A stretch of 64,000 bases of DNA, taken from NCBI RefSeq assembly GCF_963558545.1, contig NZ_CAUWHO010000008.1, positions 503 to 64,502 of the forward strand. Reading direction: 5' to 3'. This stretch comes from an uncultured Tyzzerella sp. Lineage in GTDB: Bacteria > Bacillota > Clostridia > Lachnospirales > CAG-274. Below the pieces are notes generated by a model. That model saw only the letters and a list, made by a program, of their open reading frames with translations, had not been told where the DNA came from and did not search any database. Below, piece after piece: positions 1 through 64,000 of the stretch. Each line of letters starts with the position of its first letter. The first letter of the stretch is position 1. Position numbers and translations under genes: made by a program.

Positions 1-621
1 TTTTTTTAAATTGACTACTAAATTTTCTTGGTTATACTTTTTTTCATTTATTTTATCTTTTAATTTATCCCCATATTTTTCTAACCCAAAAATTCTCTGT
101 AACATTTTTCTTTTATCTGTATTTTCAATCATTAAAAAATCGCTAAATTTACCTTGAGGTAAAACAACTGCCTTTGTAAAATCTTCATAACTAAGACCTA
201 TTACGTCTATTATTTTATTTTCTACATCTATCTTTTTATCTGCTATAATATTTTTTTCTATACCTTGAAAAACAGATAACCTTATTATATCGGATTTTAT
301 CTCTCCTTTACTAGTTCTTTTAAATTGTCTAACTACTTCATAAAAAACTTCATCTTTTCCATCTTTTATAGAAAAAATAAACTCCACTTTAGCATTATTC
401 CTATTAAGATTTAAAAAATCCCCATTTTTATTTTTACTACCATTATACCGTACAATTTTTCCATATAAAGCAAGTGTTATACAATCTATTATAGTAGATT
501 TTCCACTACCTGTATCTCCAAATATACCAAATAACCCTTTTTCTAAAATTTTAGAAAAATCTATTTCTTGCATTTCATTAAAGCTATTTATACCTAATAT
601 TTTAAGATTATGTGGTTTCAT
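1..621 (-). CDS. sbcC: SbcC/Rad50-type nuclease ATPase subunit, N-terminal 207 codons; gene continues past the left window edge
   Basis: Own minus-strand translation from ATG 619-621: MKPHNLKILGINSFNEMQEIDFSKILEKGLFGIFGDTGSGKSTIIDCITLALYGK (Walker A GDTGSGKST). GGAGGTG lies 7 nt upstream. The start overlaps the sbcD stop by 14 nt. Not in the ORF track because it is open-ended. Confidence 0.8.
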   Translation of the reverse strand, partial: MKPHNLKILGINSFNEMQEIDFSKILEKGLFGIFGDTGSGKSTIIDCITLALYGKIVRYNGSKNKNGDFLNLNRNNAKVEFIFSIKDGKDEVFYEVVRQFKRTSKGEIKSDIIRLSVFQGIEKNIIADKKIDVENKIIDVIGLSYEDFTKAVVLPQGKFSDFLMIENTDKRKMLQRIFGLEKYGDKLKDKINEKKYNQENLVVNLKK

Positions 622-1837
622 CTATTTTCACCTCCTCTGTTTCTATTTCATCTAAAATATTTAAAAACATATCTAAAATTTCATTTGGAGCATCTTTTCC
701 CTTTTTATATGTATAAAATGATTTAAATTGTTCTAAAATACTTTTTTCTTCCTCTGTTTCGTATATAACTTTTTCCTCCATATAAGACTTTAGCACTATG
801 CTTACAATATATTTTTTTGTTTCTCTCAAAGTTCTTATTTGTTCCCCTGTTATAAAATCTTGTGTTAATATTTCAATAAAAGCATAACTATCTTTATCTG
901 ACACACTTTCACAAAATTGTAGAGCTTGTTGATAATTATCACATTTAAAAACATCTATTGGTTTGTAGTCTGTAAGAGGTACCTTTTTTAATATAGGCTC
1001 TTGGTTAGGCTTTATATCTAAAACTAATACCACTTTTTCATATCCTATTTCACTTTTGCTATATCTAATAGGAGAGCCAGAATAATAAGCTAAACAGTCT
1101 GCTTGTTTTACCTGTTGGCACCTATGTAAATGGCCTAAAGCTACATATTGAGTATTTTTTGGAAAAATTCTAGGGTCTATAGCGTAAGTTCCACCTATAG
1201 ATTGTATTTTTCTTTCACTATCTGTTTCTATACCACCTTTTACAAATAAATGTGTAACAATAATATTTATAGTATCTTCACCATAATTTTTAGATAAATC
1301 ATTAAATATACTTTTTATTTTATCAGAGAAATCTTTTTGCATATCTATCTCTTCATCACTTTTAAATATTACTTCATTAATATTTTTTTCTGTAATATAA
1401 GGTAGTGTTAAAAAAACTGCTTTTTCATCATTAATTTTTATTTCAAAAAAACCTTCACCAGATTTTGTTATTTCAAAATTTTCATATTTAGCTACATTAG
1501 CAACTGTATTTAGCATACCCTGTATAATAATTCCAAATTCGTATGCTAAAGGGCTAGGAGATATTAGCTTGCTAGCACTATCGTGATTCCCAGAAACTAT
1601 AATAATTGGCCTTTTACCATTTAAAGATAATCTTTTCATAGCTTTAAAAAACAATTTCTCTGCTAATATAGGTGGGTTAGTTGTGTCGTATATATCTCCT
1701 GCTATTATTATTAAATCTATTTTTTCACTATTGCATATATTTTCTAATTCGTATATAAATTTTTCTTGTTCTTCTATTCTAGAATATTTATCTAAATATT
1801 TGCCTAAATGCCAATCAGACGTATGTAAAATTTTCAA
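608..1837 (-). CDS. sbcD: SbcD/Mre11-type nuclease subunit
   Basis: 409-aa ORF with calcineurin-like phosphoesterase motifs (HTSDWHLG, GDIYD, GNHD, GHLH). TTG start at 1835-1837 preceded by AGAGGTGA. Coupled to sbcC. Confidence 0.9.
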   Translation of the reverse strand: MKILHTSDWHLGKYLDKYSRIEEQEKFIYELENICNSEKIDLIIIAGDIYDTTNPPILAEKLFFKAMKRLSLNGKRPIIIVSGNHDSASKLISPSPLAYEFGIIIQGMLNTVANVAKYENFEITKSGEGFFEIKINDEKAVFLTLPYITEKNINEVIFKSDEEIDMQKDFSDKIKSIFNDLSKNYGEDTINIIVTHLFVKGGIETDSERKIQSIGGTYAIDPRIFPKNTQYVALGHLHRCQQVKQADCLAYYSGSPIRYSKSEIGYEKVVLVLDIKPNQEPILKKVPLTDYKPIDVFKCDNYQQALQFCESVSDKDSYAFIEILTQDFITGEQIRTLRETKKYIVSIVLKSYMEEKVIYETEEEKSILEQFKSFYTYKKGKDAPNEILDMFLNILDEIETEEVKIDETT

Positions 1838-1874
1838 AAAATCACCTCTTTTATATTTATTTTTTTAAATTTCT

Positions 1875-1903
1875 AAAGGCTGAAGATAATATCTTCAGCC
1901 TTT
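1875..1903. terminator. Bidirectional hairpin between the sbcD upstream region and the rod-binding gene
   Basis: aaaggctgaagat-aat-atcttcagccttt, a 13-bp perfect stem flanked by A/T runs. Confidence 0.6.
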
Positions 1904-1924
1904 AATAAAATTGTTATTCATATA

Positions 1925-2302
1925 TTATACTTCTATATCTACATTTTGTTTAGAAAGCTGTTTATACATCATATCTGCTAAACCTATTCCGCCTTCTTTA
2001 GCCATTTTATCTGTCATTTGCTCGTCTAACATATCTTGAAAAATCTTTTCTGCATTACTTTTACCAAAAATACCACCATTAGATACAGTAGTCTTTCTCA
2101 TAGATTTAAACATCATACTTAAAAAATAACTTTCAAATTGTACACAAGCCTCTTTAAGCTCTTTATCTTGCCCATTTTGTATAGCATTATCAAATTTTTG
2201 TTTAAAGCTATCTGTTTCTATAATAGATTTTTTAGCGACATTTATATCTGATATATTTTTAGAGTTTATGCCAACTATACTATTTAAGCTCATTTTGTTC
2301 AC
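1925..2302 (-). CDS. Flagellar rod-binding protein (FlgJ N-terminal-like Rod_binding domain)
   Basis: 125 aa. FESYFLSMMFKSMRKT...FQDMLDEQMTDKMAKEGGIGLADMMYKQL matches the rod-binding family. Lies directly downstream of the rod genes. Confidence 0.7.
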   Translation of the reverse strand: MNKMSLNSIVGINSKNISDINVAKKSIIETDSFKQKFDNAIQNGQDKELKEACVQFESYFLSMMFKSMRKTTVSNGGIFGKSNAEKIFQDMLDEQMTDKMAKEGGIGLADMMYKQLSKQNVDIEV

Positions 2303-2308
2303 CTCTTA

Positions 2309-3118
2309 TTATTTTTTAAGGTTATTAGCTAATTGTAACATATCATCAGATGTTGTTATCGCTTTAGAATTAAGCTCATAAGCTCTTTGTGCAACAATTA
2401 AATTAACCATTTCTTCTGCTATATTAACATTAGATAGTTCTGTAAATCCTTGTAATACTTTACTTTTGTTTGATTCTAAATCTGTTTCTAAAATAGGCTC
2501 TCCAGATGCTGCAGTAGTAGCATATAAATTACCACCAATAGCCTCTAATCCTTGTGGGTTAGCAAACTGAACAACACCTATACTTGTACCTGTATCTTGT
2601 TCTTCTCCGTTTTGCATATATTTTACAGCGCCATTTTCTGAAATAATAATATCTTTTACAGGTATGCTCTCAGGTAAAGATATAGGCTCTCCATCAGAAT
2701 TTAATACATAATATCCCTCTGATGTAACAAGGTTATTTTCTCCATCACCTAAGCTTATTTTAAAGCTACCATCTCTTGTATAAGATATTTCATCTTCACC
2801 AGTTTTTACCATAAAAAATCCTTCACCTTGTATGGCTAAATCTGTTTTTATTTCTGTTCTTTCTAAATTCCCTTGAGAAAACATTCTACTTGTAGCTATA
2901 GGTCTTACACCAAGTCCTACTTGTAAATTTACAGGTTTCCCAGTATTTGATTCATCTAAAGATGCCCTTTCCATAGTTTGATATAATAAACTTTTAAATT
3001 CCAGTCTTTCTTTTTTATAAGAATTTGTATCTACATTAGATATATTATTAGATATTGTATCTACATTTAATTGCTGTGCACCCATACCAGATGCAGCAGT
3101 CCATAAAGAACGCATCAT
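2309..3118 (-). CDS. flgG: Flagellar basal-body rod protein FlgG (FlhP-like)
   Basis: 269 aa. N-terminal MRSLWTAASGMGAQQLNVDTISNNISNVDTNSYKK and C-terminal SNVNIAEEMVNLIVAQRAYELNSKAI are rod/hook family signatures. Confidence 0.85.
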   Translation of the reverse strand: MMRSLWTAASGMGAQQLNVDTISNNISNVDTNSYKKERLEFKSLLYQTMERASLDESNTGKPVNLQVGLGVRPIATSRMFSQGNLERTEIKTDLAIQGEGFFMVKTGEDEISYTRDGSFKISLGDGENNLVTSEGYYVLNSDGEPISLPESIPVKDIIISENGAVKYMQNGEEQDTGTSIGVVQFANPQGLEAIGGNLYATTAASGEPILETDLESNKSKVLQGFTELSNVNIAEEMVNLIVAQRAYELNSKAITTSDDMLQLANNLKK

Positions 3119-3130
3119 AATTTTTACCTC

Positions 3131-3901
3131 CTATTTTTTGGCTATATCATTAACAGCTCTACCCAAAATTGCATCGTGAGATTGTACCATTTTTTGATTA
3201 AGCTCATAAGCTCTAGATACTGCTATCATTTTTACCATTTCTTGAACAGCATTTACATTAGACATTTCTATTTGGCTTTGTAATATAGTTCCTGTAAAAG
3301 GCTTTTCTACACTTTCATCTATTTTATTATATAAGTTATCTCCATATTTTCTAAGGGTCTCTTTATTTTCAAAATCTACTATTTTTAGCTTGTCTACAAA
3401 CTCATTGTTAGAATATATATTTCCATTTTCACTAATAGTTATTTTACCATTTGGTATAACAATTCGTCCATTTTCTCCTAATACATAATTACCTTCTTTT
3501 GTCATAAGCTCGTTATTGCTATTAACTGTAAAAGAGCCATCTCTTGTATATTTTTCTACTATATTACCATTATCCATAGTTTCTATAGCAAAAAAACCAT
3601 CACCATTTATAGCTAAATCATATGTTCCACCTGTTTTTTTCATAGAGCCTGTTGAAAAATCTGTATTAACTTCTGCTACAAAGTTACCAAGTGATACACT
3701 TCCTATATTATTATCTACTTTAACAAGGCTTTCTTCAGGATCATTAAATCTTTTCATAAGCTCTTCAGAAAAAGATTGCACAACATTCATATCTTTTTTA
3801 AATCCTGTATTATCAACATTTGCTATATTATTTGTTATAACATCTAGGTTATTCATCTGAGTCATCATTCCTATAGCTGATGTATATAAACCTCTATTCA
3901 A
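3131..3901 (-). CDS. flgF: Flagellar basal-body rod protein FlgF/FlhO-like
   Basis: 256 aa. GLYTSAIGMMTQMNNLDVITNNIANVDNTGFKKD and SNVNAVQEMVKMIAVSRAYELNQKM. The mbl-flhO-flhP gene order matches Bacillus. Confidence 0.8.
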   Translation of the reverse strand: MNRGLYTSAIGMMTQMNNLDVITNNIANVDNTGFKKDMNVVQSFSEELMKRFNDPEESLVKVDNNIGSVSLGNFVAEVNTDFSTGSMKKTGGTYDLAINGDGFFAIETMDNGNIVEKYTRDGSFTVNSNNELMTKEGNYVLGENGRIVIPNGKITISENGNIYSNNEFVDKLKIVDFENKETLRKYGDNLYNKIDESVEKPFTGTILQSQIEMSNVNAVQEMVKMIAVSRAYELNQKMVQSHDAILGRAVNDIAKK

Positions 3902-3906
3902 TCAAA

Positions 3907-4941
3907 TCATCTCCATTTAAATAGTTTTGATATTATCTGAAAAAAAACATTTTTATCTTTTTCAAATTTTTTGTTATACTCTATATATTTTCCTGTACCT
4001 AATACTACACAAGATAACGAATCTTCTGCCAAAACAGTGTTTATACCTGTTGCTTCTTTTATAACTTTATCTAATCCGTATATCAAAGCTCCACCACCTG
4101 TCATAACTATTCCTCTTTCGTAAATATCTGATGCAAGTTCAGGGGGTGTTTGTTCTAGCACTTTTCTTATTCTATCTATAATAACATTAGTTGGTATTTT
4201 TAATGCCTCGTATAATTCTTCAGATGTAATATTTATAGTATTAGGCAATCCTGTAACAAGGTTTTTTCCTCTTATATCCATATTTAAAGGTGCACTTCTT
4301 TTGTAAACAGTACCAATGTTAACTTTAAGGTCTTCTGCACTTTTTTCACCTATAAGAATGTTATATTTATTTTTAATATATTTTATTATAGATTCATCAA
4401 AGTTATCCCCAGCTATTTTTAAAGAACTTTTTACAACTGCTCCTCCAAGAGATATAACAGCAATATCTGTTGTTCCACCGCCAATATCAACTATCATACT
4501 ACCACAGGCCCTTGTTATATCTATCCCAGAGCCTATAGCAGCAGCTATTGGTTCTTCTATTACAAAAACTTCTCTAGCACCAGCATCTTTTGTCGCATCT
4601 TTAACAGCCTTTTTTTCTACTTCTGTAATTTCAGATGGTACACAAACAGCTATTCTAGGACGCCTAGAACTTTTACCAAGTACTTTTTTTATAAAGTATT
4701 TTAACATAATTTCAGTAACGTTATAATCAGATATAACACCCTCTCTAAGAGGTCTTATTACATTAATATTTGCAGGAGTTTTACCTATCATCTGTCTAGC
4801 CTTTTCACCTACAGCAATAACCTCATTAGTATACCTGTCTATTGCAACAACGGAAGGTTCTTTTAAAACAATGCCTTGTCCTTTTATATATATTAGTACA
4901 CTAGATGTGCCTAAATCAATTCCTATATCAGAACTAAACAT
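3907..4941 (-). CDS. mbl: Rod-shape determining actin homologue MreB/Mbl
   Basis: 344 aa. DIGIDLGTSSVLIY, VIRPLREGVISD and DIGGGTTDIAVISLGG are actin-fold motifs. Sits upstream of the rod genes. Confidence 0.9.
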   Translation of the reverse strand: MFSSDIGIDLGTSSVLIYIKGQGIVLKEPSVVAIDRYTNEVIAVGEKARQMIGKTPANINVIRPLREGVISDYNVTEIMLKYFIKKVLGKSSRRPRIAVCVPSEITEVEKKAVKDATKDAGAREVFVIEEPIAAAIGSGIDITRACGSMIVDIGGGTTDIAVISLGGAVVKSSLKIAGDNFDESIIKYIKNKYNILIGEKSAEDLKVNIGTVYKRSAPLNMDIRGKNLVTGLPNTINITSEELYEALKIPTNVIIDRIRKVLEQTPPELASDIYERGIVMTGGGALIYGLDKVIKEATGINTVLAEDSLSCVVLGTGKYIEYNKKFEKDKNVFFQIISKLFKWR

Positions 4942-5076
4942 TAATATTTCTCCTTTTAACTACATATTTATATATAACACCATAATTATATCATATTTTT
5001 GTTGCAATTTAAAGTTTTTTTTATATTTTTAATAAATTTTGTAGTTTTCTAATATTTTTATGTTTTTAATACTAAA

Positions 5077-5111
5077 GTTATAAATAGCTGTAAAATTTAG
5101 CTATTTATAAC
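5077..5111 (-). terminator. Hairpin downstream of aspS
   Basis: gttataaatagct-gtaaaattt-agctatttataac, a 13-bp stem. The T-run is weak. Confidence 0.5.
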
Positions 5112-5126
5112 TAAGTATTAACTTAT

Positions 5127-6908
5127 TTATTTTTCTTCTTTTATAATATCTATCATAAGCTCATCTAATTGTTTTTTATCTACAAAATTAGGTGCATCTG
5201 CTAAAGGACAAGAAGCATCTTTTACTTTAGGAAAGGCTATAACATCTCTTAAGCTATCACTACCAGATAAAAGCATAACCATTCTATCAAGACCTAATGC
5301 AAGTCCACCGTGAGGAGGTGTACCATACTTAAATGCCTCTATTAAAAATCCAAATCTTTCTTTTGCATCTTCTTGGCTAAAACCTAAACATTTAAACATT
5401 TTTTCTTGTAAATCACTTTGATATATTCTAAGGCTACCACCACCTAGCTCATAACCATTTAAAACTAAGTCATAAGCCACTGCTCTTGCTTTTTCTGGGC
5501 TTGTTTCTAGTAAACTAATATCTTCCTCCATAGGCATAGTAAATGGGTGATGTTTTGCAACATATCTTCCCTCTTCTTCATCGTATTCAAAAAGTGGAAA
5601 TTCTGTAACCCATAAAAATCTATAATCATCTTTATCAGTAAGCTCAAGTCTTTTAGCCATTTCCACCCTTAAAGCTCCTAAAGCATCAAAAACAACATTG
5701 TCTTTATCAGCACAAATTAAAATTAAATCTCCTTTTTCTGCACCAAAAGCATTAGCTATTTCTTTAAGCTTGTCATCATCAAAAAACTTACTTATACTTG
5801 TTTTAAACGTATCGTCTTCATTTAACCCTAACCACGCTAAACCTTTAGCACCATAAGTTTTAGCAAGTTCTACAAGGCTATCTATTTGTTTTCTTGGCAT
5901 AGCACAAGAGCCTTTAACGTTTATCCCTCTAACACTACCACCAGTAGTTATAGCATTTTCAAAAACACCAAATTCACTACCAGCTACAATATTTGTAATA
6001 TTAGTAAGCTCCATACCAAATCTAACATCTGGCTTATCAGAGCCAAATCTTTCCATAGCATCTTTATAAGAAATTCTTTCAAATGGTATTTGTATATCTA
6101 TACCTTTTGTTTCTTTTAATATAGTTTGCATAAGCCTTTCATTTAAGCTTATTATGTCTTCTTCATCAACAAAAGATAATTCCATATCTATTTGTGTAAA
6201 TTCTGGCTGTCTATCTGCTCTTAAATCTTCATCTCTAAAACACTTTACTATTTGAAAATATTTATCAAATCCTGAAGACATTAAAAGCTGTTTAAAAATT
6301 TGAGGAGATTGTGGAAGTGCATAAAATTCTCCAGGGTGTACACGGCTTGGTACAAGGTAATCTCTAGCACCTTCTGGTGTAGATTTTGTCAAAAATGGCG
6401 TTTCTATCTCTAAAAAACCTTCATTGTCTAAAAATCTTCTAACAGATTGAGCAATATTATGTCTTAATATTAAATTTTTAGCAACGCTAGGTCTTCTAAG
6501 GTCTAAATATCTATATTTAAGCCTTAAATCTGTGCTTACATTTACACTATCTTCAATTTGAAAAGGAGGAACTTCAGATTCTGATAAAATTTCCATTTCA
6601 TCTATTAAAACTTCTACTTTACCTGTTTCCATTTCTGGATTAATATTTTCTTCTGTTCTAGCCACAACTTTACCTTTAATAGCTACAACATATTCTGGCT
6701 TAAGCTCTTTATCTTTTTTTATAACATCTTCTGTATTAGTATCTTGGTTAACAACAGCTTGTAAAATTCCTGTTCTATCTCTTAATAAAATAAAAGAAAA
6801 ATGACTAAATACACGCTTACGACTAACCCAACCCATAAGAGTTACCTCTTTACCTATCATATTTTCTTTTATTTCACCACAATAGTTTGTTCTTTTAAAA
6901 CCTTTCAT
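5127..6908 (-). CDS. aspS: Aspartate-tRNA ligase
   Basis: 593 aa. Class II motifs (FYALPQSPQ, FRDEDLRADRQPEFTQID, GGLALGLDRMVM). GGAGGG Shine-Dalgarno. Confidence 0.95.
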   Translation of the reverse strand: MKGFKRTNYCGEIKENMIGKEVTLMGWVSRKRVFSHFSFILLRDRTGILQAVVNQDTNTEDVIKKDKELKPEYVVAIKGKVVARTEENINPEMETGKVEVLIDEMEILSESEVPPFQIEDSVNVSTDLRLKYRYLDLRRPSVAKNLILRHNIAQSVRRFLDNEGFLEIETPFLTKSTPEGARDYLVPSRVHPGEFYALPQSPQIFKQLLMSSGFDKYFQIVKCFRDEDLRADRQPEFTQIDMELSFVDEEDIISLNERLMQTILKETKGIDIQIPFERISYKDAMERFGSDKPDVRFGMELTNITNIVAGSEFGVFENAITTGGSVRGINVKGSCAMPRKQIDSLVELAKTYGAKGLAWLGLNEDDTFKTSISKFFDDDKLKEIANAFGAEKGDLILICADKDNVVFDALGALRVEMAKRLELTDKDDYRFLWVTEFPLFEYDEEEGRYVAKHHPFTMPMEEDISLLETSPEKARAVAYDLVLNGYELGGGSLRIYQSDLQEKMFKCLGFSQEDAKERFGFLIEAFKYGTPPHGGLALGLDRMVMLLSGSDSLRDVIAFPKVKDASCPLADAPNFVDKKQLDELMIDIIKEEK

Positions 6909-6924
6909 TTTTACCCTCCATTAA

Positions 6925-8181
6925 TTATAAAATTTCTGCCTCTAAATTTGATAAACTTATTTCTATTTCTTCACTTTTGTCCATATCTTTTAAGTTTACT
7001 TTATCTGTTTGTATCTCATTATCTCCAATTATTATAACATATTTAGCATTTATTTTATCCGCATATTTTAACTGAGCCTTTACACTTCTTTTAACTATGT
7101 CGTACTCTACATATACACCTTTTTGTCTAAGGTTATAAGCTATTTGTTGAGCTTTTGTAAAACCAATTTCTCCCATAGAGCCAATATATATTAAAGGTCT
7201 GTTTTTATCTTCAATTTGTATGCCTTGTTCTTCCATAAGCATAAGTACACGCTCCATACCCATACCAAATCCAACTGCACCAGTAGATTGTCCTCCACAT
7301 TCTTTTATAAGGTTATCATATCTTCCACCACCACATATGGTACTTTGAGAGCCTAATTTTTCAGATTTACAAACAAACTCAAATACTGTTTTTGTGTAAT
7401 AATCTAAACCTCTAACTATTTTAGGGTCTATCTCATAAGGTATATTCATTATATCTAAGTATTTTTTTAAATTTTCAAAATGATTTTTACATTCTTCATC
7501 TAAGCTATCTATTGTTGTTGGAGCTTCTTTTAAAGCCTCCCTACAATTATTATTTTTACAGTCTAAAACTCTAAGTGGATTTTTTTCATACCTTTGATTA
7601 CAATCATCACATAAAAAATGAAGCTTAGTTTCTATAAAAGATTTAAGCTTTTGGTTGTAAGCCTTTCTGCACTCATTACCACCAAGGCTATTTAATTTTA
7701 GGGTTACATCTTTAATATTAAGGTTTTTCAAAAGCTCATATGCAAAAGATATAACCTCTGCATCACAACTAGCATCAAAAGACCCAAATATCTCTACACC
7801 AAATTGATGAAACTGTTTAAATCTACCTGCTTGGTTTCTTTCATCTCTAAAAGTTGGTGATATATAATATAACTTTGTAGGTTGTACACCAGCATTAAGT
7901 CCATTTTCTAAATAAGCTCTAGCTGTACCTGCTGTACTTTCTGGCTTGAGAGAATATTCACGTTCGCCTCTATCTTTAAATGTAAACATTTCTTTTTGTA
8001 CAACATCTGTTGTTTCTCCAACACCACGCTCAAAAAGACTTTTATATTCAAAAATAGGTGTTCTTATTTCTTGTATTCCAAAATTTTTACAAGCTTGTCT
8101 TATTTCATTTTCTAAAAACTGCCATTTATATGCTTCTTCACAAAAAATATCATTAGTCCCTTTTGGCCTTTTTATTTTCAT
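6925..8181 (-). CDS. hisS: Histidine-tRNA ligase
   Basis: 418 aa. KGTNDIF, RYEKNP-type HisRS motifs and GGGRYDNL. The start codon abuts the hemZ stop. Confidence 0.95.
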   Translation of the reverse strand: MKIKRPKGTNDIFCEEAYKWQFLENEIRQACKNFGIQEIRTPIFEYKSLFERGVGETTDVVQKEMFTFKDRGEREYSLKPESTAGTARAYLENGLNAGVQPTKLYYISPTFRDERNQAGRFKQFHQFGVEIFGSFDASCDAEVISFAYELLKNLNIKDVTLKLNSLGGNECRKAYNQKLKSFIETKLHFLCDDCNQRYEKNPLRVLDCKNNNCREALKEAPTTIDSLDEECKNHFENLKKYLDIMNIPYEIDPKIVRGLDYYTKTVFEFVCKSEKLGSQSTICGGGRYDNLIKECGGQSTGAVGFGMGMERVLMLMEEQGIQIEDKNRPLIYIGSMGEIGFTKAQQIAYNLRQKGVYVEYDIVKRSVKAQLKYADKINAKYVIIIGDNEIQTDKVNLKDMDKSEEIEISLSNLEAEIL

Positions 8182-9627
8182 TTATATGCACTCCTCTATT
8201 ATTTCTTTTTTTCTTTGTATCATTTCATCTATACGGCTTATATAATCATCTACACTTTTTACATTAAAAGCTCTTTTTATAAGATTTTTATCTTCAAAAT
8301 AAAATTTACTTGTAGCACCAGCCCCAAAAGAAATAATAGTTTGTTTTTCTTCCATTATTTGTATGTTATAAAAACATTCTAATCCTTCTTTACAGTATCC
8401 TACATTTTCAAAATTACCTATCATATTTTTTTGTCTATACATATAATAAGGGTACATATCCATTTTTCTAGCATAATCTTTTGTTATACTTATCATTTTT
8501 TCCATTTCGTAAAAAGAGCTAGGGTTAAAACTATCTATGTTTTCATTAAGCCTAGATGCTCTTTTTAAAGCAAGGGTATGGACAGTTAAACTTTCTGGGC
8601 TTAAATTAAAAATCTTATCCATAGTGTATAAAACTTCTTTAGATGTTTCATCTGTAAGTCCTAAAATAATATCTGTGTTTATATTGTTATGCCCTTCTTC
8701 TCGTGCCATATAAAATGCCTCTAAAAAGTCCTTTTCTAAATGGTTTCTTCCTATAAGTTTTAAAGTTTTATCATTCATTGTTTGAGGGTTTATAGATATT
8801 CTACTAGCGTTAAAATATTTCATTGTTTTAAGCTTTTCTCTAGTTATGGTATCAGCTCTACCTGCCTCTATTGTATATTCTACTAAAGGCTTTTTAAAAT
8901 TATCTGCTATCATTTTTAAAAATCTATAAAACTGAATTTCATTTAAAGAAGAAGGTGTACCTCCACCTATGTATATGCTTTCTATTTCATAGCTATTAAC
9001 ATAATCTTTCATAGCTAGTATTTCTTTTTCTAAACAATCTAAATACAAATCTACTTTTTTAGTATATTGACTAAGGTTAAAAGCTGTAAAAGAACAATAT
9101 ACACATCTTGTAGGGCAAAATGGTATACCTAAATATATAGATATTTTATTTTTATTATTATTTTTTAATATATTTTTTTCTATTTTAGCTATTCCTATTG
9201 CTAAATCTATTTTTTCATCTGTCGTTAAGTATTTTTCTTTTAGCATATTTTTAATACTATTTTCGGAAAAACCTTCATCTAAAAGCTCATTTATTTTTTT
9301 AGTAGGCCTAACACCTGTTAATATTCCCCAAGGCATATCTAAAGGCCTTATTTCCTGTATAGCTTGAAAAACAGTAAGCTTTATTATTCTAGATTCTTCT
9401 TTAGAAAATCCATCTTCTTTTATATTTTCCAAGCTATTTTCTTTACAAACTATTTCTTCTTTATTTTTATATATTTTACAAATAGATATATTATCTTTAA
9501 CACTACTTTTTATAACTATATTATCATCTAAAATATCATCTACTTGTGTTATTTTTTCTCCAAAATAAAATAATTGAATAACTGAAAGCACCTCATCTAA
9601 ATGTTTATGCTCCACTATATAATACAT
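8182..9627 (-). CDS. hemZ: HemZ-type radical SAM protein (oxygen-independent coproporphyrinogen oxidase-like)
   Basis: 481 aa. CPTRCVYCSF is a CxxxCxxC radical SAM cluster motif, preceded by a long N-terminal extension typical of HemZ. Confidence 0.75.
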   Translation of the reverse strand: MYYIVEHKHLDEVLSVIQLFYFGEKITQVDDILDDNIVIKSSVKDNISICKIYKNKEEIVCKENSLENIKEDGFSKEESRIIKLTVFQAIQEIRPLDMPWGILTGVRPTKKINELLDEGFSENSIKNMLKEKYLTTDEKIDLAIGIAKIEKNILKNNNKNKISIYLGIPFCPTRCVYCSFTAFNLSQYTKKVDLYLDCLEKEILAMKDYVNSYEIESIYIGGGTPSSLNEIQFYRFLKMIADNFKKPLVEYTIEAGRADTITREKLKTMKYFNASRISINPQTMNDKTLKLIGRNHLEKDFLEAFYMAREEGHNNINTDIILGLTDETSKEVLYTMDKIFNLSPESLTVHTLALKRASRLNENIDSFNPSSFYEMEKMISITKDYARKMDMYPYYMYRQKNMIGNFENVGYCKEGLECFYNIQIMEEKQTIISFGAGATSKFYFEDKNLIKRAFNVKSVDDYISRIDEMIQRKKEIIEECI

Positions 9628-9641
9628 ATAAAACCAACTTT

Positions 9642-10283
9642 CTAATATTCGTACATATTTCCCATATAAGGATTAATATTTTTTTCTGTTCCTATTGTAG
9701 TTTTGTCGCCGTGTCCACAATAAACTACTGTTTCATCTGGTAAATCTTTAAGCCTTGTAACAGATTTTATTAAATCTGATGAGTTTCCATAAGGAAAGTC
9801 TGTTCTACCAACAGAACCATAAAATAAAGTATCTCCAGAAAAAAGTATATTTTCTTTTTCAAAATATAAACACATACCTCCTGGCGTATGTCCTGGAGTT
9901 TTTAAGGCTTTAAAGGATAAACTATCCCCAAATTTAAACACTTCATTATCTTTTAAAGCTATATCTGCTTTTAATGATATTTTAGCATTTATCATATGAG
10001 AAAGGTTATTCTCTGGGTATTCTATCAATATTTCTTCTCCTTGGCATATAACAACAGGTGTGTTATACCTTTCCTTTATATCTTTACAAGCACCTATATG
10101 GTCAAAATGTCCGTGTGTTAAAACTATATATTTCACATTTAGTTTTTCTTTTTCTATTACATTTATAAGCCTATCCGAATCTGCACCTGGGTCTATTATT
10201 ATAGCATTGTTTGTATCATCTTCTATTGCAAAATAACAATTTTGCATCATCGCTCCACCAACTATTTCAACTTTTACTTTCAT
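9642..10283 (-). CDS. MBL-fold metallo-hydrolase (glyoxalase II-like)
   Basis: 213 aa with the THGHFDH motif. Confidence 0.85.
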   Translation of the reverse strand: MKVKVEIVGGAMMQNCYFAIEDDTNNAIIIDPGADSDRLINVIEKEKLNVKYIVLTHGHFDHIGACKDIKERYNTPVVICQGEEILIEYPENNLSHMINAKISLKADIALKDNEVFKFGDSLSFKALKTPGHTPGGMCLYFEKENILFSGDTLFYGSVGRTDFPYGNSSDLIKSVTRLKDLPDETVVYCGHGDKTTIGTEKNINPYMGNMYEY

Positions 10284-10292
10284 ATTAGCCTC

Positions 10293-10742
10293 CTAAAATA
10301 ATTTATCACTATCTAAAAGTATAGTAATAGGACCATCGTTTATAAGCTCTACCTGCATATCTGCTCTAAATATACCTGTTTCTACTTTATCATAATTATT
10401 TTTAACATAATCTATAAAATCATTAAATATTTTTTCTGCATCATCTGGCTTAGCACCACCTACAAAACTAGGACGGCGTCCTTTTCTAGCATCTGCATAA
10501 ACTGTAAAATTAGGTACTATTAATAATCCTAAATTTAAATCTTTTATAGATAAATTAAGCTTATCCTCATCATCTTCAAATATTCTAATATTTATAATTT
10601 TATCACACATATACTTAAATGTTTCTACATTATCTGTGTCATTAACAGCAACAAGAGCAACTATACCTTTATCTATTTTACCTACTGTTTGTTTATTTAT
10701 ATCTACTTTTGCCTTTGTTACTCTTTGTAAAACAACTCGCAT
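10293..10742 (-). CDS. dtd: D-aminoacyl-tRNA deacylase
   Basis: 149 aa. MRVVLQRV...SFVGGAKPDDAEKIF...GPITILLDS. The relA-dtd order is conserved. Confidence 0.9.
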   Translation of the reverse strand: MRVVLQRVTKAKVDINKQTVGKIDKGIVALVAVNDTDNVETFKYMCDKIINIRIFEDDEDKLNLSIKDLNLGLLIVPNFTVYADARKGRRPSFVGGAKPDDAEKIFNDFIDYVKNNYDKVETGIFRADMQVELINDGPITILLDSDKLF

Positions 10743-10751
10743 ATTATCCTC

Positions 10752-12983
10752 CTATGTTGTAATCCTTTGTATATCATATACACCTTTTACATTTTTTATT
10801 TTTTTACATACATATTCTAGCTCTGTTTTATCACTTATAGTTATAGTTGCATCTATAATAAACTCTGTTTTAGTAGTTCTTGCATTAATATTTTTAAGAG
10901 ATAGCTTTTCATCTGTAAATACCTTTGTTATATCTACTAAAAGTCCTAGCCTATCTTCACCTGTTATTCTTACTTCTGCTAAAAACTCTTTATTTTTACT
11001 ATTATTCAAGCTCCAGTTTGCCTCAACTAGCCTTTTTCTATCATCTTCTAAAAGATTTATTATATTTATACAATCTGTCCTATGGATAGATACACCTCTA
11101 CCTTTAGTAATAAATCCTACTATTTCATCACCAGGTACAGGGCTACAACATTTAGATACTCTAGCATCTAGTCCAGTTATACCGTGTATCACTATACCAG
11201 AATCATTTTTATATTTTCTTTTATATTGATTATTTGTATTAGCATTTGATATATTTTCTGCTGTTTCTTTTAATATTTCCTCAGCAGTTTTATTTTTATT
11301 TATATCCTTTTTTAAATCTTCTATAAGCCTATTTATTATTTGCCCTTCTTTTAACCCACCGTGTCCAATGGCTGCACATATAGCGTCCCAATCTCTAAAA
11401 CCATATCTTTCTAAAACTCTTTTAATTCTAAAAGGTGTAGCTAATTCACTAAAAATAAAGCCTTTTCTTTTAGACTCTTTTTCTAGCATTTCTTTTCCTC
11501 TTAGTATATTTTCTTCTTTATTTATAGTTTTAAACCATTGGTTTATTTTATTTTTGGCTTCACTACTTTTAACCATTTTTATCCAGTCCATACTAGGTCC
11601 ACGAGAATTTTGGCTTGTTATTATTTCTATCCTATCTCCATTTTGCAAAATATAATCAAATGTTACTATTTTACCATTTACTCTAGCTCCTACCATAGTA
11701 TTACCAACTGCACTGTGTATAGAATAAGCAAAATCTATTGGTATAGAACCATAAGGCAAGCTCTTTACCTCTCCTGTTGGTGTAAAGCAGTACACATTTT
11801 CATTAAAAGAGTCTAAGTCTGTTTTTATAGTATCCATAAACTCTTTATTATCAGACATATCTTTTTGCCATTCTAATATTTGTCTAAGCCAAGTAAGTTT
11901 TTCTTCTTCTGCAGATTCTTTAACATTTTGGTTACCAGATTTATATTTCCAATGAGCTGCTATACCATATTCTGCTATACGGTGCATCTCTAATGTTCTA
12001 ATTTGTATTTCAAAAGGCAATCCCTCTGGGCCTATAAGTGTATTATGTAAAGACTGATACATATTAGACTTAGGCATAGCTATATAATCTTTAAACCTAC
12101 TAGGGATAGGTTTATACATTTCGTGAACAATTCCCAAAACCTCATAACAATCTCTTATACTATTTACTATTACTCTTACTGCAAAAAGGTCAAATATTTG
12201 GTCTAATGTTTTATCCTGATTAAGCATTTTTTTATAAATACTAAAAAAATGTTTAGGTCTTCCATATATTTCACATTTTAGATTATCCTCTTCACATTTT
12301 TGTGATATTTCTTTAACTATTCTCTCTACATATTCTTCTCTGTGGTGTTTTTTACGTTCTATCTTTTCTGCTAAATCATAGTATGCCGTAGGGTCTAAAT
12401 ACCTAAGACATAAATCCTCAAGTTCTATTTTTATTTTAAATATACCAAGCCTTGTAGCTAATGGTGCATATATATCTAATGTTTCTTGAGCTTTCTCTCT
12501 CTGCTTTTCTTTGCTCATAAACTGTAGTGTTCTCATATTGTGCAATCTATCTGCCACTTTTATTAATATTACTCTTATATCTTTTGCCATAGCAAGAAAC
12601 ATTTTTCTATAATTTTCTGCTTGCAATTCTTCTTTAGATGAAGATGAGTAAGTAAATTTATCAAGCTTTGTAACACCACTTACAATGTTTGCTATCTCAT
12701 CACTAAAAAGATTTTTTAAGTCTTCAAAAGAATATTTAGTATCTTCTATTACATCGTGTAAAATACCTGCTACAATAGATTCTAAGTCTAGCTCTAGCTC
12801 TGCTAATATAATAGCAACACAAAGAGGATGTATTATATAAGGCTCTCCAGACTTTCTAAGCTGTTCTCCGTGTGCTTTTTTTGCTAATATATATGCCTTT
12901 TCTATAAGACTAAAATCTGTTACTGGATGGTATTTTTTCACCTTTTCTATTAACTTATTATAAAGTAGTTCACATTCTTCCAT
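10752..12983 (-). CDS. relA: Bifunctional (p)ppGpp synthetase/hydrolase Rel
   Basis: HD domain (HPLCVAIILAE...HDVIEDT), synthetase, TGS and ACT regions. Start moved to the third codon ATG (12981-12983), 6 nt after AGGAGG. Confidence 0.93.
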   Translation of the reverse strand: MEECELLYNKLIEKVKKYHPVTDFSLIEKAYILAKKAHGEQLRKSGEPYIIHPLCVAIILAELELDLESIVAGILHDVIEDTKYSFEDLKNLFSDEIANIVSGVTKLDKFTYSSSSKEELQAENYRKMFLAMAKDIRVILIKVADRLHNMRTLQFMSKEKQREKAQETLDIYAPLATRLGIFKIKIELEDLCLRYLDPTAYYDLAEKIERKKHHREEYVERIVKEISQKCEEDNLKCEIYGRPKHFFSIYKKMLNQDKTLDQIFDLFAVRVIVNSIRDCYEVLGIVHEMYKPIPSRFKDYIAMPKSNMYQSLHNTLIGPEGLPFEIQIRTLEMHRIAEYGIAAHWKYKSGNQNVKESAEEEKLTWLRQILEWQKDMSDNKEFMDTIKTDLDSFNENVYCFTPTGEVKSLPYGSIPIDFAYSIHSAVGNTMVGARVNGKIVTFDYILQNGDRIEIITSQNSRGPSMDWIKMVKSSEAKNKINQWFKTINKEENILRGKEMLEKESKRKGFIFSELATPFRIKRVLERYGFRDWDAICAAIGHGGLKEGQIINRLIEDLKKDINKNKTAEEILKETAENISNANTNNQYKRKYKNDSGIVIHGITGLDARVSKCCSPVPGDEIVGFITKGRGVSIHRTDCINIINLLEDDRKRLVEANWSLNNSKNKEFLAEVRITGEDRLGLLVDITKVFTDEKLSLKNINARTTKTEFIIDATITISDKTELEYVCKKIKNVKGVYDIQRITT

Positions 12984-13082
12984 AAGCATCCTCCTTCCAA
13001 AATTAATTATGTTAATTACTATTATATTAAGTTTTTAATATAATTTCAAGTAAAAACAAATTTTTAGCTATTTTTATTAGTA

Positions 13083-13120
13083 TAAAAACAAAGGGTACTG
13101 TGTTTTTTACAATACCCTTT
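13083..13120 (-). terminator. Intrinsic terminator after 13158-13970
   Basis: Stem aaagggta/tacccttt followed by a T-run on the minus strand. Confidence 0.55.
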
Positions 13121-13157
13121 AATTTCCTTATATAATATCTCTAAAAACTAACTAATT

Positions 13158-13970
13158 TTATAAAAAAAACGACACCTTGTTTAAAGCATATTCCGAATAC
13201 TCATTGTAGCTGTTAATTGTAATAGATTTTTTAAATCTTTTTTGTGCTTTTTTGTATTTTTCTTTATTAAAGCTAACAACACCTAAATTGTAGTATAAAT
13301 TAGACCTAAAATTTCTGTTTAATACCTGTGATAATATATGAAAAAATCCTAAACAAGACACTACGCCACCTAAGGCTATTATAGCATTACTAGTTAAAAA
13401 AATACCTATTAAAAATAATGGTACACCAACTATTGCTAAAAGTGGGTTAAATTTTATCCTTATATAAGAAAGCCTATCTCCTCCTAGTGCCATTTGGTTA
13501 TCTTCCTTTTGAAAACTGTACACTTTAGACCTTGTCCTATTTTTCTTTGACTTTAGCTTTTTTTTAGGTTTAGGCACAACTACATTATCACCTAACACCT
13601 TGTACTCCTCAACAACGCCACCTTTTATTTTAAATAATATATTAACATCTTTTTTTAATGTTTTTAAATTTTCTGCTTTAACATCTTTGCTTATTTGAAG
13701 TATATAATATTCTTCCTCTTTATAAGGCTCCAAAGTTTCTATTACTATTAGTTCTAACGCTTTATTATATATTATATCTGTTTTAAAAATATAACCTTTT
13801 GTATCCGTCACCTTCATAGTTTTTTTAGATACACTTTCTTCTTCAAGTGGCAAGCTAAATTTTATATACCAGTATATTTTTTCTTCTATATTTTCTATTT
13901 CATTTTTAAATTTTTCGTTTATATCTTTTTCAGATGCGTCTAATTTTATTTTCTTATCATTATAAGCCAT
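13158..13970 (-). CDS. Hypothetical membrane protein
   Basis: ORF with a soluble N-terminal part, a basic KPKKKLKSKKNRTRSK linker and two predicted TM helices (LLAIVGVPLFLIGIFL, IIALGGVVSCLGFFHIL). Start set at ATG 13968-13970, 7 nt after GGAGAG. No family recognised. Confidence 0.6.
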   Translation of the reverse strand: MAYNDKKIKLDASEKDINEKFKNEIENIEEKIYWYIKFSLPLEEESVSKKTMKVTDTKGYIFKTDIIYNKALELIVIETLEPYKEEEYYILQISKDVKAENLKTLKKDVNILFKIKGGVVEEYKVLGDNVVVPKPKKKLKSKKNRTRSKVYSFQKEDNQMALGGDRLSYIRIKFNPLLAIVGVPLFLIGIFLTSNAIIALGGVVSCLGFFHILSQVLNRNFRSNLYYNLGVVSFNKEKYKKAQKRFKKSITINSYNEYSEYALNKVSFFL

Positions 13971-14028
13971 CGATACACTCTCCAAAATTAATTTTGTATT
14001 TTGTATATCGTCAATTATTAATTATTTT

Positions 14029-14775
14029 TTAGTTTTCTTCTAAATATTTTTTTAGGCAATCTGTTATTTCCTTATAGTATAATAAAAATTCATTGCTTGT
14101 CCTAAAATTTTCTACATTGTTATTTATATCTAAAGATAGTACTATATTAGCTGGTTTTTTAGATAATATATATATTTTATCAGATAAATATATGGCCTCG
14201 TTTATATCGTGAGTTATAAATACCGTTGTTTTATTCTCATATTTAATCATTTGTTTAAACCATTCATATATACTTTCTTTAGTTATACTATCTAGTGCAG
14301 AAAAAGGCTCATCAAATAGCATTAAATCGCTTTCTTTTAAATATGCTCGTATAAAAGATACCCTTTGTTTCATACCACCTGATAGCTCATTAGGATATTT
14401 ATTAATATGTTGTGATAACCCAAATTTTTCTAATATAGGTATAGCCTTTTCGTAAGCTAATTTCTTATTTATTCCCTTTATTTTAAAAGATAAACAAACA
14501 TTGTCTAAAACATTAAGGTATGGTAGTAACAAATGTTTTTGTGTCATATAGCTTATATTTTTCTTTTTATTTGTAATATCTTCTCCTTGTAAAAATATCT
14601 TTCCTGTATCTGCTTTTTCAAAACCTGCTAGTATATTAAAAAGGGTTGTTTTACCAACCCCACTTTTACCAAGAAAAGATACTATTTTACCTTTTTTAAA
14701 AGAAAAATTTATATCGTCTATTATTCCTATATTGTCATAAGATTTACTTATATTTTCTAATCTTATATAGTCCAT
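14029..14775 (-). CDS. thiZ: ABC transporter ATPase (NitT/TauT family; ThiZ-like)
   Basis: 248 aa. Walker A GKSGVGKTT, signature LSGGMKQRV, Walker B LMLFDEP. Last gene of the TPP-riboswitch operon. Confidence 0.75.
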   Translation of the reverse strand: MDYIRLENISKSYDNIGIIDDINFSFKKGKIVSFLGKSGVGKTTLFNILAGFEKADTGKIFLQGEDITNKKKNISYMTQKHLLLPYLNVLDNVCLSFKIKGINKKLAYEKAIPILEKFGLSQHINKYPNELSGGMKQRVSFIRAYLKESDLMLFDEPFSALDSITKESIYEWFKQMIKYENKTTVFITHDINEAIYLSDKIYILSKKPANIVLSLDINNNVENFRTSNEFLLYYKEITDCLKKYLEEN

Positions 14776-14796
14776 TTTTTCTCCTTTAATTTAATC

Positions 14797-15831
14797 TTAT
14801 TCTGGTAAATAGTCATTTGTAAAGCCTTTATCTTTTAAATCTTTTTTTACTATGCCCTTTTTATATAACCAGTCATAAAATCTATTCCATCTATCAGAGT
14901 CTATATATCCCCATCTTTCTACCTCACTTTTATATTCATTAGCAAGGTACTTTTGGCTTTCTATTAGCATATCAAGTTCATACTCTGGTGCAAATTTATG
15001 TAATATTTCTGCACTTTCTTCTGGATTTTCTATTGCATATTCATATCCTTTTTTAGTAGCTTTTAAAAATCTTTTAGCTGTATCTTCATTTTCTTTTAAA
15101 TATTTTTCACTAGATACTATAACAGGCGTATAAAAATCTAAATTAGGGTCTACATCTTTAAATTTTATAAAGTTGTAATCTATCCCTTTAACCTTTGCCA
15201 TCATAGTATCCCAAGCTTCAAATACCCATACAGCATCTACATTTGTTTGTATAGCAGATACAGCATCTGTTATAGAACTATGGTAAAGTTCCACTTTATT
15301 AAAATCTCCGCCCTCATTCTCCATAACTTGTTTTATAGTAGCTTGTTCTAGCTCACTATCCCAAGTAGCATATACTTTTCCTTCTAAGTTTTTAAAATTA
15401 TCTATATTTTTCTCTTTTAAAGATAAAATACCAGATGTATTATGTTGTATAATAGATGCAACTGCCATTATAGGAAAATTATCATTTTCATTTATAGCAG
15501 TACCCATAGTGTCTTGAAAAGAAACCCCAAAGTCAGCTTTACCAGCAGCTACTAAAGCTGTTGTAGATTCTTCTGGTGGATTTAATACTTCTAAGTCTAT
15601 CCCTTCTTCACTATAAAATCCTTTTTCTAAAGCCACATATATACCTGTGTGATTAGTATTAGGTGTCCAGTCTAATAAAAAACTAACTTTGTCATTCTCC
15701 TTTTCTTCTGTATTTTCAGATTGTTCACTATTTTTAACTTCTTCTGTACTAACTTGTTGGTTTTTTGTACCACAACCTACAAATAAACTACATATTAAAA
15801 ATATACATAAAATTTTACTAAATATCTTCAT
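14797..15831 (-). CDS. thiY: NMT1/THI5-like substrate-binding lipoprotein (ThiY-like pyrimidine precursor binding)
   Basis: 344 aa. Lipobox LFVGC, then LDWTPNTNHTGIYVALEKGFY typical of NMT1/THI5-like binding proteins. Confidence 0.75.
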   Translation of the reverse strand: MKIFSKILCIFLICSLFVGCGTKNQQVSTEEVKNSEQSENTEEKENDKVSFLLDWTPNTNHTGIYVALEKGFYSEEGIDLEVLNPPEESTTALVAAGKADFGVSFQDTMGTAINENDNFPIMAVASIIQHNTSGILSLKEKNIDNFKNLEGKVYATWDSELEQATIKQVMENEGGDFNKVELYHSSITDAVSAIQTNVDAVWVFEAWDTMMAKVKGIDYNFIKFKDVDPNLDFYTPVIVSSEKYLKENEDTAKRFLKATKKGYEYAIENPEESAEILHKFAPEYELDMLIESQKYLANEYKSEVERWGYIDSDRWNRFYDWLYKKGIVKKDLKDKGFTNDYLPE

Positions 15832-15839
15832 TTTTTAAC

Positions 15840-16595
15840 CTATTCTTTCCAATATATTATTTTCTTTTCCAAAATTCTTATAACCCATACTAGTAACAAA
15901 CTAAGTAAACTAATTATTATAATACTTGCAAACATTTTATCAAAAGCATAGCTTTTTTTTACCCTTGTCATATAAACTCCTATACCCTTTTCTCCTCCTA
16001 GCCATTCAGATACAACAGCACCAACTATTGCATAAGTTGCAGCTATTTTTAACCCAGAAAAAAAGCTTTGCATAGCTAATGGTATCTTTACAATAAACAA
16101 AGTTTTTATGTAACTACTATCCATAGACTTCATTAACTTTAGCATATCTTCATCTACATCTTTAAACCCTGTTAGTATACTTATAGTCATAGGGAAAAAA
16201 CAAGTAGAAAATATAAGTAATATTTTAGGCATAATACCAAATCCAAACCAAAGTACAATAATAGGTGCTATTGCTACTGTTGGTACTGTTTGGCTAATTA
16301 CTAAAATAGGATATATAGCCCTATCAAAAATTTTATATTTATCCATAATAATAGCTAGTATAAAACTAAATATTATACTTATAGAAAGCCCTATTGCAGC
16401 CTCTAAAAGAGTAATCCATATATGGCTAAATATTAATTTAAAATCTTTTATAAAAGCTAACACTACCTCTACTGGACTAGGTAGCATAAACTTAGGAACA
16501 AGCTCTGTATAACTTATTACTTGCCATAGTATAATTATTAGTAAGACTGTTAGTGCACTTATATTTTTATTTATTATGTTTTGAAATTTTTTCAT
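15840..16595 (-). CDS. thiX: ABC transporter permease (ThiX-like)
   Basis: 251 aa, multi-TM, BPD-transporter type. Overlaps the upstream gene by 29 nt. Confidence 0.75.
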   Translation of the reverse strand: MKKFQNIINKNISALTVLLIIILWQVISYTELVPKFMLPSPVEVVLAFIKDFKLIFSHIWITLLEAAIGLSISIIFSFILAIIMDKYKIFDRAIYPILVISQTVPTVAIAPIIVLWFGFGIMPKILLIFSTCFFPMTISILTGFKDVDEDMLKLMKSMDSSYIKTLFIVKIPLAMQSFFSGLKIAATYAIVGAVVSEWLGGEKGIGVYMTRVKKSYAFDKMFASIIIISLLSLLLVWVIRILEKKIIYWKE

Positions 16596-16872
16596 CTATG
16601 CTCATTACTCCTGAAGGACTATATGATATTTTTATATATGTTAATATATCTTTAGCACCCTCTTTTTCAGCTGTTAATATACTTTCTTTTAATATATCTA
16701 ATATTTCATTTAACTGGCCTTCTACAACTGTTTCAAAAGGACCTACAACCATATTAAGACCTTTACTCTTTATATGTTCTATTACCTTGTCAATAACCCT
16801 TATGTTTTCATCTTTTTCTGGTAATCTTGGTAATAATTGTATTGCCATACTTGCCTCATATTTTTTATTCAT
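16567..16872 (-). CDS. MTH1187/YkoF-family small thiamine-binding protein
   Basis: 101 aa. The pattern ...VIDKVIEHIKSKGLNMVVGPFETVVEGQLNEILDILKE... matches DUF77/MTH1187. AAGGAG Shine-Dalgarno. First gene after the TPP riboswitch. Confidence 0.7.
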   Translation of the reverse strand: MNKKYEASMAIQLLPRLPEKDENIRVIDKVIEHIKSKGLNMVVGPFETVVEGQLNEILDILKESILTAEKEGAKDILTYIKISYSPSGVMSIDEKISKHNK

Positions 16873-16923
16873 TTTTATTCTCCTTTGTGTAATTTATTTT
16901 AGTTAATACTTTAGGAAAAATAA

Positions 16924-16964
16924 TTTTTTATATACTTTGTATTTAAAGATATAAATAATATCTT
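16924..16964 (+). repeat. Recurrent intergenic motif, copy R1
   Basis: ttttttatatactttgtatttaaagatataaataatatctt. Aligns with 27629-27674, 36972-37019 and, more weakly, 43399-43441. Confidence 0.6.
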
Positions 16965-16971
16965 AATTGTA

Positions 16972-17118
16972 ATAAAAAAGTGCAATGGAAAAATACCACT
17001 GCACATAAAATACAATTATATTCTTCCTACGCTGGCATTATCCAGTTCAGGTATAAAGGTTAGATGTATCTATTAACACCCTCTCAGCCAAGAAAACTTA
17101 GCACCCTTGAATAGTATT
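16972..17118 (-). promoter_or_regulatory. TPP (THI-box) riboswitch with terminator expression platform
   Basis: Minus strand reads AAGGGUGCUAAG...GGCUGAGAGGGUG...ACCUUUAUACCUGAACUGGAUAAUGCCAGCGUAGGAAGAAUA (aptamer about 17020-17114). It is followed by hairpin gtgcagtgg..ccattgcac plus a U-run (16972-17005). Confidence 0.9.
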
Positions 17119-17131
17119 AACTTAATTTTAA

Positions 17132-17160
17132 GTATAAACAAATTATTTTATATTGTCAAG
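17132..17160 (-). promoter_or_regulatory. Sigma-A promoter of the thi operon
   Basis: Minus strand TTGACA-N17-TATACT, just upstream of the riboswitch. Confidence 0.6.
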
Positions 17161-17265
17161 TATTAATAGTTTATTTATTTTAAGTATATTAACCAAATTA
17201 TAGCTGAGCTTAGCATACAATGTAAGTATATATGCTATAAATTACAGCTATACAGTATAACATAC

Positions 17266-17311
17266 ATAAAAAAGACAAAGCTATAAATATTGTAATAACT
17301 TTGTCTTTTTA
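17266..17311 (-). terminator. rpsO intrinsic terminator
   Basis: Stem aaaagacaaag/ctttgtctttt with a U-run on the minus strand. Confidence 0.7.
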
Positions 17312-17324
17312 TATTAAATATAAA

Positions 17325-17585
17325 TTATTTTCTTAAGCCTAATTCTGCAATAAGCTCACGATATTTAACTATATCTTTATTCTTGATGTAGTTTAAAAGA
17401 CCTTTTCTTTGACCAACCATTTTTAAAAGTCCACGTCTAGAATGGTGGTCTTTTTTATGAGTTCTTAAGTGGTCTGTTAAGTGGTTAATTCTAGCAGTTA
17501 ATAAAGCTACTTGAACTTCTGGAGAGCCAGTATCTTCTGCATTTCTACCAAATTTTGCAACTATTTCTTGTTTGTTAAATTCCAT
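17325..17585 (-). CDS. rpsO: 30S ribosomal protein S15
   Basis: 86 aa. [50 protein letters not shown]. Confidence 0.95.
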
Positions 17586-17669
17586 TTTAAAATTCCTCCA
17601 TAAAATAAGTAAACTCCTAATGCTAAGAAAAAGGTTGGAGTATCCATTTTCTGAACATAGGCTACATAA

Positions 17670-17698
17670 ATACTACCACAAAAACATATTATTTGCAA
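17670..17698 (-). promoter_or_regulatory. Probable rpsO promoter
   Basis: Minus strand TTGCAA-N17-TAGTAT with TG at -15/-14. An 80-nt leader follows. Confidence 0.5.
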
Positions 17699-17712
17699 GT
17701 ATTTTATTGTAA

Positions 17713-17856
17713 TTATTTTGTTTTAATAATATATGTATAATATTTATTAATCAAATCATCTAGTTTAGTACTTGTTTTTAGTATTCTTTCCTTTTTGTCA
17801 TCATTCTTTATTTGATTATTTAACTTTTTTCTAATAAATTCAATTTTTTCTAACAT
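17713..17856 (-). CDS. Spo0E-family aspartyl-phosphate phosphatase-like small protein (47 aa)
   Basis: Own translation: MLEKIEFIRKKLNNQIKNDDKKERILKTSTKLDDLINKYYTYIIKTK. It has the IE..R..L helix and the S..LD.LIN.Y motif of Spo0E-like proteins. It starts 8 nt after the lgt stop and is below the ORF-track size cut-off. Confidence 0.6.
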   Translation of the reverse strand: MLEKIEFIRKKLNNQIKNDDKKERILKTSTKLDDLINKYYTYIIKTK

Positions 17857-17863
17857 ATCACTT

Positions 17864-18757
17864 CTATTTTATTTCATTCCCTTCTAATAGTATATCCATA
17901 TCACTTCTATCTTTATATTTTTTAGTTTGTATTATAAGATATATTGTAAATGATACTACAAGTATAATAGATAAAACTTGTGAAACTCTTATATTAGTAG
18001 CTGCTATCATAAGAGAATCTGTTCTCATACCTTCTATCCAAAATCTGCCTAAACCATATCCTATAAAATATAGGGCCATTAATTGCCCATTAAACTTTTT
18101 ATGTTTTCTAAAAATAAACAATACTATTAATACGCCTATATTCCACAAAGATTCATATAAAAATGTTGGGTGTACTTGTATATATTCTACACCATTTATA
18201 TTTACCACTTTATCAAGTACATCTTTAGGTATGTTAGATGCTTGGTCTTTTATATACCTCATAGCAAATAAAGAGTCTGTATACCCTCCAAAAGCCTCCC
18301 TATTTACAAAATTTCCCCATCTTCCTATTATCTGGCCTATTAAAATTCCAAAAGAAAATGTATCTGCAACCTTAAAAAAGTCTTTTTTTCTTATTTTACA
18401 TATTATTAATCCTGATAAAACTGCACCTATTATAGCTCCATATATAGCTATACCACCATTTCTTATAGAAAATATTTCATTAATGTGATTTTTGTAATAA
18501 TCCCAAGAAAATATTACATAATAAAGCCTTGCAAATAATATACTAATAATTGAAGATATCATAACTGTATCAATATAAAAGTCTGTTTCTTGTCCTGTTC
18601 TTTTAGCTTCTTTTAAAGTTACTATAAGCCCAAAAAGCATACCAAAGCCTATAATAACTCCATACCAGTAAACATCTATGCCAAATACATTAAAAGCTAC
18701 CCTATCTAAGTGATTTATTTTTATACCTAAATTTACAAACCATATTTCTGGTTCCAC
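17864..18757 (-). CDS. lgt: Prolipoprotein diacylglyceryl transferase
   Basis: 297 aa, polytopic. GRWGNFVNREAFG and HPTFLYESLWN are Lgt signatures. Confidence 0.92.
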   Translation of the reverse strand: MEPEIWFVNLGIKINHLDRVAFNVFGIDVYWYGVIIGFGMLFGLIVTLKEAKRTGQETDFYIDTVMISSIISILFARLYYVIFSWDYYKNHINEIFSIRNGGIAIYGAIIGAVLSGLIICKIRKKDFFKVADTFSFGILIGQIIGRWGNFVNREAFGGYTDSLFAMRYIKDQASNIPKDVLDKVVNINGVEYIQVHPTFLYESLWNIGVLIVLFIFRKHKKFNGQLMALYFIGYGLGRFWIEGMRTDSLMIAATNIRVSQVLSIILVVSFTIYLIIQTKKYKDRSDMDILLEGNEIK

Positions 18758-18779
18758 TATAATCCCCCCTAATTTTATT

Positions 18780-20015
18780 TTAGTTTATAATACTTAAATA
18801 TGCATCATTATCAAAATAATTTAAAGATTTTTGTATATCTTCTAGCTTTATATTTTTTAAAGACTTATAATAATCTTTTATAAAAAAACCATTAGAAAAA
18901 TAATCTGCCTCCATAGAAACTATGTTGTCTATAACATTAAATTTTCTTATAAAATTACCTATATGCTTATTTTTTATCCTTTCAAAATCTTCATTTGAAA
19001 TATTTTTATTTTTAAACTTTTCTATCTCTTCTTTTATATATTTTATAATTTCTTTAGGCTCTTTACATATACCAGAAAATATATATGATGCTTTTTCATT
19101 AAAATTATTAAAATCAAACCCAAAAGTATCATCTATAATACCCTTTGTGTATAATTTTTCATAAAATAATGAACTTTTACCAAAAATAATATCTAAAAGC
19201 ATTTTATTAAATATCATTTTATCAAATATTGTAACATCTTTTTGTAAATTTTTAAAGCCTATATTAAAAATTTTTTGATTTATACACATTTTTCTTTCTA
19301 CATATTTTGATTTATTTGTATTGTTTTCTTCATATTTTTGTATTAATCCTGTTTTTTTATCATTTATATTCAAATTTTTTAAAATACTATCTTCTATTTT
19401 TGTTTTATCATCTATATCACCACAACAAATAATTACACAATTATCTTTAGTATAAAAATTGTTATAGCAACTATATAACATATCTTCATTGATACGCTTT
19501 ATATCATCTACACTTCCTGCTATATCATTAGATATAGGGTTATTTTTACCATACATTATACACATAAGGTTAAAAAATACCCTCCAATAAGGGTCATCAT
19601 CATACATCTTTATTTCTTGCTCTATTATTGGCTTTTCTTTATCCACATTTTCTCTTGTAAAATATGGATTACTAACAAGTTTTAACAATTCATCAAAGTT
19701 TTCATAAAAATAATCAACACAATTAAAGTAATATGCTGTTGATAAAAAATTGGTATAAGCATTTACACTTCCACCAAGTTTATTAAATACATCAAAAATA
19801 TTATAGTTGTTTTTTTCAAACATTTTATGCTCTAAAAAATGTGCTATCCCTGGTGGTAAACAAATTTTTTCTTTATCTATTATTATATTATTATGGATAG
19901 AGCCATATTTAAAACAAACCATAGCCTGTTTTTGTTCAAAATTTTTCTTAGGTATAAATACTAATGTTGTCCCATTTATATTGTCATATATAATATTATC
20001 TATCAATTTCATCAC
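18780..20015 (-). CDS. M16B insulinase-family zinc peptidase (catalytic, HxxEH)
   Basis: 411 aa with GIAHFLEHKMFEK (inverted zincin HFLEH). Confidence 0.85.
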   Translation of the reverse strand: MMKLIDNIIYDNINGTTLVFIPKKNFEQKQAMVCFKYGSIHNNIIIDKEKICLPPGIAHFLEHKMFEKNNYNIFDVFNKLGGSVNAYTNFLSTAYYFNCVDYFYENFDELLKLVSNPYFTRENVDKEKPIIEQEIKMYDDDPYWRVFFNLMCIMYGKNNPISNDIAGSVDDIKRINEDMLYSCYNNFYTKDNCVIICCGDIDDKTKIEDSILKNLNINDKKTGLIQKYEENNTNKSKYVERKMCINQKIFNIGFKNLQKDVTIFDKMIFNKMLLDIIFGKSSLFYEKLYTKGIIDDTFGFDFNNFNEKASYIFSGICKEPKEIIKYIKEEIEKFKNKNISNEDFERIKNKHIGNFIRKFNVIDNIVSMEADYFSNGFFIKDYYKSLKNIKLEDIQKSLNYFDNDAYLSIIN

Positions 20016-21243
20016 CTTTCATAAAATAGCAAGTATCTAGCCATATATTTTCAAAAGATTTTTTTATATCTTCCTTTGTTGTAGATTTTATACTATTTAT
20101 CATTTCATCTATGCTTATTTCTAGACTAGCTAAATAATTAGTGTAATAGTAATCTATTGTAGCTGTATTGTAATCTACTATACCTCTGTATTTTTTGCAT
20201 AAATTATTTATAGCAATTTTTATATTATCATCGTTAAAATTACCTTCTTTAATATTTTCAATATTTTCTAATATACAAGCTTTTGCTTTTTCATATTGAT
20301 TAGAATCTATGCCACTTTCTATAAATATTATTCCTTTAAAAATGTATATAAATGAGCTTATATAATAACAAAGGTTTTCTTTTTCCCTTACGTTATTAAA
20401 AAGCATAGAACCTGAGCCACCACCTAATATTTCATTTCCAACTAAAAGTCCTATAAAATTTTTATTATCGGCAGATATGTTACTTCTAAATGCCATACAA
20501 AGCTTTCCTTGAGTTATATTAAACTTTTCTATAACTGTATTTTCTTTATGCTTATCTTTATATATAAATTCTGTTTTTATAGGAATATAATTTCTTCCTT
20601 CAATGCTAAAATATTCTTTTACAAGCTTATTTACTATGTTTTCTGTTACATTTCCTAAAATAACTATATCTATCTCTGATGTTTTTAAAATATTTTTATA
20701 ATGGCTATAAAGATTTTTATTATTTATTTTATCATCTTCTAAATCTTCTATATATCCATATGCTAAAATACCAAACTTTTCATTTTTACACATAATTTCT
20801 ACACATTTATCTTTTGCTAGCTCTTTCTTATCATTTTGTCTAGAATATATGTCTTCTTTAACCTGTTCCTTAGCTTTATTAAAATACTCTACATTAAATC
20901 CATCATCTTCTACTAAAGGATTTAATATTATTTCCTTAAACAATAAAAATACTCCATCTATACAAACTTTATCTTCTATAAACTCCATTAAAATTTCTAT
21001 TATCTGGTTATCACCTTTTTTTAAAATATCACTATGGATATAAGCACCATACATTTCTTCTGTTTTCAAGTTTATATCTTTTATTGTTTTATATTTTTTA
21101 CACCCCATAGTCAAAATCTTAGATAAAATTGCATTATAAGTTACATAATCTTTATCTAAACTTTGCCTTAAAAGAAAGGCAACACATATAGTTTTAAATT
21201 TATTAGTATTTATAACCTTTACATTTATACCGTTATCTATCAT
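19996..21243 (-). CDS. M16-family peptidase-like protein lacking HxxEH (probable non-catalytic partner)
   Basis: 415 aa with M16-like architecture and no HxxEH motif. Overlaps the downstream M16 gene by 20 nt. Confidence 0.7.
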   Translation of the reverse strand: MIDNGINVKVINTNKFKTICVAFLLRQSLDKDYVTYNAILSKILTMGCKKYKTIKDINLKTEEMYGAYIHSDILKKGDNQIIEILMEFIEDKVCIDGVFLLFKEIILNPLVEDDGFNVEYFNKAKEQVKEDIYSRQNDKKELAKDKCVEIMCKNEKFGILAYGYIEDLEDDKINNKNLYSHYKNILKTSEIDIVILGNVTENIVNKLVKEYFSIEGRNYIPIKTEFIYKDKHKENTVIEKFNITQGKLCMAFRSNISADNKNFIGLLVGNEILGGGSGSMLFNNVREKENLCYYISSFIYIFKGIIFIESGIDSNQYEKAKACILENIENIKEGNFNDDNIKIAINNLCKKYRGIVDYNTATIDYYYTNYLASLEISIDEMINSIKSTTKEDIKKSFENIWLDTCYFMKGDEIDR

Positions 21244-21251
21244 ACAATCTC

Positions 21252-22025
21252 CTACATATATTTACGCATATTTTTTAAAGCGCTTTTTTCTAACCTACTT
21301 ACTTGTGCCTGACTAATATTTATTTCTTCTGCTACTTCCATTTGGGTTTTACCTTCAAAAAATCTAAGGTTTATTATATATTTTTCCCTTTCATTAAGTT
21401 TTTTCATAGCTTCATTAAGGCTAATGTTTTCTATCCAAAGATTATCATTATTTTTATCGTCTTTTACTTGGTCCATAACAAAAATAGAATCTCCACCATC
21501 GTTATACACAGGCTCAAACAATGATATAGGTTCTTGTATGGCATCTAATGCTAATATAATCTCTTCTTTTTCTATGCCAAGCTCTTTAGCTATTTCTTCT
21601 ACTGTCGGCTCTTTACAATTTTTATTAATAAGCATTTCTTTCATTTGTAATGCCTTATAAGCTATATCTCTTAAAGACCTGCTAACCCTTATAGAATTAT
21701 AATCTCTAAGATATCTTCTAATCTCTCCTATAATCATAGGAACAGCATATGTGCTAAGTTTTACACCTTGATTTACATCAAAATTATTAATAGCTTTTAT
21801 AAGGCCTATTACCCCAACTTGAAATATATCATCTATATTTTCTCCACGGTTTGCAAATTTTTTTATAACACTTAAAACAAGCCTTAAATTGCTATATATA
21901 AACTCTTCCTTTGCCTTTTTATCTCCTGCCTGCACACGCTTAAAAAGTTCTTGTTGCTCTTCATTTTTTAGTATTGGCAATTTACTAGTATTAACTCCGC
22001 ATATTTCCACTTTATACCCTAACAT
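21252..22025 (-). CDS. sigG: Sporulation sigma factor SigG
   Basis: KVEICGVNTSKLPILKNEEQQELF...NLRLVLSVIKKF..STYAVPMIIGEIRRYLRDYNSIRVSRSLRDIAYKAL...EPISLFEPVYNDGGDSIFVMDQ..QAQVSRLEK tracks B. subtilis SigG closely. Start moved to ATG 22023-22025, 6 nt after GGAGGTG. Confidence 0.85.
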   Translation of the reverse strand: MLGYKVEICGVNTSKLPILKNEEQQELFKRVQAGDKKAKEEFIYSNLRLVLSVIKKFANRGENIDDIFQVGVIGLIKAINNFDVNQGVKLSTYAVPMIIGEIRRYLRDYNSIRVSRSLRDIAYKALQMKEMLINKNCKEPTVEEIAKELGIEKEEIILALDAIQEPISLFEPVYNDGGDSIFVMDQVKDDKNNDNLWIENISLNEAMKKLNEREKYIINLRFFEGKTQMEVAEEINISQAQVSRLEKSALKNMRKYM

Positions 22026-22130
22026 AAAAAACACCTCCGAAAAATTCCTTATATAAAGATATTTTCCAAAGGTATTAAATTTATACATTATTTAATTTCT
22101 AATTTATTACAATTATTGTTTAAATGTAGA

Positions 22131-23612
22131 TTAACCTTGAAATCCTCCCACATTTAAATAAGGTTTTCCAAAACTATATAATGCTACAGAATAGTTTATT
22201 TTATTTTGCTCTATTTGCTTTTCTATATTTAATATTCCCAATTTAGCTTGCTCTACTTGATTTAATGTTACATTTCCATTAATATAATTAGCTGTAACTT
22301 TATTGTATTCATCTACTGCTTTATTAAGCTCTAATCTTAAACTTTTGTCAGTATCTTTCATTTTTAATAAATTATCATAGCTACTTCTCAATTTATTTTC
22401 CATATCTATTTTAGCATCTGATAGCTTTCTTTGAGCAGTCTTTATATCATTATCTAATTTTATTTTTTCTTCTTCTGATGCTGTATGGCTATAATTTTTT
22501 CTTATATCTTCTGCCCTTTCTAAATTCTTTTTTAAAAGTTGTATAGATATATCATCTTCTTTATTTCTAGTTATATAAGAATCTATATCTATTTTATCTA
22601 TATCATCAAAATTATCATTTAATAATATATTTATATTAGTGTTGTAGTCTTTATCTAATATATTATTTAAATTTTTTTGTTGTGTATTTAGTGAATTTTT
22701 TAATGCCTCTAAATTTAATTTATTATTATTTTGGGTGTCTTTAGCTTTTTTCAATTCACTTTCAGAAATCATTCCGTGTTGATATTTTAATTCTAGAGCT
22801 TTTGTATTTTTTTCATTAACTTCTATAGTTTTTTGTAGAGTAGCTATATTAAGTTTAGTTGTTTTTATATTAGCAGTAGCACTAATAACACTAAGCTCTA
22901 TACTATCTTCTATTATTTTTTGGTTAATATCTTTATCTTGAACTTGAGCATCTAAGCTATTAATATTTTTTAAGATTTGTTCTATTTGTGGGTCATAATA
23001 GTTTTGCCCTACAATTTTATTGTTTAAATCTAATGACACTTTTTTAGTATATTCTATTGCATCATTAAGATTTCTTATACTAGAGCTTTTAGCTTGAGCA
23101 GTTTTAACTGCCTCTTCCATAGATATTATTTTTGAATTATCATCTATATATAGCTTATCCAAATATATATATTCATCATTTCCAGTATCTATTGATATTT
23201 TTTGTTTTTCACTGTCCCAATCTACTTTCATACCAAATGCTTCACATATAAATCTTAATGGAACATATGTTGTATCATTAACTATTTCAACAGAAATAGG
23301 CATATCTATGTATTTATCATTTAATTTAGTCTTATTAGTATCCACATTTATAACTAATGTTTTATCACCTTTTTTTACTGTTATATTTCTTTTTACATTG
23401 TTCCAGTCTACATCTGCATCTAACATTTCAAATAAATCTCTAAAAGCAACTAATGTATACCCTTGTTTATTTATAACATTAGATTTTACAGGTTGTAACA
23501 TATTATCTATATTTACAGATACATATTTATTTTCATAAGCATAAACACTATTTGATAAAAATAATGTAGATAACGCTGTACATATTAAAAACATTTTTAT
23601 ATTTTTTTTCAT
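22131..23612 (-). CDS. Secreted protein: N-terminal copper-amine-oxidase-N-like (wall-binding) domain fused to a TolC/OEP-like coiled-coil region
   Basis: Signal peptide, then GYTLVAFRDLFEMLDADVDWN...TTYVPLRFICEAFGMKVDWDSEKQKISI, then about 330 aa of heptad-rich TolC-like sequence (EEAVKTAQAKSSSIRNL...ELKYQHGMISESELKKAKD). Start set at ATG 23610-23612 after AGGAGGT. Confidence 0.65.
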   Translation of the reverse strand: MKKNIKMFLICTALSTLFLSNSVYAYENKYVSVNIDNMLQPVKSNVINKQGYTLVAFRDLFEMLDADVDWNNVKRNITVKKGDKTLVINVDTNKTKLNDKYIDMPISVEIVNDTTYVPLRFICEAFGMKVDWDSEKQKISIDTGNDEYIYLDKLYIDDNSKIISMEEAVKTAQAKSSSIRNLNDAIEYTKKVSLDLNNKIVGQNYYDPQIEQILKNINSLDAQVQDKDINQKIIEDSIELSVISATANIKTTKLNIATLQKTIEVNEKNTKALELKYQHGMISESELKKAKDTQNNNKLNLEALKNSLNTQQKNLNNILDKDYNTNINILLNDNFDDIDKIDIDSYITRNKEDDISIQLLKKNLERAEDIRKNYSHTASEEEKIKLDNDIKTAQRKLSDAKIDMENKLRSSYDNLLKMKDTDKSLRLELNKAVDEYNKVTANYINGNVTLNQVEQAKLGILNIEKQIEQNKINYSVALYSFGKPYLNVGGFQG

Positions 23613-23666
23613 TTTCATACCTCCTAAACTTATCAATATTATATACGATATATCTTATTAATAAGT

Positions 23667-24035
23667 TTATTTTTTTATTAATATAATATCTTTTATATTC
23701 CTTATACGGTTAGTTACTATTGCTGTTTTTGTAACAATACATATCATATCTTTTCCATTAAATCCTATAAATTCACCTTCATATATTTTTTTATGTAAAG
23801 TAGTAATTTTTACAAACATACCTCTTTTATATATATCCCCCCTAAACATTATAACCTCTTTAGGGAACATTAAATAAAACTCTTTAAGCATAGTATCAAA
23901 AAGTTTTATAGGGTACTCACATTCTAACGATAATTTTCTAAAAAATAAAAAAGATTTTAAAATTATAAGTATAAAAAAAGATATTACTATACAAAATATA
24001 ACCTCTCTAAAATTTAAAAACTCTATACTTTTCAT
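23667..24035 (-). CDS. Hypothetical small membrane-anchored protein
   Basis: ORF with one N-terminal TM (VIFCIVISFFILIILKSFLFF). The start is uncertain; ATG 24033-24035 has only a weak GGTG Shine-Dalgarno. No family recognised. Confidence 0.45.
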   Translation of the reverse strand: MKSIEFLNFREVIFCIVISFFILIILKSFLFFRKLSLECEYPIKLFDTMLKEFYLMFPKEVIMFRGDIYKRGMFVKITTLHKKIYEGEFIGFNGKDMICIVTKTAIVTNRIRNIKDIILIKK

Positions 24036-24199
24036 AATAACACCAACTTTCATATAAATATATATTAAAATTATAGCACACATTTTATTCTTTATAAATA
24101 TAATTTTAAATTTATTTTATACTAAAAAATAGGCTTTAATATAAAGTTTATTACTTTAATATTAGAGCCTATTTAGTTTATACCTTATACAAAAAATGT

Positions 24200-24970
24200 T
24201 TATTTAGATATAAATAATTGTGTCCAATGGCTTGATATATGTCCAACACCAATATGAGTAAAGGACTTACTAAGTATATTTCTTTTATGTCCTTCAGAGT
24301 TCATCCAAGCATTTACAACATCTTGTGCTGTTTTTTGTCCTTTAGCAATATTTTCTCCAGCAGTTTTATATGTAATGTTAAATTGTTTTAACATATCAAA
24401 AGGCGAACCATATGTAGGAGATGTATGAGAAAAATATCCTTTATTTTTCATATCCTGAGATTTTAGTCTTGCCACGTTAGATAGTTCTGTGTCTATTTTA
24501 AGTGGTGATAAGCCAGCCTTTTTTCTTTCTGCATTAACAAGATTAACTACTTCTTGTTCTATGTTAGATACAGAGTTATTTACATTATTATTATTTTCTG
24601 TTGGTTTATTAGGTTTCTGTTGTATATTATTATTGCTATTTGTGTTATTATTATTTGTGTTATTGTTATTATTTATGTTGTTATCTTTATTGTTATTTAT
24701 ATTATTGTTTACACAATTGTTATTTGTACAATTATTACTTGTATTATTATCTACATTGCTATTTATATTGTTATTTGTGCAATTATTATTTGTATTATTA
24801 ATACTATTATTTACATTATTATTTTGTTCGTTATAGCTAAAATTCTTAATTGGTTTTCCGTTAATAGTTAAAAATTTTGAAATATCGTTATTCAGAGTGT
24901 TAGTACCTCCAAATACACTTGCTGTTGAAAATAAAGTTAAAGCAAAAGTTGTTAATAAAAATCTTTTCAT
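24200..24970 (-). CDS. Secreted CAP/SCP (YkwD-like) domain protein with Asn-rich linker
   Basis: Signal peptide, about 100 aa of N/T/C-rich low complexity, then the CAP domain (VNAERKKAGLSPL...GYFSHTSPTYG...GENIA...WMNSEGHKRNIL...HIGVG). Confidence 0.85.
   Translation of the reverse strand: MKRFLLTTFALTLFSTASVFGGTNTLNNDISKFLTINGKPIKNFSYNEQNNNVNNSINNTNNNCTNNNINSNVDNNTSNNCTNNNCVNNNINNNKDNNINNNNNTNNNNTNSNNNIQQKPNKPTENNNNVNNSVSNIEQEVVNLVNAERKKAGLSPLKIDTELSNVARLKSQDMKNKGYFSHTSPTYGSPFDMLKQFNITYKTAGENIAKGQKTAQDVVNAWMNSEGHKRNILSKSFTHIGVGHISSHWTQLFISK
24560..24840. repeat. Degenerate AAT/AAC-rich low-complexity coding repeat
   Basis: Runs of attattatt/gttattgtt units encode the poly-Asn linker. They also create the two spurious plus-strand ORFs in the track. 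Confidence 0.8.
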
Positions 24971-25226
24971 AATAATTATCCTTTCAATATGTAATTTATG
25001 TTATTATATCTTTTTATATATCCAATTTGCTCTATATAGTATGTATTATCCTTTATAAAAATCAATATTTTATGTATAAATTTTTGTTGTTTTCTTTATC
25101 TATATACATAATACTACATTGTAACATAATTGTAAATAATTAATTATTGGAAATTTTGTAATAAAAATATAAAAAAAGTACTTACTATAAAGTAAATACT
25201 TTTTTATTTTTGTATTAAAAAATTTA

Positions 25227-27473
25227 TTAATCTTCTTTTAATTTAAAGTCTGAAACAGAAGAATAGAATATCTCTGCTTGTGTTGCAAGTTCTTGAGATG
25301 CTGCTGCTGCCTCTTCACTTGTAGCAGTGTTATTTTGAGTAACAGTAGCAATTTGTTGTATACCAATAGTAACTTCATCTATAGATTTTTCTTGCTCTTT
25401 AGAAGATTTAGTAGATGCTTCTATAAGCGAAGATATTTCTTCTATTTGTTTTACTATATTAACTAAGGATTCAGCTGTATTGTTAGCTATTTTAGAGCCT
25501 TCTGCAACTTTTTCTACAGAGCTACCTATAAGCTCAGTTGTTTCTCTAGCAGCTTGTTGGCTTCTAGCAGCAAGGTTTCTAACTTCTTCTGCTACAACGG
25601 CAAAGCCTTTACCGTGCTCTCCTGCACGAGCGGCCTCAACGGCAGCATTAAGAGCAAGTATATTTGTTTGGAAAGCAATATCATCTATTACTTTAATTAT
25701 GTTAGATATGCTATTAGAAGCATTATTTATTTCTTCCATAGCTATAAGCATATTATCCATTTGCTGACTTCCATCATCGGCACTATTTTTAGCCTGTAAA
25801 GCAAGCTCATTAGCTTTTTCAGAATTTTCGGCATTATCTGTAGCTTGTTGAGATATAAATTTTATATTAGAGTTAAGTTGTTCTACTGCTTCTGCTTGTT
25901 TAGTAGCCCCCTCTGCTAGAGATATACTAGATTCTGATATTTGTTTAGAACCTGCAGATACTTTTTCTGAAGATACTATAATATCTTTTGTAAGTACATT
26001 AAGGTTATTAATAATTAAATTTACAGATTTTCTTATTAGCTCAAAATCTCCAAGATAATCTCTATCAATATAAAGGTCAAAGTTTTTATGTGCCATTTCG
26101 TTTAATACATCAGAAATTTCTGATATATAAGACCCAATAGTCTCTGCAGTATAATTTACTGTTTGTTTAATATTATTAAATTCACCTTTATATTCATTAG
26201 TTATTCTGTGAGAGAAATTACCTATTGAGAACTGGTTAAGTGCATTTTGAGTTTCTTTAATAGGTATAACTACATTTTCTACAAATTGGTTTAAAGAATC
26301 TGTAGTTTCCTTCCATTGTCCAATATAACTAGAAGTGTCTAATCTAAATTCTAAGTTACCGTCACTAGCAGCATTTATAAGATTTGATATATCATTTGAT
26401 ACACTTTTTAAAGCATTTTGCACTGCCAAAACTTCTTCTTTTATAATAGCTTTATCACCAGGAAAATCTTTAACTTTAAAGTCAAAATTACCTTCTCCAA
26501 ATTCTTTTATTGCACTAACTATGTATAAACAATCTTCTACTAAATTATTAGTAGCATTATTGATAGAAATTATTGCTTCTTTAAAAGCACCCTCATATCT
26601 ATCTTCATTTATTCTATAATTTACATTACCTTTATCTAACTGGCTAGATAACTCATTTATATCCATTAATATACCATTAAATGTAGTAGACATATTTGAT
26701 ATAGCATTAGATAAATCCCCTATTTCATCTTTAGCATTAGTGCTGCATTGCACATCTAAATTACCTTTAGACACTTCTAATGCAACATCTCTTAATCTTT
26801 CTATCGGTTTTCTAATAATACGAGAAAGAGTAAATCCAAATATAGAACCTACAATAACTATAACTATAAATATTAAAAATAAAATTATAGTTTGAAAACG
26901 TGCAAACTCTTTAACACCTTCTGTTTCTTGTATAAGGATATCAAAAGCTTCTCTTTGAGCTGTATAAGCACCCTCAATAATTTCTGTTCCTAATTTTGTC
27001 ATTTCAGAAAGTATCTGTTTAGCTAAAACCTCATTATTACTTAATATCGCTTCTCTAATCTGCTCGTATAAAGCATAATACTGCTCTAAAGATTTTAATA
27101 TATTTTCCATTGAAGCAATGTTTTGTGTTCTATCTTTACCAGTTTCTTCTATAAGTTTCATTTCGTTTAAGTAATTTTGTCCTGCTGTTTTAGTATTTTG
27201 GTATAAAGTTTCTATCTGTGTATTTTCTTGTTCTGTCAAACTATTTCTATATGCAATAAGAGTAATTAAACGTCTCATATCTGCCATATTCTGTGTAAGG
27301 TCCATACCTTCTGCCAAAACATCATCATTAGATGTTATAGAATTGTAATATGTCTTACTAGTAGAATTTAAGGTAACTATACCTGTTATTCCTAATATTA
27401 ATACAAGTACTAATATTGTCCCAAAAGTAATTAAAAATTTAATATAAAGCTTTAAATTTCGTATTTTTTTCAT
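25227..27473 (-). CDS. Methyl-accepting chemotaxis protein
   Basis: 748 aa. N-terminal TM-flanked sensor, repeated HAMP-like segments and the signalling domain [37 protein letters not shown]. Confidence 0.92.
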
Positions 27474-27628
27474 TATACCTCTCCTTGTAGAATATATTTT
27501 ATTTATGTTACTATTTTACACCCTTTTTTTATATTTTTCAACTATTTATAGCATTTTTTTTAATTTTATCAATAAAAATTTTTTTAATTAGTAAATTTAA
27601 ATATAACCCCCATTAATTAAAGTAAATC

Positions 27629-27674
27629 TTTTTTATATACTTTGTATCTAAAAACAGGTATTCCTAAATCTTTT
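27629..27674 (+). repeat. Recurrent intergenic motif, copy R2
   Basis: ttttttatatactttgtatctaaaaacaggtattcctaaatctttt. Confidence 0.6.
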
Positions 27675-27751
27675 CGGCATAAAAAATAAAACTTGAAACG
27701 TATTTATCCTTTTTATTTTAAAAAAATAAGTCATATATTAATTTATATCAA

Positions 27752-27780
27752 TTAAAAAGCCTCCCTTTTGGGAGGCTTAA
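27752..27780 (-). terminator. Strong intrinsic terminator of the S-layer candidate gene
   Basis: aagcctccc-tttt-gggaggctt, followed by TTTTT on the minus strand. Confidence 0.85.
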
Positions 27781-27800
27781 AAATTAATCAAAAGATTAAA

Positions 27801-30800
27801 TTAGTTTTTAGCAGTAGTTGTTTCTGTTGTTGTATCAGAAGCAGTTGTGCTTTCAGTAGTTGTTTCTGTTGTTGTATCAGAAGCAGTTGTACTTTCAGTA
27901 GTTGTTTCTGTCATTTTAGCATTTCTACCATGATCTTTGTTGTAGATAGCAGTTCTAGTATCTGCATCCCAATCAACAGTTACACCTAAAGCTTGACCTA
28001 AAGCTCTGAAAGGAACAAACATTCTACCGTCTTTTATTTCAGCTTTAACACCGAACTCCATAGGTATTTTAGTACCATCTACTGTCATAATGTTGCTACC
28101 AGCTTGGAATTGAATAATTTTTTGGCCAGTACCTGCACCGTAGTAGATTGTAGTAGTTTTAGTGTTTGCATCAAATGCAATTTTGCTAGATTCATCTGCA
28201 TTTGTAGCATTAGCTGTATCTACACCTAAAGCTACAGAAACAAATCTTAAAGGAACCATTGTGCTGTTGCTTGATGCTTGGATATAAGGAGCTACATCCA
28301 TATCAATTGCTTGGTCACCAAGAAGGATAGTTTTTTCACCAACACTTACTTTAACTACTTGGTCAAAAGTACCTGGTTCAGTGATAACATCTAAATATCC
28401 TTTAAAGTCATAAGTTCTTACGTTATCTTGGTTAACTAAATTTTCGTTTTTAGAAGTTATATCAAATGATTTATCATCTTTAACTTCTGAGTTAAAGTTA
28501 TTGATAACAGCTGCACCACCTAATTTTAAGTCATAAGCACCAAATGGTACAGAACGTGTAGTACCTACTTTAACATCTTTGATTGTTATTGTAGATGGGT
28601 TTTTATAAGAAGCTTTGTTAATTTTAAATTCAATTACACCTTTTTTAGCACCAAATTCTTTTTCTTTAACTTCTAATTCGCCACCGCTTATTTCAAATTT
28701 AGCATTAGAGAAACCTAATTCTTGAGTACCATAAGGAGCTGCAAGTTCTAAAGTAGCAATTCTATCTTCTAAGAACATACCTGGTCTAGCTTCTGTAATA
28801 ACGATATCTGCAGTGTTGTAATCTTGGTAACCTATGTTAGCTTTTGTAGTAGTTGTTTTAATTTCAAATGGAACAACTGCTTTAGCAACAACTGTTTCTA
28901 CAACATTGCTTTGTCCACCACCTGTTACACCAAGTTTAATATCACCTTTGAAACCTGGGTCTACAGATAAGTCAAGTTTTAATACAAAGTTAGCTAAAAT
29001 GTTTGTGTTTGCATCGCTTTGTTTAACTTGGTAAGAATCTCTTTTAAGTCTTAAAACTTTACCATTTTCAACGATTTCAAAATCACTAGATTCTGGTTTT
29101 TCAGTAAAGTTGTTTTCTTTGCTAATTTCCGCACCTACGATTTTAACGCCTTCTGGAACAACAAAATCTAAAGCTCTAGATTCTACTAAAGTATTAGGGA
29201 TAGATTCTGAGAATTTAACTTCTACAGTAGTGTTGTCTTTTTCAGACATATTTGTTTCATCTTTTTTGTAGTGTCTACCAGAGATGATTTCCATAGGATC
29301 TTTTAAAGTTTCAAGTTTAAATCCTAACTCTGCTCTTTTAGCAACAACTTTGTTTTGGCTAGTGATACCATCACCAGATACAGAAAGTTCTACATCACCA
29401 AAGTTTTTGCTATTATTCGCTTCTACAAATAAACCGTCAATTCTAATACCTGTTGGTAAAGCACGATTTTCACCTAATCCACTTACTTTAACTTTAAGAA
29501 CAGAATCGTTACCGCTAAATCCATAACCAGTAGATTTAATATCTGCAGTTAATTTTTCACCTGTTTTGTCATTAAAGAATTCAACAGAATCACTTGCATT
29601 AGCACCTGTTTTAAATCTAAATCCACCATTAACTCTTAAAGTTAAAGTAGCTTCATCGTGTTTAGAAGATGTTGTACCAATTGTATTTCTAACGTTTTCT
29701 TTAATAACGATAGGACCTAATTTACCATAATCTTCAAAAGATTTAATGTTGTTGCTGCTATATACTAACTGAGTGTCACCTTCTTGTACAGAAGAAGTAA
29801 GAGTATATTCTCCACCTACAACTTTATCATTATAATCTGAAGTAATTTTAGCTTTAACAGGGGCATTACCATCAGCTATTACTGCACCTAAAGGTAAAGC
29901 AACATAAGGATTTTCTACTTTAATCTTGTCGTTTGATTCAACTGCATCATTTGTAACATCAACTTTTTTAATTTCTTTAGTTCCACTGTTTTTCAAGTTT
30001 AACCAAGTATAATCACTGTCTTGTAATTCAGTACCAGAATTTTGTTTAAACTTAATATCAATGTTACTTTCTTTTACAATTTTAGATTTTTCCATAGTTA
30101 TGCCTTTATCAGCATCACTAAGATTTAAATTAGGAACTGTAATTGTAGCAGTTGTTGGGTTATTAATTTCTATCTCATAAGGAATATGAGCTAATTCTGC
30201 TACATATTTAGTTTCTTTTTCTATTATAGCTTTTTTAAGATTAGCTATAGCTGGAGCAATTTTTTCGTGTGCCATAAAAGTAGCTTTATCTTCAATTGTT
30301 CCACCACCAAGTTTAAAGTCTTCTTCTTTAAGACTAGCTATAGCATCTCTAAGCCCTTCATAGCCTGGTGCTGTATCAATTTCTTTATCATTACCTATTG
30401 TAACACTTGCATTGTTAACATCAGTTTTGCCTATATTTGTATAAACAGTTTTTAAATCTGATGCTCCTTTCATAGCTGTAGTATAATCTACTGCTTTAAG
30501 ACTGTTACTGTTTTTATATTCATATCTTTCTTTGTGATTTTCATCAAAAGTACCGTTTTCAAGTTCTACTTTAAAAGTAACTTTATCACCAATATTGTTA
30601 GTACCGTCATTGTTAAGAGCTACTTTAACAACGCTTTTTCTACTTTTTAACTCATCAACAGTTTTGTAAGAAGTGTATTTGCTTGCTTCTGCATCGATAG
30701 TTTCGTTTGCTTTAGCAAAAGTAGTGTTTAATACACCATCAGCTTTTAATTGAGCTGCACTTGCAGTCATAGGCATTGCACTTGTAACCATCATAGCTGA

Positions 30801-30827
30801 TAATAATATAGCAATTTTTCTTTTCAT
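27801..30827 (-). CDS. Candidate S-layer / major surface protein with two C-terminal copper-amine-oxidase-N-like wall-binding domains
   Basis: 1008 aa. Signal peptide ending TASA-AQ and no cysteine anywhere. C-terminal STMVPLRFVSVALGV and GRMFVPFRALGQALGVTVDWD domains. AGGAGGAA Shine-Dalgarno, a near-consensus promoter and a strong terminator. Confidence 0.6.
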   Translation of the reverse strand: MKRKIAILLSAMMVTSAMPMTASAAQLKADGVLNTTFAKANETIDAEASKYTSYKTVDELKSRKSVVKVALNNDGTNNIGDKVTFKVELENGTFDENHKERYEYKNSNSLKAVDYTTAMKGASDLKTVYTNIGKTDVNNASVTIGNDKEIDTAPGYEGLRDAIASLKEEDFKLGGGTIEDKATFMAHEKIAPAIANLKKAIIEKETKYVAELAHIPYEIEINNPTTATITVPNLNLSDADKGITMEKSKIVKESNIDIKFKQNSGTELQDSDYTWLNLKNSGTKEIKKVDVTNDAVESNDKIKVENPYVALPLGAVIADGNAPVKAKITSDYNDKVVGGEYTLTSSVQEGDTQLVYSSNNIKSFEDYGKLGPIVIKENVRNTIGTTSSKHDEATLTLRVNGGFRFKTGANASDSVEFFNDKTGEKLTADIKSTGYGFSGNDSVLKVKVSGLGENRALPTGIRIDGLFVEANNSKNFGDVELSVSGDGITSQNKVVAKRAELGFKLETLKDPMEIISGRHYKKDETNMSEKDNTTVEVKFSESIPNTLVESRALDFVVPEGVKIVGAEISKENNFTEKPESSDFEIVENGKVLRLKRDSYQVKQSDANTNILANFVLKLDLSVDPGFKGDIKLGVTGGGQSNVVETVVAKAVVPFEIKTTTTKANIGYQDYNTADIVITEARPGMFLEDRIATLELAAPYGTQELGFSNAKFEISGGELEVKEKEFGAKKGVIEFKINKASYKNPSTITIKDVKVGTTRSVPFGAYDLKLGGAAVINNFNSEVKDDKSFDITSKNENLVNQDNVRTYDFKGYLDVITEPGTFDQVVKVSVGEKTILLGDQAIDMDVAPYIQASSNSTMVPLRFVSVALGVDTANATNADESSKIAFDANTKTTTIYYGAGTGQKIIQFQAGSNIMTVDGTKIPMEFGVKAEIKDGRMFVPFRALGQALGVTVDWDADTRTAIYNKDHGRNAKMTETTTESTTASDTTTETTTESTTASDTTTETTTAKN
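27814..27912. repeat. 42-bp in-frame tandem repeat, 2.35 units
   Basis: 27814-27855 and 27856-27897 differ at one base. A partial third unit runs to 27912. It encodes TETTTESTTASDTT repeats at the C-terminus of the 1008-aa protein. Confidence 0.9.
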
Positions 30828-30891
30828 TTTAAAATTCCTCCTAAATAATTCAAGTTAATAACTAATTTTATTAGTTAACCACTGTGCTTAC

Positions 30892-30920
30892 ATTATAGCA
30901 TTGCAAACTTATCTAGTCAA
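30892..30920 (-). promoter_or_regulatory. Near-consensus extended -10 sigma-A promoter of the S-layer candidate
   Basis: Minus strand TTGACT-N17-TATAAT with TGc immediately upstream of the -10. Confidence 0.65.
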
Positions 30921-31366
30921 TATCATTTAATGAGATGTAACATTATTGTAATATTTGTAATATAATAATGTTTTAAGGTTATACCTAACCCCTATAAAAC
31001 TAATTTTTAAAAATATTAAAACTGTTGTTATATATGTTTTAAATCTTAATTTTTAAATTTAGGTTTTATCTAATTTTTTATTTGTTTGCCTTGCTTGTAT
31101 ATAATATAACACCTATCAAATCTTTTTGCAATAGGTTAAGGCTATTTGTAATTTATGTGTAATATTCGTTATATTTTCGTAATAATTATACATTTAAAAC
31201 TCTAGTATTTATCATATTTTCATTATAATATCCTGTTTTGCCTATCCCCTTAAAATAATATAACGTATAAATATCTTTATAAAAATATTATTTAAAATAT
31301 AATTTTCTTATGTGTATATATCAATAAAATTAAGCAAATTTTCATTTTATTATTAAGTCTAAATCA

Positions 31367-31395
31367 TTGTGTTATTACATTATATATGCTATAAT
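31367..31395 (+). promoter_or_regulatory. Probable promoter of the LRR protein gene
   Basis: TTGTGT-N17-TATAAT with TGc extended -10. Confidence 0.45.
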
Positions 31396-31404
31396 ATTTT
31401 TATG

Positions 31405-31432
31405 TTATAGTTTAAAAATTATAGTTTAAAAA
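31405..31432 (+). repeat. Perfect 14-bp tandem duplication in the 5' UTR
   Basis: ttatagtttaaaaa repeated twice, head to tail, between the -10 and the Shine-Dalgarno. Confidence 0.9.
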
Positions 31433-31466
31433 CTTTAATTAATATAAAAACAAACGAGGTGTTAAT

Positions 31467-33575
31467 ATGAAAAAATATGTCGCTTTGGCTTTATGTATAG
31501 CCTTTAGCTTTCCTTATTCTTTATCTGTATTTGCTACCCCTTTAAATATAAATCTACCTATAAAGCATACAGAATCAAAAAAAGAAAATAGCTTTATTAT
31601 AAATGGTATAACATATAGCATTACACAATCTCCAAAAGAAACATTAAAAGGATATGTTTCTATAATTAGTGGTAAAAACTTTAAAGAAAAAGAGCTTGTT
31701 ATACCACAAAATGTTGTTTATCAAGGTAAAAATTATTATGTAGATAATATAGAGCCTTCTGCCTTTTATCAAAATAACTTTATAGAAAAAGTTACTATAC
31801 CTAATACTATTAAAAATATCGGTTCTCACGCTTTTACAGATTGCCAAAACCTTAAAGAAATAAAAGTTATACCAGGTGCCAATAAATATGCAACAATAAA
31901 TGGTGTTCTTTTTAATGTTAACAAAGATACCCTTATTACATACCCTGCAGGCAAACTTGATAAAACATATAATATGCCTTTTGATGTAAAAAAAATACAA
32001 GAAGGTGCTTTTTATAACAATAAAAACTTAGAGCATTTTGTAACAAACTCTAGCTTAGAGGAGATAGGCCCTTATGCTTTTTATAAAACTAAAAAATTAA
32101 AAGAAGTGTCTGGCATAGTTAAGCTAAAAACTTTAGGAGATTATGCTTTTGCAAATTCTTCTATAGAAAATATATCCCTTTCTACATATCTAGAAAAAAT
32201 GGGAAAAGCTACTTTCTATAAAAGTAACATAAAAAAAATAGAAATACCTTATAGAATAAAATCTTTACCAGAGTATTCTTTCTATGGTGCAAAAAATTTA
32301 AAAACTGTTATTTTTAAAGACACTCTCTCTAATATAGAACGTTTTGCCTTTACAGACTCTGGGATTGAGAGCTTCTCTGCTCCAGAAAATCTACTATCTA
32401 TAGATTTTCAAGCCTTTGCAAACTGCAAAAATTTAAAAAATTTAACTTTTAATGCAAAATTACAGTCTATACAAGATGAAGCATTTTTAAATTGCTCATC
32501 TTTAACAAAACTTGACTTTACTAGAGATTTAAAAAATTTAGGTAATAACATTTTTTATGGGTGTAATAATATAGCTAATGTTTCTTCTGATAAAAGCTCA
32601 CATTTTAAAACTTTAGATAATATTTTATTTACAAATGACAAAACAAAGCTTGTTTATGTACCACCTAAAAGAGAAATACCTTATATAAACATACCACAAG
32701 AAACTACATCTATTAAAGGTGATGCTCTAAATATTGCATACTCTATAGATACAATTAATGTTGAAGAAAAAAACGAAAACTTTTCTTCAGAAAACGGTAT
32801 ATTATACAATAAAAATAAAGATGTATTAATTAAGTTTCCACCAAAAAAATCTTTAGTTAATGTTAATGTGCCTTACTCTGTTAAAGAAATAAAACCTTTT
32901 GCATTTGCTAATGCAGAAAACCTATATGGCTTTATTAAATTAGAAAAAAATGTAGAAAAAATAGGTAATAATGCCTTTGATAATACCCCTAAAATAGACG
33001 GCTTTTCAGTTGATAATACAAATAACAACTATTCTTCTTACAATAACATCTTGTTTAATAAAGACCAAACTGTACTTATAAAATACCCTACTGGAAAATC
33101 TTTAAATAGCTTTACTATACCAGATAAAACAAAAACTATAGAAGAACGTGCATTCCAACAAGCTAATATATCTAACCTTACAATTGGAGTTAATGTAGAA
33201 AATATAAAAAATCAAGCCTTTTTAAACTCATCTGTTAGTAACATTACTATAAAAGAAGGTGTAACTAATATTGGCAACGAGGCATTTAAAGGTACTAACA
33301 TACAAAATGTTGTATTACCGTCTACATTAAAAAATATTGGAGATTTAGCTTTTGCTTATTGCAATAATTTAAAAAATGTTCAATTTAATGCTTTACAAAA
33401 TGAGTCTTTTGGATATAATATGTTTATAGGCTCTAATAACTTGCAAAAAATTGTTGTACCTATAAATAGCTATAACAATTATAAATCTTACCTATTAGAT
33501 TCTAATGTTGGTAACTGGCAAAATCTTTTACAAGAATATAAGCCACCTGTACAACAAAATAATAATAAAAAATAA
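31467..33575 (+). CDS. BspA-type leucine-rich-repeat surface protein
   Basis: 702 aa. Signal peptide followed by more than 20 repeats of the pattern AF..C..L..I.IP..V..IG..AF. Confidence 0.85.
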   Translation: MKKYVALALCIAFSFPYSLSVFATPLNINLPIKHTESKKENSFIINGITYSITQSPKETLKGYVSIISGKNFKEKELVIPQNVVYQGKNYYVDNIEPSAFYQNNFIEKVTIPNTIKNIGSHAFTDCQNLKEIKVIPGANKYATINGVLFNVNKDTLITYPAGKLDKTYNMPFDVKKIQEGAFYNNKNLEHFVTNSSLEEIGPYAFYKTKKLKEVSGIVKLKTLGDYAFANSSIENISLSTYLEKMGKATFYKSNIKKIEIPYRIKSLPEYSFYGAKNLKTVIFKDTLSNIERFAFTDSGIESFSAPENLLSIDFQAFANCKNLKNLTFNAKLQSIQDEAFLNCSSLTKLDFTRDLKNLGNNIFYGCNNIANVSSDKSSHFKTLDNILFTNDKTKLVYVPPKREIPYINIPQETTSIKGDALNIAYSIDTINVEEKNENFSSENGILYNKNKDVLIKFPPKKSLVNVNVPYSVKEIKPFAFANAENLYGFIKLEKNVEKIGNNAFDNTPKIDGFSVDNTNNNYSSYNNILFNKDQTVLIKYPTGKSLNSFTIPDKTKTIEERAFQQANISNLTIGVNVENIKNQAFLNSSVSNITIKEGVTNIGNEAFKGTNIQNVVLPSTLKNIGDLAFAYCNNLKNVQFNALQNESFGYNMFIGSNNLQKIVVPINSYNNYKSYLLDSNVGNWQNLLQEYKPPVQQNNNKK

Positions 33576-33595
33576 TAATAAATGAGGTGTACAAT

Positions 33596-33988
33596 ATGTC
33601 TAATGTTTCTACAGATAGCTTTTTAAACGCTATGAAAAATTTATTACAAAATCAAACAGATGAAAATTCTAAAATATTTGAGCAAGAAATTAATAATACA
33701 AAATTTTTATCCCCTGTTGTTATATTAAACAAAAATGCTGATAGTACTTTACAAAATTCTGATGTATCCTTTATACATATCGAGGATTCAGAAAATACTA
33801 AGCTTTTCTTAGCTTTTACAGACTGGGAAAAATTTAATAAATTTAAAAAAGAAAATCCTTTTACAGCTATAGAAGCTACAATTAAAGATTTTCATTATAT
33901 GCTTACTACTATAGATACAGATGCTAAAGGGTTTGTTATTAACATAGGTGATGATGCCTTGTTTATCCCTAAAGAAACTATTATTTAA
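33596..33988 (+). CDS. SseB-like small protein
   Basis: About 130 aa. The LFLAFTDWEKF pattern resembles the SseB N-terminal family. Start set at ATG 33596 after GAGGTG; the track start is a GTG inside the Shine-Dalgarno. Confidence 0.5.
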   Translation: MSNVSTDSFLNAMKNLLQNQTDENSKIFEQEINNTKFLSPVVILNKNADSTLQNSDVSFIHIEDSENTKLFLAFTDWEKFNKFKKENPFTAIEATIKDFHYMLTTIDTDAKGFVINIGDDALFIPKETII

Positions 33989-34001
33989 TTTTTATACAAA
34001 A

Positions 34002-34279
34002 AGAGCCAAGTAACATACTTGGCTCTCAGACTGTAAAAAAAAATAATATTAAAATAAATTTTTTCATTTTTATATCCTATTTATAGGATATAAAAATTTT
34101 AATCACAAGACAAGGCTTTGCCTTGGATTGTGTAAAAGCCAGATTTCTAGGTGCTTTAGCCCTTGTACGAAGAAATCGGCTTTTTTCTTACAGTATCTCA
34201 AAAAAATAAACTTGTTATTTTTTTGAAGAGGTTGTAGACAAAGTCTACAACCTCAAAGCCAAGTACAATACTTGGCTCT
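34002..34279. repeat. 278-bp hairpin-dense element, copy A (inverted relative to copy B), including duplicated flanking terminator hairpins
   Basis: It is the reverse complement of 58781-59058 end to end. The core 34027-34256 differs from core B at 18 positions by hand alignment. Flanking hairpins at 34002-34026 and 34257-34279 are near-identical direct repeats. Confidence 0.9.
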
Positions 34280-34918
34280 TTAATCTTCTATAAAGTCATT
34301 AGAATTAAATTTGTATGCTAATGTCATTAAGCTATCTGTCAAATGTACATTTTCTACTATAACTCCGTCTTTATTTGTCAGCTCTGTATTTGAAAAATTC
34401 CATATCCCTTTTATACCATAAGATACTACATTTTTATATAAATCATAAGCATTAGTACCAGGTACAGCCAAAACAGCTATATCTACAATGTTATCCTTTG
34501 TAAATTGCTCTAGCTCTATTATGTCCTTTACTTCTAAATCTCTTATTTTTGTACCTATAACATCAGAGTTTACATCAAATATACCTATAAAATTAAATCC
34601 TCTTTTTTCAAATTCAACATAGTTTAATAAAGCCTGACCTATCTTACCTGCACCTAATATAACTAAATTGTAGGTTTTATTTAATCCTAGTATTTCTTTT
34701 ATTTCTTCATATAGAAGCTCTACATTGTATCCATACCCTTGTTGTCCAAAACACCCAAAATTATTTAAATCTTGCCTTATTTGTGATGCTGTAACATTCA
34801 TCTTTTGACTTAAATCTTTAGAAGATATCCTTGTTATACCATCATCTAATAAGTTTCCTAAAAATCTGTAATATCTAGGTAAACGTTTAATCACAGCTAA
34901 AGATACTTTTTTGTCCAT
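34280..34918 (-). CDS. rex: Redox-sensing transcriptional repressor Rex
   Basis: AVIKRLPRYYRFL, SSKDLSQKMNVTASQIRQDLNNFG and the Rossmann motif ILGAGKIGQAL. Start set at ATG 34916-34918 after AAGGAG. Confidence 0.92.
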   Translation of the reverse strand: MDKKVSLAVIKRLPRYYRFLGNLLDDGITRISSKDLSQKMNVTASQIRQDLNNFGCFGQQGYGYNVELLYEEIKEILGLNKTYNLVILGAGKIGQALLNYVEFEKRGFNFIGIFDVNSDVIGTKIRDLEVKDIIELEQFTKDNIVDIAVLAVPGTNAYDLYKNVVSYGIKGIWNFSNTELTNKDGVIVENVHLTDSLMTLAYKFNSNDFIED

Positions 34919-35050
34919 TAACACCACTCCTTTAACAATGTTTTAACAAGATTATACAACTTTGTTTTGTTTTTGTCAATGTTTAGTCTTTTAAAAATTA
35001 TTATTTTTTGTTATACTTATTATAAGTAATTTTTTTATAGGAGGCAAAAG

Positions 35051-36940
35051 ATGATTCTTTCTTGTAATAATATTAATAAATCATTTGGTATAACAAATAT
35101 ATTGCATAATATATCTTTTAATATAAATGAAAAAGACAGAGTTGCTTTAGTTGGTGTTAATGGAGCCGGAAAGTCAACTTTATTTAAAATAATAACAGGA
35201 GAAATATCTAAAGATAGTGGCGATATAAATATCCCAAAAAATACTAAAATTGGTTATTTCTCTCAAACACTTAATCTTAATGAAGATAACTCTCTTTTTG
35301 ATGAGCTTTTAACAGTATTTTCTAATATAATAGATATGGAATTTAAACTTAGGGAATTAGAAGAAAAAATGAGCATATCTAAAGATGATGAGCTTGACTT
35401 ATTTATTAAAGAATATGATAAAATATCTACATACCTTGCAGAAAATAACTCTTTTAACTATAATAGCCGTATTAAAGGGGTATTAAAAGGGCTTGGCTTT
35501 GTAGAAGATGATTTTTATAAACAAATAAAGTTTCTTTCTGGTGGTCAAAAAACACGTATTGCTCTTGGTAAAATATTGTTAGAAGAACCAGATATTTTAT
35601 TATTAGATGAGCCTACTAATCACCTTGATATATTATCTATTAACTGGCTAGAAAATTTCTTAAAGGCATATCCTAAAGCCCTATTTATTATATCTCACGA
35701 TAGATATTTTTTAAATAAAATAGTAACTAAAGTTATAGAGCTAGAAAACACTAAAGCAACTATATACAATGGAAACTATAACGACTACTCACAAAAAAAG
35801 CACATAGCTAGAGAAATAATGCTAAAACATTATTTAAACCAACAAAAAGAAATAAAAAAACAAGAAGAAGTTATAAAAAAACTTCGCTCTTATAATAGAG
35901 AAAAATTTATAAAACGTGCTGAAAGCCGTGAAAAGTTTTTGGATAAAATGGAAAAAATAGAAAAACCAGATAACCTACCAGCACAGATGCGTCTTAGCTT
36001 ATCCCCTAAAAAAGAAAGTGGAAACGATGTTTTAATGGTAGAAAATTTATCTAAAAGCTTTAATTTTAACCTGTTTAACAACATTTACTTTGATATAAAA
36101 AAAGGAGAAAAAGTTGCTCTTATAGGTGCTAATGGTATAGGTAAAACTACCCTTATAAAAATGATAATGGGACAAACTTCTATTGATAGTGGCTCTATAA
36201 AGCTTGGCTCAAATGTTGAAATAGGCTACTACGACCAAGAGCAGCAAAACTTAAATTTAGATAAAACTATATTTGATGAAATATCTGATACCTATCCTAA
36301 TTTAAAAAATGAAGAAATAAGAAATGCTCTTGCCGTTTTTGTATTTACAGGGGACGAAGTTTTTAAACAAATATCTACACTAAGTGGTGGAGAAAAAGGA
36401 CGTGTTGCTCTTGCTAAAATTATGCTTTCTAATGCAAATCTTCTTATATTAGACGAACCTACTAACCATCTTGATATGGTATCAAAAGAAATTTTAGAAG
36501 ATGCACTAAAAAACTATACTGGCACTTGCGTATATATATCCCACGATAGATTTTTTATAAATAATACTGCAACAAAAGTTATTGAGCTTACTAAAAATAA
36601 AATGAATGTATATCTTGGAAATTATGATTATTACCTGGAAAAATGTCAACAAAAAGATACTACAACAGAAAATATACAACCTAAAATAATATCCGATAAT
36701 AAAATGGACTGGAAAGCTCAAAAGGAAGCTCAAGCAGAAGCAAGAAAAAAACAAAACGCTATAAAAAAACTAGAAGAGCAAATAGAAATATTAGAAAATA
36801 AAATTAAACAAGCTGATGAACAGTTAACTTTAGAAGAAGTTTATACAAATCCATATAAATCTAAAGAAATCTTTGAAGAAAAAACTAAACTAGAAGACGA
36901 GCTTGTTATATTATACGATGAATGGGAAAATATGGCCTAG
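35051..36940 (+). CDS. ABC-F family ATPase (two ABC domains plus C-terminal coiled coil; Uup/YdiF-like)
   Basis: 629 aa. Two Walker A motifs (GVNGAGKST, GANGIGKTT), two LSGG signatures and no TM domain. Confidence 0.88.
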   Translation: MILSCNNINKSFGITNILHNISFNINEKDRVALVGVNGAGKSTLFKIITGEISKDSGDINIPKNTKIGYFSQTLNLNEDNSLFDELLTVFSNIIDMEFKLRELEEKMSISKDDELDLFIKEYDKISTYLAENNSFNYNSRIKGVLKGLGFVEDDFYKQIKFLSGGQKTRIALGKILLEEPDILLLDEPTNHLDILSINWLENFLKAYPKALFIISHDRYFLNKIVTKVIELENTKATIYNGNYNDYSQKKHIAREIMLKHYLNQQKEIKKQEEVIKKLRSYNREKFIKRAESREKFLDKMEKIEKPDNLPAQMRLSLSPKKESGNDVLMVENLSKSFNFNLFNNIYFDIKKGEKVALIGANGIGKTTLIKMIMGQTSIDSGSIKLGSNVEIGYYDQEQQNLNLDKTIFDEISDTYPNLKNEEIRNALAVFVFTGDEVFKQISTLSGGEKGRVALAKIMLSNANLLILDEPTNHLDMVSKEILEDALKNYTGTCVYISHDRFFINNTATKVIELTKNKMNVYLGNYDYYLEKCQQKDTTTENIQPKIISDNKMDWKAQKEAQAEARKKQNAIKKLEEQIEILENKIKQADEQLTLEEVYTNPYKSKEIFEEKTKLEDELVILYDEWENMA

Positions 36941-36971
36941 TTATATACCTTTTATATTTGTTAAAAATCAA

Positions 36972-37019
36972 TTTTTTTAATACTTTGTATTCAAAAACAG
37001 ATATAGGAATATCTTTTTT
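36972..37019 (+). repeat. Recurrent intergenic motif, copy R3
   Basis: tttttttaatactttgtattcaaaaacagatataggaatatcttttt. Confidence 0.6.
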
Positions 37020-37026
37020 ATATAAA

Positions 37027-37059
37027 TAAAAAATACCCCAATATTGAGGTATTTTTTTA
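37027..37059. terminator. Bidirectional terminator between the ABC-F gene and groEL
   Basis: aaaaaataccccaatattgaggtattttttt, with A-run and T-run flanks. Confidence 0.75.
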
Positions 37060-37070
37060 TTTAACTTTTA

Positions 37071-38702
<1,632 letters not shown>

Positions 38703-38718
38703 CTAAAATATTAAAAAA

Positions 38719-39003
38719 TTATTCTACAATAGCTAATATATCACTTTCTTTAACTATAATGTACTCTTGCCCATCAACTTTAACTTCTGTTCCAGAATAT
38801 TTAGAATAAAGTACCTTATCACCAACTTTTACTTGCATAGGAACAAGCTTTCCGTCAACAGTAGCACCAGGACCTACTGCTAAAATTTCTGCTTCTTGTG
38901 GTTTTTCTTTAGCCCCAGCTGTTAATATTATGCCACCTTTTGTTTTTTCTTCTGCTTCTAAATGTTTTAATACAACTCTATCTGATAATGGTTTGATATT
39001 CAT
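38719..39003 (-). CDS. groES: Co-chaperonin GroES
   Basis: [13 protein letters not shown]... 94 aa. Start moved to ATG 39001-39003 after GGAGGT. Confidence 0.97.
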
Positions 39004-39090
39004 ATTTTTACCTCCATAATTATTATGTATAAGCATTATTATATTTATGTTTATATAAATAAATTATACCATATACATATCACTTTTTTA

Positions 39091-39117
39091 TTATCACTCA
39101 TTTAACAAGAGTGCTAA
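39091..39117. promoter_or_regulatory. CIRCE operator (HrcA binding site)
   Basis: TTATCACTC-N9-GAGTGCTAA, one mismatch to TTAGCACTC-N9-GAGTGCTAA. Lies between the promoter and the groES Shine-Dalgarno. Confidence 0.88.
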
Positions 39118-39127
39118 GCATAACTAT

Positions 39128-39156
39128 ATACTAATTTAATATATACTTTTATGCAA
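39128..39156 (-). promoter_or_regulatory. Probable groESL promoter
   Basis: Minus strand TTGCAT-N17-TAGTAT, immediately upstream of CIRCE. Confidence 0.5.
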
Positions 39157-39240
39157 TGTCCATATTAAACTATTTTATCCAATTTTGCTAATTTTATGTA
39201 TTAATATCTTTTATTTTCTTTTGCTTTCTTTTAATATCTT

Positions 39241-40107
39241 TTATTTTGTACCTATCTTCTCACTTCTTGCATAATAAAATAAATATTGTTGTGCATACCC
39301 TGCTAAATGTCCCCACTTTTCTTTTGCAAAGCTATGTATTTGTTTTATAGGTGTATCTTTTTCATCAAAATAAAAGTATTCCATAACACGCTTTACCCAA
39401 ACATCAGTAGGAAAAACATCATTTTTCTTTAATGAAAATAATAATACACAATCTGCTACTTTTGTACCTACACCTTTTATTTTTAAAAGTTCCTCTTTTG
39501 CACTTAAAGACGATATGTTATATAAGTTTTGTAAATTTATGTTGCCATTTTCTAAATTTTCTATTGCATCTAAAATATACTTATCTCTAAATCCTGTTTT
39601 ACAAAGCTTTAATTCTTCTTGAGTTGCTTTTTTTAATTGTTCTATTGTAGGAAAAAGATAATATTCATCACATTTTACACCATATTTTTCTGATATATTT
39701 TTTATAACTTGCTTTATCATAGGTATACGGTTATTTTGTGATATTATAAATGAAATTAAACATTCAAATGGCTCTTGATTTAAAATTCTAATACCTTCTG
39801 CATATTCTATAGCTCTTTTTACAATATCATCATTTTTTAACTGTTCTTTTATTTTATTATAATCTGTGTTTAAATCAAAATAATTTATCCATATTTTTTC
39901 AAATTCATCTATAGTACAAGGATAAAATTCCACTTTGTCTTTAGTTTGCTTTATATTTAAAACTTTACTATTGGCAATTATTATATAATGCATATGCTCT
40001 ATTTTTTCAAATCTAAAGCATTGGCCACATTCCAATATTTCTTCTATATTAAAACTGTCAAAATCTGTCATTATTATTTTTTTATTTTCTTCTTCAATGT
40101 ACTTCAT
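39241..40107 (-). CDS. ogg: 8-oxoguanine DNA glycosylase/AP lyase (Ogg, HhH-GPD family)
   Basis: 288 aa. HhH-GPD region IKGVGTKVADCVLLFSL..FPTDVWVKR contains the catalytic Lys and Asp. Confidence 0.8.
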   Translation of the reverse strand: MKYIEEENKKIIMTDFDSFNIEEILECGQCFRFEKIEHMHYIIIANSKVLNIKQTKDKVEFYPCTIDEFEKIWINYFDLNTDYNKIKEQLKNDDIVKRAIEYAEGIRILNQEPFECLISFIISQNNRIPMIKQVIKNISEKYGVKCDEYYLFPTIEQLKKATQEELKLCKTGFRDKYILDAIENLENGNINLQNLYNISSLSAKEELLKIKGVGTKVADCVLLFSLKKNDVFPTDVWVKRVMEYFYFDEKDTPIKQIHSFAKEKWGHLAGYAQQYLFYYARSEKIGTK

Positions 40108-40165
40108 TTTTTCTCCTTACTTTAACAATATAAATAAAGGTATGCAAAAAATAATAAAATTACTT

Positions 40166-40402
40166 TTATACTGACATTGAGTTGCCGTGTTCTATACCTT
40201 TATCTGTAAGTATTAATCTAACCTTATCCTCTGACATAAATTTTACAATAACTAGCTCATTATCTTCTAAGTATTTTATTGCTTCTGTATATTTTTTTGT
40301 CATAAGTGGAGATTTAGACTCAAATCTATATGTATAAGTATCTCCACCACATAAATAAGATTGATATGCTCTTTCAAAAATAGTTGTTGTTATTTTGTTC
40401 AT
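40166..40402 (-). CDS. Hypothetical 78-aa protein
   Basis: ORF only; no family recognised. Confidence 0.4.
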   Translation of the reverse strand: MNKITTTIFERAYQSYLCGGDTYTYRFESKSPLMTKKYTEAIKYLEDNELVIVKFMSEDKVRLILTDKGIEHGNSMSV

Positions 40403-40436
40403 AATGTACTCCTTATATAATAATATAAACTTTATA

Positions 40437-41225
40437 TTATTTGTTTAATCTTTGGCTTAATACTTCGTAAAAGATAATAGCAGATGAAATAGAAGCATTC
40501 ATAGATTCTACATTTCCTACCATAGGTATTTTAACAAGCTCGTCTGATTTTTCTTTATATTCGTCTAAAACACCATTGGCCTCATTACCAATTAATATAC
40601 CTATGGACTTTTTAAAATCTATATTATATGGAGCTTTTTTACCCTCTAAATGAGTGCAAACAATTTTTACTTTATTATCTTTTAAATAGTCTATTAAACT
40701 TAATAAATCACATTGTTCTATAACCTTAATATGGAATATAGAACCCATGGTTGCTCTTATAACTTTGTCATTATATAAATCTACACACCCTTTAGATAAA
40801 AATATTGTATCTACACCTAAAGCCTCTGCTGTTCTTATAATAGTCCCCATATTACCTGGGTCACATATTCTATCTAATATTACAAAAAAATTATTACTTG
40901 TTATTTTTATATCCTCTATACAATTTTTAGGTATGTTACAAATAGCCATTATCCCTTGTGGGTTTATTGTATCACTTATCTTTTTAAAAACACTATCTGA
41001 TACAACTAAACTTTGTATATTTTTATATTTATCTTTTTGGTTTATTTCATTATAAAATTTTTCAGAGAAAACAATCATTTCTATATTTACACTATCTGGT
41101 ATTTCATCTATAATTCTTTCTCCTTCTATGTAAAATTTACCCAATTTTTCTCTTTCTTTTTTTTGTTTTAATTTTATTATGTCTTTAATTGTTTGGTTTT
41201 TATCACTTGTAATCAATTTTTTCAC
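40437..41225 (-). CDS. TrmH/SpoU-family RNA 2'-O-methyltransferase
   Basis: 262 aa. DPGNMGTIIRTAEA, GNEANGV and PMVGNVESMNASISSAIIFYE. GTG start. Confidence 0.85.
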   Translation of the reverse strand: MKKLITSDKNQTIKDIIKLKQKKEREKLGKFYIEGERIIDEIPDSVNIEMIVFSEKFYNEINQKDKYKNIQSLVVSDSVFKKISDTINPQGIMAICNIPKNCIEDIKITSNNFFVILDRICDPGNMGTIIRTAEALGVDTIFLSKGCVDLYNDKVIRATMGSIFHIKVIEQCDLLSLIDYLKDNKVKIVCTHLEGKKAPYNIDFKKSIGILIGNEANGVLDEYKEKSDELVKIPMVGNVESMNASISSAIIFYEVLSQRLNK

Positions 41226-41231
41226 CTAATA

Positions 41232-41885
41232 TTAATTATTTATTTTTTGTATAGAATCATTTTCACCTACAACAACTAAAATATCCTCTTGTTTTATAAC
41301 TTCAGTTGGTAGAGGTGATACTATTACTGTATTTTCTCTTTTTATAGCTACTATATTAAGACCGTGTTTAGCACGCACATTACTATCTAGTATAGATTTA
41401 TTAACCCAATTTTTTTCTGGTTGAATCTCAACAATAGCAAATTTATCAGATAAATTTATATAATCTATAATATTTGTTGTAATTAAGGTATTAGCTATTC
41501 TAGCGCCCATATCTCTTTCTGGTAAAACAACTCTATCTGCACCTACCTTTTGTAGTATAGATTTTTGTATATCATTTTTAGCTTTAGCTATTACAAACTT
41601 TGCACCTAGCTCTTTTGCCATCATAGTTGCCAATATGCTCCCTTCCATATCTTCTCCTATAGCAACTATTACTACATCAAAATTATTTACACCAAATTGG
41701 TCCAAAACGTGAACATCTGTAACGTCTGCTTGTACAGAATGACAGCCATATTTTGCCATTTCATTTACTATTTCTATATCTTTATCACAACATAAAACAT
41801 CACAATCATTTTCTATTAATGTTCTAGCTAAACTTTGTCCAAACCTTCCTAAACCAAGCACTGCAAATTGTCTATTTCTTCCCAT
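41232..41885 (-). CDS. ktrA: Potassium uptake regulatory subunit (TrkA/KtrA, RCK domains)
   Basis: 217 aa. FAVLGLGRFG is a Rossmann motif, followed by an RCK_C region. Confidence 0.85.
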   Translation of the reverse strand: MGRNRQFAVLGLGRFGQSLARTLIENDCDVLCCDKDIEIVNEMAKYGCHSVQADVTDVHVLDQFGVNNFDVVIVAIGEDMEGSILATMMAKELGAKFVIAKAKNDIQKSILQKVGADRVVLPERDMGARIANTLITTNIIDYINLSDKFAIVEIQPEKNWVNKSILDSNVRAKHGLNIVAIKRENTVIVSPLPTEVIKQEDILVVVGENDSIQKINN

Positions 41886-41898
41886 TTTTCCCTCCGTA

Positions 41899-43296
41899 TT
41901 ATCCTACTATTATCTTTTCTTCTGGATAATGTATAACATTTTTTTTATTAGGTTTTCTAAATGATAATGCTAGTACAATTGTTATAGGCCCTAATCTACC
42001 AATAAACATACATAATATTATTACAATCTTTCCTGCAAAAGATAAAGTTGGAGTAACACCAGTAGATAATCCCACTGTACCTAAGGCAGAGCAAACCTCA
42101 TATAAAAGGTCTATAAATTCATATTTTACACCTATACCATCTTCTGTCATAGTCAAAATTATAGTTGCAATAAAAATTAATGTCATCATCATCATAATAA
42201 TAGACAATGCTTTTTGTATAGTAGATACACTTATTTTCCTTTTAAAAGCTATTATACAGTCTTTACCTTTTATAACAGATATAACAGCTAGTGCTAATAC
42301 ACCTATAGTTACTGTTTTTATACCACCAGCTGTACCACCAGGCGACCCTCCTATCGACATTAATATAATTACTAAAAATTTTGAGCCATAGCTTAAATCT
42401 GCCTGTCCTATTGCATCAAATCCTGCTGTCCTTAGTGTAACAGATTGAAATAAAGATGCTAAAATTTTTTCATCAAACCTAAAATTTGATAAAGTTTTGG
42501 GATTATTATATTCTATAACAAATGTTAATATAGCACCTAGTAATATTAGTATACACGTCATAGTTAATGCCAATTTAGAATGTACTGTCATAGTAAATAA
42601 TTCTACTTTTTTCTTTCTAAACTTTGCTATTTTATATTTAGTATACTTGCTAATATCTATTAAAACGGTAAAACCTAAACCACCTAATATAATTAGTAAC
42701 ATTATAGTTATATTTATTGTGTAATCTCTAGCATATGGAACAAGACTATTTTCCCCCAATATATCAAAACCTGCATTACAAAAAGCTGATACAGAATGAA
42801 ATATTCCTCTAAAAACTCCTCCAAAAAATCCGTACTCTGGTATAAATCTTAAAGATAATATTATTGCTCCTATGCCCTCTATAATAAATGTAACTTTTAT
42901 TATTTTTTTTAAAAACATTACCATACCTTTAAAAGTTGATAGATTAAATGATTCTTGTATTAATATTCTTTCTTTTAATGTTATCTTTTTGCCCAAAAAT
43001 ACTAATACTATGGTAAATAAACTCATAAATCCTAGTCCACCTATTTGTATAAGAAGCAATATTACAATCTTTCCAAACAAACTCCAATGATAAAGTGTAT
43101 TTACTACAACAAGCCCTGTAACACAAACGGCTGATGTTGATGTAAAAAGTGCATCTATAAATCCAATACTTTTTCCATTTTGGCTAGCTATTGGTAAATT
43201 TAATAAAAAAGCCCCTATAATTACTACAATAAAAAAACTAAAAGCTATAATATGTGGTGGCTTAAAATGAAATAAACTTTTTTCTTTGGTTTTCAC
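41899..43296 (-). CDS. ktrB: Potassium uptake membrane subunit (TrkH/KtrB family)
   Basis: Polytopic. FKPPHIIAFSFF near the N-terminus as in KtrB, and repeated GG/GLS selectivity-filter-like motifs. Start is tentative: GTG 43294-43296 after GGGAGAG, whereas the track start is TTG at 43320. Confidence 0.8.
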   Translation of the reverse strand: MKTKEKSLFHFKPPHIIAFSFFIVVIIGAFLLNLPIASQNGKSIGFIDALFTSTSAVCVTGLVVVNTLYHWSLFGKIVILLLIQIGGLGFMSLFTIVLVFLGKKITLKERILIQESFNLSTFKGMVMFLKKIIKVTFIIEGIGAIILSLRFIPEYGFFGGVFRGIFHSVSAFCNAGFDILGENSLVPYARDYTINITIMLLIILGGLGFTVLIDISKYTKYKIAKFRKKKVELFTMTVHSKLALTMTCILILLGAILTFVIEYNNPKTLSNFRFDEKILASLFQSVTLRTAGFDAIGQADLSYGSKFLVIILMSIGGSPGGTAGGIKTVTIGVLALAVISVIKGKDCIIAFKRKISVSTIQKALSIIMMMMTLIFIATIILTMTEDGIGVKYEFIDLLYEVCSALGTVGLSTGVTPTLSFAGKIVIILCMFIGRLGPITIVLALSFRKPNKKNVIHYPEEKIIVG

Positions 43297-43398
43297 TCTA
43301 TCTCTCCCTTTCTTTAGCAATTTTATTATAACATATTTAAAATATAAGGCAATATTTTTTTAATAATTATGTATATTTATTTTTAAAGCTATAAATTA

Positions 43399-43441
43399 TT
43401 TTTTTGGATAATTTGTATTCAAGAATATATATTAATATATT
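43399..43441 (+). repeat. Recurrent intergenic motif, weaker copy R4
   Basis: tttttttggataatttgtattcaagaatatatattaatatatt. Confidence 0.4.
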
Positions 43442-43516
43442 TATTTATAAAGATTAATACAATCCCTGTGTATATTTCCTCTTTAAAAATATAAGTCATA
43501 CCGTAATTGATATAAA

Positions 43517-43542
43517 TAAAAAAAGCCACTATTAATAGTGAC
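43517..43542 (-). terminator. Terminator after tRNA-Leu
   Basis: Minus strand gtcactattaatagtggc followed by TTTTTTT. Confidence 0.7.
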
Positions 43543-43550
43543 TTAAACTA

Positions 43551-43629
43551 TGCGGACAGTGGGACTTGAACCCACACTCCTAGGAACTAGATTCTAAGTC
43601 TAGCGCGTCTGCCATTCCGCCATGTCCGC
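43551..43629 (-). tRNA. tRNA-Leu (anticodon UAG), class II with an 11-nt variable arm; CCA not encoded
   Basis: Minus strand GCGGACA TG GCGG AAUGGCAGA CGCG CUAGA CUUAGAA UCUAG UUCCUAGGAGU GUGGG UUCAAGU CCCAC UGUCCGC A. Acceptor, anticodon and T stems are all Watson-Crick. Confidence 0.9.
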
Positions 43630-43650
43630 AAATCCTTAACTTTCTTGTAT

Positions 43651-43679
43651 ATGATAACATATATAAATATATATGTCAA
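43651..43679 (-). promoter_or_regulatory. tRNA-Leu promoter
   Basis: Minus strand TTGACA-N17-TATCAT, about 20 nt upstream of the tRNA 5' end. Confidence 0.6.
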
Positions 43680-43742
43680 TACTTTTGTTAGTTTTTTTAA
43701 ATAAGCTTATTTATAAATAATATGTATATAATAAAAATATAT

Positions 43743-43796
43743 AAAACAAAGATAAGATAGTGTAATATTATACTTATACTTTCTTATCTTTGTTTT
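43743..43796 (-). terminator. Hairpin after the amidase gene
   Basis: aaaacaaagataag / cttatctttgtttt, a 14-bp stem. Confidence 0.6.
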
Positions 43797-43803
43797 ATAA
43801 AAT

Positions 43804-45879
43804 TTACCTTTTGCTAGGAAACTTTTCTGTTATTTCTAAAATACCATCATAAATAGCCTTAGCTGCTTTTTGTTTAAATTCTGGTGTACTTATTCTTGCT
43901 GCTTCTGCAGGGTTACTTAAAAATCCTATTTCACATAAAACAGCAGGTATTTTATTATTTCTAAGCACAATTAAATTAGATGTTTTTACTTTTCTATCTA
44001 ATGTACCAAGTTCTTTTAGTAAATTTTTTTGCAAAATATCTGCCATATCTTTACTTGTAAGTCCAGTGTCATTTGTATTAGGGTTTAAATAATATACTTC
44101 AGTACCATTAGGCCCAGGTTCACCTTTTCCTGACGCATTTTGATGTATAGATACAAACATATCTCCAACTTCATTTGACATATTAGTTCTATCGTTAAAG
44201 CTTGGGTTTACATCTTCAAGTCTTGTAAAATAAGCTTTAATATTATGGTTTTGTTCAAATAATTGATTTAATATAAGAGAAATATCAAGGTTTATATCTT
44301 TTTCTACTAACCCATTTCCAGTAGTACCAGGTGCTTCTCCACCGTGTCCTGGGTCTACAACAACTACATTTTTATATTTTTCTTTTGGTAAAAGCATATT
44401 AATATATATATAATTGATATCTTCTGTTACATTAATGGCTGTTATTTTTTTACAATCTATTATCATTTGTGTCCTATTAGATACATTTTCTACCGTTATT
44501 TTGTTTACAAGCTCATTATCAACTCTATGCTCGCCTATATTTATTAAAGGTGTTATATCTGTATCAAATGTTAGTATATATTCTTTATTTAAATAGTTGT
44601 CTGTATGTTTAATATTATTTATATTAATAGGCACACTAGATTTTTTCTCTATTTTAAATTGTCTATTAGATGTAATATTACTGTTAAGTTCATTGTTAGT
44701 GTCAATGTTACTATTGTTTTCTTCCTTATATATTGTTATTACTGTTGTATTTTCTTGCTTTTTGTGAGAAAATTTAATATCTTCATTAAGTGTAGCTTCT
44801 ATGTTAATATTAACTCCTGTACTTTTACTATAATCCAAATTATTGATATACTTTGTTTTTTGTATATTTTCCGTTAATCCTACAAGAGCTGCATTTTTTA
44901 TTTCTATATTTAATCTATCCTTAGCTTCATTTTTAGTTATGTTAACATCTGGTGCAAATTCTCCATATATTTTTAAAATATCATTAACACCGTCATTATA
45001 CATATCTAATTTTTTAATTGGATTTCCTCCAAAATTTACATATAATGTCTTTCCATCTTCTGATAAAAAGTTATTGTTTAAAACTGAGCTTTTTGTTTTA
45101 AAAATAAATCTTGTTATGTTATTATCTTTATTTTCTATTGTAACATTAGATATAAATTCTGTTATACTATCAATGCTTGTCTGGTTTATATTATTTTTAG
45201 AATTATATATATCTATAGCAACTGCTCCATTATCTAGTATTACTTGTTCAAACTTTTCAATTTTTTTATTTGAATATATACTAAAAGTTCTTTCGTCAGA
45301 ATCTGGCATATTTATTCCTTCAATATTTATTTGGGGATTAGATATTGTAGTTGTTTCCAATGTAGTTGTTTCTGTTGTTGTATCTTGTAATATTTTTTCT
45401 TTAATATCTATTATTCTTTCATCATTTTTCCACACAACATCAAGTCCCATAGCCTCACTTACAAAACGAACAGGTATCATAGTTTTACTATTTATAAGTT
45501 TAGGTGGGATACTCATCTTAAATAGTTGTCCATTTACTGTTGCATTTACATCATTTATCTTCATAAGAACAACCATATCTTTATATACTACTTGTACCTG
45601 CTCCTTATCTTTTATCCAAGTAACACTTGCTCCTATTTTTTCAAAGCTTTCTCTAGCTGGCACAAGTGTATAATTATTAATTATAATAGGCTCTAGAGGT
45701 AAATCTTCCACTTTTTTAGAATTAACATATAAATAAACACGTTCTTTATTATATGTATATGTTTTGTTATCATATGTTATTTTAAAATTTACATATGGCG
45801 CTGAAAATGTACAAATATTAATCATTAAAACAAATATCATAGTAAAAAACACTAATAGAAAATTTTTTTGTTTAAACAT
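43804..45879 (-). CDS. N-acetylmuramoyl-L-alanine amidase (Amidase_3) with N-terminal copper-amine-oxidase-N-like wall-binding domain
   Basis: 691 aa. Signal/TM, then YTLVPARESFEKIGASVTW..TMIPVRFVSEAMGLDVVW, a TTTETTT linker, and C-terminal VVVDPGHGGEAPGT...SIHQNA...LCEIGFLSNP. Confidence 0.88.
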   Translation of the reverse strand: MFKQKNFLLVFFTMIFVLMINICTFSAPYVNFKITYDNKTYTYNKERVYLYVNSKKVEDLPLEPIIINNYTLVPARESFEKIGASVTWIKDKEQVQVVYKDMVVLMKINDVNATVNGQLFKMSIPPKLINSKTMIPVRFVSEAMGLDVVWKNDERIIDIKEKILQDTTTETTTLETTTISNPQINIEGINMPDSDERTFSIYSNKKIEKFEQVILDNGAVAIDIYNSKNNINQTSIDSITEFISNVTIENKDNNITRFIFKTKSSVLNNNFLSEDGKTLYVNFGGNPIKKLDMYNDGVNDILKIYGEFAPDVNITKNEAKDRLNIEIKNAALVGLTENIQKTKYINNLDYSKSTGVNINIEATLNEDIKFSHKKQENTTVITIYKEENNSNIDTNNELNSNITSNRQFKIEKKSSVPININNIKHTDNYLNKEYILTFDTDITPLINIGEHRVDNELVNKITVENVSNRTQMIIDCKKITAINVTEDINYIYINMLLPKEKYKNVVVVDPGHGGEAPGTTGNGLVEKDINLDISLILNQLFEQNHNIKAYFTRLEDVNPSFNDRTNMSNEVGDMFVSIHQNASGKGEPGPNGTEVYYLNPNTNDTGLTSKDMADILQKNLLKELGTLDRKVKTSNLIVLRNNKIPAVLCEIGFLSNPAEAARISTPEFKQKAAKAIYDGILEITEKFPSKR

Positions 45880-46063
45880 AAGTAGCCTCCATTATTTTTC
45901 TTGTATTTTTATATTATAACAAATTTCTTTATATAATTACAATACTTACGCATATTTGAAATAAAAATGTAATAATCTTTATTTTTAAGTATCCTAATCG
46001 TATATAATAACAAAAAGTATCTAAAATTATATAGATACTTTTTGTTATTATAATATTTAACAC

Positions 46064-48223
46064 TTATTCTTCTTCATTTTCTAAAACAAATTTAAAATCT
46101 ATCGTTCTTTCATACATATCAGTAGATATAAGCTTAACTGTAACTACATTACCTAAAGAATATCTTTTACCTGTTTTCTCTCCAAAATATTGCATATTTT
46201 TTTCATCATAATAGTAATAATCATCTTCAATATTTTTAGGAGATACCATACCCTCTATAGTGTTTGGTAATTCTACATATATACCCCAACTAGTTATGCC
46301 AGATATAACACCTTTAAATATTTGTCCAATCTTATCTTGCATATATTCAACTTTTTTAACAAGGCAAGTTTCTCTCTCTGCATCTTCTGCCACACGCTCT
46401 CTATTAGAACACTTTAGGCAAATATCTGGTAATTTTTTACTTAGTGTATTTACTCTTTTTTCATTTAAATTTCCATTTATATTTTCTTTTATAATACGGT
46501 GTATCTGTAAATCTGGATATCTTCTTATAGGAGATGTAAAATGACAATAATATTTTGCTGCCAAACCAAAATGTCCTTCATTTCTAAAAGTATATCTAGC
46601 CTGCTTAAAACTTCTTAGCACTATCCTACTTATAACCATTTCCTCTGGTGTTCCTTTAGCTTTATCAAGTAACTTTTGAAAGGCCTTAGAGTGTATATTG
46701 CTCCCTTTTAGTTTATATCCAAATTTAGATATAAATTCTGCCATTTCTTCTACTTTTTCTACATCTGGTTCTTCGTGAGAACGGTAAACAAAAGGTAACT
46801 CTAGCCAATAATAATGCTCTGCAACTGTTTCGTTAGCTACAAGCATAAATTCTTCTATTATACTTGTAGCAACATTTCTTTCATATAGCTTTATTTCTAT
46901 TGGCTGTCTATCCTCATTTAAAATAATTTTAGCTTCTTCAAAATCAAACTCTATTGCCCCTCTTTTTATACGTTTTTGCAGTAGTATATTTCTAAGTTCT
47001 TCCATAGTTTTAAACATATTTAAAAAATCTTTATTATCTTCTAAATAAGGACTATTTTCGTTTGTTAAAACATCATTTACAATAGTATAGCTCATTCTCT
47101 TATCTACATTTATAAGTGTTTCTGCTATTTGATGATTGCAAATAGTACCATTTTGGTCTATTTCCATTATACAGCTTAAAGCCAATCTGTCTTGTTTTTC
47201 ATTTAATGAGCATATACCGTTAGATAATTTATGTGGCAACATAGGTATAACTCTATCTACAAGGTAAACACTTGTGCCTCTTTTTATTGCCTCTCTATCA
47301 AGAGCAGTACCTTCTTTTACATAATGTGTAACATCTGCTATATGAACACCCAAGCTATAGTGTCCATTTTCTAATTTTTGTATAGTTATAGCATCATCTA
47401 AGTCTTTAGCATCTTCTCCATCTATAGTTACAGTTTGTAAATTTCTTAAATCAAGCCTATTTATTTTTTCTTCTTCTAGTACTTCACTAGGTATATTTTC
47501 TATTTGCTTATAAACTAAGTCATCAAAATCTGTTGGTAGTTCAAATTGTTTTATAATAGATAAAATATCTACACCAGGGTCATTTATATGTCCTATTATT
47601 TCTGTAACCTTTCCCTCTGGTTTTTTACCCTCTTCTGCTTGTTTTATTATTTCTACAACAACCTTATGTCCTGTAACTGCACCCATAGTGTATTTTTTAG
47701 GTATAAAAATATCTTTATACATTCTCTTTTCATCTGGTATAACAAATCCAAAGCTTTGGCTTTGCTCAAATGTTCCTACTATATGTTTAAATCCTTTTTC
47801 CAACACTTTTATTATAACACCTTCTGGCCTTTTGCCTGTTTCTTCTTCTGTTATTTGGCAAAGCACCTTGTCTTTATGCATAGCTCCATTAGTATTTTTT
47901 TCGTGTATAAATATATCTCTTTTGTTATATAAGTCATCATTTTCTACTACAACAAATCCAAAACCTTTAGATGTACTAGTGTAAGTACCATATACCATAT
48001 TTAAGCTTTCTGGTAGCATTATTTTACCTTTTTGGGTTAAAACAAGCTTCCCATCTACCAATAGCTCATTTACTATTTGTTCAAATAAATCTCTATCTTT
48101 AACAGGCACTTCCATAAACATCATAATATCGTTTATTTTCATAGGCTTATATTCCTTAGATTTAACAAAACCTAATATTTTTGCCTTTTTTTCATCTAAA
48201 ATATTACTATCTATATCTATCAT
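46064..48223 (-). CDS. rnr: Ribonuclease R
   Basis: 719 aa. Cold-shock/OB, RNB (DGEDAKDLDDA, HFGLAAKYYCHFTSPIRRYPDL) and S1 domains. Confidence 0.95.
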   Translation of the reverse strand: MIDIDSNILDEKKAKILGFVKSKEYKPMKINDIMMFMEVPVKDRDLFEQIVNELLVDGKLVLTQKGKIMLPESLNMVYGTYTSTSKGFGFVVVENDDLYNKRDIFIHEKNTNGAMHKDKVLCQITEEETGKRPEGVIIKVLEKGFKHIVGTFEQSQSFGFVIPDEKRMYKDIFIPKKYTMGAVTGHKVVVEIIKQAEEGKKPEGKVTEIIGHINDPGVDILSIIKQFELPTDFDDLVYKQIENIPSEVLEEEKINRLDLRNLQTVTIDGEDAKDLDDAITIQKLENGHYSLGVHIADVTHYVKEGTALDREAIKRGTSVYLVDRVIPMLPHKLSNGICSLNEKQDRLALSCIMEIDQNGTICNHQIAETLINVDKRMSYTIVNDVLTNENSPYLEDNKDFLNMFKTMEELRNILLQKRIKRGAIEFDFEEAKIILNEDRQPIEIKLYERNVATSIIEEFMLVANETVAEHYYWLELPFVYRSHEEPDVEKVEEMAEFISKFGYKLKGSNIHSKAFQKLLDKAKGTPEEMVISRIVLRSFKQARYTFRNEGHFGLAAKYYCHFTSPIRRYPDLQIHRIIKENINGNLNEKRVNTLSKKLPDICLKCSNRERVAEDAERETCLVKKVEYMQDKIGQIFKGVISGITSWGIYVELPNTIEGMVSPKNIEDDYYYYDEKNMQYFGEKTGKRYSLGNVVTVKLISTDMYERTIDFKFVLENEEE

Positions 48224-48384
48224 TTTAACACCTCCTATGTGTTATTTTTATTTTATATAATTCTATAAGTATTATACAATCTTTTTATAATTTTTACAAC
48301 ACTTAATAAATTTTTTAATTTTATATATTTAAAATGCCCATTTAAGATAATCTTAAATAGGCAATAATAATTTTATAATTATTT

Positions 48385-48891
48385 TTATCTAACAAAACCT
48401 AAAGCAATTGTTACAATAAAGAATATTACACCTAGTATAATAGTAAGTCTAGCTAATTTGCTTTCTTTACTTCTACCTTTATTTTGGTTCCAATAAGACT
48501 GACTATCCCCACCTACAATAGAGCTTGATGTTATACCCGATGCCGACTTAGATTGTTGTAATACAACAACAATAAGTAAAAATGCAACTATACATTGTAT
48601 AACAGAAAGTCCTATAAAAGGTATACTCATACTGTCAGGCTTGCTAGCTGTTTCTGTTAATGTAGTTGTTTCTGTACTTTCATCTACAACAGTGCTATTT
48701 TCTGTACTTGTTGTAGCTTCGCTTGTTTCATCTGGTAAAATTTCTCCTTCTATACCAACTTGTTTTTCTTTTGTTTCCTCTACAACTCTAGGCTCAATAG
48801 ATAATTCTTCTTGTTGTGTATTTTCAGAGCTATTTTCTTGGCTATTATCTGCTGTTGTTTCTTCTATGTTATTTTCTACATTATCATTCAT
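48385..48891 (-). CDS. secG: Preprotein translocase subunit SecG with about 85-aa acidic Thr/Glu/Ser-rich N-terminal extension
   Basis: The C-terminal 80 aa (IVVVLQQSKSAS...LTIILGVIFFIVTIALGFV) align with Bacillus SecG. The only good Shine-Dalgarno (AGGAGGT) serves ATG 48889-48891 (MNDNVENN...). The internal Met in front of the SecG core has no Shine-Dalgarno. Confidence 0.75.
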   Translation of the reverse strand: MNDNVENNIEETTADNSQENSSENTQQEELSIEPRVVEETKEKQVGIEGEILPDETSEATTSTENSTVVDESTETTTLTETASKPDSMSIPFIGLSVIQCIVAFLLIVVVLQQSKSASGITSSSIVGGDSQSYWNQNKGRSKESKLARLTIILGVIFFIVTIALGFVR

Positions 48892-48993
48892 TTTTTTACC
48901 TCCTAAAAAAATCACTTTTTTTATTTTATCATACTAAAAGATATATATCAATAAAAATTTTACAAAAGGTTCTAGTTATATTGTTATAAAATT

Positions 48994-49680
48994 CTACTTA
49001 TTTTCAAATTTATACCCAACACCCCAAACAGTTTTTAAGCTCCATACATCTTCATAAGGCATTTTTTCTCTAATCCTTTTAACGTGCACATCTACTGTTC
49101 TAGTATCTCCTATAAATTCATATCCCCATATTTTATCAAGTAGTTGCTCTCTAGTAAAAACTTGATTTGGGTGTTGTGCTAAAAAGTTTAACAGTTCAAA
49201 TTCTTTTGGTGGTAGCTCTAGCTGTGTGCCGTGGTATGTTACTACATATGTTGAAGGGTTTATAGTCATATTAGGTACAACTATTTGGTTAGACTGTATA
49301 CTATCATCTTTATTATCAAATCTTCTAAGAACAGCCTTTACCCTAGCAACAAGCTCTTTGCTATCAAAAGGTTTTACTATATAATCATCTGCTCCAAGCT
49401 CAAGCCCTAAAACTTTATCAAATATCTCTCCTTTAGCTGTAAGCATTATTATAGGTACAGAGCTTATTTTTCTAATCTCTCTACATATTTGATAACCATC
49501 TATCTCTGGTAACATAATATCTAGTAAAACTAAATGTGGCGAAAAGTTTGAAAATTCTTCTATAGCTTTTCTACCACTATATACTTCTTTTGTTTCATAG
49601 CCTTCTTTATTTAAATATAAACTTATAAGCTCTGCAATATGCTCATCATCATCTACAACTAATATTTTTAGTTTACTCAT
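48994..49680 (-). CDS. OmpR/PhoB-family response regulator (no adjacent histidine kinase)
   Basis: 228 aa. Receiver (DD...D54-type LVLLDIMLP, K at TAKG) plus a winged-helix output domain (RTVDVHVKRIREK..WGVGYKF). Confidence 0.9.
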   Translation of the reverse strand: MSKLKILVVDDDEHIAELISLYLNKEGYETKEVYSGRKAIEEFSNFSPHLVLLDIMLPEIDGYQICREIRKISSVPIIMLTAKGEIFDKVLGLELGADDYIVKPFDSKELVARVKAVLRRFDNKDDSIQSNQIVVPNMTINPSTYVVTYHGTQLELPPKEFELLNFLAQHPNQVFTREQLLDKIWGYEFIGDTRTVDVHVKRIREKMPYEDVWSLKTVWGVGYKFENK

Positions 49681-49778
49681 AAAATTTCTCCCCTTTAAAA
49701 TCTATTTATAAAGATTTTACTATTCAAATTTTAAGTAAAAATGAATATTTTTTTAATTTTATAGATATTGTAAAAATA

Positions 49779-52160
49779 TTATTTAAGTTCTACAATAGTA
49801 ACACCAGCATCTCCCTCGCCAAATTCTCCTAAACGATATTTTTTTACTCTGCTATGTCTTCTAAGATATTCGTGTATACCTGTTCTTAAAGCACCTGTTC
49901 CTTTGCCGTGTATAACGCTTATAGTGTCCATACCTGCTAAAAAAGCATCATCTATAAATTTATCAACTTTTTCTATTGCCTCATCTACATAAAGCCCTCT
50001 AAGGTCTATTTCATAAGATATAGTTTGTGCTTTATTATTTTTAAAGCTACTTGTCTTTTTAGGTTTTATATGTTCTTTTTTAGGCTCTACATAGGTTGTA
50101 TCTATTGACAAATCTTTTAAATTTGTTTTTATATTCATAATACCTGCCATAACCATTACCTCACCTTTTTGGTTAGGTTCACTTGTTACAGTGCCAGACT
50201 GATTTAATGAATGTATAAAAACTCTATCACCTTTTTTAAGATTTTTAGGTATAACACGCTTTTGAGAATTTTTATTATTAAATTTATCTATTCTTTCATC
50301 TAATTTAGATAGTTTATCTTTTAATTTTTGTCTTTGGCTATTAATATCATTTTGACTTGCTTTTTCTTTAGCCAATCTTTGTATCTCTTTTACAGCATTA
50401 TCTGCATCTATTTTAGCCTTAGCTAATATTCTTTTTGCATCTTCTGTAGCTTTTAAAAGTATTTTTTCTTTTTGTTCTCTTGTTTTTTTCTTTTGGTTTT
50501 CTACATCTTTTTTAAGCTTTTCTGCCTCTAGCCTATAACTTTCGGCTCTTTCTTTTTCTATCATTAAAGATTTTTTGTTTATTTCAAGGTCTGTAATAAC
50601 ATCTTCAAACTTAGTATCTTCTTTACTAAGCATATTTTTAGCATCTTCTATAATATAATCAGGAAGACCCAATCTTTTTGATATAGCAAAAGCATTACTT
50701 TTACCAGGCACACCTATTAAAAGACGATAAGTAGGGCGAAGTGTTTTTACGTCAAATTCGCAAGAAGCATTTGATATGCCCTTAGTTGATATAGCAAAAA
50801 CTTTAAGCTCGCTGTAATGTGTTGTAACAGCTGTTCTTATTTGCCTATCGTGTAAATATTGTATAATAGACATAGCAAGGCAAGCTCCCTCTGTTGGGTC
50901 TGTCCCTGCTCCAAGCTCATCTAACAAAACAAGCGAATTATCTGTTACCTCATCTAATATAGACACTATATTTGTCATATGAGCAGAAAATGTACTAAGG
51001 CTTTGCTCGATGCTTTGCTCATCACCTATATCAGAAAATACATTATCAAAAACAGCAAGCTCTGAATTATCAAAAGCTGATATATGAAGCCCTGCCTGCC
51101 CCATCAATGTAAATAACCCTATTGTTTTTAAAGATACCGTTTTACCTCCTGTGTTAGGCCCTGTTATAAGAAGAGTAGTAAATTCATCTCCAAGGTAAAT
51201 ATCGGTAGATACAACGTTATTATTATCTAATAAAGGGTGTCTTGCCTTTTTAATATTTATATATCCTTTTTCATTAAATATAGGCTCTGTACCATTAATA
51301 CTTATAGAATATTCCCCTTTTGCAAATATAAAATCTATCTCTGTTAAAACAACTAAATTGCTAAGTAAAATATCCCTATGCTCATTTACCATTTCAGATA
51401 ATTTTTTAAGTATTCTGTTTATTTCTTGTAGTTCATCAGAATGTAGCTCTTTTATTTTATTATTGAGCATAACAACGCTTGTAGGCTCCATAAAAACAGT
51501 AGCACCTGTTGCCGATTGGTCGTGTACCATACCAGAAAAAGAATTTTTATATTCTGCCTTAACTGGTATACAATATCTATCGCTTTTTACTGTGATAACA
51601 GGGTCTTGTAACATATTTTTATATGTGCTAGACTGTATTATTTTATTAAGCTCTAGCCTTACTCTTTCATTAGCTATCTTTATATCTCGTCTTATTTCTC
51701 TTAGCTTTTGGCTAGCATCATCAGACATTTCTGTATTAGATATTATACATCTAGTTATCTCTTTATCTAAGCTTTCTATTGGCTCTATCACCTCAAATTT
51801 AGGCTCTAAAGCATCATATACATCGTATTTATTTTCACTTTTAGCATAATCTTTTGCCCTTTTACAAGCACTTAAAAAATCTGCAACATTTAAAAGCTCT
51901 TCAAAGTTTAAGCTACCTCCTACGGCCGTCCTTTGTAAAAAAGGATTTATATCTCTAAGCCCACCTATTTTTAAAGAACCTTTTTTTAATATCATACTAA
52001 CAGCTTGAGAGGTTTCTTTTTGCCAAATTTTTATTTCTTTTATATCATCGCTAGGTTTTAAAGCTCTCACCTTTTCTTTTCCAACAAAAGAGCTTGCAAA
52101 ACTAGCTATCTTTTCTATTATTTTATCAAATTCTAAAGTTTTTAAAGCTTTCTCGTTCAT
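49779..52160 (-). CDS. mutS2: Endonuclease MutS2 (Smr domain)
   Basis: 793 aa. Walker A GPNTGGKTV, a long coiled coil and a C-terminal Smr domain (IDLRG...VIHGKGTGALR). Confidence 0.95.
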   Translation of the reverse strand: MNEKALKTLEFDKIIEKIASFASSFVGKEKVRALKPSDDIKEIKIWQKETSQAVSMILKKGSLKIGGLRDINPFLQRTAVGGSLNFEELLNVADFLSACKRAKDYAKSENKYDVYDALEPKFEVIEPIESLDKEITRCIISNTEMSDDASQKLREIRRDIKIANERVRLELNKIIQSSTYKNMLQDPVITVKSDRYCIPVKAEYKNSFSGMVHDQSATGATVFMEPTSVVMLNNKIKELHSDELQEINRILKKLSEMVNEHRDILLSNLVVLTEIDFIFAKGEYSISINGTEPIFNEKGYINIKKARHPLLDNNNVVSTDIYLGDEFTTLLITGPNTGGKTVSLKTIGLFTLMGQAGLHISAFDNSELAVFDNVFSDIGDEQSIEQSLSTFSAHMTNIVSILDEVTDNSLVLLDELGAGTDPTEGACLAMSIIQYLHDRQIRTAVTTHYSELKVFAISTKGISNASCEFDVKTLRPTYRLLIGVPGKSNAFAISKRLGLPDYIIEDAKNMLSKEDTKFEDVITDLEINKKSLMIEKERAESYRLEAEKLKKDVENQKKKTREQKEKILLKATEDAKRILAKAKIDADNAVKEIQRLAKEKASQNDINSQRQKLKDKLSKLDERIDKFNNKNSQKRVIPKNLKKGDRVFIHSLNQSGTVTSEPNQKGEVMVMAGIMNIKTNLKDLSIDTTYVEPKKEHIKPKKTSSFKNNKAQTISYEIDLRGLYVDEAIEKVDKFIDDAFLAGMDTISVIHGKGTGALRTGIHEYLRRHSRVKKYRLGEFGEGDAGVTIVELK

Positions 52161-52269
52161 TTTTACCTCTATTTTTCCTATACAAATACATAAATTTATA
52201 GTTGAATTTTTTACAATTTTGTATTACAATTAAAATATATGCTTAAAAAAATAATGAAGGGAGATTATT

Positions 52270-52875
52270 ATGAATATTAATGTGTCTAGTATCTATAACG
52301 AAATTATTTCCAATATAGAATCTAAAATACCTATCCCTATTACAAATAAAACATATTATTACAATAATAACATAGATGAAGAAAAAAGTAAATCAGAACA
52401 AAAATCTTTTACACAAATTTTAGATGATTATCAACAAAATGGTATACCAAAAAGCGATGTTTCTCAAGCTATAAAAGATGCTATATCAGAAGCTTCTGCA
52501 AAATATGGTATAGATGAGAGCCTTATCGCTGCTGTTATTCGCCAAGAAAGTAACTTTAACCCTAACGCTACATCATCATCTGGTGCTATGGGTCTTATGC
52601 AGCTTATGCCAAAAACAGCTTCTGGACTTGGAGTTACTAATGCTTATGATATAGAGCAAAACATAGATGGTGGTACAAAATATCTTAAAAAACAACTAGA
52701 TAGATTTGACAATAACACACAGCTTGCCTTAGCAGCATACAATGCAGGCCCTGGTAACGTTAATAAATATAATGGTATACCACCTTTTAAAGAAACTCAA
52801 AACTATGTGCCAAAAGTTTTAGGCTACCAAAAAGATTATATGCTACAGCAATATAATAAAAATAAAAAAATATAA
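52270..52875 (+). CDS. Lytic transglycosylase (SLT domain)
   Basis: 201 aa. [27 protein letters not shown]...[10 protein letters not shown]. Confidence 0.88.
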
Positions 52876-52885
52876 ACATTTTATT

Positions 52886-52914
52886 AATTGCCTATGTTTA
52901 AAACATAGGCAATT
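52886..52914 (+). terminator. Hairpin after the SLT gene
   Basis: aattgcctatg-tttaaaa-cataggcaatt. The T-run is weak. Confidence 0.45.
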
Positions 52915-52982
52915 ATTACTATTACACTAAGGCACATTTTACATACTAATTTTAAAAATATTTTCACAAAAGGATTGAAAAA

Positions 52983-54344
52983 ATGGATTTACCTATAAAA
53001 TATATAGAAAAAATGCAAAATCTTTTAAAAGATGATTTTGATAAATATATTAAAAGCTTTAAAGATAAAAACTATCAAGGGCTTAGAGCTAACACTTTAA
53101 AAATTAACCCTAGCGATTTAAAACACTTATTAAACTTTGATTTAGAGCCTATACCTTGGTGTAACACAGGCTTTTATTATGAAGATAATCGACCTGCTAA
53201 AAGCCCTTATTATAATGCTGGTTTGTTTTACATACAAGAGCCTAGCGCTATGTCTACTGGTGCTATGTTACCTATAGAAGAAAATGACAAAGTATTGGAT
53301 ATGTGTGCTGCTCCTGGTGGAAAAAGCACCCAAATAGCAGGCAAGCTAAACGGTACTGGTGTTTTAGTTACAAACGATATTAGTGCTACAAGGTGCAAGG
53401 CACTTCTTAAAAATATAGAAATAAGTGGAGTGTATAATGCTATCATAACTAATGAAACACCTAAAAATTTAGCCAAAAAGTTTAAAGGATACTTTAATAA
53501 AATAATAGTAGATGCTCCTTGCTCTGGAGAAGGTATGTTTAGAAAAGATAAAGAGGCTATAAAAAGCTGGGAAACACATAAGACAGACTTTTGTTGTAAC
53601 CTTCAAAGAGAGATTTTATATTATGCTAAAGATATGCTAGATAATGGTGGTATAATAGCCTATTCTACTTGCACTTTTGCACCAGAAGAAAATGAACAAA
53701 TGATAAATGAATTTTTATTACAAAATACAGATTTTGAACTTATAGATTTTGATAAATCATCTGGATTTGAAAATGGTAGAAAAGAATGGATAAACGAAAA
53801 TAATATTGTGCCTGATATAGAAAAAACAGGGCGTCTTATGCCGTATAAAATAAAAGGAGAAGGTCATTTTTTAGCCCTACTTAGAAAAAAAGGAACACCA
53901 CAAAATCAAGATATAGTTAAAATAAAACAAACTAACAAAAAAGAGCTTATAGATATGAAAATATTTTTTAAAGAAAATTTAAATATCCCTATGTATGAAA
54001 ATATAGAAATACATAAAACAAGTGTGTTTTCTATACCTAACGGAATAGATTTAAGTGGTCTTAGAGTTGTAAGAAGTGGTTTTTATTTAGGTGAGCTAAA
54101 GACAAAACGTTTTGAGCCATCTCAAGCTTTTGCTATGGGGTTAAAAAAAGATGATGCAAAATATACAATTTCATTTAACATAAACGATGAAAACTTAACT
54201 AGATATTTAAAAGGAGAAAGCTTTCAAGTAGATACAAAAAAAGATGGTTGGCATCTTATTTGTATAGATAAGTACCCTATTGGTTGGGGTAAAGTACAAA
54301 AAGGCAGACTAAAAAATAAATATTTATCTGGTTGGAGAATTTAA
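52983..54344 (+). CDS. rsmF: RsmB/RsmF (NOL1/NOP2/Sun) family rRNA m5C methyltransferase
   Basis: 453 aa. [23 protein letters not shown] and [10 protein letters not shown]. Confidence 0.85.
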
Positions 54345-54354
54345 GGAGATTAAT

Positions 54355-56274
54355 ATGGACTTTTTACCAATTTGTAAAGAAGATATGACAAAAAGAGGTT
54401 GGGACGAGCTTGACTTTATACTTGTTACTGGAGATGCTTATGTAGACCACCCCTCCTTTGGTGCTGCTATAATAGCTAGACTTTTAGAAAGTAAAGGCTT
54501 TAAAATAGGTATAATTGCTCAACCAAACTGGAAAAATACTGATGACTTTAAAAAATTAGGAAAACCTAGACTTGCGTTTTTAGTTACAGGTGGTAACATA
54601 GATTCTATGGTTAACCATTACAGCGTTGCTAAAAAAAGAAGAGAAAAAGATTTATACTCCCCTGGTGGTAAAAGTGGTCTTAGGCCAGATAGAGCAACAA
54701 TAGTATATTGCCAAAAAATAAGAGAGGCTTTTAAAAATATACCTATTGCAATAGGTGGTATAGAGGCAAGCCTTAGAAGATTATCTCATTATGATTATTG
54801 GGATAACAAAGTAAGACGCTCTATTATTTTAGATTCTCAAGCAGATATACTAATGTTTGGTATGGGTGAGCATCAAATAGTTGAGCTTGCAGAAAGCCTA
54901 GATAGTGGTATACCAATAGAACAAATAACCTATATAAAAGGTACTGTTTATAAAACAAAAACATTAGAAAATATATATGAAGATTATATAATGCTACCTT
55001 CTTATAAAGAAGTATGTGAAGATAAAATTGTATATGCAAAAAGTTTTTTAAAACAATATGAAAATACAGACGCTGTTTTATCTAAAATGCTTATAGAACC
55101 TTATAACGATGTTTATGTTGTGCAAAACAAACCTACTATGCCTCTTACAACAAGCGAGTTTGATAACTCTTATAGCCTGCCATATATGAGGAGCTATCAC
55201 CCTATTTATGAAAAAGATGGCGGTGTGCCTGCTATCGAAGAAGTTAAATTTAGCCTTATATCAAATCGTGGTTGCTTTGGTGGTTGCAATTTTTGTGCTT
55301 TAACGTTTCATCAAGGCAGAGTTGTGCAAGGACGTAGCCACCAATCTATTATTAGAGAGGCAGAAAAATTAGTATGGGAGCCAGATTTTAAAGGATATAT
55401 CCACGATGTAGGAGGTCCTACTGCAAATTTTAGAGGCCCTGCCTGTGACAAACAATTTGATAAAGGTGCTTGCACTCATAAACAATGTCTTTTCCCAGAG
55501 CCTTGTAAAAAACTTAAAATAGACCATACAGATTATTTAAAACTTTTACAAAAACTTAGAAAAATACCAAAAGTAAAAAAAGTGTTTGTACGCTCTGGCA
55601 TTAGATATGACTATCTTATACACGATAAAAATAATCAACAATTTTTTGAAGAATTATGTGAGCATCATATTAGTGGACAATTAAAAGTTGCTCCCGAGCA
55701 TATATCTGATAAAGTTTTATCTAAAATGGGCAAACCATCTAAAAATGTTTACGAAAAATTTGTTAAAAAATACTACGATGTAAACCATCAGGTAGGAAAA
55801 GACCAATATCTTGTACCATATCTTATGAGTAGCCACCCTGGTAGTGATTTAGATGCTGCAATAGAGCTTGCCGAATATTTAAGAGATTTGGGATATATGC
55901 CAGAGCAAGTGCAAGATTTTTATCCTACTCCTATGACACTATCTACCTGTATGTACTATACAGAGCTAGACCCTAGAAATATGACTCCTGTTTATGTACC
56001 TAAAAATCCTCACGAAAAAGCTATGCAAAGAGCTCTAATGCAATATAGAATGCCTAAAAACTATGATTTAGTGCTAGAGGCTTTAAAAAAAGCTAACCGT
56101 ATGGATTTAGTAGGTTTTGATAAACATTGTCTTATAAGACCTAGAAAAAGTGCTAGCGAAAAAGAGTTTTATAAGAAAAACTCTGTAACAAAAAATAAAA
56201 AATCTAAAGATTTAAAACAAAATTTAAAAAATAAAAAAACAATAAGAAACGTTCATAAAAAGAAAGGTAAATAA
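54355..56274 (+). CDS. ygiQ: YgiQ-family (UPF0313) radical SAM protein
   Basis: 639 aa. N-terminal YgiQ region, CFGGCNFC cluster motif and a basic C-terminal tail. Confidence 0.85.
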
Positions 56275-56275
56275 A

Positions 56276-56767
56276 ATGATAGCTAATTATTTTATTATAG
56301 ATGACTTTTTATTAAAACAATTAAATAATGCCAATATATACAACAAAATAGAATATATGCTAGATAATGATGATATTTACCCTTGTTGTGATATAGATAC
56401 TATATGGAACGGACTTTATTTTCTTATATCTTCCAAAAAAGACCCTATTTATGATAAAGGTTTATTTGAAGATTATGCAAAAAGTGCTTTCATATTTGGC
56501 GATATAGTCTTTAACACAAAAGAATATATATCTTATATAAAAAAAGATGAACTATCTAAAATTATTGAAGAAATAGAAAAAATAAATATTAATGACTTTA
56601 ATTTTGACCCAAAAATATTTGACCAAAATAAAATATTTCCTAATATGTGGCTTAAAGAAGATAAAGAGATTTTATTTGAAGAAATAGAAATGGCTTTTGA
56701 TGAGCTAAAAAACTTTTTTATACAAGCAAACAACAAAAATAAAAATATACTAATTACTATTATGTAA
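56276..56767 (+). CDS. YfbM/DUF1877-like protein
   Basis: 163 aa. MIANYFIID..., DIDTIWNGLYFLIS and C-terminal ILITIM parallel E. coli YfbM landmarks. Confidence 0.55.
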   Translation: MIANYFIIDDFLLKQLNNANIYNKIEYMLDNDDIYPCCDIDTIWNGLYFLISSKKDPIYDKGLFEDYAKSAFIFGDIVFNTKEYISYIKKDELSKIIEEIEKININDFNFDPKIFDQNKIFPNMWLKEDKEILFEEIEMAFDELKNFFIQANNKNKNILITIM

Positions 56768-56782
56768 ATGGAGGATAAAAAA

Positions 56783-57121
56783 ATGGAAAATTTACCAAAT
56801 TGCCCAAAATGTAATTCTGAATATACTTATGAAGACGGTAACTTACTTATATGCCCAGAATGTGCATACGAATGGAATAAAGATATGGTAGAAGAAGAAA
56901 ATGTTATAAAAGATGCTAACGGAAACGTATTAAATGACGGTGATAGCGTTATAGTTATAAAAGACTTAAAAGTTAAAGGTGCATCATCTTCTATAAAAGT
57001 TGGTACAAAGGTAAAAAATATACGTCTTATATATGATGCTCCTGATGACCACGATATAGATTGCAAAATAGACGGTTTTGGTGCTATGAAGCTAAAATCT
57101 TCTGTTGTTAAAAAAGCATAA
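56783..57121 (+). CDS. yjdM: Zinc-ribbon protein YjdM (PhnA-like)
   Basis: [28 protein letters not shown]...[30 protein letters not shown]...[15 protein letters not shown]. Start moved to ATG 56783 because GGAGGA lies inside the track's first codons. Confidence 0.88.
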
Positions 57122-57135
57122 TTGGAGGTTTTAAA

Positions 57136-58758
57136 ATGTTAACTGTTAATAATGTAACTTTAAGGCTTGGTAAAAGAGCTTTATTTGAAGATGTAAATAT
57201 AAAATTTACACCTGGTAACTGCTATGGGCTTATCGGTGCTAATGGTGCTGGTAAATCTACCTTTTTAAAAATATTATCAGGGCAGATAGAGTCTACATCT
57301 GGTGATGTTGTAGTAGATAAAGGAGAGCGTATATCTTTTCTACAACAAGACCATTTTAAATATGACGAATTTATTGTATTAGATACTGTTATTATGGGTA
57401 ACAAACGCCTTTATGAAATAATGAAAGAAAAAGATGCTATATATGCAAAAGAAGACTTTTCTGAAGAAGACGGCATTAAGGCTAGTGAACTTGAAGAAGA
57501 ATTTGCAGATATGGACGGTTGGAACGCTGAGCCTGATGCTGCTAACCTTTTAAATGGTCTTGGTATATCTCCAGATTTACATTATAAATATCTAAAAGAT
57601 TTAACAGGTCCTGAAAAAGTTAAAGTATTGCTTGCTCAAGCTCTTTTTGGTAAACCTGATATTTTACTACTAGATGAGCCTACAAACCATTTAGACCTTT
57701 TAGCTATAAACTGGCTTGAAGAGTTTTTAATAAATTTTGAAAATACCACAATTGTTGTATCTCACGATAGATACTTTTTAAACAAAGTTTGTACACATAT
57801 AGCCGATATAGACTATTCTAAAATACAGCTCTATGCTGGTAACTATGACTTTTGGTACGAATCTAGCCAACTTTTAATAAGACAAATGAAAGATGCTAAC
57901 CGTAAAAAAGAAGAAAAAATTAAAGAGCTTCAAGAGTTTATCCAACGTTTTAGTGCCAATGCCTCAAAATCTAAACAAGCAACATCTAGAAAAAAAGCTC
58001 TTGAAAAAATAGAATTAGATGAAATTAGACCATCTAGCAGAAAATATCCTTATATAGACTTTAAACCTAATAGAGATATAGGAAACGAAGTTTTAACAGT
58101 AACTAACCTATCTAAAACAATAGATGGTGTAAAAGTGTTAGACAATATATCTTTTATGTTATCTAGCGAAGATAAAGTTGCTTTTGTTGGCTCTAATGAA
58201 ATAGCAAAAACTACCCTATTTAAAATTTTATCAGGTGAAATAGAAGCAGATGAAGGTGAATTTAAATGGGGCATAACTACATCTTTTGCATATTTTCCTA
58301 AAGACCATAATGAAGAATTTGAAAATGACTATTCAATAGTTGATTGGCTTATGCAATATTCTCCTGAAAAAGATACTACATTTGTAAGAGGGTTTTTAGG
58401 TAGAATGTTGTTTTCTGGTGAAGAAGCCCTTAAAAAAATAAATGTATTATCTGGTGGAGAAAAGGTGCGTTGTCTTTTTTCTAAAATGATGATGTCTGGT
58501 GCTAACATACTTATGTTTGATGAACCTACTAACCATTTAGATATGGAATCTATAACAGCTCTTAATAATGCTTTAATAAAGTTTCCTGGTGTAATTTTAT
58601 TTTCATCTCAAGACCATCAAATAGTTCAAACTACTGCTAATAGAATTATGGAATTTACAGAAAATGGATTAATTGATAAAAAGACAACTTATGATGAATA
58701 CTTAGAAGAAGATAAAGATGCTTTAAAACGACAAGTTTATAACGTTGTAACAGAGTAA
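57136..58758 (+). CDS. ybiT: ABC-F family ATPase, YbiT-like
   Basis: 540 aa. The N-terminus parallels E. coli YbiT (GLIGANGAGKSTFLKILSG), with a second ABC domain. Confidence 0.85.
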   Translation: MLTVNNVTLRLGKRALFEDVNIKFTPGNCYGLIGANGAGKSTFLKILSGQIESTSGDVVVDKGERISFLQQDHFKYDEFIVLDTVIMGNKRLYEIMKEKDAIYAKEDFSEEDGIKASELEEEFADMDGWNAEPDAANLLNGLGISPDLHYKYLKDLTGPEKVKVLLAQALFGKPDILLLDEPTNHLDLLAINWLEEFLINFENTTIVVSHDRYFLNKVCTHIADIDYSKIQLYAGNYDFWYESSQLLIRQMKDANRKKEEKIKELQEFIQRFSANASKSKQATSRKKALEKIELDEIRPSSRKYPYIDFKPNRDIGNEVLTVTNLSKTIDGVKVLDNISFMLSSEDKVAFVGSNEIAKTTLFKILSGEIEADEGEFKWGITTSFAYFPKDHNEEFENDYSIVDWLMQYSPEKDTTFVRGFLGRMLFSGEEALKKINVLSGGEKVRCLFSKMMMSGANILMFDEPTNHLDMESITALNNALIKFPGVILFSSQDHQIVQTTANRIMEFTENGLIDKKTTYDEYLEEDKDALKRQVYNVVTE

Positions 58759-58780
58759 TACTTATAAATATGTAATATAA

Positions 58781-59058
58781 AAAGCTAAGTATAAAACTTA
58801 GCTTTGAGTTTGTAGACAAAGTCTACAAACTCTTCAAAAAAATAACAAGTTTATTTTTTTGAGATACTATAAGAAAAAGCCTATTTCTTCGTACAAGGGC
58901 TAAAGCCCCTAGAAATGTGGCTTTTACACAATCCAAGGCAAAGCCTCGTCTTGTGATTAAAATTTTTATACCCTATAAATAGGATATAAAAATGAAAAAA
59001 ATTTACTTTAATATTATTTTGTTTAAAGTCTAAAAGCTAAGTATAAAACTTAGCTTTT
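58781..59058. repeat. 278-bp hairpin-dense element, copy B, bracketed by a perfect 26-bp direct repeat of the terminator hairpin
   Basis: The direct repeat aaaagctaagtataaaacttagcttt occurs at 58780-58805 and 59032-59057. Core 58806-59031 is the reverse complement of 34027-34256. Confidence 0.9.
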
Positions 59059-59151
59059 TATATTATTAAAATTATAGTCTTTTTTATTAATTTTTGTACA
59101 AATAAAGTATAGATACCTACTTTAAATAATTTTTATCCAAAAGATTAATTA

Positions 59152-59676
59152 TTAAGATGTAACACCCCTAGAGAACATTTTAAGCCTTCCAACAGCTTTA
59201 TATCCCTGTACAACAACCTCTGCAACTGCACAGTACTTATCTACCCAAGTTAAAATATAGCTTTCTTTATATTTAGGAAATGATTGGGATAAAGGCCACA
59301 TATGATTTACTATTGCATCTTTTTCTATCTCATTAAGCTCTGTTAATGCTTCAGCATTTTTAAGAGCTTCTTTTGGATGATGAAAAGCGTGATGTTGCTC
59401 TGTTTCTACTTTACGCCAATCATATAAATATAAATCGTGTAAAATACCTGCTCTAGCTACCGATTTATAATCTAACCCCCTTTTTTTAGCCCATAAAAAA
59501 CTATAATAAGCAACATTTAAACTATGTTGTAGTCTACTAGTGTTACAATGTTGTACAAAATTATCTAGTTCTTTAACTTCATCTAAATGTATTATATCTT
59601 TAATACATTCCATAAACTCCTTTGCCAGCTCATCTTCATTGTTAGTTAACTTTCTTTTAGACCAAATAGCTTTCAT
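59152..59676 (-). CDS. HD-domain phosphohydrolase
   Basis: 174 aa. RLQHSLNVAYYS...GILHDLYLYDW contains the H...HD motif. Confidence 0.8.
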   Translation of the reverse strand: MKAIWSKRKLTNNEDELAKEFMECIKDIIHLDEVKELDNFVQHCNTSRLQHSLNVAYYSFLWAKKRGLDYKSVARAGILHDLYLYDWRKVETEQHHAFHHPKEALKNAEALTELNEIEKDAIVNHMWPLSQSFPKYKESYILTWVDKYCAVAEVVVQGYKAVGRLKMFSRGVTS

Positions 59677-59840
59677 AAAAAAATACCTTCTTCCATTTTT
59701 AATATATTATCTAGTTATCTAGTATGGTTTTATTATATCATAATTTAAATAAAAATAGTAATATATTTTTATAGTAATTTATACTAAATTTTTATCATAT
59801 TATATAATAAGTTTTGTTTTATTTTTAAGGGGGATTTTTT

Positions 59841-61127
59841 TTGAAAAACACAAATACTATACAAACTTTAGAAAATGAAAATATTAATATTTTACAAAAT
59901 GAGGAAAATAATATTGGATATTTAAAATTTGGTGTATTTGATATAACTGTTGCAAAACCATTAGAATCGGCTCAAATAGTTATAAGCAATGGAGATAAAA
60001 ATATTACAACAATATTTACAAATGAATCTGGGCAGACATCTCCTATACCACTAGAAACACCACCGTTAGAATATTCATTAGAGCCAGGTAGCCCTATGCC
60101 ATATAGCACATATAATGCTGTAATAACTGCTGATGGCTACGAAACGGAGGAAGTTGAAGGAATTCAAGTATATATTAATAACCAATCTATACAAAATATA
60201 TATATGAAACCTATATCATTAGCAGATAAACCAAAAGAAGTAATTGTTATACCTCCACCTACTATATATGGAGATTATCCAGAAAAAATACCAGAAGCAG
60301 AAGAAAAAGAACTGCCAGATGAGTCTGGATTTATCGTTTTAGACAAGGTTGTTATCCCAGAATTTATAGTAGTACACGATGGCGACCCAAACGATAACAC
60401 AGCACCTAATTATTGGGTACCTTATAAAGATTATATCAAAAATGTAGCATCAAGTGAAATCTTTTCCACTTGGCCAGATGCCGCTATAAGAGCAAATATT
60501 TTAGCTATAAATTCTTTTACATTAAATAGAGTTTATACAGAATGGTATAGGTCTAGAGGTAAAAACTTTACAATAACAAATTCTACAAGATTTGACCAAT
60601 TTTTTGTACCAGATAGAAATATTTTTGAAGAAATAAGTATAGTAGTAGATGAAATGTTTACAACATATATTAAAAGGCCTAACCAAAGGCAACCTCTTTT
60701 AACTCAATATTGCGATGGAAACCGTGTAAGTTGTCCAAACTGGCTTAGCCAATGGGGTTCTAAAAATTTAGCAGAAAACGGATATAGTGCACTTCAAATT
60801 TTAAGATACTACTATGGAAATGATATATTTTTAGACAATGCAGAAAAGGTAAGTGGTATACCTTCTTCTTATCCAGGATTTCCTTTAGAGCTTGGCTCAA
60901 GTGGCGAAGATGTAAGAACTATACAAAATCAATTAAATTCTATCTCAAACAATTACCCTGCTATTAATAAACTTAGAGCAGACGGTATATTTGGAGACCA
61001 AACTAAAGCATCTGTTTTAACTTTCCAACAAATTTTTAATATGCCTGAATCTGGTATAGTAGATTTTTCTACTTGGTATGAAATATCTAAAGTTTTTGTG
61101 GCAGTAGAAAGAATAGCAGAATTATAA
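59841..61127 (+). CDS. SpoIID/LytB-like domain protein with N-terminal carboxypeptidase-regulatory-like fold and C-terminal PG_binding_1 domain
   Basis: 428 aa. TTG start after AAGGGGGA. AIRANILAINSFTLNRV...TQYCDG...LSQWGSKNLAENGYSALQILRYYYG matches the SpoIID pattern. C-terminal GSSGEDVRTIQNQLN...ADGIFGDQTKASVLTFQ is the PG-binding part. Confidence 0.65.
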   Translation: MKNTNTIQTLENENINILQNEENNIGYLKFGVFDITVAKPLESAQIVISNGDKNITTIFTNESGQTSPIPLETPPLEYSLEPGSPMPYSTYNAVITADGYETEEVEGIQVYINNQSIQNIYMKPISLADKPKEVIVIPPPTIYGDYPEKIPEAEEKELPDESGFIVLDKVVIPEFIVVHDGDPNDNTAPNYWVPYKDYIKNVASSEIFSTWPDAAIRANILAINSFTLNRVYTEWYRSRGKNFTITNSTRFDQFFVPDRNIFEEISIVVDEMFTTYIKRPNQRQPLLTQYCDGNRVSCPNWLSQWGSKNLAENGYSALQILRYYYGNDIFLDNAEKVSGIPSSYPGFPLELGSSGEDVRTIQNQLNSISNNYPAINKLRADGIFGDQTKASVLTFQQIFNMPESGIVDFSTWYEISKVFVAVERIAEL

Positions 61128-61348
61128 CTTTTATTTTTAATTTAAAATATAAATTATATAGTAATCCAAGTAAATCTAAAATAAGAGTGTAAAATTACAC
61201 TCTTATTTTAATCTATATAAACAAAAAAATAATTATAAATTGTTAAATAAATGGTATATTAAATATTTTATCTTTATTTTATAATCATTTTTTTGGAGCT
61301 TTATATTAATATACTATTATAAAGCTCCAAATGTTGATACAGTTTATA

Positions 61349-63292
61349 TTATTTTATTATTTTTTTATCTATTTCTTCTTTTATATCTTGTAAAAATATA
61401 TCTAATGATTTTGAGCCTAAATCTTCTCCACGACTTTTAATAGAAACTTCTCCCATTTCTTCTTCTTTTTCACCTATAACAAGTAAAAATGGTATCCTTT
61501 GAAGCCTAGCTTCTCTTATTTTGTATCCTATTTTTTCTGCTCTATAATCTGCCTCTGTTCTTATGCCATTATCTCTAAGCTTTTTAACAACACTTTCTGC
61601 ATAATCGTGATATTTTTCAGATAAAGGTAAAACAATAGATTGAACAGGTGCAAGCCAAGTTGGGAAATTACCTGCATATTTTTCTATTAGCATAGCCAAA
61701 GTTCTTTCATAACAACCAATAGATGTCCTGTGTATAATAATAGGATTTTTCTTTTCTCCATCTTTATCTACATAAGTCATATTAAATAGTTTACCTTGTA
61801 AAAAGTCTATTTGTACTGTTATAATAGTATCTTCTTTACCGTGAACATTTTTAAATTGTATATCTAATTTAGGTCCGTAAAAAGCTGCCTCACCTTCTGC
61901 TTCTGTAAAATTAAGACCTATTTCATTTAAAAGCTCACGCATAACATTTTGAGTTTCTTCCCATTGTTCTGGAGTACCCTCGTATTTCTCTTTATTGTTA
62001 GGGTCCCATTTAGAAAATCTATAACTAACATCTCCTTGTATACCAAAAGTATTCATCATAAAGTTTATTAAATCTACTGCACCTTTAAATTCTTCACCTA
62101 ATTGCTCTTTTGTACAAACAATATGCCCTTCTGATATAGTAAACTGACGTACCCTTATAAGTCCGTGCATTTCTCCAGAAGACTCATTTCTAAAAAGTGT
62201 AGATGTTTCTGCATATCTAATTGGCAAATCTCTATAACTATGTTGCTCTGCATTATATACAGTATATTGGAACGGACAAGTCATTGGCCTAAGAGCAAAC
62301 ACTTCCGAATCATTTTCTTCATCACCCAAAACAAACATACCATCTTTATAATGTTGCCAATGACCTGATATTTTATATAAATCATTTTTAGCCATTAAAG
62401 GAGTTTTTGTAAGTTTGTATCCTCTTTTTTCTTCTTCGTCTTCTACAAATCGTTGTAAAGTTTGTACTATCTTAGCACCCTTAGGCATTAAAAGTGGTAA
62501 TCCTTGTCCTATATCTTCAGATGTTGTAAATATACCAAGTTCTCTACCAAGACGGTTATGGTCTCTTTTTTTAGCCTCTTCTCTCTGCTCTAGATATGAT
62601 TCTAGCTCACTAGCTTTAGGAAATGCTGTTGCATATATTCTTGACAACATTTTATTTTTTTCGCTACCTTTCCAATATGCACCAGAAGAGCCTGATTCAT
62701 TTAATATTTTAATAGCTTTTAAATATTTTGTACTTAAAAGATGTGGGCCTGCACAAAGGTCTACAAAATCTCCTTGTTTATAAAAGCTAATAATTGCATC
62801 TTGTGGTAAATCATTTATAAGCTCTACTTTATAAGGCTCGTCATTTTCTTCCATTAATTTTAAAGCATCTTCTCTTGATAATTCAAATCTTTCTATTTTT
62901 AAATCTTCTTTTACTATTTTTTTCATTTCTTTTTCTATTTCCGCCAGTTCTTCAGCAGAAAATGGTTCTCTATCAAAATCGTAGTAAAAACCTTCATCTG
63001 TTGCAGGGCCTATTGCAAGCTTAGAATTAGGATATAATCTTTTAACAGCCTGTGCTAATATGTGAGAACCTGTATGTCTAAAGGCTTTTTTCCCTTCTTC
63101 TGTATCAAAAGTTAAAAGGCTTAAAGAACAGTCATCTTGTATAGGTGTTCTTATATCCATTACCTCTCCATCAACAAGACCTGCAAATGTATTTCTTGCT
63201 AGCCCTTCACTTATATTTTTTGCTATTTCAAGTATACTTATACCTTTTTCATATTGTTTTATACTTCCATCTTTTAAAGTAATATTTATCAT
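61349..63292 (-). CDS. thrS: Threonine-tRNA ligase
   Basis: 647 aa. TGS domain, editing domain (HTGSHILAQA) and class II core (FRNESSGEMHGLIRVRQFT). Confidence 0.97.
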   Translation of the reverse strand: MINITLKDGSIKQYEKGISILEIAKNISEGLARNTFAGLVDGEVMDIRTPIQDDCSLSLLTFDTEEGKKAFRHTGSHILAQAVKRLYPNSKLAIGPATDEGFYYDFDREPFSAEELAEIEKEMKKIVKEDLKIERFELSREDALKLMEENDEPYKVELINDLPQDAIISFYKQGDFVDLCAGPHLLSTKYLKAIKILNESGSSGAYWKGSEKNKMLSRIYATAFPKASELESYLEQREEAKKRDHNRLGRELGIFTTSEDIGQGLPLLMPKGAKIVQTLQRFVEDEEEKRGYKLTKTPLMAKNDLYKISGHWQHYKDGMFVLGDEENDSEVFALRPMTCPFQYTVYNAEQHSYRDLPIRYAETSTLFRNESSGEMHGLIRVRQFTISEGHIVCTKEQLGEEFKGAVDLINFMMNTFGIQGDVSYRFSKWDPNNKEKYEGTPEQWEETQNVMRELLNEIGLNFTEAEGEAAFYGPKLDIQFKNVHGKEDTIITVQIDFLQGKLFNMTYVDKDGEKKNPIIIHRTSIGCYERTLAMLIEKYAGNFPTWLAPVQSIVLPLSEKYHDYAESVVKKLRDNGIRTEADYRAEKIGYKIREARLQRIPFLLVIGEKEEEMGEVSIKSRGEDLGSKSLDIFLQDIKEEIDKKIIK

Positions 63293-63309
63293 AATATTCC
63301 TCCTTTTAT

Positions 63310-63550
63310 TTAATAATTAGACTAAAAAATCCCATTTTCCATAAAGGAAAATGGGACGTAAAATACGTGGTTCCACCCAAATTTATAGTTAAAAACTATT
63401 TCTCTAAAAGCCTTTAACGGAGCAACCCGTGCTTTATTAGAGCCAATACTCAAAGGTAGTCTTCGTTTACTTTTAGTTAAGATACTTACAGCCAATGGTA
63501 TCTCTCTCTAAAAACATCAAAATAAACTACTGTCCTTATCTCAAATTTAA
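63310..63550 (-). promoter_or_regulatory. T-box leader (Thr specifier) with terminator/antiterminator
   Basis: Minus strand has the AGAGA stem I element (63496-63506) and ACU ACC in the specifier region (about 63455). The T-box sequence AAAUUUGGGUGGAACCACG is at 63365-63383. Terminator hairpin tcccattttcc/ggaaaatggga plus U-run is at 63323-63355. Confidence 0.88.
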
Positions 63551-63559
63551 AATATACAA

Positions 63560-63588
63560 TATTATAACATTAAAAATAATATTAGTCA
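63560..63588 (-). promoter_or_regulatory. thrS promoter
   Basis: Minus strand TTGACT-N17-TATAAT with TGt extended -10. The -35 overlaps the PilZ gene stop region. Confidence 0.6.
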
Positions 63589-63980
63589 AATATTCTGCCT
63601 TTTTTAGATAAATCTCTTTGTTTTTCAAAAATATACCTAGATAAATCTTCAACATATTTTTCAGATATATTTTCTAGCCTACATCTATAAGAGTACTTAA
63701 ATTCTTCATCAGTACTTATCTTTTCTTTATATATTATACTTCCTATAGCTACTACAAATATACCTTCCACATTTATTAAAATTTTTATATATTTTCCTTT
63801 TTCTAGATTTTCATTACTAAAAAATTTAATACCACCATTACTTATATCAAAAGTTCTACCCTTAGATAATAAAATATCTGTATCTTTTAATGTTTCATCG
63901 CTAGCATCTTCTACAATATCAAATTCAAAATCTAAGCCTATCCTTAGCCTATAACTTGATCTTCTTTGTATTTTTTCCAT
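63582..63980 (-). CDS. Single-domain PilZ protein (c-di-GMP receptor)
   Basis: 132 aa with RRSSYR (RxxxR) and DISNGG (D/NxSxxG) motifs. Confidence 0.8.
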   Translation of the reverse strand: MEKIQRRSSYRLRIGLDFEFDIVEDASDETLKDTDILLSKGRTFDISNGGIKFFSNENLEKGKYIKILINVEGIFVVAIGSIIYKEKISTDEEFKYSYRCRLENISEKYVEDLSRYIFEKQRDLSKKGRIFD

Positions 63981-64000
63981 TTTTTTTAGTAGTTTAATCT

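What the first reader, a model, noticed from the sequence alone, without database searches (positions are those of the whole stretch)
34002..34279. Unclassified 278-bp hairpin-dense element in two inverted copies, with pairing-preserving substitutions (copy A)
34002-34279 is the reverse complement of 58781-59058 from end to end, and both copies are 278 bp. By hand alignment the cores (34027-34256 vs 58806-59031) differ at only 18 positions: 15 substitutions and 3 one-base indels. This holds although the element is non-coding and sits in otherwise unrelated AT-rich spacers. The core is almost entirely stem-loops (copy A coordinates). These are a closing helix agactgtaa / ttacagt(at)ct (34028-34036 with 34188-34198); tatatcctat-tt-ataggatata (34071-34092); cacaa-ga-caagg ctttg ccttg-ga-ttgtg (34104-34132); aaaagcc-a-gatttct ... 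agaaatc-ggctttt (34134-34184); an all-A/T stem (34200-34224); and gaggttgtagac-aaa-gtctacaacctc (34228-34254). Differences between the copies cluster at paired positions. The 34228-34254 stem has a G-C to T-A double change. The flanking hairpins have a C-G to T-A double change. The 34142/34177 pair changes G-C to a T/G wobble pair. Two single changes (in 34071-34092 and 34104-34132) give G-U wobbles on the copy A plus strand. The loop of 34228-34254 is flipped (aaa vs ttt) relative to the rest of the element. This is the pattern expected for selection on folded RNA or single-stranded DNA, not for neutral spacer. I cannot match it to any riboswitch, sRNA, REP/BOX/MITE or IS end that I know. The window contains no transposase, integrase or reverse transcriptase.
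Basis: seen in the sequence. Interest (0 to 1): 0.85.

Follow-up and report, generated by a model that had tools for sequence, protein, structure and literature searches.

The report
Small transposon that duplicates terminator hairpins
The two inverted 278-bp copies are members of a multi-copy, protein-less mobile element of gut Clostridia that lands on transcription-terminator hairpins and duplicates the whole hairpin on insertion, a rare insertion behaviour, while carrying a conserved folded core of unknown function.

Summary
34000-34282(+) and 58778-59060(-) are 92% identical and very hairpin-rich.

Each "copy" has two parts. One is a 227-228 bp element: 34027-34254(+) and 58806-59032(-). 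The other is a direct duplication of the local terminator hairpin on both sides.

Three independent empty sites carry a single hairpin. A genome scan found at least 45 further copies in three related Clostridia genomes, plus relics in [Clostridium] colinum.

Nearly every intact copy is flanked by an abutting duplication of a different local palindrome. These are 21-41 bp long and usually start with A and end with T. All lie at gene 3' ends. The element has imperfect terminal inverted repeats of 12-20 bp and no ORF.

I read it as a non-autonomous transposon (MITE). It inserts at the feet of an extruded hairpin or cruciform. The closest known behaviours are IS1630 (IS30 family) and the hairpin-targeting IS1272.

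The transposase was not found. The interior forms five hairpins in every subfamily. It shows compensatory changes and is more conserved than the ends; its function is unknown.

A weak Rfam match to the TnpB guide-RNA motif IS605-orfB-II does not pass membership tests.

This is a new variant of a known kind, of moderate interest.

The parts
34004..34026 (+). Copy A, left copy of the duplicated target hairpin (AGCCAAGTAACATACTTGGCTCT). This is the native bidirectional terminator between the SseB-like gene and rex.
   Evidence: Direct repeat with 34257-34279, 21 of 23 identical and differing only in the loop. The related species carries one such hairpin, AAAAGCCAAGT(TTAT/ATAA)ACTTGGCTTTT, in a 44-nt rex/SseB spacer.
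34027..34254 (+). Copy A, the mobile element proper (228 bp). Parts:
- degenerate 5' terminal repeat, 34027-34038
- H1, 34066-34097
- P1, 34104-34132
- P2, 34134-34184 (terminator-like long hairpin with the conserved GCTTTAGCCCTTGT motif)
- H4, 34198-34226
- terminal hairpin H5, 34228-34254, which holds the 3' terminal repeat
   Evidence: nhmmer against the family profile gives E 2.6e-51 over model positions 1-230. Fold. Boundaries from comparison of 38 copies.
34257..34279 (+). Copy A, right copy of the duplicated target hairpin (AGCCAAGTACAATACTTGGCTCT). Two extra A (34255-34256) lie between it and the element end.
   Evidence: The terminator-like scan scores it on the + strand.
58781..58805 (-). 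Copy B, right (3'-side) copy of the duplicated target hairpin AAAGCTAAGTTTTATACTTAGCTTT.
   Evidence: Perfect 25-26 nt direct repeat with 59033-59057. The empty allele L003 has this hairpin once.
58806..59032 (-). Copy B, the mobile element proper (227 bp), in the opposite orientation to copy A.
   Evidence: nhmmer E 1.8e-51. It differs from copy A at 18 positions. It is absent, together with one hairpin copy (252 bp in all), from ENA contig k141_28404 (L003), whose flanks are otherwise identical.
59033..59057 (-). Copy B, left (5'-side) copy of the duplicated target hairpin.
   Evidence: Scored as terminator-like.

Best explanation
The element is a non-autonomous DNA transposon (MITE) of about 220-230 bp. 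It belongs to a family spread through [Clostridium] colinum-like Lachnospirales and a more GC-rich mouse-gut Clostridia isolate.

Shown:
- It is mobile and multi-copy.
- It has imperfect terminal inverted repeats. The low-GC form is 5'-CAGAYTGTAGAC...GTCTACAGCCTC-3'. The GC-rich subfamily has about 20 bp, with 16 of 20 matching.
- It encodes no protein.
- It always lies at gene 3' ends.
- It is flanked by an abutting direct duplication of a whole local palindrome, 21-41 bp and different at every site. The duplication usually runs from an A to a T at the outermost paired bases.

Inferred mechanism: a transposase supplied in trans recognises the shape of the target, not its sequence. The target would be an extruded cruciform or hairpin of an intrinsic terminator. 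[quoted passage not shown] In linear coordinates the stagger then equals the length of the palindrome, and gap repair duplicates the whole hairpin. Both neighbouring genes keep a stem-loop.

The conserved interior (H1, P1, P2, H4) is under selection for structure. My best guess has two parts. P2, with its A-tract and T-tract, is a built-in bidirectional terminator that insulates the insertion. The invariant P1-P2 sequence is a cis site or small RNA needed by the element. This last part is inference only.
For: Family and copy number:
- The genome scan found about 45 copies in three genomes. They were confirmed by blastn and nhmmer.
- Relics occur in C. colinum, and a solo 3'-end relic occurs in L047.

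Target duplication:
- About 30 of 36 complete copies have direct repeats abutting both ends with offset 0/0. Each repeat is a different hairpin.
- The 29 clean duplications span 21-41 nt, median 25. Twenty-one are centred palindromes from the outermost base. The first base is A in 26 of 29 and the last is T in 24 of 29.

Empty sites with a single hairpin:
- L003 for copy B, in the same species with identical flanks.
- L013-L022 for copy A.
- L083 against filled L047.

Other features:
- Terminal repeats.
- No conserved ORF.
- Context: 16 sites between convergent genes, 15 between tandem genes, 0 between divergent genes.
- Logan contigs break inside the element, as expected of a repeat.

Precedents:
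- IS1272 targets stem-loops of variable sequence. The published model predicts whole stem-loop duplication if attack is at the 5' feet of a cruciform (PMC5678879).

Structure conservation.
Against: - No transposase and no autonomous relative with the same ends was found. This covers 1.38 Mb of fetched loci, the window, and the plasmid, phage and viral collections.
- The enzyme class is therefore inferred from the ends and duplications only.
- The IS30-family tip motif GTAGAT(T) occurs in the element's terminal repeats, but 6 nt inside the end. That link is inconclusive.
- The interior is more conserved than the terminal repeats. This is unusual for a plain MITE and unexplained by the transposition model.
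- The sense-strand folding bias hints at a single-stranded form, which a purely double-stranded cut-and-paste model does not need.
- Cruciform versus single-stranded hairpin targets cannot be told apart from sequence.
Confidence: 0.72

Rival explanations
1. It is a protein-less derivative (PATE) of an IS200/IS605-family element. It would retain the TnpB guide-RNA (omega RNA) scaffold, be moved as single-stranded DNA by a Y1 TnpA, and have its RNA used by TnpB in trans.
For: - Rfam's best match for copy A is RF02998 IS605-orfB-II: 31.3 bits, E 0.0023, full model length.
- A diverged copy from another genome gives the same match: 30.4 bits, E 0.0025.
- The element ends in a hairpin, and the sense strand folds better than the antisense in 34 of 36 copies.
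Against: - The scores are far below the family's gathering score of 88. The match rests on the first 35 nt and a generic terminal hairpin.
- The GC-rich subfamily gives no match.
- The element has terminal inverted repeats and long target duplications. IS200/IS605 elements have neither (established knowledge).
- There is no constant motif 5' of the left end.
- Orientation shows no clear bias against GC skew (18 vs 28).
- No copy adjoins a tnpB-like ORF.
Confidence: 0.08
2. Another hairpin-specific enzyme inserts the element. Candidates are a REP-associated (RAYT-like) HUH transposase or a Cas1-like integrase. Such an enzyme would act at both ends of a palindrome, as CRISPR repeat duplication does.
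For: - Duplication of a whole 21-41 bp palindrome resembles repeat duplication by Cas1-Cas2 (established knowledge).
- The terminal repeats contain GTAG, the tetranucleotide typical of REP feet.
- The sense-strand folding bias fits a single-stranded substrate.
Against: - No such gene was seen near any copy.
- 20-bp terminal inverted repeats ending CAG...CTG are typical of DDE elements.
- Casposase duplications have a fixed length of 14-15 bp (established knowledge), whereas these track hairpin size.
Confidence: 0.12
3. It is not mobile. It would be a small-RNA gene with its own flanking terminators, copied by ordinary recombination, and the 'empty' sites would be deletions between the direct repeats.
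For: - P2 looks like an intrinsic terminator with A and T tracts.
- A 25-bp direct repeat could mediate precise deletion, so one empty allele alone (L003) is ambiguous.
Against: - About 45 copies sit at unrelated loci, each between copies of a different local hairpin.
- Single hairpins occur at orthologous sites in other species.
- Terminal inverted repeats are present.
- No conserved promoter is visible, and the orientation is random relative to neighbouring genes.
Confidence: 0.03

Closest known systems
IS1630 of Mycoplasma fermentans and relatives such as ISMhom-1 (IS30 family)
   Same: [quoted passage not shown] These repeats are terminator-like (own knowledge of the 1999 paper's abstract; the title and figures are cited in PMC3317919, PMC2853133 and PMC7648426). 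This is the same behaviour as here, where duplications are 21-41 bp.
   Different: IS1630 is a 1.4-kb autonomous IS with an IS30-type transposase and 27-bp repeats, found in Mollicutes. This element is 220-230 bp and has no ORF. It has a conserved five-hairpin interior and lives in Clostridia. No IS30-type gene was found in the DNA sampled. The IS30-like GTAGAT motif sits 6 nt inside the ends.
IS1272 (IS1182 family), 'stem-loop replacing' transposition
   Same: The target is a stem-loop structure of any sequence, often just downstream of genes. The published model includes a pathway that duplicates the whole stem-loop (PMC5678879).
   Different: IS1272 deletes the target hairpin and leaves no duplication. 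This element duplicates the hairpin in about 30 of 36 copies.
Structured bacterial MITEs such as bcr1 of the Bacillus cereus group
   Same: A small, multi-copy, intergenic, protein-less element whose secondary structure is kept by compensatory changes (PMC3184786).
   Different: bcr1 has a 5-bp duplication and a fixed target. This family duplicates whole hairpins, and its centre is more conserved than its ends.
IS605-orfB-II RNA (RF02998), a TnpB guide-RNA scaffold
   Same: Similar order of hairpins, and a shared GGAUUGU segment after the first hairpin. Weak matches of 30-31 bits.
   Different: Far below the family threshold of 88 bits. No tnpB nearby. The element has terminal repeats and target duplications. 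The GC-rich subfamily does not match.
IS1202 family
   Same: Long target duplications.
   Different: Fixed lengths of 5-6, 16-17 or 27-28 bp by subgroup (bioRxiv 10.1101/2022.12.17.520857). Here the length varies from 21 to 41 bp and equals the local palindrome.

Membership tests
MITE (non-autonomous transposon with terminal inverted repeats) | Small size and no transposase ORF | tested here: met
   219-231 bp. Only 20-37 aa ORFs with TTG starts, and these are not conserved between copies.
MITE (non-autonomous transposon with terminal inverted repeats) | Terminal inverted repeats | tested here: met
   CAGAYTGTAGAC versus the reverse complement of the 3' end, GAGGCTGTAGAC. In the GC-rich subfamily 16 of 20 positions match. 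The repeats are degenerate in the two window copies.
MITE (non-autonomous transposon with terminal inverted repeats) | Flanking target-site duplication, with empty sites | tested here: met
   Abutting direct repeats in about 30 of 36 copies. Three independent empty sites. The length is unusual at 21-41 bp.
MITE (non-autonomous transposon with terminal inverted repeats) | Many dispersed copies | tested here: met
   2 in the window and about 45 in three genomes.
MITE (non-autonomous transposon with terminal inverted repeats) | A parent IS with the same ends in the same genomes | tested here: inconclusive
   None in 1.38 Mb of loci or in the plasmid, phage and viral collections. Whole carrier genomes could not be scanned.
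IS30 family, IS1630-like | [quoted passage not shown] | tested here: met
IS30 family, IS1630-like | IS30-type DDE transposase | tested here: inconclusive
   tblastn with three IS30-family transposases found none in the window or the fetched loci. Carrier genomes were only sampled.
IS30 family, IS1630-like | Ends resembling IS30-family repeats | tested here: inconclusive
   IS30 and ISLpl1 ends begin (N)GTAGATT. The element has GTAGAY starting at position 7, not at the tip. The IS1630 ends could not be retrieved.
IS1182 family, IS1272-like | Target hairpin replaced, with no duplication | tested here: not met
   The hairpin is duplicated, not deleted.
IS200/IS605 derivative with omega RNA (RF02998) | Score at or above the Rfam gathering threshold | tested here: not met
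   31.3 and 30.4 bits against a threshold of 88. No match for the GC-rich subfamily.
IS200/IS605 derivative with omega RNA (RF02998) | No terminal inverted repeats and no target duplication; insertion 3' of a fixed short motif | tested here: not met
   Terminal repeats and 21-41 bp duplications are present. Left flanks are variable hairpins.
IS200/IS605 derivative with omega RNA (RF02998) | Strand bias relative to replication | tested here: not met
   18 versus 28 copies by the sign of local GC skew, which is a rough proxy.
IS1202 family | Fixed duplication length (5-6, 16-17 or 27-28 bp) | tested here: not met
   The length ranges from 21 to 41 bp and equals the palindrome (paper read).
REP / BIME / REPIN | A short conserved palindrome itself repeated many times | tested here: not met
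   The flanking hairpins differ at every locus. Only the four flanking hairpins of this type occur in the 64-kb window.

The most novel reading that the evidence does not exclude
The invariant P1-P2 core might be a functional RNA, or a single-stranded DNA module. It would work with a trans-encoded enzyme to direct insertion at hairpins. The element would then be a guide- or scaffold-bearing 'satellite' of an RNA-dependent transposition system, distantly related to TnpB omega RNAs, and not a passive MITE.

Four observations leave this open:
- The core is more conserved than the ends.
- Changes pass through G.U intermediates on one strand.
- The sense strand folds better than the antisense.
- There is a weak match to RF02998.
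Probability: 0.1. Interest if true: 0.85.

Novelty: new variant of a known kind. Interest (0 to 1): 0.55.

Why it matters
- Whole-hairpin target duplication has been documented for very few elements, essentially IS1630-type IS in Mollicutes. In the reviews and searches I could read, I found no MITE reported to do this.
- This family supplies about 30 clean insertion sites plus three empty sites in gut Clostridia. That is a ready data set on structure-directed (cruciform or hairpin) target choice.
- One carrier genome (B62_62_CS_H) is deposited as an isolate and not as a MAG, so experiments may be possible.
- For genome annotation, the family explains doubled terminators, assembly breaks at convergent gene pairs, and a class of 'hairpin-dense' intergenic repeats in low-GC Clostridia.
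- The element always sits in terminators and carries its own bidirectional terminator-like hairpin. It may therefore alter 3'-end formation of many genes.
- The conserved core is an unexplained candidate for a functional RNA.

Tried and rejected
- Exact 20-mer scan of species-representative genomes and of viral contigs with GCCTTGGATTGTGTAAAAGC: no hits.
- 18-mer scan of JGI metagenomes: 9 loci, all chance.
- blastn of both subfamilies against plasmids and phages: no match.
- Viral-contig scans with the P2 motif found nothing. Scans with a degenerate terminal-repeat pattern gave 45 hits at about the chance level, and none matched the family profile.
- Rfam at gathering thresholds found only a T-box, a TPP riboswitch and a tRNA elsewhere in the window.
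- Search for an autonomous copy:
  - a terminal-repeat scan of all loci;
  - a search for repeats shared between loci;
  - tblastn with IS30-family transposases.
  All were negative.
- L044 looked like an ORF running into the element. It is a YigZ-type host gene next to a 5'-truncated relic.
- A REP-like family of the flanking hairpin was rejected. Only the four flanking hairpins occur in the window.
- A promoter for a small RNA was sought. No conserved sigma-70-like site was found on either strand (and reading of A3).
- Read-through transcription as the source of an RNA was rejected as a general rule. In tandem-gene contexts 6 copies are co-oriented and 9 are anti-oriented.
- Systematic 'repair' of one duplicated hairpin copy, as a test of fold-back synthesis, showed no bias between left and right copies.
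- The GC-skew switch near 52 kb was checked as a possible origin. There is no DnaA; the genes there encode a lytic transglycosylase, RsmF and a radical SAM protein.
- The original IS1630 paper (PMC94219) is not held.

Full report
**1. The observation**

- Window 34000-34282 (+) and 58778-59060 (-) are reverse complements with 92% column identity.
- Each folds far better than shuffled sequence: -116 and -103 kcal/mol, z -14.8 and -12.3.
- Within the element proper the copies differ at 18 positions.
- Twelve of these lie at paired positions, but 71% of all positions are paired. The claimed clustering is therefore not there.
- There is one true compensatory pair (34231/34251) and two changes to G.U. 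The pair 34142/34177 is broken on the sense strand. One loop flip (AAA/TTT) is present.

**2. Anatomy**

- Each 278-bp 'copy' is composite. The outer 23-26 bp on both sides are direct, not inverted, repeats of a terminator-like hairpin.
- At copy B the two are identical: AAAGCTAAGTTTTATACTTAGCTTT.
- At copy A they differ only in the loop: AGCCAAGT-AACAT/ACAAT-ACTTGGCTCT.
- The hairpins of A and B differ from each other.
- Between the hairpins lies a 227-228 bp element: A at 34027-34254(+), B at 58806-59032(-).
- Both copies sit between convergent genes: the SseB-like gene and rex for A, an ABC-F gene and an HD-domain gene for B.

**3. Empty sites**

- ENA contig k141_28404 (L003) encodes the identical HD protein and has identical flanks. 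It lacks 252 bp and carries the hairpin once.
- In the nearest species (Rex 88% identical) the rex/SseB spacer is 44 nt. It holds one hairpin, AAAAGCCAAGT(TTAT or ATAA)ACTTGGCTTTT.
- A third pair comes from other genomes. L047 is filled, and its ortholog L083 has a single hairpin.
- Insertion therefore duplicates the whole hairpin.
- Logan contigs of the same sample end inside the element, as expected of a repeat.

**4. Family**

- Rex homologs place the organism near [Clostridium] colinum in the Lachnospirales.
- C. colinum has a 78% identical partial copy. This pinpointed a conserved 14-mer, GCTTTAGCCCTTGT.
- A scan of species-representative genomes with AAAAGC-N8-20-GCTTTAGCCCTTGT returned copies from three genomes:
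  - about 19 copies in MAG BRZ_IE bin35;
  - about 10 in MAG E16 bin148;
  - about 16 in Clostridia isolate B62_62_CS_H, which is GC-rich.
- C. colinum holds two decayed copies, and L047 holds a solo 3' end.
- The window has only the two copies.

**5. Mobile-element features**

- Across 38 delimited copies the ends read 5'-CAGAYTGTAGAC ... GGCTGTAGAC-nnn-GTCTACAGCCTC-3'.
- In the GC-rich subfamily the terminal inverted repeat is about 20 bp, with 16 of 20 matching.
- There is no conserved ORF.
- About 30 of 36 complete copies are flanked by direct repeats that abut both ends exactly.
- The 29 clean duplications are 21-41 bp, median 25, and each has a different sequence. Twenty-one are centred palindromes from their outermost bases.
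- The first base is A in 26 of 29 and the last is T in 24 of 29.
- The duplication length therefore equals the local palindrome, including paired A/T tracts.
- All insertions are at gene 3' ends: 16 between convergent genes, 15 between tandem genes, none between divergent genes.
- In tandem contexts 6 copies are co-oriented and 9 are anti-oriented with the neighbouring genes.
- Orientation shows no clear bias against GC skew (18 vs 28).

**6. Mechanism (inference)**

- Terminal inverted repeats plus a target duplication indicate double-strand insertion with staggered joints.
- A stagger that tracks palindrome length indicates recognition of an extruded cruciform or hairpin. [quoted passage not shown]
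- This is pathway b of the model drawn for IS1272 in PMC5678879. IS1272 itself takes the pathway that deletes the hairpin.
- The matching known behaviour is IS1630 (IS30 family). [quoted passage not shown] The original paper could not be fetched.
- IS30 and ISLpl1 ends begin (N)GTAGATT. The element has GTAGAY six bases inside its ends, so the family link is open.
- The IS1202 family makes long duplications of fixed length and does not fit.
- I found no transposase and no autonomous relative.

**7. The structured interior**

- All subfamilies fold into the same five hairpins: H1, P1 with a 2x2 internal loop, P2 with an inner GGGGC-UUUA-GCCC hairpin and flanking A and T tracts, H4, and the terminal H5.
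- H1, H4 and H5 have different sequences in different subfamilies.
- RNAalifold on 19 members finds 8 pairs with compensatory changes in P2 and H5.
- On the low-GC P1-P2 alignment, 96.5% of cells pair and 4 pairs are compensatory. The covariation score is 0.132 against 0.093 for shuffles (0 of 500 reach it). Slid controls pair at 59% or less.
- The sense strand is more stable than the antisense in 34 of 36 copies, by a mean of 8.7 kcal/mol. These copies are related, so they are not independent.
- The centre is more conserved than the ends.
- No conserved promoter is visible.
- Whether the active form is RNA, single-stranded DNA or a set of protein-binding palindromes is unknown.
- My working guess: P2 acts as a bidirectional terminator that insulates the insertion, and P1-P2 is also a cis site or small RNA.

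**8. The Rfam lead**

- The best Rfam match is IS605-orfB-II, a TnpB guide-RNA motif. Copy A scores 31.3 bits and a diverged copy 30.4 bits, both with E about 0.002 in searches of 350-500 nt.
- The family threshold is 88 bits.
- The GC-rich subfamily gives nothing.
- The element fails the defining features of IS200/IS605 elements, since it has both terminal repeats and duplications.
- I keep this as a low-probability rival.

**9. Verdict**

- The feature is real and the family is real.
- It is a MITE-type transposon that targets terminator hairpins and duplicates them.
- This is a new variant of a known kind. Two questions remain open: which enzyme moves it, and what the conserved core does.

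Noticed in passing
L024:10641-11340 and L029:7260-7700 (rex/SseB spacer of a related species): A different cassette occupies the same intergenic site. It carries a type-I-toxin-like small ORF (MKMIKILFFIIIIALLVIINTVTVY) with convergent promoter-like sites. One or two tandem copies occur, each bounded by direct repeats of that species' rex terminator hairpin (AAAAGGGTGTAGAAAAAATCTACACCCTT). Hairpin duplication may not be unique to this MITE.
   Followed up: partly
L013/L017 vs L014-L022 at about 10642-10668; window 34240-34242 vs 58818-58820: Loops of perfect palindromes flip between strains and between copies. The rex terminator loop reads ATAA in two strains and TTAT in eight. The element's terminal hairpin loop is AAA in some copies and TTT in others, across all low-GC subfamilies.
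   Followed up: partly
L049:141-388, L096, L036: Three copies in MAG E16 bin148 carry a 29-nt insertion in the P2 loop. The insertion adds a second GGGCTTTATGCCC mini-hairpin.
   Followed up: no
L059, L062, L044 (B62_62_CS_H): Three insertions or relics share the same target palindrome, AGACACACTC(T/C)AGAGTGTGTCT. In two of them the left copy keeps only the 3' arm. This palindrome may itself be a repeated sequence in that genome.
   Followed up: no
window 63349-63551(-), 17007-17118(-), 43551-43629(-): A T-box leader upstream of the threonyl-tRNA synthetase gene, a TPP riboswitch and a tRNA gene. All are above Rfam gathering scores.
   Followed up: no
window 24600-24850: Degenerate tandem repeats of TATTATT/TGTTATT-type units inside the ORF at 24200-24970(-). 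This is a low-complexity, probably Asn-rich, protein region.
   Followed up: no
window 35051-36940(+) and 57136-58758(+): Two paralogous ABC-F ATPase genes lie near the two element copies and account for several of the window's other direct-repeat families. The proximity looks coincidental.
   Followed up: no
L101, L103, L109 (viral contigs), positions about 56-76: The degenerate terminal-repeat pattern hit three viral contigs at almost the same distance from the contig start. The family profile did not match them. They may share a phage terminal sequence, or it may be chance.
   Followed up: no

Follow-up and report, generated by a model that had tools for sequence, protein, structure and literature searches.

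A small non-coding element that probably inserts into, and duplicates, a resident terminator palindrome in an uncultured Tyzzerella

The 64-kb stretch of DNA analyzed here (the window, 27.7% G+C) contains two copies of a non-coding core of ~229 bp, each bracketed by a duplicated hairpin. We classify the element as a non-autonomous transposable element, unusual in its long duplication, which coincides with a palindrome, and in its targeting of terminators. We consider it probable that this ~229-bp element inserts site-specifically into a terminator palindrome through staggered cuts ~24 bp apart, made by an enzyme supplied in trans; this leading reading draws on two insertion events only. If it is correct, a small RNA-bearing element uses a specific terminator palindrome as a safe place to land and rebuilds the terminator on both of its sides. 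Such a natural "self-insulating" insertion strategy would offer a route for the spread of small RNA genes, and for convergent genes to gain long overlapping 3' ends.

The two cores are inverted relative to each other and match at 213 of 230 alignment columns (92.6% identity). Their ends, AGACT...CTCAA, are the same at both loci to the nucleotide. A repeat search of the 64-kb window paired positions 34000-34282 with 58778-59060 in inverted orientation (87-88%), and revealed no third copy of the unit. Small, devoid of genes, and present in several copies with the same ends, the core has the properties of a MITE-type element. No convincing terminal inverted repeats were found at its ends, since AGACTTTAAAC on the left and TTGAGTTTGTAGAC on the right (reverse-complemented) show only an offset 7/11 resemblance. 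Elsewhere in the window, perfect and near-perfect 42-nt tandem repeats (27812-27895) are present in a 1008-codon gene whose orthologues have a Cu_amine_oxidN1 domain, and short degenerate repeats (24625-24844) occur inside an ORF at 24200-24970.

Core A lies between a convergent SseB-domain gene and rex, and core B between convergent genes for an ABC-F ATPase and an HD-domain protein, in agreement with the gene assignments of the first-pass annotation. Among named organisms, [Clostridium] colinum has the proteins most similar to those encoded by the flanking genes (amino-acid identity of 86% for HD, 83% for Rex, and 96% for ABC-F), and one relative of ABC-F bears the name "uncultured Tyzzerella sp." The bracketing of each core by a duplicated hairpin, likewise noted in that annotation, was confirmed by direct reading and in independent assemblies (contigs L001, L003, L088, and L090 from Logan SRR22523177, and L089 from ENA ERZ27257178), in which all four flanks are read through from flank to hairpin to core. 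The arrangement is thus not an assembly artefact. Coordinates of the features discussed below are collected in Table 1.

Table 1. Positions of the two cores, their bracketing hairpins, internal features of the core, and core homologues in C. colinum. Positions are those of the window unless a contig is named.
Feature	Position	Strand	Description	Basis
Core copy A	34028..34256	+	229 nt, 5'-AGACT...CTCAA-3'	Alignment; C. colinum homologues
Core copy B	58804..59031	-	228 nt, inverted relative to A	Absent from strain ENA ERZ27257178
Locus A left hairpin copy (AGCCAAGTAACATACTTGGCTCTC)	34004..34027	+	Original 5' A-run kept; side of the SseB-like gene	One orthologous hairpin in relatives
Locus A right hairpin copy (AGCCAAGTACAATACTTGGCTCTT)	34257..34280	+	Original 3' T-rich context kept; abuts the rex stop codon at 34280-34282	
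Locus B hairpin, ABC-F side (right copy in element orientation)	58780..58803	-		Single in L100-L105 and in the empty allele L002
Locus B hairpin, HD side (left copy in element orientation)	59032..59055	-		
Internal perfect palindrome (TTTTTATATCCTATTTATAGGATATAAAAA)	34067..34096	+	Overlaps promoter-like hexamers of the opposite strand	
Structured RNA-like region	34095..34228	+	P1, long P2, A/T-only hairpin at 34200-34224	RNAalifold; covariance model
Right-terminal core hairpin (GAGGTTGTAGAC-aaa-GTCTACAACCTC)	34228..34254	+		
C. colinum core homologues	L084 12738-12872; L095 7863-7990; L095 17943-18081			blastn and covariance model

At locus B, a perfect direct repeat of 26 nt, aaaagctaagtataaaacttagcttt, occupies positions 58780-58805 and 59032-59057. 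We estimate the chance of finding a perfect 26-nt direct repeat with a spacing of ~250 nt in 64 kb at about 1e-8. The corresponding repeat at locus A, agccaagta(aca/caa)tacttggctct (34004-34026 and 34257-34279), is 23 nt long, and its two copies differ only in the loop. A single parse accounts for both loci and yields a 24-bp duplication (range 23-26), with 21 of 24 positions matching at A (AGCCAAGTAACATACTTGGCTCTC vs. AGCCAAGTACAATACTTGGCTCTT) and all 24 at B (AGCTAAGTTTTATACTTAGCTTTT, present twice). Microhomology extends the repeat at B to 26 nt, as the end of the core and the target happen to share two more A's.

In both hairpins, a stem-loop that includes G+C is located between convergent genes, with an A-run on one side and a T-run on the other, as is typical of intrinsic terminators, and terminator-like scoring of the two gave three and two sites, compared with ~0.1 expected in shuffled sequences. 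By these features, they are predicted to be intrinsic (rho-independent) terminators; the unoccupied sites described below show them to be resident at, and specific to, their loci, and not ends of the element. All four stems are perfect and locus-specific, with GCCAAG/CTTGGC at A and GCTAAG/CTTAGC at B. The two targets agree in their outer half-sites (AAAGCYAAG), and differ at the stem top and in the loop. The motif GCYAAGT...ACTTRGC was found at these two loci only in the window, and hairpins of this type are likewise confined to the two loci in ~370 kb of DNA from the clade. None were present in 1.4 Mb of control DNA from other Lachnospiraceae, which is non-syntenic, ~80% identical, and was retrieved with the ABC-F protein. 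A dispersed, REP-like family of hairpins was considered as well and rejected, because the motif is confined to the two loci.

Unoccupied versions of both loci were available for comparison. Strain ENA ERZ27257178 encodes HD and SseB-like proteins identical to those of the window, while its DNA differs by SNPs. In this conspecific strain, locus A is occupied (L089), and locus B is core-free and contains exactly one hairpin of the B type (L002, which reads ...ATAAAAAGCTAAGTATAAAACTTAGCTTTTTATATT...). Thus, occupied and empty alleles of locus B coexist in public samples. In the closest relative sampled at locus B (six samples, L100-L105; ABC-F 98% identical), the genes are convergent and syntenic, there is no core, and the 41-nt spacer contains one hairpin, AAAAAGCTAAGC-TTAA-AGCTTAGCTTTTT (also given as ATAAAAAGCTAAGC-TTAA-AGCTTAGCTTTTTAT). 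At locus A, the closest relative was represented by four samples (L091-L094), with a Rex that is 88% identical. Between its syntenic, convergent rex and sseB-like genes, a 44-nt spacer again contains no core and one hairpin, AAAAGCCAAGT-ATAA (or TTAT)-ACTTGGCTTTT. The relatives sampled at the two loci are probably the same species. Two tandem hairpins with no core between them were not found at any of the unoccupied sites examined (L002, L091-L094, and L100-L105).

The difference between the GCCAAG stem at A and the GCTAAG stem at B already exists at the respective loci of the relatives. Single, locus-specific hairpins in core-free relatives imply that the hairpins are resident, and that the second copy comes with the core; the duplicated sequence is present once at unoccupied sites, as expected of a transposon target. 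The proposal of target duplication, made in the first-pass annotation from the window alone, is thus borne out by empty sites with one hairpin and no core at B (L002, L100-L105) and at A (L091-L094). Two findings that the annotation regarded as incompatible with this proposal did not materialize: no core-free site has two tandem hairpins, and the same hairpin does not accompany every core, since the hairpins of the window are as locus-specific as those of relatives, and three core homologues in C. colinum carry none. The target consensus suggested at the same time, agcYaagta...tacttRgct, agrees with the unoccupied hairpins of the relatives.

The window hairpins also carry states of their own. 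At locus A, both window copies share a GGCTCT 3' arm and a five-base top that set them apart from the relative; at locus B, both read AAGT-ATAAA-ACTT, compared with AAGC-TTAA-AGCTT in the relative. Since both copies at each locus share states unlike those of the relative, the duplications postdate the species split. Around orthologues of the HD gene, several relatives are not syntenic with the window, and the syntenic, unoccupied versions of locus B in relatives were identified through ABC-F. In one relative (L086:2250-2400), the region downstream of the HD gene contains an RNase P RNA signature, GAGGAAAGTCCG, and synteny with the window ends there.

The same arrangement could arise if the mobile unit were hairpin-core-hairpin, with the hairpins as its ends. 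The unit would then be ancestral at both loci, and the single hairpins would be footprints left by core deletion in the relatives. In its favor, perfect direct repeats of 26 bp at a distance of 252 bp lend themselves well to deletion, the A and B hairpins are nearly identical despite the unrelated loci, hairpins of this type were seen only at places that hold, or may once have held, the element, and the 7% divergence of the cores argues against a very recent insertion at either locus. However, this scenario requires that the two hairpins of a copy underwent compensatory changes in concert, with four parallel substitutions between A and B, and it is at odds with the states that both window copies share and the single hairpin of the relative does not. 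Further, core homologues in C. colinum have no such hairpins, and the core itself was not found in ~250 kb of DNA from relatives. The junctions at locus A speak on the same point. The left copy reads AAAAAG|AGCC and has the original outer stem base. In the right copy, which reads CTCAA|AGCC, this base is missing on the 5' side and the stem is shorter. Such an asymmetry, with a boundary at G|AGCC, is predicted by a duplication bounded just inside the stem, and is not predicted by hairpins owned by the element. We consider the hairpin-core-hairpin unit quite improbable. The version raised in the first-pass annotation, in which hairpins owned by the element were homogenized by gene conversion, is disfavoured. 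We favor target specificity as the source of the similarity between the A and B hairpins, though hairpins so nearly alike could also be relics of the element family, or of an older link between hairpin and element, and not independent terminators.

The perfect duplication at B and the polymorphism of this site are compatible with a recent insertion. At 7% core divergence, A was not the donor of B, so a recent insertion at B needs a third copy that was not seen. By our estimate, an insertion as old as the split between A and B would have accumulated about two differences in 24-26 nt, and a perfect repeat of that age is not improbable. The empty allele of locus B could instead have been produced by deletion between the perfect repeats.

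Under the leading reading, that of staggered insertion into a terminator palindrome, a trans-acting enzyme would recognize the palindrome through the half-site AAAGCYAAG(T), present as an inverted repeat (AAAGCYAAG...CTTRGCTTT). Recognition would be by a symmetric enzyme complex; a target consensus in the form of a palindrome is the kind that a transposase complex of this symmetry would select. The cuts in the two strands would lie ~24 bp from each other, slightly inward from the outer stem ends; once the element is joined, gap repair would leave a complete resident hairpin on each side. Of the two runs that flanked the hairpin, the left copy would then retain the A-run alone and the right copy the T-run alone. 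By these flanks, each copy is predicted to terminate only the transcription that leaves the element on its own side, and the element's own transcripts would end at the flanking copies. The convergent neighbors are probably transcribed through the element up to the distal copy, which would give them long overlapping 3' ends. No gene for a transposase, integrase, recombinase, Cas1, or other Cas protein was found in the 64-kb window or in the retrieved loci of relatives, and the window contains no related autonomous element with the same ends.

A different route to two hairpins is conservative site-specific recombination, in which a circle carrying the core and one hairpin (an attP-like site, or the donor site of an IS110-type RNA-guided recombinase) recombines with the resident hairpin. 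It has analogues in att-core duplication and in ISPpu9, whose palindrome is highly similar to that of its target, and whose small-RNA module moves alone as a circle (PMC12288879); here, too, a small RNA-bearing module is flanked by palindromic sites in direct repeat. Such a crossover predicts hybrid stems with mismatches, whereas all four stems are perfect and locus-specific, and the two sites at B are identical over 26 nt. Moreover, IS110-family insertion duplicates just a 2-nt core (PMC12288879), and no recombinase was found in the window. We judge this route decidedly unlikely.

Very unlikely, in our estimate, is an origin with no enzyme at all, by which a replication fork stalled at the hairpin would switch template to a donor and return upstream through microhomology, copying the hairpin again. 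Template switching is known to take place at hairpins. The right junction shows microhomology (core ...CTCAAAG vs. targets AAAAAG and AAAGAG), and the loop of the relative's hairpin is inverted between strains, ATAA vs. TTAT. Against such an origin, the core ends at the same nucleotides at two loci, its left boundary is conserved in C. colinum, and the targets share a specific sequence and are not just any hairpins. As to the loop inversion itself, it was observed in the relative's single rex/sseB hairpin (10642-10659; L091 vs. L092-L094), and a loop flip of this kind is typical of intrastrand template switching at hairpins.

Homologues of the core were sought with blastn and with a covariance model built from the core alignment (model R1 scores 153.6 bits on the conserved region). 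Three diverged homologues (75-78% identity, 99-116 bits) were found in 60 kb of the C. colinum chromosome, a number that suggests a fairly abundant family in this organism. Neither method detected a homologue in ~250 kb from two relatives closer to the window organism. The C. colinum homologues retain the left boundary, AGAC(C/T); all three are without the hairpins that bracket the window copies, and there are no convincing flanking duplications around them. An exact 20-mer of the core had no match in JGI metagenomes or in GTDB species genomes, among which the species of the window is not represented, and the core had none in phage and plasmid collections. A degenerate two-block pattern that covers four of the five known members matched three metagenome sequences and one viral sequence, all of which were rejected by the covariance model.

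Comparison of the five sequences points to RNA-like cargo. At the position of the perfect palindrome of the window copies, C. colinum copies have a shorter hairpin with compensatory changes (TTTTTATAC/GTATAAAAA and TTTTTATGT/ACATAAAAA), of which the window palindrome is a longer version. According to RNAalifold, the conserved part of the core comprises this short hairpin, the block TAATCACAA, the P1 hairpin, a long P2 stem, and an A/T-only hairpin. Covariation is modest, with double changes in 5 of 29 pairs; the observed score was reached in 5 of 500 shuffles, and slid controls scored much lower. G.U pairs favor the plus strand of the element. Most likely, the element carries a small structured RNA, ~125 nt long, which on this evidence would be transcribed from left to right. 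By eye, no segment of the core RNA that might serve as a guide complementary to the target co-varies with the differences between the A and B targets. The right-terminal hairpin of the core shows a compensatory change from G-C to T-A in copy B, and resembles the Rex terminators of C. colinum and of a related species.

On the opposite strand of the core, there is a 13-codon ORF (34030-34075, minus strand, and 58993-59034, plus strand; MKKFILILFFFTV and MKKIYFNIILFKV) with an AGGA ribosome-binding site and promoter-like hexamers, TTGTGA-17-TATAAA. Its frame is kept between A and B by two compensating indels. We considered that it might encode a type I toxin and rejected this, as the ORF is not conserved in C. 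colinum copies.

The core gave a single Rfam match, a full-length one to RF02998 (IS605-orfB-II) on both copies, with 34.8 and 31.3 bits (E of 4e-4 and 2e-3). The match raises the prospect of a gene-less derivative of IS200/IS605 (a PATE) that encodes a TnpB omega-RNA, with the hairpins as ends bound by TnpA, and the core is hairpin-rich and non-coding, as PATEs are. Yet both scores fall well short of the gathering score (88), C. colinum homologues do not give the match, and neither tnpA nor tnpB is present nearby. Insertion of IS200/IS605 elements produces no target duplication, and their excision would leave no hairpin; resident, duplicated hairpins and empty sites that keep one hairpin contradict this origin. 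We consider it extremely unlikely, and reject a TnpB omega-RNA identity for the cargo on account of the weak, sub-threshold score of the sole match and its absence from the homologues.

Several further arrangements were observed in other genomes. In a related species whose Rex is 85% identical (L096:10643-11340, also L097-L099), the spacer between rex and sseB is 753 nt long and contains a different hairpin, AAGGGTGTAGA-aaaaa-TCTACACCCTT, three times. The three copies bracket two tandem modules, the second of which is truncated. The module contains a 25-codon hydrophobic ORF, MKMIKILFFIIIIALLVIINTVTVY, and two convergent promoters, both near-perfect; its ribosome-binding site is sequestered. 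By its sequence, the module looks like a type I toxin-antitoxin system. This may be another instance, besides the core, of a resident terminator duplicated around a module. Overall, homology between the core and this module is not significant; there is weak similarity over the left 30 nt (p about 0.003-0.016). In C. colinum, downstream of rex (L095:10640-10750), the rex terminator, GAGGGTGCAGA...TCTACACCCT, is similar to the right-terminal hairpin of the core, in its flanks as well. The next ~40 nt resemble the left arm of the core (87% over 39 nt), and a 13-nt direct repeat, AAGTTATTTTTTT, flanks the stretch. The element may have had an old copy here, at the same gene, that was later deleted. 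Just upstream of the ABC-F gene in an unrelated Lachnospiraceae MAG (L004:9734-9913), a promoter-like box with a hairpin (GATATAATAGCCACATAAACGGAGTTTATGTGGGGCGGC...) is present twice at a distance of 157 nt, and looks like a duplicated leader.

A more general reading would attribute the duplications to a repeat-duplicating integrase, Cas1/casposase-like or other, which treats a specific terminator palindrome in the way that a CRISPR repeat is treated and serves several unrelated small modules in the clade, among them the core and the toxin-antitoxin-like module of L096-L099. We regard this as unlikely. The similarity to CRISPR Cas1-Cas2 and casposon integration lies in an insert without inverted repeats and in a palindromic unit of 20-30 bp that is duplicated on both sides, and is formal only. 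CRISPR adaptation inserts 30-40 bp, and casposons have inverted repeats and duplications of ~14-15 bp; here, the insert is ~229 bp long, with no array, no leader, and no cas1 in the 64-kb window. The comparison with Cas1-Cas2 and casposases that was drawn in the first-pass annotation is, in our assessment, a formal analogy, the more so as duplications of 27-28 bp are already produced by the IS1202 subgroup.

This subgroup of DDE transposase elements, which occurs in Firmicutes, also makes very long target duplications, of 27-28 bp, and a sister subgroup within the IS1202 family inserts beside palindromic Xer sites (bioRxiv 10.1101/2022.12.17.520857). The differences are that IS1202-subgroup ends are inverted repeats starting with TGT or Ta/gT (bioRxiv 10.1101/2022.12.17.520857), whereas the core begins with AGACT and, on the reverse complement, TTGAG, with no convincing inverted repeats, and that the duplication here is 24 bp long (range 23-26) and coincides with the palindrome. 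Bacterial MITEs and small repeats such as Correia, RUP, BOX, SPRITE, and bcr1 are small, intergenic, and structured, and some of them yield small RNAs or resemble terminators (PMC10969869). The core is likewise small, non-coding, intergenic, and highly structured. Unlike the core, these families show clear inverted repeats; their duplications span 2-9 bp or are lacking, and none of them is described as duplicating a whole resident terminator.

The nearest functional analogue that we found is ssr9 of ISPpu9, an IS110-family element of Pseudomonas putida. It is a selfish module that consists only of a small RNA, is mobilized by the IS enzyme in trans, and inserts into REP palindromes (PMC12288879), so that in both cases a small-RNA module enters extragenic palindromes. 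In ISPpu9, recombination is conservative and takes place at an AG dinucleotide, there is no long duplication, and the element itself carries a palindrome similar to the target (PMC12288879), whereas here the duplication is 24 bp long and both hairpin copies are derived from the target. The combination of a ~24-bp duplication, a palindromic target, and the lack of inverted repeats fits none of the transposase families compared, and the enzyme responsible could be an unusual long-stagger DDE transposase, or a repeat-duplicating integrase put to a new use.
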